Source: Promethearchaeota archaeon
GTDB taxonomy: Archaea; Asgardarchaeota; Lokiarchaeia; Sigyniarchaeales; SOKP01
Length of the DNA stretch: 20,308 nt
Direction: 5' to 3'
NCBI GenBank assembly: GCA_013375485.1
Contig: JABXKB010000043.1
Location: 1-20,308 of the forward strand
Each line of letters starts with the position of its first letter. The stretch's first letter is position 1. Below, in pieces: positions 1 to 20,308 of the stretch. The notes under the pieces were generated by a model. It ran no database searches. It had not been told where the DNA came from and was given only the letters and a program-made list of their open reading frames with translations. Made by a program: the position numbers and the translations under genes.

Positions 1-1251
1 ACCTTCAAGAGTTATATTTTCTTTTGGAGTGGTCAACTTTTTTCATTGTTAGGGTCATCCGTTACGCAATTTGTAATTGTCTGGTGGATTACTATTACCA
101 CGAAAAGCGTAGTTATGCTTTCAATTGCGAGTTTTTTATATATGGTGCCAATGACAATCATAATTCCTATTGCTGGTGTAATTATTGATAGATATAACCG
201 AAAAAGAATAATAATTATAGTAGATTCGCTTCAGGCAATTATAACACTTTTTATATTAATATTATTTAATATGGAAATAGCAGACCCAATAATGGTAATG
301 TTGCTAAATGGCTTGCTAGGATTATTTCAGGGTTTTCATATGCCAACGGTGAGTGCCATTGTTCCTACGATGGTACCCAAAGAAAATCTAAGCCGAATAA
401 ATGGTGTTAGTTATCTATTTACAGGTTTTATTAATATATTGGGTCCTTTAGTAGCTGCTACATTATTAGCATTTATGCCCATTAAAACAATACTATGGAT
501 TGATCCAATAACGTTCATAATTGCCTTTATTCCTTTAATTTTGATTAAGATACCTAAGATTAAAACTGCAAACACGAGAGATAAAAAGAATTCTTTTTCA
601 AAAGAATTTAAAGAAGGTTTTCAGATGTTAAAATTAATTCCGGTTGTTTCAATGATGTTATTAACATCAATGTTTCTTAATGTTTTACGTTGGCCAATTC
701 ATCTCCTAAGGCCCTATTTTGTAAGGTTCATACATTCAGGCACTGCATTAGATTTAGCATTTATTTCTGCTTTTTTTTATGGTGGTATGTTATTGGGAGC
801 ACTTGCAACATCAATTAAGAAAAACTGGAAACATAAAATCTTCATATATTTTAGTGGTAATATTGGTACAGTGCTCACACTTGTTATTTTTGCTTTTTCT
901 CCTAAAGGATGGTTCCTATTGTTGGGTATTGCTGGTGCCTTTTATGGAGTAATAATACCATTTTTAAATACAATTTATTTAACGATGATGCAGATACAAG
1001 TACCACTAGAAAAAATGGGTCGATTAAGTTCAATTGATATGACAATCTCTATGGCATTGACACCAATTGCAACACTTTCTATGGGATTTCTGGCTGAAAT
1101 TATTGGTGTCCGCAACCTATTCCTTTATTGTGCAATAATAGGCATGGTTATTACGATTATAATATGGCGATTTACGAGTGTACGATATACTGGCAAAAGC
1201 ATTAAAGAAGTCGTTGTGACTGAAATTGAGGAGTCAGAAAAAAAATCTTAA
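1..1251 (+). CDS. MFS-type transporter, 5'-truncated by the window edge
   Basis: The frame is open from base 1 (TFKSYIFFWSGQLFSLLGSS...), in frame with the listed 46..1251 ORF. The protein is hydrophobic throughout, with roughly 10 or more predicted TM helices. The N-terminal W-x-G-Q-L-x-S-x-x-G motif and the short charged loop DRYNRKR after TM2 are typical of MFS (DHA3/EntS-like) permeases. Confidence 0.75.
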   Translation, partial: TFKSYIFFWSGQLFSLLGSSVTQFVIVWWITITTKSVVMLSIASFLYMVPMTIIIPIAGVIIDRYNRKRIIIIVDSLQAIITLFILILFNMEIADPIMVMLLNGLLGLFQGFHMPTVSAIVPTMVPKENLSRINGVSYLFTGFINILGPLVAATLLAFMPIKTILWIDPITFIIAFIPLILIKIPKIKTANTRDKKNSFSKEFKEGFQMLKLIPVVSMMLLTSMFLNVLRWPIHLLRPYFVRFIHSGTALDLAFISAFFYGGMLLGALATSIKKNWKHKIFIYFSGNIGTVLTLVIFAFSPKGWFLLLGIAGAFYGVIIPFLNTIYLTMMQIQVPLEKMGRLSSIDMTISMALTPIATLSMGFLAEIIGVRNLFLYCAIIGMVITIIIWRFTSVRYTGKSIKEVVVTEIEESEKKS

Positions 1252-1298
1252 ATCCTTTCAGTTTATTATCTAAATTTGGTTTCTTTTTGTAATTGGAT

Positions 1299-1310
1299 GT
1301 GAACGTTCAC
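1299..1310. promoter_or_regulatory. Perfect 12-bp palindrome GTGAACGTTCAC, about 95 bp upstream of the 1406 gene
   Basis: Read directly from the sequence: GTGAAC/GTTCAC is self-complementary. It sits in the intergenic region between the MFS stop and the next start. Any function as a transcription-factor site is inference only. Confidence 0.25.
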
Positions 1311-1405
1311 TTTCAGCTTTACACTTCAGTATTACTTCATTAACTTAATCTATTTATAGAGTTGATAATTTTGAATTATTAATTAAAAAGATAATACGAT
1401 GTAAT

Positions 1406-2215
1406 ATGAAAAAGACAATAAGTACTTATGATGAGAAGGCAAGGCTTAGATACAAAATTCGTAATGTAATTACGCCTTGTTTAAATGGTTTTGAAACTTT
1501 CCTAAAGGATGTAAAAAACAAAATTCCTGATTTATTTCCTAAAATAATAGACAATTTAAATACAATATATGAAAAGATTGAGAAATATAATGTTTCAATT
1601 GAATCAGATTATGAAATTCTTAATCAGTATCCTAAAATATTAGATGGAAGTTTAAATCAGGTTTTGTCTCTGGTAAATTATAATAAATATAGTCCAGATT
1701 CTATTGATGAAGAGATTGATATTGAAGCTTTTGATCTTATATGTACCTTTACCCATTTTGAATATTTTTTTATGAGTTCGTTATTAAAAGTAATGCCTCG
1801 AGAAGAAGCAATTGAGTATGTTAAAAATATGGCAGATAAAATTGCTCAATCAAGAAGAGAGCCAGATAGATATGTTAATTCTTTTGAAGAACTTATTGAA
1901 CGTGACAAACCTAATTTCGAAAGATGGCAGTCTCAAGATCTAGTTTATGATATTATAGATGATGGAAAAATGCTTTATAAAGTAACAAAATGCAGATGGG
2001 GTGAAGTAATGAAAGAATTTGATTTGGAATTTTGTTATGCCTTGAACTGTTATAGTGATTTTGAGACTACAAAAAATCAGAATCCGAATTTTGTTATCAC
2101 GAGAACAAAAACTATATTGATGGGGGATGAATATTGCGATTTCTGTTATCATGATTCACGAAAAGACAAAGATTTAATTCATCCTTCAGAAAAAGACTTC
2201 CAAGAGTTGGGTTAA
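1406..2215 (+). CDS. L-2-amino-thiazoline-4-carboxylic acid hydrolase-like (ATC_hydrolase family) protein
   Basis: ATG start. The C-terminal segment KVTKCRWGEVMKEFDLEFCYALNCYSDFE...ITRTKTILMGDEYCDFCYH matches the conserved Cys-containing pattern of the ATC_hydrolase family (C...FC..D....R.tl..G...CDF). Recognised from memory of the family, not searched. Confidence 0.5.
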   Translation: MKKTISTYDEKARLRYKIRNVITPCLNGFETFLKDVKNKIPDLFPKIIDNLNTIYEKIEKYNVSIESDYEILNQYPKILDGSLNQVLSLVNYNKYSPDSIDEEIDIEAFDLICTFTHFEYFFMSSLLKVMPREEAIEYVKNMADKIAQSRREPDRYVNSFEELIERDKPNFERWQSQDLVYDIIDDGKMLYKVTKCRWGEVMKEFDLEFCYALNCYSDFETTKNQNPNFVITRTKTILMGDEYCDFCYHDSRKDKDLIHPSEKDFQELG

Positions 2216-2271
2216 TTAATTTTTTTCATTTCTATTATAAAAAATATTGAATTATATGGTTGGAATCTATT

Positions 2272-2841
2272 ATGAAAAAAGTATGTTGTTTTATATATGA
2301 TGATTTTGCTGATTTTGAAATAGTTCTTGCGTGCATAGCAATAAATCAAGCTGAAGATTATAAAATAGAATTTATAGCATATGAACGTTCACCAATTAAA
2401 AGTTCTGGAGGATTAACAATTATTCCTGATAAAGTAGTTTCGGAGATCTCTCAAACAAATGATATTGAAGGTATTATAATTCCTGGAGGAAATGGGAGAA
2501 TCGTAAACCCGGAACTTACAAAATTAATTAAACAATTAAATGAAGAGAAAAAATTGATAGCAGCTATTTGTGCGGGACCAGAATTTTTGGCAAAAATCGG
2601 GGTATTAAATGGAGTAAAATATACAACTTCAGAGAGCCCAGAAATGTATGAAGAGAAAAAGGAAGTAGATCCTTTTCCAAGAGATACATTTGTTGACAAA
2701 AGAGTAGTTCAAGATGGAAATATAATTACAGCTCAAGGCTTTGCGTTTGTAGATTTTGCTCTTGAGATCTGGAATTGGCTTAATCTATATGAGAATGATT
2801 CTGAGAAAGAAGAAGATAAAAAATTATTTACTCCAAATTAA
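2272..2841 (+). CDS. DJ-1/PfpI family (class I glutamine amidotransferase-like) protein
   Basis: Contains IIIPGGNG and the nucleophile-elbow motif AAICAGPEFLA, followed by DGNIITAQG, in the classic DJ-1/PfpI order. The ORF track opens at TTG 2260, but ATG 2272 (MKKVCCFIYDD) is the more likely start. Confidence 0.75.
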   Translation: MKKVCCFIYDDFADFEIVLACIAINQAEDYKIEFIAYERSPIKSSGGLTIIPDKVVSEISQTNDIEGIIIPGGNGRIVNPELTKLIKQLNEEKKLIAAICAGPEFLAKIGVLNGVKYTTSESPEMYEEKKEVDPFPRDTFVDKRVVQDGNIITAQGFAFVDFALEIWNWLNLYENDSEKEEDKKLFTPN

Positions 2842-2865
2842 AATAAAATTCCAAAAAAAATTTAA

Positions 2866-3633
2866 TTATTCTTTTTTATATCCAACTTTAATTGTTATTG
2901 AAACAGACTCATCAAAAGCTTGACCCTCGACTTCGCATTTAAATGGCATCTCTTCAGAGGTAAATAATTCCTTGAAATATCCAAGCCAATAAATACCATA
3001 TCTCTTACTTTGTCTATGTCTAAAAAGTAGATGAAATTGATCTTCACTTTCTTTTTTTACATCGATAGTATGAAAATAGTTAGCAACAACCCACATCTTT
3101 TGGATAGTCTTAATAATTTCTTCTATAGTAAGACTTTTGAGTGGTTTCGACTCGTTATACCATAGAATTAAATCGATTGCTACATTTTTATGCCATGGTT
3201 TTTCCAAGCTTTCTTCAGGAGCTTTTGCAGCTGCTATTAACTGATTAAAAGTAGTTTTCCCTATAAGCATCATTTTCATTTCATCCCTTGCACGCACCCA
3301 AAGATCTCTATCGAGGTTTTTCTGTTCTCCATAGTATTTAATCGCACGTTCTACAAATGAGATCTCAGATTCCTCTTCATTCTTGTATTTTTTAATGGTT
3401 GCTTGAACTTCAGGGGATATTGAATTAAAATCATCATAACATTTCACAGCATTTTTTACTAAATCAGATATTGTAGTACCAGTATCTTTGTATTTATCGA
3501 TTAAACTCCTAGTATCATCGCTCACCTTAACATATATTGGCTTATCTTTAGATTCGGGTTCTTTAATCTCACCTTTTTGAGTTCCATTAGTTTTATCGTC
3601 AATTTTTTCATTCTTTTTAGACAATTGAATCAA
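2866..3633 (-). CDS. Hypothetical protein; possible ribbon-helix-helix N-terminal DNA-binding domain plus an unknown C-terminal domain
   Basis: 255-aa ORF with no overlap to neighbours. After a K/E-rich leader, PIYVKVSDDTRSLIDKYKDTGTTISDLVKNAVKCY has a strand-helix-helix pattern reminiscent of CopG/RHH. The remainder (W/Y-rich, ...RYGIYWLGYFKELF...) is not recognisable. Confidence 0.35.
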   Translation of the reverse strand: MIQLSKKNEKIDDKTNGTQKGEIKEPESKDKPIYVKVSDDTRSLIDKYKDTGTTISDLVKNAVKCYDDFNSISPEVQATIKKYKNEEESEISFVERAIKYYGEQKNLDRDLWVRARDEMKMMLIGKTTFNQLIAAAKAPEESLEKPWHKNVAIDLILWYNESKPLKSLTIEEIIKTIQKMWVVANYFHTIDVKKESEDQFHLLFRHRQSKRYGIYWLGYFKELFTSEEMPFKCEVEGQAFDESVSITIKVGYKKE

Positions 3634-3708
3634 CTCCTTTATTCTTCACCTTTTTTTTACAGTCTTTCATTTAGAATATATATCTTTATATTAATAAAGT
3701 TTAATTTT

Positions 3709-3740
3709 ATTTAATAAAGGAAAAAAGAGCTTTATTAAAT
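3709..3740. promoter_or_regulatory. Perfect 11-bp inverted repeat (ATTTAATAAAG - 10 nt - CTTTATTAAAT) in a divergent promoter region
   Basis: Read directly: 3709-3719 is the exact reverse complement of 3730-3740. A further direct copy, TTAATAAAG, lies at 3691-3699. The repeat is in the 345-bp spacer between the divergent genes ending at 3633 and starting at 3979. Confidence 0.3.
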
Positions 3741-3930
3741 ATTTTTTTGAATATATAAACTTATATATAAAAAGAATACTTAATTCTTCGCAATTTTCTA
3801 TTTATTTATATATATTAATATATATATCTCAATATTTAAATTTAAAGGTTTCTCGCTTTTTTTATATAATTCTTTAATTATCATAACATTTAAATATATG
3901 AGTATATAGAAATATATTGAGAATAAAAAA

Positions 3931-3960
3931 AAATATAAAGAAATATAAAGAAATATAATA
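3931..3960. repeat. Three tandem 10-bp units (AAATATAAAG x2, AAATATAATA), TATA-box-like, immediately upstream of the 3979 gene
   Basis: Read directly. Each unit contains an ATATAA core. A GGTG Shine-Dalgarno-like element follows at 3962-3965, ahead of the GTG start at 3979. Confidence 0.4.
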
Positions 3961-3978
3961 AGGTGTGGGAAAAAAAAA

Positions 3979-4482
3979 GTGACATTTGTCCCAATAATTG
4001 TACCTAATAGACAAAGAAATAGTTATAGATCCAGATCAGGGAGTGCATGTGCTGCTGTGGCTTTGGCTCTAGTTATTTTTGGATTATTGTCTTTTGTAAT
4101 GTTTGGTATGTTTGATCTAAATAGGTTTAGTTTTCCTCCAATGATCTTTTTGAGTGGATTTATTGTATTCATTATAATTATCATTGGCATTAGTGCAATT
4201 TCAATATCGATAAGTGAAACCTACAAGAAACCGAAAGAACAGCACTTGAAATCATATTATTCTCATTTTCAAAGCCAAACTCAACCTCAGAAACAAAGAC
4301 AACAATTTAATCCTTATATAATTCATAAGTCTATTCAAAATGAACCTGAAGAACATATCTATAAAGAAATTAAACGAGATATACCTGTAGTCTCAGATAT
4401 TAACTATTGTAGATTTTGCGGAGCAAAAGTTGATAGAGATGCAGTTTTTTGCTATCAATGTGGAATTAATATTTCCTCTTAA
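3979..4482 (+). CDS. Membrane protein with a C-terminal zinc-ribbon domain
   Basis: GTG start. Two hydrophobic helices (AAVALALVIFGLLSFVMFGMF and MIFLSGFIVFIIIIIGISAISISI) are followed by a Q-rich linker and a C-terminal CRFCGAKVDRDAVFCYQCG motif (CxxC-x10-CxxC zinc ribbon). Confidence 0.6.
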   Translation: MTFVPIIVPNRQRNSYRSRSGSACAAVALALVIFGLLSFVMFGMFDLNRFSFPPMIFLSGFIVFIIIIIGISAISISISETYKKPKEQHLKSYYSHFQSQTQPQKQRQQFNPYIIHKSIQNEPEEHIYKEIKRDIPVVSDINYCRFCGAKVDRDAVFCYQCGINISS

Positions 4483-4550
4483 AATGTTTTTATGATTTAA
4501 AAATTAAATTAAGTTTAACCCGTAAGAAAGGGAGAGTAAATTCAGATAAG

Positions 4551-5468
4551 ATGCAAACAAGGGCAATTAGAAAATTATCCACTATTCAATGGAAAAAAAA
4601 GGATAATATAGCTACTGTGTTAATCATTTTTGTTGGCTTAGGTTTAACATTTATAGGATCATTTTATAATGAGTTTTATAATATATTTTTTAGTACATGC
4701 GTAGGTTTATTTTTTGGAGGGATTATTTTATCAACAATTTCAACATTTCTTGCTCAAATGGAATCAAATATTACTGGAGCTGGTGAAATAGATGTTGATA
4801 TAGATGCTGATGTTGATATAGATGCTGATGTTGATATAGATGCTGATGTTGATGTCGATATAGATGCAGATGTTGATGTCGATATAGATGCAGATGTTGA
4901 TGTCGATATAGATGCAGATGTTGATGTCGATATAGATGCTGACGTTGATGTTGATATAGATACTGATGTCGATATAGATGCAGATGTTGATGTAGACAGT
5001 GATATTGATGTTGATACGGATCTTATTGCTACAGTCACTCCCGCTCCAATCATGCTTTTATTCTCTTCAGGATTTTTAATTTTTGGAATTTCAGGAATTT
5101 TATTATATCAATTAATTGAAGGAACACTGCGATTTATAATTCTTTTTATTGCACCCTCATTAGCATACTTAACTACGAAGATTATTAATTTTGCCTGGAA
5201 AATTATCGCAAAATCAAGATATTACAGGATCTCATCAACGCAAAATTTATTAGGGATTCAGGGAGAGGTATTATTGCGTGTTGATGAAAGGGGCGGTATT
5301 ATTAAGATACCATCTAATACACCATTGAGATTTGAAAGATTACATGTTAAACCAGTATTTGACTCATTTCATTTTGAGAGAGGGGAAAAAGTGTATATTT
5401 GTGATGTGAGAAATGGATATTTGTTGGTTGATAATAATAAAAAATCAATAAAAAAAAGGAGGTTATAA
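4551..5468 (+). CDS. NfeD-like membrane protein (YqiJ/YuaF-type) with an internal alternating Asp-X repeat
   Basis: Two N-terminal TM helices, then the 79-aa repeat, then two more TM helices. The C-terminal soluble domain LLGIQGEVLLRVDERGGIIKIPSN...ERGEKVYICDVRNGYLLVD fits the NfeD OB-fold pattern (G.G.v....G.v........G..V.v..v.g..l.V). The gene lies upstream of an SPFH/flotillin gene, as NfeD genes typically do. Confidence 0.6.
   Translation: MQTRAIRKLSTIQWKKKDNIATVLIIFVGLGLTFIGSFYNEFYNIFFSTCVGLFFGGIILSTISTFLAQMESNITGAGEIDVDIDADVDIDADVDIDADVDVDIDADVDVDIDADVDVDIDADVDVDIDADVDVDIDTDVDIDADVDVDSDIDVDTDLIATVTPAPIMLLFSSGFLIFGISGILLYQLIEGTLRFIILFIAPSLAYLTTKIINFAWKIIAKSRYYRISSTQNLLGIQGEVLLRVDERGGIIKIPSNTPLRFERLHVKPVFDSFHFERGEKVYICDVRNGYLLVDNNKKSIKKRRL
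4785..5021 (+). repeat. In-frame tandem repeat of 18-bp (GATGTTGATATAGATGCT = DVDIDA) and 24-bp (GATGTTGATGTCGATATAGATGCA = DVDVDIDA) units
   Basis: Read directly. Near-identical units repeat across 237 bp and encode a strictly alternating (Asp-Val/Ile/Ala/Thr/Ser) dipeptide run, EIDVDIDADVDIDA...DVDSDIDVDTD. Confidence 0.95.
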
Positions 5469-5472
5469 AGAT

Positions 5473-5706
5473 ATGAGTGTTGAAGAAGTGATAATAGATA
5501 AGACGATCGTTATTAAGAGTTTAAAACAAAATCATCAAAATACCATAAAAATAATAGAAGAAGATGAGCATGAAAAGAGAATCTTTACAAAAATCAAACG
5601 TAAATATAGACTAATGCTAGCATTCCTATTCTTTCTTTCAATTATACTTATATTCATGATACTTCCTATGGTTATAGGTGCAATTACTCAAGGTTTGTGG
5701 GGGTAA
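5473..5706 (+). CDS. Small tail-anchored membrane protein (hypothetical)
   Basis: ATG lies 4 nt after the NfeD-like stop and is preceded by AGGAGGT inside the upstream gene's end, suggesting translational coupling. There is a single C-terminal TM helix (LMLAFLFFLSIILIFMILPMVIGAI). Confidence 0.5.
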   Translation: MSVEEVIIDKTIVIKSLKQNHQNTIKIIEEDEHEKRIFTKIKRKYRLMLAFLFFLSIILIFMILPMVIGAITQGLWG

Positions 5707-5812
5707 ATCATGGTTTTTTCTAAATTTAATAATTTCTTTTAAAAAATCTACAAAAAAATGGAAAACAATATTATTTTATAAAAATTAAAGATAGGAGGTT
5801 TAGATACTAAAA

Positions 5813-6982
5813 GTGTTATTACAAGAATTAAATCCTTGGTTTGTAGGGCTCGGAGTAACAATAGGTATAATAATCTTTCTATTTGTAATTTTTCTTGCTG
5901 CTCGGTATAGGAAGTTTAAAACTAACCAATTCGTTATACATTTACGAAATGGTAAGGTGAAACATGCTGGATTAGGTGGAAGTTTATTTCTTCTTCCATT
6001 GATAGATGAATACATCGTCATTCCAACTACTAGTATTCAAACTTTAGTTGCAGCTCATGAACAGGTTGTTTCAAAAGAATATCAAAATATTGAGATCGAA
6101 GGATTACTGATTTGGAAGGTTGTTGATCCAGAAAAAGCATTTAGTGCAGTATCATGGAATATGAGAGATGATAACTATATTGAAAAAATATTAAAAGGCG
6201 CAACCGAAGCGATCATTCGTACTACATGTGCCAATATGCCTTTAGAGAAGATCATTAGAGAAAGAAGAGAGATAATTGATCATATTGAAAAAGATTTACA
6301 TGAATTAACAGCTGATTGGGGTATAATAATCGAATCTTTAGAAATAATTGAAGTTATTATTGGCGAACCTGAACTAAAAAAGAATATGGAAGCAACTAAG
6401 CAAGCAGAAGAATTCAGGAAAGCTAGAATTGCTAAAGCTGAAGCTGAAAGAGAGTCAAAAATGAGAGAATTAGAAGTAAAAAACGAGCTTGGTATTCAAG
6501 AACAACTCGTTGAAAGAGAGATTGAATTACGGCGAAAAGATAAAGAAATTGCCATCGCAGAACAAGAAAGAGAACGCAAGAAAATTGAAGCAGATGGAGA
6601 TCGACTGAAGAAGATAATCGAAGTTGATGCTGAAGCTCAACAAATAAAACGGAAATTAATTGCTCAAGCAGAAGGTGAAGCTGAGAATATAAAGCAACAA
6701 ATGCTCGCTCAAGCGGAAGGTTTTAAGAAACAAGTTGAAGCAATGAGTACTGCTGATGAAAGGTTCTTAGCAGTTCAATTAACGAATATTTTACCGGAGA
6801 TATTTAAGAATCTCAATCCAGACAAGATGTTTATAATGGGAGATGGAAATGAAGCTTTCAGTTCCCTTTCTCGAGCAATAATGCCATTCTTACAACTTTT
6901 ACCCGAATATTCAGATAAGATCAAGGATTTTTTTAACAACGGAGGAACCAAAAAACTAGAAGAAATATTAGTTAAAAAGTAG
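5813..6982 (+). CDS. SPFH/Band-7 family protein, flotillin-like (YqiK/FloT type)
   Basis: GTG start preceded by AGGAGGT. An N-terminal membrane helix is followed by an SPFH core (RYRKFKTNQFVIHLRNGK...LPLIDEYIVIPT...IEGLLIWKVVDPEKA). A long E/A/K-rich coiled coil then follows (AKAEAERESKMRELE...AQAEGEAENIKQQMLAQAEGFKKQ), and the flotillin-type tail ends the protein (LPEIFKNLNPDKMFIMGDG). Confidence 0.8.
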   Translation: MLLQELNPWFVGLGVTIGIIIFLFVIFLAARYRKFKTNQFVIHLRNGKVKHAGLGGSLFLLPLIDEYIVIPTTSIQTLVAAHEQVVSKEYQNIEIEGLLIWKVVDPEKAFSAVSWNMRDDNYIEKILKGATEAIIRTTCANMPLEKIIRERREIIDHIEKDLHELTADWGIIIESLEIIEVIIGEPELKKNMEATKQAEEFRKARIAKAEAERESKMRELEVKNELGIQEQLVEREIELRRKDKEIAIAEQERERKKIEADGDRLKKIIEVDAEAQQIKRKLIAQAEGEAENIKQQMLAQAEGFKKQVEAMSTADERFLAVQLTNILPEIFKNLNPDKMFIMGDGNEAFSSLSRAIMPFLQLLPEYSDKIKDFFNNGGTKKLEEILVKK

Positions 6983-7000
6983 TTTTATTTTTTTTTTTTT
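6983..7000 (+). terminator. Oligo-T tract (TTTTATTTTTTTTTTTTT) directly after the flotillin stop codon
   Basis: Read directly. Oligo-T runs are the established archaeal intrinsic termination signal. Confidence 0.55.
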
Positions 7001-7021
7001 AATAAATTATCAACATAAATT

Positions 7022-7225
7022 ATGGAAGGGATTAAAATGTCAAAAATTAAGATTGTAAAAGTTAGTGCTAAAGCCCAACAGATTAAAAAGAATTTTATTG
7101 CACAAATGGGAGGATCCAAGGAAAATTATGAGGCAATAATTAATGCTGAAGGAAGATATCTAGCAAGGTTAAAAGATATACTTCCAGAAAATTATTTTAG
7201 GTATCAAAATATCTACCGTTTTTAA
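7022..7225 (+). pseudogene. Degenerate duplicate of the flotillin C-terminal region (67-aa ORF; remnant or micro-protein)
   Basis: VSAKAQQIKKNFIAQMGGSKENYEAIINAEGRYLARLKDILPENYF aligns by eye with flotillin residues VDAEAQQIKRKLIAQAEGEAENIKQQ...AEGF...RFLAVQLTNILPEIF (about 6623-6815). Codon-level nucleotide similarity is also visible. Confidence 0.45.
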
Positions 7226-7293
7226 TATTTCACATCAATTTAATGAAATATCATTTTTATTATTTTAATAACATTTATGGGGTTTCTTAAGGT

Positions 7294-8196
7294 TTGATAA
7301 AAGACATAGAGAAAAAATTTGTTGAAGGGAATTTAAAATTTAAATGGAAAATTATGCAAGATTTAGAAAGCATTAAAATTCGGAAAAATTTTCCTAAATA
7401 TCCTGTTTTAATTCTTACTTGTATGGATCCGAGAATAAATATCAATGAAATTTTTCAACTTAATTCAGGAGATGTCTTTGTTTTAAGAAATGCAGGAAAT
7501 ATTTACACTATAGATGTCTTAAGGTCCATTTTACTTACGATTTTTAAATATAAAGTTAAATATGTAATAATATTAGGACATTTAGACTGTGGGATGCTAA
7601 AGATAAATCTAACAGAACTAAGACAAAAATTACCGTCTAAATTTCTGTCAAGTTTATCAAAAAATTATACAGACCTTCTTCCAAAATTAAGAGATTTTTT
7701 TAAACCAATCCTTGATGAAATACAAAATATAAAAGAACAAATCAAGAGTTTGGAAAAAATTAAGGATTTTTACCCCGAAATTGAAATCACTGGAATGTTA
7801 TATGATATTAAAACAGGTCTCGTTTTTGAGTATGAGAAATTCAAAGATTATAGAGATATCGAGGACTTTAAAACAAGTTATAAGGGAATAATTATTAATA
7901 AGAAACATCAATTCACAGAATTTTTAGGCAAAATTGAAGAAGAAAATGTTACAATTGATGATTCAAATGATCTTTCACAAGAAAAAGCATTAAATGAAGG
8001 TAAATCTTTTACTATTGCTGAAATAAAAGAAGAACATAAGAACATTTCTATCCTTGGACAAAAAGAGTCTAAGGAGTATGATAGAGAGATAATCCATATG
8101 ATTATTCCGAAAATTAAAGTTCCAAAAATCAAATTTCACGGAGTTAAAATATATATCCCTAAAAATTATAATAACAAAAAAGAAATTGTTAATTGA
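7294..8196 (+). CDS. Beta-class carbonic anhydrase with a ~110-aa K/E/I-rich C-terminal extension
   Basis: Zinc-ligand and catalytic motifs appear in the right order: TCMDPR (C-x-D-x-R), VLRNAGN, GHLDCGM (H-x-x-C). TTG start as listed; an in-frame ATG 60 nt downstream is an alternative start. Confidence 0.65.
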   Translation: MIKDIEKKFVEGNLKFKWKIMQDLESIKIRKNFPKYPVLILTCMDPRININEIFQLNSGDVFVLRNAGNIYTIDVLRSILLTIFKYKVKYVIILGHLDCGMLKINLTELRQKLPSKFLSSLSKNYTDLLPKLRDFFKPILDEIQNIKEQIKSLEKIKDFYPEIEITGMLYDIKTGLVFEYEKFKDYRDIEDFKTSYKGIIINKKHQFTEFLGKIEEENVTIDDSNDLSQEKALNEGKSFTIAEIKEEHKNISILGQKESKEYDREIIHMIIPKIKVPKIKFHGVKIYIPKNYNNKKEIVN

Positions 8197-8235
8197 GACT
8201 GAAAAGGTAATTAAATTTTTGGAGATTAAAGAGAT

Positions 8236-8499
8236 TTGTCTAAAATAAATTACATATCAAGTGATTTGAAATCTCAATGTACAGAAGATAAAAAAAGTGG
8301 GCACAATCTTTCTAAAAAGTATTGTGGAAATTGTAATAAAGAGTATATATTTGAAAATGTTATAGGAGAATATCCAGAGTTATTTCACGGTCCTATAACA
8401 ACATTATGGAAGAATTCAGAAATAAAATTTTATTGTTCTTATTGTTATCTGTTAAAAATAATTAAATCTATTAAAAAAAATAAAAAAAATCAATCCTAA
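8236..8499 (+). CDS. Small Cys-rich (zinc-ribbon-like) protein, hypothetical
   Basis: TTG start. CGNCNKEY...YCSYCY gives a CxxC...CxxC arrangement, followed by a basic K-rich tail. There is no overlap with neighbouring genes. Confidence 0.35.
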   Translation: MSKINYISSDLKSQCTEDKKSGHNLSKKYCGNCNKEYIFENVIGEYPELFHGPITTLWKNSEIKFYCSYCYLLKIIKSIKKNKKNQS

Positions 8500-8507
8500 A
8501 CATTTTT

Positions 8508-8957
8508 TTACTTATCCTTCTTACTAAATTCTGTTAAATTTTTTAACTGTCTTCGTAAATAGCCTTCAAATTCATCAATTTCCTTTTCAGAAAAATCTTT
8601 ATAAAAAATATCTTTCATTTCGTTAGATACTTGAAGAAATTTCTCTTGTAAGGCTTCATTTTTTTTTGTTAGTTTTATAGTTATAGTTCGCTTATCTATT
8701 TTAGAACGTACTCTCTCAATATGTCCAGCTTCTTCAAGCTTATCTAGCATATATGATAATGTTGCTTTACTCAGCATCGTCTTCTTTTTAAGATCTTGGA
8801 ATGAGATATTATCTTGGTGCCAAAGTGGGAAAATTACTCTACCTTGAGCAGCACTAATTTCGTCAATTTTGTTTTCTTTTAGCAAATTGTTAAAAATTAA
8901 TTGTGAAAGCTCACGAATTTTTGTAATTAAAAAACCCCCTTCCCTTAACTTTTCCAT
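8508..8957 (-). CDS. MarR family transcriptional regulator
   Basis: ISAAQGRVIFPLW...ISFQDLKKKTMLSKATLSYMLDKLEEAGHIERVRSKIDKRTITIKLTKKN is the canonical MarR winged helix-turn-helix with the D-x-R wing. At 149 aa the size is typical. Confidence 0.85.
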   Translation of the reverse strand: MEKLREGGFLITKIRELSQLIFNNLLKENKIDEISAAQGRVIFPLWHQDNISFQDLKKKTMLSKATLSYMLDKLEEAGHIERVRSKIDKRTITIKLTKKNEALQEKFLQVSNEMKDIFYKDFSEKEIDEFEGYLRRQLKNLTEFSKKDK

Positions 8958-9023
8958 TGATATTCACTTAGTTCAAACATTTTTTTAATTTAAAAGTTGG
9001 AATTTTACATAAAAATAATTTAT

Positions 9024-9842
9024 TTATAAAGCTGATAGAAAATTTTCTACAGCATTTCTGAATAATTCAGGTTGATCATCATGTACTACATGGCCCGCAT
9101 TTGGAATCTCGATTAACTGACAGTTCTTTACTATTTTTAACATCTTTTCAGCATGTTCGCGTTGAAAACCACTATCCCCGCCCTTAATAATCAGTGTGGG
9201 ACATTTTATTTGTTCTAATTCATCCCATCTTGAATTTTCAAAACTGAAACTAAGAATTTTAAGTAAATGTTCAAAACTAAAGATAGGATAGTATCCTAAT
9301 TCATTTTCTTCAAGTAATTCTATAAAATGATCCGCATATGTGGGATGTAAACCTCCAAAAAATTGACGTGCTTCTTTTAAGCAACTAAATGGTATAGGCC
9401 ATGATTCAAAGAATTTTTTCCAATCCTCAACGGCTTCCATAGGGGGTGATTGAGCACTTTTATCTTCGATAATGAGAGCTTTAACAAGGTGTGGATGCAA
9501 CGCTGCTAAACCCCAAGCTATCGAACCCCCCATAGAATGCCCAATTGCAATACTATTATAAATACCGAGCTCATTCATAGCTATTGCAATGTCTTCAATC
9601 ATTACATCTCGAGAGTAATTATCATTAGGTTTTTCACTTCTTCCATGCCCTCTTTGATCGAATCCTATAACATGATAACTTCCTTTCATCCATAGTACTG
9701 TTTCATACCAAGTGGATGCTCTTGACATAAGTCCATGCAGGAGGATAACGTTTTCTCCTGATCCTCCAAAATCAATATAAGCTAATCGAACATCCTTTCC
9801 ATTGATATATCCTCTTTTTAAATCATTCACTTTAAAAATCAC
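9024..9842 (-). CDS. Alpha/beta-fold hydrolase
   Basis: GTG start. VILLHGLMSRASTW (oxyanion-hole HG region), the nucleophile elbow GHSMGG, and the C-terminal NAGHVVHDDQPE (catalytic His) all fit the fold. Confidence 0.85.
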   Translation of the reverse strand: MIFKVNDLKRGYINGKDVRLAYIDFGGSGENVILLHGLMSRASTWYETVLWMKGSYHVIGFDQRGHGRSEKPNDNYSRDVMIEDIAIAMNELGIYNSIAIGHSMGGSIAWGLAALHPHLVKALIIEDKSAQSPPMEAVEDWKKFFESWPIPFSCLKEARQFFGGLHPTYADHFIELLEENELGYYPIFSFEHLLKILSFSFENSRWDELEQIKCPTLIIKGGDSGFQREHAEKMLKIVKNCQLIEIPNAGHVVHDDQPELFRNAVENFLSAL

Positions 9843-9949
9843 CGAATTAAGTAAGTTTTTCTCGATGTGTTTCTTTTTTTAGGTTATTGGAAAAACAAAA
9901 TGCCAAATCTCACACCACATCTTTATCTAGTTTGACTTATTATTATAGA

Positions 9950-10420
9950 TTAGTCTATTCCTGGTTTAAATTCAACTTGATTTAACTTATAATAGAACCT
10001 TGCATCTTTAGGTTTAAATCGAAGTATAGTATAATCAGGATCCTCCAATCCTTTTGGATAATACCTTATAGATGTATCTAACCAGAATTGTCGCTTAATA
10101 TCCATATCTTCAACTATTTCTGCTTCACCTCCAAACATTACTCCTTTAAAATCTTCGGTGTCGCAGAAATAAACAGAAACTTTAGGATTTTCCTTTATGT
10201 GGTCGATTTTAGATGAGCTAGTATTTGTTGAGAAATAAATTACATATTTATCTTCCAGTTTATCGTAGAATTTAGAAAATTCAGGATAGCGTTCCCTATA
10301 TCGTGTGTTAAGCAATGCTCTTGTTATAGGAAAGCCATCAGAGTCAATTGTTGACAAATAGGCTAAAAGGGAATTTTCTATTAATTCCTCACTTAATTTT
10401 ATTACTTCTTCTAATTCCAA
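9950..10420 (-). CDS. Pyridoxamine 5'-phosphate oxidase-like (FMN-binding split-barrel) family protein, paralog 1
   Basis: LAYLSTIDSDGFPITRAL...YFSTNTSSSKIDHIKENPKVSVYF...FKGVMFGGEAEIV fits the PNPOx-like / general-stress-protein-26 pattern. Same length (156 aa) as the adjacent gene and collinear with it. Confidence 0.6.
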   Translation of the reverse strand: MELEEVIKLSEELIENSLLAYLSTIDSDGFPITRALLNTRYRERYPEFSKFYDKLEDKYVIYFSTNTSSSKIDHIKENPKVSVYFCDTEDFKGVMFGGEAEIVEDMDIKRQFWLDTSIRYYPKGLEDPDYTILRFKPKDARFYYKLNQVEFKPGID

Positions 10421-10459
10421 ATTTTTTACATCTCCTTCTAATTTTAAAAAGCATGTAAA

Positions 10460-10930
10460 TTATTCTTTTCCCGGGTCAAAATGTACGTTTTGTAATTTAT
10501 AATAAAACCTTGCTTGATTAGGATTCAATCTGAGCAAGGCATAATCAGGATCTTCCAAACCATCTGGATAATACCTCTTCCACCAGTCTAACCATACTTT
10601 TCGTTTTATTTCCATGTCATCAATTTTTTCTACTTCTCCACCAAACATGACACCTTTAAAATTTTCGGGATCACAATAATACACACTAATTTTTGGATTG
10701 CTCTTAATATGTTCGATTTTTGATGATGCTGTATTTGTGATTATATATATTATATATTCATGTTCTTGATTAGCGAAAAATTCAGAAAATTCGGGAAATT
10801 GTTCCTTATTTCTTAGATTAAACATTGCTCTTGTTATAGGAAATCCTTCTGGGTCAATAGTCGTAAGATATGCCGCTTTTGAAGTCTCTATTAGTTCAAG
10901 ACTTAATTTTTTTACTTCATATAATTCCAT
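10460..10930 (-). CDS. Pyridoxamine 5'-phosphate oxidase-like (FMN-binding split-barrel) family protein, paralog 2
   Basis: 156 aa and alignable without gaps to 9950..10420, with well over half of positions identical by eye (e.g. GFPITRA, SSKI.HIK.NPK.SVY.CD, FKGVMFGGE, YYP.GLEDPDY, ARFYYKL). Confidence 0.6.
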   Translation of the reverse strand: MELYEVKKLSLELIETSKAAYLTTIDPEGFPITRAMFNLRNKEQFPEFSEFFANQEHEYIIYIITNTASSKIEHIKSNPKISVYYCDPENFKGVMFGGEVEKIDDMEIKRKVWLDWWKRYYPDGLEDPDYALLRLNPNQARFYYKLQNVHFDPGKE

Positions 10931-10964
10931 ATTTCATACCTCTTAATTTAATTTGGGCTTAAAA

Positions 10965-11303
10965 TCATAAATTCTTTCTAATTTCATCTAATCTTTCTTT
11001 TGCTGATGGTGTTTTATCAAAAGTCATCTTTAAGTTTTCACAAAAATATTCTTCACAGTATGCACAATTTTCAAATCCTTTCTCACGAGAACAACTCCTT
11101 ATTGGGCATTCACCGCACCAACTAAAAAGTCTCCCTTCTGAAGTGCATCCATCACAATAAATCTCCTCTATTTTAAATGGCATTGATTCACTTGACCATT
11201 CTTTTGCAACTTTTTTGAGTTCTTTCTTATCATTTTTTTGAGTGGCTAAATATGCAGGACACTCTGAACAATTAATTCCGCAATAGGCAATTATTTTTTC
11301 CAT
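10965..11303 (-). CDS. DUF3795-like Cys-rich protein
   Basis: IAYCGINCSECPAY...YCDGCTSEG...WCGECPIRSCSREKGFENCAYCEEYFCENL shows the Cys spacing characteristic of DUF3795 proteins. Recognised from memory. Confidence 0.55.
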   Translation of the reverse strand: MEKIIAYCGINCSECPAYLATQKNDKKELKKVAKEWSSESMPFKIEEIYCDGCTSEGRLFSWCGECPIRSCSREKGFENCAYCEEYFCENLKMTFDKTPSAKERLDEIRKNL

Positions 11304-11360
11304 ATTTTATTTTCTCTTTTCATTAATTATTAGATTTTAAATTAAATTTTAAAAAAAAAT

Positions 11361-11939
11361 TTATTTTTTAGGTTTATAACTTGTTCCTACTTCATATGCT
11401 TCTGCTAAATAGTCCCCAATTTTCCGATAAGGACCATGAGGCATTAAACAGATAAAGGAGTCAAAACTATTGACATCTGGTTCTTTATTTTTTACATATT
11501 TCTCATCAGAATATATTTCGACAATTTCTCCTATAAGAAAATCAGTATTTTTGAATTCTTTAATATTCACTAGTTTACATTCGATATTAACACTACATTC
11601 TTCAATCATTGGGGCAGTCCCAAGATCCCCATAAAATAGCTCAAATTCCTTGGCTTTATCAACTTTGGATCCAGAATGTAGACCACAATAATCTGTAACT
11701 ACAACCATATCACTAGTAGGAATATTGATACTAAATGATCTATTTTCCTTAACTCCTGGATTAGTATAGTGCTTTTTTGACATTGCCACACCTATCAATG
11801 GAGGATTATCATGTAGCATATTAAACCATATAATTGTATTGAAGTTAGGTTTACCATTCACGTGAGCTCCTAATATACATACTGGCAAGGGTAATGGTGG
11901 TAATTTCCATCCTGTTTTGACTTTATTTATTTTTTTCAC
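11361..11939 (-). CDS. Flavin reductase-like domain protein
   Basis: GTG start with a TAG immediately upstream in frame. PLPVCILGAHVNGKPNFNTIIWFNMLHDNPPLIGVAMSKKHYTNPGVKENRSFSINIP matches the flavin_reduct domain pattern (P.pv.lvt....g..N..t.sw......PP.v.v......t...i.....F.vNi). Confidence 0.7.
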   Translation of the reverse strand: MKKINKVKTGWKLPPLPLPVCILGAHVNGKPNFNTIIWFNMLHDNPPLIGVAMSKKHYTNPGVKENRSFSINIPTSDMVVVTDYCGLHSGSKVDKAKEFELFYGDLGTAPMIEECSVNIECKLVNIKEFKNTDFLIGEIVEIYSDEKYVKNKEPDVNSFDSFICLMPHGPYRKIGDYLAEAYEVGTSYKPKK

Positions 11940-12589
11940 CTATATTATACTTTTTTGAATTTTCTATTTCAGTAGGAATTTTTTCTTTATATATACCATT
12001 ATTTCGGGGAATTGGTTCATTATAATAAATATAATTATCAATTCCAAAACGAAACGACATTGTTTCCATATTTTTTTCTTTTATTTTTGGTGATTTAGAT
12101 CAATTTTGTTTGATGTCGAACAAGATCGTTCTATATCGAACAATTTTACTTTATATATAAAGGTTTCTAAAGTTTTCATCTTCTTCATAAATTTATATTT
12201 CTACTGAGATTTGATAAATATCGTCTTCCTAAAGACATGATATTTTCGAAACCTATTTAAAATTTTGTATCGTGTGCCGTTTTACTTGTACCAAAAAGGA
12301 ATTAAATTTTACTTTAAAAAAAAAGATTTTCCAAGAAGGGATTCATGAAAAAATCATTTATTATTAACTTTTATACTACCATAGAGAAACATTGACAGTA
12401 CGCAAACCATCCCCAAAATAATAAATGGATGGTACATCTAATCTTCGATATGTTTCTACATATAGAAAAGTATTTATTGTGAATTTTCTAAAAGAAGCAA
12501 GTTAATGGTTTAATTTCTTTCTTTCCATTCATCAATCATCTCCTTAATTTCTTCAGGAGCATCTGAATTTGTGAACCTTATATTTTCGG

Positions 12590-13204
12590 TTAAATTACTT
12601 GATTCATCATTATTACCACAAATATGATTGGAAGGAACAGCACCAAAATTACTACAATACAGAGCCTTTTACTTTCCATCCTCAGTTTATTAGCTAAATC
12701 TATTCTTCTATTAAAAAAAACTAATTGATCTTCTTCTGTAATAAATTCGTATATATTATTTAATGTATTTCTTTTCTTTTCTTGAGGGTGATACAGGTTA
12801 AAAGGGGGAATTGGCCCTGGCCACATGTTTCTTACCCTCAAAAATTTTCCATGTTCTCGTTCTCTTTCATTTCTTAATATTTTCTCACTTTCTAAATATA
12901 TTTTCATCTCTCTTTTTTTTAGTTGTTTTAATTCAATCTTATTTTGCTTTAGCAAATCTTTTACAAATTCACCAGCTTTTTTTCTTTCCATTAATTTTGC
13001 AGACTCTCCTTCCAATTCTTTAATCTTGTTTAATATTTTCATTGCTTCATTTGTTAATTCTCCCCATCGTAATTTAAATTCTATAAATACTTTGTCTTCT
13101 ATTGCTTCATCTCTTTCTTGAATCAATTGTTTGAAGTCTTTAAATCTAATTGGAATATCTCTTTTCTTTCTTTCAAATTCTTCTTCCTCTTCTTTATCAT
13201 TCAT
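12590..13204 (-). CDS. Tail-anchored coiled-coil protein (hypothetical)
   Basis: ATG start. The body is highly charged K/E-rich and predicted helical or coiled-coil. A Pro-rich break (WPGPIPPFNLYHP) and a short helical segment follow, then a single C-terminal TM helix (LCIVVILVLFLPIIFVVIMM) 4 residues from the stop. Confidence 0.5.
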   Translation of the reverse strand: MNDKEEEEEFERKKRDIPIRFKDFKQLIQERDEAIEDKVFIEFKLRWGELTNEAMKILNKIKELEGESAKLMERKKAGEFVKDLLKQNKIELKQLKKREMKIYLESEKILRNEREREHGKFLRVRNMWPGPIPPFNLYHPQEKKRNTLNNIYEFITEEDQLVFFNRRIDLANKLRMESKRLCIVVILVLFLPIIFVVIMMNQVI

Positions 13205-13856
13205 ATTTAGTTCTTGGGTTTAGTATGATTAAAATTAAACCGACAGTTTTCACTTCTTATATAATAAATTAAAATAATTATGATATAATTAGAATCTTTT
13301 GTATATAATATTATATGGTGGTATTAGCATTAAAATTTAAAAATAAGCTATTTAAATAGATTATAAAATAAATTTATACATTTCTTTAGTGAAAAACTAT
13401 GATTAAATACATTTTTTTGATTATATTCTTCATTGTTGCTAATTATAGAAATATTTGCTGAATATAAAGACAATAAAAAAATCGAATACTTTGCGAAGCC
13501 ACTCTTAATGTCGCTTTTTTTTCATCAAATTCTATTTTTAGGAAACCCAATTATTGTTTTCACCCCAAAACCCTTCTAGGAGTCCACTCAGAGCTTTGGA
13601 TACAAAACCAAAAATATAATCCTAAACAAATTATATTTAACCCAAATTTACTTAAAAATGAATGTAATTTAATTGAGGTAAATATAAAATGATAAGAAAA
13701 AATAAAACAATTTTAAATGTAGGCATAGGAATAGTTAGTCGGCTTTTTACTCGTTTAAAATGGTTATACTATTTGTTTAATATGTAATTTATCTTGTAAA
13801 AAAATTTTTAATTTAGCAATAATTTAATGTTAGTAGCATAGGTTTTAAAAAAAGGT

Positions 13857-13959
13857 GCCTCAATAGCTCAGTCGGTAGAGCGTTGCCTTGGTAAGGCAAA
13901 GGTCGGGGGATCATAATATGCGAGTATTTAGCTCGAAAAGGATAAACCCCCTTGGGGCT
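13857..13959 (+). tRNA. tRNA-Thr (anticodon GGU) with a ~30-nt insertion (non-canonical intron) in the T-loop
   Basis: Hand-folded. Acceptor: GCCTCAA / TTGGGGC (7 bp, one G-U). D-arm: GCTC-AGTCGGTA-GAGC. Anticodon arm: TTGCC-TTGGTAA-GGCAA. Variable loop: AGGTC. T-stem: GGGGG / CCCCC, enclosing 37 nt instead of 7. Discriminator: T. Confidence 0.75.
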
Positions 13960-13975
13960 CCATCTAAACTAAGGC

Positions 13976-14083
13976 GCCGGTGTGGCTTAGCTGGTTATAG
14001 CGCCAGACTCATAATCCTTCTGAAAAAATGGGTCAGACTGGATGTATTCTGGAGGTTCGAGGGCTCAAATCCCTCCACCGGCA
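13976..14083 (+). tRNA. tRNA with CAU anticodon (elongator Met or Ile2) carrying a ~33-nt intron at or next to the canonical 37/38 position
   Basis: Hand-folded. Acceptor: GCCGGTG / CACCGGC. D-arm: GCTT...(T)AGC. Anticodon stem and loop: CCAGA-CTCATAA, then the insertion TCCTTCTGAAAAAATGGGTCAGACTGGATGTA(T), then TCTGG. Variable loop: AGGTT. T-arm: CGAGGG-CTCAAAT-CCCTC(G). Discriminator: A. The G1-C72 pair and the lack of a GGG/CCC anticodon stem argue against an initiator tRNA. Confidence 0.85.
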
Positions 14084-14104
14084 CTCTTTCTATCTATTTA
14101 ATAT

Positions 14105-15115
14105 TCAAAAGCAAAATTCACCATATTTAACTACAGTCTTGGTTGAGCCATCTTTGTACGTTACGTTTATCGTTGGTTTATAGAACAAGAAATCTCTATG
14201 AGTTTTAGATCTATTCTGTCCACCCTTCATATTTTCATTATTACCAAATGCAATATGGGCTGTTCCAAGAGCTTTTTCATCTTCAAGCAAAATTCCACTC
14301 AGTTTAGCACCAGGGTTAAGACCTATTCCTAATTCTCCAATTATCCTAGCCTCTTCATCCAAGCTAGTTAATATCTCAACTTCCTCAACTAATTTTTGAT
14401 CTTTGCTTTCCAAATTAATAATTTTTCCATTTTTTACATATATTTTTAAGGGTTTCTTTACTTTACCAATATCACCAATAGAACCATCACATACAATAAT
14501 GCCATCAGCCCTAGATTCAATGGGACCGCACCAAATTTCACCACACGGTAGATTCGCAAAATATGGCTCCTTGATAATTTTAGCATCTGTAGAAAAAGCG
14601 CGCTCTTCTATATCTAATACGATATCCGATCCTCCTGGTGCTGTAACATGAACTATTTTAGCATTATCAAAACTTTTAATCATTTTATCTGCTGCTAATA
14701 CCATTTTTTCATAATCAACATTCATGGGACCTTCAAGCATCATCGATTTGGTGATACTTGGCCCATGACCTATTCGAATAGATTTAGTAGCAACCATTTC
14801 TTTTATCCATTTAGCTCGAAATGGAGTTTCCTCACCTGATCCTTTAAATACATTAATTATTATAGATTTTCCTTTTGCAAACTCGCTCATTTCTGCGGGT
14901 ATTTCTAATAGTGGTCGCAGTTTTTCAGGCAATAAATATATTTGTGCTGTACAACCATAATCAATAGCTGCATCATGAAAAGCATTCCCTATATTTTTAG
15001 TATATTCATCAGACACAACTAACACAATATCTTCTTTTTTTAAATTCATAACATGAATCATATAATTTTTAGCTGAAGTTTTCATCATTTCGAATTCATT
15101 CATATTAGTATTCAC
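14105..15115 (-). CDS. Aminopeptidase, M29 (AmpS/PepS, thermophilic metalloprotease) family-like
   Basis: The C-terminal GELGIGLNPGAKLSGILLEDEKALGTAHIAFGNN matches the conserved M29 signature (E.GiG.N.......l.DEK..GT.HiA.G). The N-terminal KKEDIVLVVSDE region is also typical. GTG start as listed; ATG at 15103 is an alternative. Confidence 0.6.
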   Translation of the reverse strand: MNTNMNEFEMMKTSAKNYMIHVMNLKKEDIVLVVSDEYTKNIGNAFHDAAIDYGCTAQIYLLPEKLRPLLEIPAEMSEFAKGKSIIINVFKGSGEETPFRAKWIKEMVATKSIRIGHGPSITKSMMLEGPMNVDYEKMVLAADKMIKSFDNAKIVHVTAPGGSDIVLDIEERAFSTDAKIIKEPYFANLPCGEIWCGPIESRADGIIVCDGSIGDIGKVKKPLKIYVKNGKIINLESKDQKLVEEVEILTSLDEEARIIGELGIGLNPGAKLSGILLEDEKALGTAHIAFGNNENMKGGQNRSKTHRDFLFYKPTINVTYKDGSTKTVVKYGEFCF

Positions 15116-15210
15116 ACGATTCCGTACAGTAAAATAATCGATTTTTTATTATTATTGGAAAAAATTAGTTATTAAACTTAATTCTTTCTAAAGAAATAAA
15201 ATGCTTTCTT

Positions 15211-15492
15211 TTACCTTTCAGTATTATTTTTCTGTTTCCAATTTACTTTATTCATTGATAGAGGATTTAGCATTATAGCGCCTGGATATGGGCATTCCAT
15301 TACACAACATCCACAATACCAACATTCTCCAGAGTAAGCTACGATTGGAGGTTTATGTTTCACTGGATTCGGGATGAATATGTCTACTTGACATATTTCT
15401 ACACATTTATTACAACCTGAACATAGCTCAGGGTTAAATTTTATTGGATTTGAGATCCCTTGTTCTGGAATTACAAAAACTTTTTCATTCAT
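15211..15492 (-). CDS. 2x[4Fe-4S] ferredoxin-type protein (AprB-like small subunit)
   Basis: Two cluster motifs are present: CSGCNKCVEIC and CWYCGCCVMECP. The ATG overlaps the upstream flavoprotein stop (TGATG), implying translational coupling. Confidence 0.8.
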   Translation of the reverse strand: MNEKVFVIPEQGISNPIKFNPELCSGCNKCVEICQVDIFIPNPVKHKPPIVAYSGECWYCGCCVMECPYPGAIMLNPLSMNKVNWKQKNNTER

Positions 15493-17447
15493 CAGTTAAT
15501 CCCCCCTTTTATGTATTCTTCATTATGGGTTGCATAATTTTCTGTAAGAGATCCATAATAATCAATGGGTAGTTCTCCAATCTTTACTTTATTATTCTCA
15601 AGTTTTACAGTGATGAATTTGTGCCATTCAGGTGGATCCATTTCAGGGTAATCTGATTGAATAAAATGCAAATGCTTTGAGCTTGCTTTTCTTGCTAAAC
15701 AAGAATGTATGATCATTTTTGCATTAGTAAGGATATTCAAAACCTCTAAAGAGCGAATCAATTCATGGGGATTTCGAGCATATAATTTTAAAGCCTCATC
15801 GCGTTCCATATCTTCTAATAATTTTAAACCTAATTTCAAGAGTTCATCACTTTTTATCTCACCGCAATAATTTTGCATTATTCTTGTAATATACATGTTA
15901 AATTCCTTCCACCCTATTCCATCATCGCTCTGATTTATAATGGAATAGATACGATTTTTTTCAGATTTAACTTGTTGAAAATCTACTCTTGGTTCAGAAC
16001 TTCTCATGGCATAATCAGCAGCATGTCTTCCAGCATAATATCCTGTTGCAGCAGCATGTCCAACACAATCTGAGGCAAATAATTGATCACCCGCAGCGTA
16101 AAGGCCTACAAGATTTGTCTTCAGATCCCAGTCATTTAATATCCCTCCTGGGACTCCAAAGAGTTGTCGCTCTCTTGGGAGGAATGAGGCTGAAGTCCAT
16201 CCTTCTCCATAACTTTGGAGTAAGTGTTTTTCAGGATCAAATCCAGCTTTAGTATAAGTTTGTAATATAGGAATTTTTGACTTTCCCTCTTGACCTACCA
16301 TTAAACCCCATATGGCTTTTCGCTCATATTTGGGCATACTTGGTAAATCAGCATAAAAAGGTAGTTTAAATCCTTTCTTTAAAAGAATTTCAACTGGGAG
16401 AATATCTGGTCCTTGATATTCATATAAATGGAAATCAGATTCTCCTCCTCCTTTTAGGAAGAATTTTTGTCCTGATGCTGGGCGATAACGTTGAAAAATA
16501 CTCTTGAGAATATTACCATCTCTATCAATCCACGGAATTTCTTTACCATTTGCATCAACCAATGAGCACGCATACCAAGTATTATGGGTATTACCAGTCC
16601 CATAAGGAGGATAACTACGCTCACCCGACCATTGTCCTCTAATAGATCTTTCCATCAGAGTAAATTCAACACCAGCTTTCCAACCCATTGCATGACCATC
16701 CCCCATACACTGAGGTGGTCGGAATTCAGAGATTCCAGGTAAACCGGGAGAGAAAAGCCAAACCCGAGTTGGCCGAGACATACAAAGTATGGTAGCTTTG
16801 GCTTTAAACACAATAAATTGACCTGTTCGCCCATTTACCCCTGTAGCACCAACAATTCTAGTTCCTTGCTTACCTGCTTCTGTTAATAAGCTTGTAGCCA
16901 TTATCCTATCATAAATATCTACACCTAAGCGTTTACATTCTTTATAAAGGGCAGGCTTAAAAGTGGTTCCCCATACTCTCAAGGTGAATTTATTTTCATA
17001 ATCATAAGCGAATAAAAATTTCGTTTTTTCATCTCTAAATTTAGCTCCTTTGAACTCATCTTCTGTGTCTCTGATCTTTCCTCCCATTTTTTCTAGGTCT
17101 AAAAGCCTATCATATCCCTCTTTACACTCGATATAATGCGAAATTCCATTATTATAGCCATCATGATCTTTAATCATTGCTAGTGTGAGTTCTTCAGGGG
17201 TAATATGTGAGCAGGGATTAGTAGCCGCTGATTCCCAATGGTCGCAACCTGATCCCCCAGCTCCACTTCTGATTGTTGCCCCTTTTTCGACTAGTGCTAC
17301 TTTTACTCCTTTTTTGGCTACTGCTACTGCAGCCCAGGAACCTGCTATTCCTCCCCCTAATACTAAAACGTCAGTACTTATTTCATTCTTTAAATGCCAT
17401 TTCACAGGATACGGCCATTCAAGTTTATTATAAAACTGTTGTCCCAC
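15492..17447 (-). CDS. FAD-dependent oxidoreductase, AprA / fumarate-reductase flavoprotein superfamily (AprA-like large subunit)
   Basis: GTG start. It has an N-terminal Rossmann FAD motif (DVLVLGGGIAGSWAAVAVAKKG.KVALVEK) and a distal FAD motif (GLYAAGD). At 651 aa, with an adjacent small di-cluster ferredoxin, it resembles the AprAB architecture. Confidence 0.7.
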   Translation of the reverse strand: MGQQFYNKLEWPYPVKWHLKNEISTDVLVLGGGIAGSWAAVAVAKKGVKVALVEKGATIRSGAGGSGCDHWESAATNPCSHITPEELTLAMIKDHDGYNNGISHYIECKEGYDRLLDLEKMGGKIRDTEDEFKGAKFRDEKTKFLFAYDYENKFTLRVWGTTFKPALYKECKRLGVDIYDRIMATSLLTEAGKQGTRIVGATGVNGRTGQFIVFKAKATILCMSRPTRVWLFSPGLPGISEFRPPQCMGDGHAMGWKAGVEFTLMERSIRGQWSGERSYPPYGTGNTHNTWYACSLVDANGKEIPWIDRDGNILKSIFQRYRPASGQKFFLKGGGESDFHLYEYQGPDILPVEILLKKGFKLPFYADLPSMPKYERKAIWGLMVGQEGKSKIPILQTYTKAGFDPEKHLLQSYGEGWTSASFLPRERQLFGVPGGILNDWDLKTNLVGLYAAGDQLFASDCVGHAAATGYYAGRHAADYAMRSSEPRVDFQQVKSEKNRIYSIINQSDDGIGWKEFNMYITRIMQNYCGEIKSDELLKLGLKLLEDMERDEALKLYARNPHELIRSLEVLNILTNAKMIIHSCLARKASSKHLHFIQSDYPEMDPPEWHKFITVKLENNKVKIGELPIDYYGSLTENYATHNEEYIKGGIN

Positions 17448-17468
17448 CTCTTAATTCATCTCACTTCA

Positions 17469-18278
17469 TTAATTTTTAACAATTGTTCCTCCCGCTTTTT
17501 TTATCGCTTTTTTCTCAAATGAAGTTTGGAATCCTGGTGTATAATTCATATATTTCGGTATTGGATATCTCAAACCTGCTTTATGGGTTGATTCTAATCC
17601 TTCTATAACAGAGTCCAGTTTACTTTTTGGAATTGAAAACATAACTTCTGTATCTTCTGCTCCTCCCCAAACGCGATCACCATTTCCTAAAATTACTAAC
17701 TGAGGTTCATCAGTTTGAATAGTTTTAATTATTCCTTCATGACAAGATCCTACTCTTCCTGCAGACGTGAAATCAAGAACTCCACCTTTAATATAAAGAT
17801 AGGCTTGGATTAATCTCGTTGCTTGTGCAGGATTACAATAAATTTGAACAACATCGGGTTCAATTTTTGTTCTTGTGAGGGGTGAAATAACAAGACCAAG
17901 ACATTTTTCTTTGAGGATATATAAGTGTTCTTGAAGTTTTTTTGCGGTTTCAAGGTTTTTTGAATAAAGTCCAATGCTAAACTGATTAGCAAAGTTTATT
18001 GCTTCTTCTGACATTGGATCCCAACCATATATACCTCTGGCCAATTTACAAGCACAATCTTCTTCTGTAATGATCATTGTCCAGCCATAGCTTCGAACCA
18101 TCTTAAAGGTTTGACATACAAAAGTTTGAACATTTAAATCAGATTTTGGTCTTTTAAAATTAGAGAGAATTTCTGATTTATCTTTTACGAGTTTAATAGC
18201 AATGGGAAATGATGCTGGTCGCAAAAGTTCCTCAAATTTTTTACCATAATGCTGGTATTTTTCTAAATTCACACTCAT
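17469..18278 (-). CDS. DUF169 (COG2043) family protein
   Basis: 269 aa. The N-terminus ...LLRPASFPIAIKLVKD... and the later CQTFKMVRSYGWTM, ACKLARGIYG and SAGRVGSCHEG stretches fit my recollection of DUF169. It ends 21 nt upstream of the flavoprotein start, on the same strand. Confidence 0.5.
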   Translation of the reverse strand: MSVNLEKYQHYGKKFEELLRPASFPIAIKLVKDKSEILSNFKRPKSDLNVQTFVCQTFKMVRSYGWTMIITEEDCACKLARGIYGWDPMSEEAINFANQFSIGLYSKNLETAKKLQEHLYILKEKCLGLVISPLTRTKIEPDVVQIYCNPAQATRLIQAYLYIKGGVLDFTSAGRVGSCHEGIIKTIQTDEPQLVILGNGDRVWGGAEDTEVMFSIPKSKLDSVIEGLESTHKAGLRYPIPKYMNYTPGFQTSFEKKAIKKAGGTIVKN

Positions 18279-18408
18279 TTTTCTTATATGTTAGCGTTTT
18301 TTATTAATATTTAATTTCAATAAGATTCGATTAATGGAATATTTGTTCAATTAAAAATTAGTCTGAACCTAAAAGGTTTTTTATGGCTAAATCTTAAATT
18401 AAATTGTT

Positions 18409-19974
18409 ATGGAACAATTCAATAAAGAAAAAATTTCAGCTGAAGATGTTGCGATTGAAGATAATAATGCCCAATGGTTAGGTATTCCTTTAATTCATTT
18501 AATGGAATGTGCGGGATATTGTATCGCTGATGAAATTACAAAAAGATATAACATAAAGAAAGAATCTACAGTTGCTATTTTTTGTGGGACTGGGAATAAT
18601 GGTGGAGATGGATTTGTAGTTGCTAGACAGTTAGCGGCGTTTAACATCAAATCATTAGTTATTCTTGTTGGCACTCCAGAAAAAATAAGGACCCAGGCTT
18701 CTTTGTTTAACTGGAAATTAATAACAAACCATATAAATTATATGGTTAAGAATGTAATTATTCGGGATTCTACTGAAATTGAGAAGATAGAATTGCTCAA
18801 TAGAAATACGCATAAAATAGGATTAATTATAGATGGATTGTTAGGAACAGGAATCGTTGGGGAAATAAGAGAACCAATTTCTACTGCTATTGATGTGATA
18901 AATAAACTAAGAGAAAAGGAGAATATAAAAGTTGTGTCGATAGATTTACCTTCAGGGATGAATCCAAATACAGGAGAAATACTTCATAAAGCTGTGAAGG
19001 CGGATTTAGTTATAGTCCTCCATCGAATTAAAAAAGGATTAGATATTGAAAGCGATTATATAAGAGAGATCGTAGTACGATCTATTGGAATTCCTTATGA
19101 GGCGAGTCTCTTTATAGGAAAAGGTGATTTGATTCCTACCCTAAAAGTTAGAAATGTGGATAATCATAAAGGACAATTTGGCCGAATACTTGTCATTGGA
19201 GGTTCTAAAAATTACTCTGGAGCACCTGCATATTCCTCTTTAACAGGTATTAACTTTGGAATAGACTTAGTTATAACATATGTTCCAGAGGTAATTGGAG
19301 ATGTTGTGCGATATTATTCACCAAACATGATCGTAAGGACATATCCCGGTAATTGGTTAAATATGGATTCATTTAATGAGATATCAAAATTAATTGAATG
19401 GTCAAATGCAATAGTTATTGGTCCTGGCTTAGGACAGCAAAAAGAAACAGAAGACCTATTAATAAAACTTTTAGAGAAAATGAATAATGAAAATAAAAAT
19501 TATATTCTTGATGCTGATGCTTTAAAATTAGTTAAAAATAATCTAGATTTATTAAAAAACAGGAACGTGATTTTGACACCCCATGAAGGAGAATTGAAAA
19601 TAATGACTGGTATTGAATTACCCGAATACGATAAAATTGAAGATAGAAGTAAAGTGGTTTTAAAATTAGCTCGGGATCTTGACGTAACTTTACTCATCAA
19701 GGGTTCCTATGATTATATCAGTAATGGAAAGAATTTAAAAATCAATCGTACAGGATGTCCAGAGATGTCTATAGGTGGTACAGGTGACATATTAGCTGGA
19801 CTATGTGCATGTTTTTTAGCAACAGAGAATAGTTCTTTCAAGTCAGCATGCTCTGCTGCTTTTGTTAATGGTATATTAGGCGAATATTGCAAAAGTAATA
19901 TTGGAAGTCGTTTTACTGCATTGGATATGGTCAATAATATTAATAATGCGATAAAAAGCGTTCTTAGTTTTTAA
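18409..19974 (+). CDS. nnr: Bifunctional NAD(P)H-hydrate repair enzyme (epimerase / ADP-dependent dehydratase)
   Basis: The N-terminal YjeF_N domain has CGTGNNGGDGFVVAR. The C-terminal carbohydrate-kinase-like domain has HKGQFGRILVIGGS...GPGLG...TPHEGE...GGTGDILAG. At 521 aa the length is typical of the fusion. Confidence 0.9.
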   Translation: MEQFNKEKISAEDVAIEDNNAQWLGIPLIHLMECAGYCIADEITKRYNIKKESTVAIFCGTGNNGGDGFVVARQLAAFNIKSLVILVGTPEKIRTQASLFNWKLITNHINYMVKNVIIRDSTEIEKIELLNRNTHKIGLIIDGLLGTGIVGEIREPISTAIDVINKLREKENIKVVSIDLPSGMNPNTGEILHKAVKADLVIVLHRIKKGLDIESDYIREIVVRSIGIPYEASLFIGKGDLIPTLKVRNVDNHKGQFGRILVIGGSKNYSGAPAYSSLTGINFGIDLVITYVPEVIGDVVRYYSPNMIVRTYPGNWLNMDSFNEISKLIEWSNAIVIGPGLGQQKETEDLLIKLLEKMNNENKNYILDADALKLVKNNLDLLKNRNVILTPHEGELKIMTGIELPEYDKIEDRSKVVLKLARDLDVTLLIKGSYDYISNGKNLKINRTGCPEMSIGGTGDILAGLCACFLATENSSFKSACSAAFVNGILGEYCKSNIGSRFTALDMVNNINNAIKSVLSF

Positions 19975-20146
19975 TATTTTACAAAACAATAACTGTCTAT
20001 AAAGAGATGTCAGAACAAGAATAAATTACAAAATAAAGATTTATTAATTTTTAATATTATTATATTATTAACTTAGTTATTGTGAAAACTTAAGTTGAGG
20101 TTTCAGATTTTAATTTATACTAAATTTCAACAAAATAAAAAAGAGA

Positions 20147-20308
20147 TTGATTAAAATTCCACAAGTATTTCTTATTAACCCAGATGGAACAACCACAGAG
20201 CTAACAAGTGAAGGTCCAATTAAGAATGTTTTAAAAACAGATGAATGTTATGTTCTTGTTGCAGATGATGTAAGAAAAGTATTTTTATGGAAAGGAGTAA
20301 AAAGTAGC
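20147..20308 (+). CDS. Gelsolin-like domain protein, 3'-truncated by the window edge
   Basis: This ORF is not in the supplied track. The frame is open from 20114 to the window end, and the only plausible start is TTG 20147, about 25-30 nt downstream of the TATA-like TTTTAATTTATAC. The translation (L/M)IKIPQVFLINPDGTTTELTSEGPIKNVLKTDECYVLVADDVRKVFLWKGVKSS fits the gelsolin-repeat pattern (compare human G1 LQIWRVEKFDLVPV...FFTGDAYVIL...LHYWLGNECS). Confidence 0.45.
   Translation, partial: MIKIPQVFLINPDGTTTELTSEGPIKNVLKTDECYVLVADDVRKVFLWKGVKSS

What the first reader, a model, noticed from the sequence alone, without database searches (positions are those of the whole stretch)
4785..5021. 79-residue strictly alternating Asp-X tract encoded by an 18/24-bp tandem DNA repeat inside an NfeD-like membrane protein
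Between TM helices 2 and 3 of the NfeD-like protein, every second residue over 79 aa is Asp. The intervening residues are almost all small or hydrophobic (V, I, A, rarely T or S). The tract is built from near-identical DVDIDA and DVDVDIDA units. If extended as a beta-strand, one face would be purely carboxylate and the other purely aliphatic, which could act as an amphipathic polyanionic surface for divalent-cation or membrane-interface binding. I know of no NfeD/YqiJ/YuaF protein described with such an insert. The high nucleotide identity of the units implies recent expansion and likely length polymorphism by slippage or recombination. It also creates a risk of assembly collapse or expansion.
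Basis: partly seen in the sequence, partly recalled or inferred. Interest (0 to 1): 0.7.

Follow-up and report, generated by a model that had tools for sequence, protein, structure and literature searches.

The report
Expanded Asp-X loop in Asgard NfeD
The 79-residue alternating Asp-X tract is real, but it is the normal, length-variable form of an acidic or histidine-rich loop found in a whole family of Asgard-archaeal membrane proteins that partner with flotillin-like scaffolds, and it probably binds cations at the inner membrane surface.

Summary
ORF 4551-5468 (305 aa) has acidic residues at every second position from residue 79 to 157 (E79 plus 39 Asp). The other positions are V/I/A/T/S. 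The tract is encoded by 18/24/48-bp tandem repeats.

The protein gives no Pfam NfeD or YqiJ hit. Its C-terminal domain nevertheless models as an NfeD OB fold (rmsd 1.4-1.7 Å to 3cp0 and 3wwv; top hit YbbJ, 8z5g). Its TM-hairpin-plus-OB region is homologous to bacterial YqiJ/DUF1449 (hhalign 98.6%).

The tract is not a private insert. All 73 related Asgard loci whose upstream region could be read carry a repeat tract at this position, either (D/E-X)n or (D-H-X)n. Bacterial YqiJ proteins carry a short version (6-36 aa; E. coli LDAHLDHYD). In loci free of gaps and truncation, the whole loop is 59-125 aa.

Length differs between near-identical relatives (75, 83 and 97 aa), and the DNA period differs by lineage, so slippage is ongoing. 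About a quarter of assemblies break or gap inside the tract.

Charge distribution places the tract in the cytoplasm, next to the OB domain and the adjacent SPFH protein. AlphaFold gives it no structure.

The best reading is a multivalent cation-binding amphipathic strip at the membrane surface. That function is inferred, not shown. I found no paper describing the feature. I class it as a new variant of a known kind, of moderate interest.

The parts
3979..4482 (+). Upstream neighbour: a 167-aa membrane protein with about 2 TM segments and a C-terminal zinc ribbon
   Evidence: Pfam Zn_Ribbon_1 E 3.2e-5, 24.0 bits, just under the 25-bit cut-off. A homologue lies upstream of the NfeD-like gene in 60 of 80 Asgard loci. 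Distant relatives P0076 and P0089 carry a zinc ribbon fused to the C-terminus of the OB domain.
4551..5468 (+). NfeD/YqiJ-like membrane protein, 305 aa: K/R-rich N-terminal tail, TM1-TM2 hairpin, Asp-X tract, TM3-TM4 hairpin, OB-fold domain
   Evidence: ORF. AlphaFold model. Foldseek top hits are YbbJ (8z5g), 3wwv and 3cp0. hhalign against bacterial YqiJ gives 98.6%, E 8.5e-16.
4557..4775 (+). TM1-TM2 helical hairpin (residues 3-36 and 40-75). It is preceded by a basic tail with 6 K/R in the first 17 residues.
   Evidence: TM1 is present in 29 of 54 complete homologues; the other 25 start at TM2.
4785..5021 (+). The alternating acidic-X tract (residues 79-157: E79 plus 39 Asp; X = V/I/A/T/S)
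   Evidence: pLDDT 30-40 in the AlphaFold model.
4842..4937 (+). Core of the most recent expansion: four 24-bp units encoding (A)DVDVDID. Three are identical and one differs by 1 nt.
5040..5219 (+). TM3-TM4 helical hairpin (residues 164-188 and 191-223). It is introduced by the invariant TPAP motif and followed by the basic segment WKIIAKSRYYR.
5259..5432 (+). C-terminal five-stranded beta domain with an NfeD-type OB fold (residues 237-294), pLDDT 84-92
   Evidence: 3cp0: TM-score 0.81, rmsd 1.4 Å over 62 columns. 3wwv: TM-score 0.76, rmsd 1.7 Å.
5473..5706 (+). Small 77-aa single-TM protein between the NfeD-like and SPFH genes. It is found only in the closest relatives.
   Evidence: tblastn detects it in 10 of 80 loci. 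No family assignment.
5813..6982 (+). SPFH/Band 7 protein, 389 aa, with an N-terminal TM segment and a long coiled-coil region. It is the presumed partner of the OB domain.
   Evidence: Pfam Band_7 E 7.8e-30. PDB relatives are stomatin, QmcA and flotillin-1. It is adjacent in 79 of 80 loci at 67-95% identity.
7294..8196 (+). Beta-class carbonic anhydrase with a C-terminal extension of about 120 aa. It is a conserved downstream neighbour.
   Evidence: Pfam Pro_CA E 3.4e-21. Present downstream in 63 of 80 loci.
4754..5053 (-). Antisense 99-aa ORF (ISTSTSASISTS...). It is a mechanical by-product of the repeat, not a gene.
   Evidence: It lies entirely within the repeat and its near flanks. No evidence for it was sought beyond that.

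Best explanation
The tract is the expanded, lineage-typical form of an acidic or histidine-rich loop that characterises YqiJ-type (DUF1449-like) NfeD proteins. These are the membrane partners of flotillin-like SPFH scaffolds.

Shown:
- The protein has a basic N-terminus, a TM1-TM2 hairpin, the tract, a TM3-TM4 hairpin and an NfeD OB domain.
- Its gene is followed, after a small 77-aa ORF (5473-5706), by an SPFH gene.
- Every related Asgard locus that could be read has a repeat tract at the same place, either (D/E-X)n or (D-H-X)n.
- The tract changes length in steps of whole repeat units between close relatives, with lineage-specific DNA periods.

Inferred:
- The charge distribution (basic N-terminus and basic segment after TM4, no K/R in the TM1-TM2 loop) puts the tract in the cytoplasm. 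That is the same side as the OB domain and the SPFH domain it binds, so it sits at the membrane surface at the foot of an SPFH basket.
- In the Asp-X form, the V/I face can lie on or in the lipid surface, or pair with other strands, while the Asp face points to the solvent. In the D-H-X form, a period-3 arrangement likewise gives one hydrophobic stripe plus ligand stripes.
- The property shared by both forms is a dense array of metal and proton ligands (Asp, His) with hydrophobic spacers and essentially no Lys or Arg. I therefore take the tract to be a multivalent cation-binding strip (Ca2+/Mg2+ for Asp-X; Zn2+/Ni2+/Fe2+ for D-H-X). It would fold or cross-link only when loaded, or when many copies are brought together by the SPFH oligomer.
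- Length is free to drift by replication slippage because function depends on the pattern, not on an exact number of units.
For: Identity and family:
- Foldseek of the AlphaFold model gives YbbJ from the QmcA-YbbJ complex, PH1510-C and the 3cp0 NfeD domain as the top three hits.
- hhalign of the Asgard C-terminal profile against YqiJ-type proteins gives 98.6% over 130 columns.
- The tail hits of the profile search pass the Pfam YqiJ_N cut-off.

The tract is a family trait:
-. There are 54 gap-free loops of 59-125 aa. The 32 Asp-X-type loops contain 0 K/R in 3247 residues, and their strictly alternating runs have a median of 56 and a maximum of 98.
- Short Asp-X runs sit after TM1 in bacterial YqiJ, for example 36 aa in P0240, and E. 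coli YqiJ has LDAHLDHYD.

The pattern is under selection:
- X positions are V 39%, I 25%, A 16%, with almost no G or P.
- The 180-degree hydrophobic moment is 3.46 against 0.32 in shuffles. D-H-X tracts peak at 120 degrees.

Slippage:
- Identical central units.
- Loops of 75, 83 and 97 aa where the flanks are at least 94% identical. The 75-aa allele was assembled identically from two samples.
- DNA periods of 18/24/48, 24/72, 36 and 51 in different lineages.

Topology:
- K+R counts are 6.3 in the 18 residues before TM1, 0.0 in the TM1-TM2 loop, 1.0 in the TM3-TM4 loop and 4.5 in the 20 residues after TM4.
- The NfeD OB domain is cytosolic and binds flotillin in S. aureus (PMC11222466).
- The QmcA-YbbJ cage faces the cytoplasm (PMC13086221).
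- Basket-like structures sit on the inner face of an Asgard plasma membrane (bioRxiv 10.1101/2025.11.06.686947).

Synteny: an SPFH gene is adjacent in 79 of 80 loci.

Against: - No experiment and no computation here shows cation binding.
- AlphaFold gives the tract pLDDT 30-40, both in the window protein and in a homologue with only a 26-residue tract. A plain disordered acidic loop therefore cannot be excluded.
- The two flavours have different periodicity (2 versus 3), so they cannot share one secondary structure.
- The topology is inferred from charge bias only.
- Whether the loop lies inside or outside the SPFH cage is unknown.
- The window protein itself does not reach any Pfam NfeD or YqiJ threshold.
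Confidence: 0.5

Rival explanations
1. The tract is an intrinsically disordered polyanionic spacer or 'entropic bristle'. It only keeps the two TM hairpins apart, or repels anionic lipids, nucleic acids or proteins from the microdomain, and has no specific ligand.
For: AlphaFold pLDDT is 30-40 for both long and short tracts. Length is very tolerant, with loops of 59-125 aa. Sequence turns over rapidly.
Against: Disordered acidic linkers are normally rich in G, S, P, E, N and Q. Here about 70% of spacer residues are the beta-branched V, I or T. G is 1% and P 0.1%. Strict alternation persists over up to 98 residues and across 32 species. Replacement by D-H-X in sister clades points to ligand chemistry rather than charge alone.
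Confidence: 0.2
2. The tract is a proton buffer or proton-collecting antenna working with the co-encoded beta-carbonic anhydrase. Clustered Asp (with raised pKa) and His would take up or deliver the H+ produced by CO2 hydration at the membrane.
For: A beta-carbonic anhydrase lies downstream in 63 of 80 loci. Asp and His, the two residues that define the two tract flavours, are the two side chains that titrate near physiological pH (my own knowledge). The tract and the anhydrase are both predicted to be cytoplasmic.
Against: Bacterial YqiJ-YqiK operons carry the short motif without a carbonic anhydrase neighbour; the E. coli locus is an example. Seventeen of 80 Asgard loci show no anhydrase within the fetched flank, though some of those are cut short. 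Nothing links the proteins physically.
Confidence: 0.1
3. The tract folds into a regular beta-solenoid or stacked beta-hairpin rod with a V/I core and an all-Asp surface, bactofilin-like. It would act as a rigid structural element or a polymerising module.
For: There is a weak Pfam Bactofilin match on the tract (E 0.0046, 17.6 bits; P0057 E 0.19). Small residues (A/S/T) recur every 6 or 8 positions and could mark turns. Many relatives have G-containing breaks such as YDIGAE and EAGVD.
Against: The match is below the 27.9-bit cut-off and is explained by V/I alternation. AlphaFold predicts no such fold. An uncompensated all-Asp surface would be unstable without counter-ions. The D-H-X flavour does not fit the same geometry.
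Confidence: 0.07
4. The loop is exported and decorates the outer face of the membrane as a cation-binding or surface-layer-anchoring element.
For: Acidic loops can be translocated electrophoretically (my own knowledge). An N-I-T sequon sits just before the tract in many members.
Against: An external loop would force the K/R-rich segment after TM4 and the OB domain to the outside, away from the SPFH domain they bind. The charge bias is 6.3 / 0 / 1.0 / 4.5. The sequon is not conserved; MESQSVG and MEASIGG occur instead. Members with three TM segments have an acidic, short N-terminus, which fits an outside N-terminus with the loop inside.
Confidence: 0.05
5. The tract in this window is an assembly artefact, or a neutral microsatellite with no function.
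For: Repeats of this kind break assemblies. Of 80 loci, 9 end within or just after the tract and 11 have N runs in it, and one MAG has a frameshift. The exact 305-aa protein is not on record elsewhere.
Against: The tract is in frame and flanked by conserved anchors. Its length is inside the family range. It is present in all related loci that could be read. One allele was recovered identically from two independent metagenomes. Alternation and the absence of K/R are maintained despite turnover, which neutral drift would not do.
Confidence: 0.03

Closest known systems
YqiJ / DUF1449 (Pfam YqiJ_N PF21001 plus YqiJ_OB PF07290), the inner-membrane partner of the flotillin YqiK in E. coli
   Same: - The order of elements is the same: TM, acidic or His-containing loop, TM hairpin, C-terminal OB domain.
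- The gene lies directly upstream of a flotillin-like SPFH gene.
- Profile-profile homology covers the TM hairpin and OB domain (98.6%).
- A D-rich motif sits at the same position: LDAHLDHYD in E. coli, and DADADVDADVDADADAD or 36-aa Asp-X runs in other bacteria.
   Different: - The window protein does not reach the Pfam thresholds.
- It has an extra N-terminal TM helix and a basic tail.
- The loop is expanded from about 10-36 aa to 59-125 aa and is encoded by active tandem repeats.
- A second, D-H-X flavour exists.
- The distribution is Asgard-wide, with conserved zinc-ribbon and carbonic-anhydrase neighbours.
Short NfeD proteins (Pfam NfeD PF01957), e.g. E. coli YbbJ (8z5g), P. horikoshii PH1510-C (3wwv), B. 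subtilis YuaF
   Same: Membrane-anchored OB-fold domain that binds an operon-encoded SPFH protein. The structural match is rmsd 1.4-1.7 Å over about 62 residues.
   Different: There is no sequence-level Pfam match for the window protein. For two of these, YbbJ and YuaF, my recollection is that no D-rich repeat loop has been reported; I did not check their sequences here.
(HX)n histidine-rich cytoplasmic loops of ZIP and CDF/ZnT metal transporters
   Same: Ligand residues alternate with spacers in a cytoplasmic loop between TM helices, the loop is length-variable, and it is accepted as a metal-binding or metal-sensing element (my own knowledge). Distant relatives of the window protein even carry HDHDHD and GHGHG runs (P0087, P0148).
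   Different: The protein fold is different and there is no transporter core. The ligand here is Asp, or Asp plus His, and the tract is several times longer.
Designed amphiphilic beta-sheet peptides Pro-Asp-(Phe-Asp)n-Pro, and the classical (Asp-Y)n template idea for acidic biomineralisation proteins
   Same: Asp strictly alternates with a hydrophobic or small residue, giving a strand with one carboxylate face. The synthetic peptides assemble as beta-sheets (PMC11579972). The (Asp-Y)n proposal of Weiner and Hood (1975) is cited from my own knowledge.
   Different: Those are extracellular matrix proteins or synthetic peptides. The tract here is an intracellular loop of a membrane protein, and no mineral or calcium link has been shown.

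Membership tests
NfeD (PF01957) superfamily | Sequence match to the NfeD C-terminal domain HMM above the gathering score (29.1 bits) | tested here: not met
   The window protein gives no hit even at E <= 10. Homologues reach only 11.9-19.9 bits.
NfeD (PF01957) superfamily | C-terminal five-stranded OB-fold beta-barrel like the solved NfeD domains | tested here: met
   The AlphaFold domain 237-294 has pLDDT 84-92. Foldseek gives 3cp0 at TM-score 0.81 and rmsd 1.4 Å, 3wwv at TM-score 0.76 and rmsd 1.7 Å, and 8z5g YbbJ as the top hit.
NfeD (PF01957) superfamily | Membrane anchor N-terminal to the OB domain, and a gene next to an SPFH/Band 7 gene | tested here: met
   Four predicted TM helices. 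A Band_7 gene starts 345 nt downstream, after the small 77-aa ORF. An SPFH gene is adjacent in 79 of 80 related loci.
NfeD (PF01957) superfamily | Physical binding of the OB domain to the SPFH partner | not testable with these tools
   Needs co-purification or multimer modelling. Shown for S. aureus NfeD-FloA (PMC11222466) and E. coli YbbJ-QmcA (PDB 8z5g).
YqiJ / DUF1449 (PF21001 + PF07290) | Pfam YqiJ_N and YqiJ_OB hits above the gathering scores | tested here: not met
   No hit for the window protein. E. coli YqiJ scores 58.2 and 54.0 bits as a positive control.
YqiJ / DUF1449 (PF21001 + PF07290) | Detectable homology to YqiJ-type proteins at profile level | tested here: met
   hhalign of A1 against A3 gives probability 98.6%, E 8.5e-16 over 130 columns. 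The profile search reaches P0144, P0149 and P0150, which pass the YqiJ_N cut-off.
YqiJ / DUF1449 (PF21001 + PF07290) | Architecture: TM, D-rich loop, TM hairpin, OB domain | tested here: met
   The window protein adds one N-terminal TM helix, which is present in 29 of 54 complete family members.
YqiJ / DUF1449 (PF21001 + PF07290) | The partner is a flotillin-type (YqiK/FloT) SPFH protein | tested here: inconclusive
   Band_7 is strong (E 7.8e-30), but the Flot domain is sub-threshold (E 0.0084) and NCBIfam FloT scores 39.8 bits against a 700-bit cut-off. PDB relatives include both stomatin and flotillin-1.
Bactofilin (PF04519) | HMM match above 27.9 bits; beta-helical DUF583 core | tested here: not met
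   17.6 bits, on the repeat only. AlphaFold predicts no beta-helix.
MSCRAMM Ser-Asp-repeat adhesins (SdrC/SdrD/ClfA/ClfB) | Full-length equivalog score; SD dipeptide repeat, A domain, LPXTG anchor | tested here: not met
   36-41 bits against cut-offs of 999-2500, aligned only to the SD-repeat region. The window protein has no Ser-Asp repeat, no signal peptide or adhesin domain and no sorting motif, by direct reading.
RTX / beta-roll calcium-binding repeats | Gly-rich nonapeptide GGXGXDXUX in tandem | tested here: not met
   The tract contains no Gly at all.

The most novel reading that the evidence does not exclude
The D-rich and D/H-rich amphipathic repeat loops of YqiJ-type NfeD proteins assemble, one per SPFH subunit, into a cation-loaded polyanionic sheet. 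This sheet would line the cytoplasmic leaflet under the flotillin-like basket. Together with the co-encoded beta-carbonic anhydrase and zinc-ribbon membrane protein, it would form a dedicated cation / proton / (bi)carbonate handling microcompartment in Asgard archaea, possibly extending to storage or nucleation of an intracellular carbonate or metal phase. If true, this would give the long-enigmatic NfeD-flotillin pair a concrete chemical function.
Probability: 0.07. Interest if true: 0.85.

Novelty: new variant of a known kind. Interest (0 to 1): 0.5.

Why it matters
NfeD and YqiJ proteins are the near-universal operon partners of prokaryotic SPFH/flotillin scaffolds, and their function is still unknown.

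A dense Asp or Asp/His repeat loop turns out to be a family-wide trait. It is conserved in pattern but free in length, and it is hugely expanded in Asgard archaea. That gives a concrete, testable handle: cation binding at the membrane under the basket. It bears on a system for which cryo-ET has just shown baskets on the inner face of an Asgard plasma membrane.

There is also a practical point. The tract fragments MAG assemblies, causes frameshifts and truncated gene calls, and hides the protein from Pfam. This gene is therefore systematically mis-annotated in Asgard genomes.

Tried and rejected
1. Pfam and NCBIfam scans of the whole protein and of its two halves gave no NfeD or YqiJ hit. They returned only sub-threshold Bactofilin and low-complexity matches to MSCRAMM SD repeats. 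I rejected both as family assignments.

2. An exact look-up of the 305-aa protein in public assemblies found nothing on record.

3. Sequence searches of the PDB with E. coli YqiJ, with the Asgard C-terminal profile and with the tract itself gave no meaningful hits.

4. Two AlphaFold runs were made, one on the window protein and one on a homologue with a 26-residue tract. Neither gave the tract a confident structure, so the beta-strand or solenoid idea could be neither supported nor excluded.

5. Searching 5.8 billion proteins with the tract alone gave 13 weak hits. These were fragments of this family, YqiJ-like N-termini, or short ORFs that look like translated simple repeats. No other protein family with such a tract emerged.

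6. A PADLOC scan of the five cluster proteins gave no hit, so there is no sign of a defence system.

7. Literature searches covered NfeD, YqiJ, DUF1449 and alternating Asp. No description of the tract was found. The QmcA-YbbJ structure paper is not held in the library.

8. The afdb50 fold library was not available.

9. A rough neighbour-joining tree of the C-terminal domains shows that the two flavours largely follow clades, with a few switches. Some truncated loci were misclassified, so I give no exact number of switches.
Full report
**1. The observation**

The window is AT-rich (30.5% G+C). ORF 4551-5468 on the + strand encodes 305 aa. Residues 79-157 (nt 4785-5021) are E-I-(D-X)38-D. That is 40 acidic residues (1 Glu, 39 Asp) at every second position. 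The spacers are V17, I11, A8, T2 and S1, with no Lys, Arg, Gly or Pro.

The DNA is a tandem array with periods of 18, 24 and 48. Three consecutive 24-bp units (4866-4937) are identical, a fourth differs by one base, and two 18-bp units are identical.

Perfect alternation at this composition has a probability of 1.9e-23. The beta-type hydrophobic moment (180 degrees) is 3.46, against a mean of 0.32 in shuffles. The antisense 99-aa ORF at 4754-5053 is a mirror image of the repeat.

**2. What the protein is**

Pfam gives no NfeD or YqiJ match for the protein or for either half. It returns only a sub-threshold Bactofilin hit on the repeat. NCBIfam returns only low-complexity matches to staphylococcal SD-repeat adhesins. 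So 'NfeD-like' had to be tested in other ways.

- An AlphaFold model built with 34 homologues shows four TM helices (3-36, 40-75, 164-188, 191-223). It also shows a confident five-stranded beta domain at 237-294, pLDDT 84-92.
- Foldseek against the PDB puts three NfeD structures on top. These are YbbJ in the E. coli QmcA-YbbJ cage (8z5g), PH1510-C (3wwv; TM-score 0.76, rmsd 1.7 Å) and 3cp0 (TM-score 0.81, rmsd 1.4 Å).
- A profile of the C-terminal 146 residues was searched against 1.84 billion representative proteins. It finds only 85 relatives. The tail of that list consists of bacterial proteins that pass the Pfam YqiJ_N threshold.
- hhalign of the Asgard profile against a YqiJ alignment that includes E. 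coli YqiJ gives 98.6% probability (E 8.5e-16) over 130 columns, covering the TM hairpin and OB domain.

The protein is therefore a divergent YqiJ-type member of the NfeD superfamily. Its gene is followed, after a 77-aa single-TM ORF, by a Band 7/SPFH gene (E 7.8e-30), as expected for this superfamily (PMC2636767).

**3. The tract is a family trait, not an insert**

A search with the C-terminal 148 aa found 68 homologues; every one that carries an organism name is an Asgard archaeon. A scan of species-representative genomes gave 80 further loci, almost all labelled Promethearchaeota.

A repeat tract lies between the conserved ...LAQMES... end of TM2 and the invariant TPAP start of TM3 in every locus whose upstream region could be read: 73 of 80, because 7 did not parse. 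Two flavours exist:
- (D/E-X)n, as in the window.
- (D-H-X)n, for example HVDHIDHVDHADLG.

Among 54 loops free of gaps and truncation:
- The 32 Asp-X-type loops are 67-124 aa long (median 107; the window's loop is 93). They are 42% acidic and contain no K/R in 3247 residues. Their strictly alternating runs have a median of 56 and a maximum of 98; the window's run is 80.
- The 22 D-H-X-type loops are 59-125 aa long and are 29% D/E and 23% H.

More distant relatives carry GHDxS, HDHDHD, DISADHDISH, GDADVSADVG and even GHGHG repeats at the same place. Bacterial YqiJ_N proteins have a short version directly after their first TM helix. Examples are DADADVDADVDADADAD and a 36-aa Asp-X run in P0240; E. 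coli YqiJ has LDAHLDHYD.

Searching with the tract alone recovered only fragments of this family, YqiJ-like N-termini and apparently spurious repeat ORFs. The 'already annotated' part is not: none of the papers I could search mention the tract.

**4. Dynamics**

Relatives whose C-terminal domain is at least 94% identical to the window's have loops of 75 aa (L087 and L088), 83 aa (window) and 97 aa (L015). The 75-aa allele came from two independent JGI samples and is identical in both. Relatives at 89% identity have loops of 73 and 101 aa.

The dominant DNA period differs by lineage: 18/24/48 in the window, 24/72 in L015, 36 in L007 and 51 in the D-H-X locus L043. This is the signature of continuing, independent slippage or unequal exchange.

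At the same time, the pattern is maintained: alternation, beta-branched hydrophobic spacers (V 39%, I 25%, A 16%) and no basic residues. That argues for selection on the pattern.

The tract is also an assembly hazard.
- In 9 of 80 loci the contig ends within or just after the tract, and 11 have runs of about 100 N inside it.
- One MAG (L090) has an extra T that creates a TGA and splits the gene in two.
- Gene callers often start at the internal Met of MESNITG, although the ORF continues about 70 aa upstream with two TM helices.

**5. Where the tract sits**

Across the 54 complete proteins the K+R counts are as follows:

| Segment | Mean K+R |
|---|---|
| 18 residues before TM1 | 6.3 |
| TM1-TM2 loop | 0.0 |
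| TM3-TM4 loop | 1.0 |
| 20 residues after TM4 | 4.5 |

By the positive-inside rule, the N-terminus, the tract and the OB domain are cytoplasmic. Members that lack TM1 (25 of 54) start with a short acidic N-terminus, which is consistent with the same orientation. The SPFH neighbour has an N-terminal TM segment followed by RYRKFK, so its SPFH domain is cytoplasmic too.

This agrees with published data:
- The OB domain is cytosolic and binds flotillin in S. aureus (PMC11222466).
- The QmcA-YbbJ cage of 26 heterodimers protrudes into the cytoplasm (PMC13086221).
- Basket-like structures sit on the inner face of an Asgard plasma membrane (bioRxiv 10.1101/2025.11.06.686947).

Whether the loop is inside or outside the basket wall is unknown.

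**6. How it may work**

AlphaFold assigns the tract pLDDT 30-40, and likewise for a homologue with only a 26-residue tract. There is therefore no predicted autonomous fold.

The sequence is nevertheless not that of an ordinary disordered linker. The Asp-X flavour is a maximal amphipathic beta pattern. The D-H-X flavour peaks at 120 degrees, which gives three stripes: hydrophobic, Asp and His. Both flavours share one hydrophobic face, a dense array of classical metal and proton ligands, and essentially no basic residues.

My preferred reading is a multivalent cation-binding strip lying at the cytoplasmic membrane surface. It would order or cross-link only when loaded, or when many copies are gathered by the SPFH oligomer. 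I put this at about 0.5, with the identity and dynamics parts far more certain than the function.

Rivals are a purely entropic acidic spacer, a proton buffer or antenna linked to the conserved beta-carbonic anhydrase neighbour, a beta-solenoid rod, an exported loop, and an artefact. Each is weighed in the rival list.

**7. Context**

The cluster is zinc-ribbon membrane protein, then NfeD-like, then SPFH, then beta-carbonic anhydrase. It is conserved across Asgard lineages: SPFH in 79 of 80 loci, carbonic anhydrase in 63 of 80, zinc-ribbon protein in 60 of 80.

The SPFH protein is far more conserved (67-95% identity to the window's) than the NfeD-like C-terminus (48-95%). Two distant relatives have a zinc ribbon fused to the OB domain (P0076 and P0089). 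That gene fusion ties the upstream zinc-ribbon protein to the system. No defence-system signature was found.

**8. Verdict**

The feature is real and strikingly regular, but it is typical for its family. It is best described as an Asgard-expanded variant of the D/H-rich loop of YqiJ-type NfeD proteins.

As far as I could find, the family-wide nature of the loop, its two chemistries and its rapid length evolution have not been described. They offer a testable lead on the unknown function of NfeD-flotillin pairs. Interest is moderate (0.5). Novelty: a new variant of a known kind.

Noticed in passing
window 3979-8196; loci L007-L086: The four-gene cluster (zinc-ribbon membrane protein, NfeD-like, SPFH, beta-carbonic anhydrase) is conserved across Asgard lineages: SPFH adjacent in 79 of 80 loci, carbonic anhydrase in 63 of 80, zinc-ribbon protein in 60 of 80. 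The SPFH protein is much more conserved (67-95% identity) than its NfeD-like partner (48-95%).
   Followed up: partly
P0076 and P0089; compare window 3979-4482: Two distant relatives have a C-terminal zinc ribbon (CPNCG...C.YCG) fused directly to the NfeD OB domain. This gene fusion links the separate upstream zinc-ribbon protein to the same system.
   Followed up: no
L090 2420-2450 (GCA_054388575.1, JBSWNT010000476.1): A single extra T inside the Asp-X repeat creates an in-frame TGA and splits the gene into two annotated proteins (P0284 and P0015). This is either a sequencing or assembly error or a real frameshift in the slippery tract.
   Followed up: partly
L020, L035, L036, L040, L042, L045, L048, L049, L072, L078, L080: Runs of about 100 N fall exactly inside the repeat tract in 11 of 80 species-representative genomes. 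Nine further loci are cut by a contig end within or just after the tract. The tool notes that some stretches of this collection are masked, so not all of the N runs need be scaffold gaps.
   Followed up: partly
L002 5782-6000; L005 1173-1382: Gene callers start homologues at the internal Met of MESNITG or at a later Met. The ORFs continue about 70 aa upstream and encode the basic tail and two TM helices, so database entries are N-terminally truncated.
   Followed up: yes
L043 3720-3982 and other Thor/Odin-type loci: There is a second tract flavour, (D-H-X)n, with the unit HIDHVDHIDHADLG encoded by a 51-bp repeat at 94% identity. Its hydrophobic periodicity is 3, not 2. The flavours largely follow clades, with a few switches on a rough neighbour-joining tree.
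   Followed up: partly
L010-L014, L017-L019, L022-L024, L054, L061, L065 and others: Many Asp-X tracts contain a non-repeat core, roughly DYD[IM]GAE[IV]E[LV]DAVE...EAGVDVDSD. The window and its closest relatives lack it. The window also lacks an 8-residue LDAEAEID segment that is present near the C-terminal end of the tract in L087 and L088.
   Followed up: no
window 5473-5706: A 77-aa single-TM ORF lies between the NfeD-like and SPFH genes. It is detectable in only 10 of 80 loci (the closest relatives) and has no family assignment.
   Followed up: partly
window 3799-3958: AT-rich tandem repeats, including TATAAAGAAA x5.5 at 3903-3958, lie in the intergenic region just upstream of the zinc-ribbon gene. 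They may be promoter-related.
   Followed up: no
P0120, P0129, P0146: Giant proteins of 2608-4973 aa match the OB-domain part of the profile in up to 8 separate stretches, which suggests tandem arrays of NfeD-like OB domains.
   Followed up: no
window 9950-10930 (- strand): Two tandem PNPOx-like paralogues sit next to DUF3795, flavin reductase, MarR and alpha/beta-hydrolase genes. The same arrangement occurs beside the cluster in the Thorarchaeota locus L005, so synteny extends beyond the four-gene cluster.
   Followed up: no
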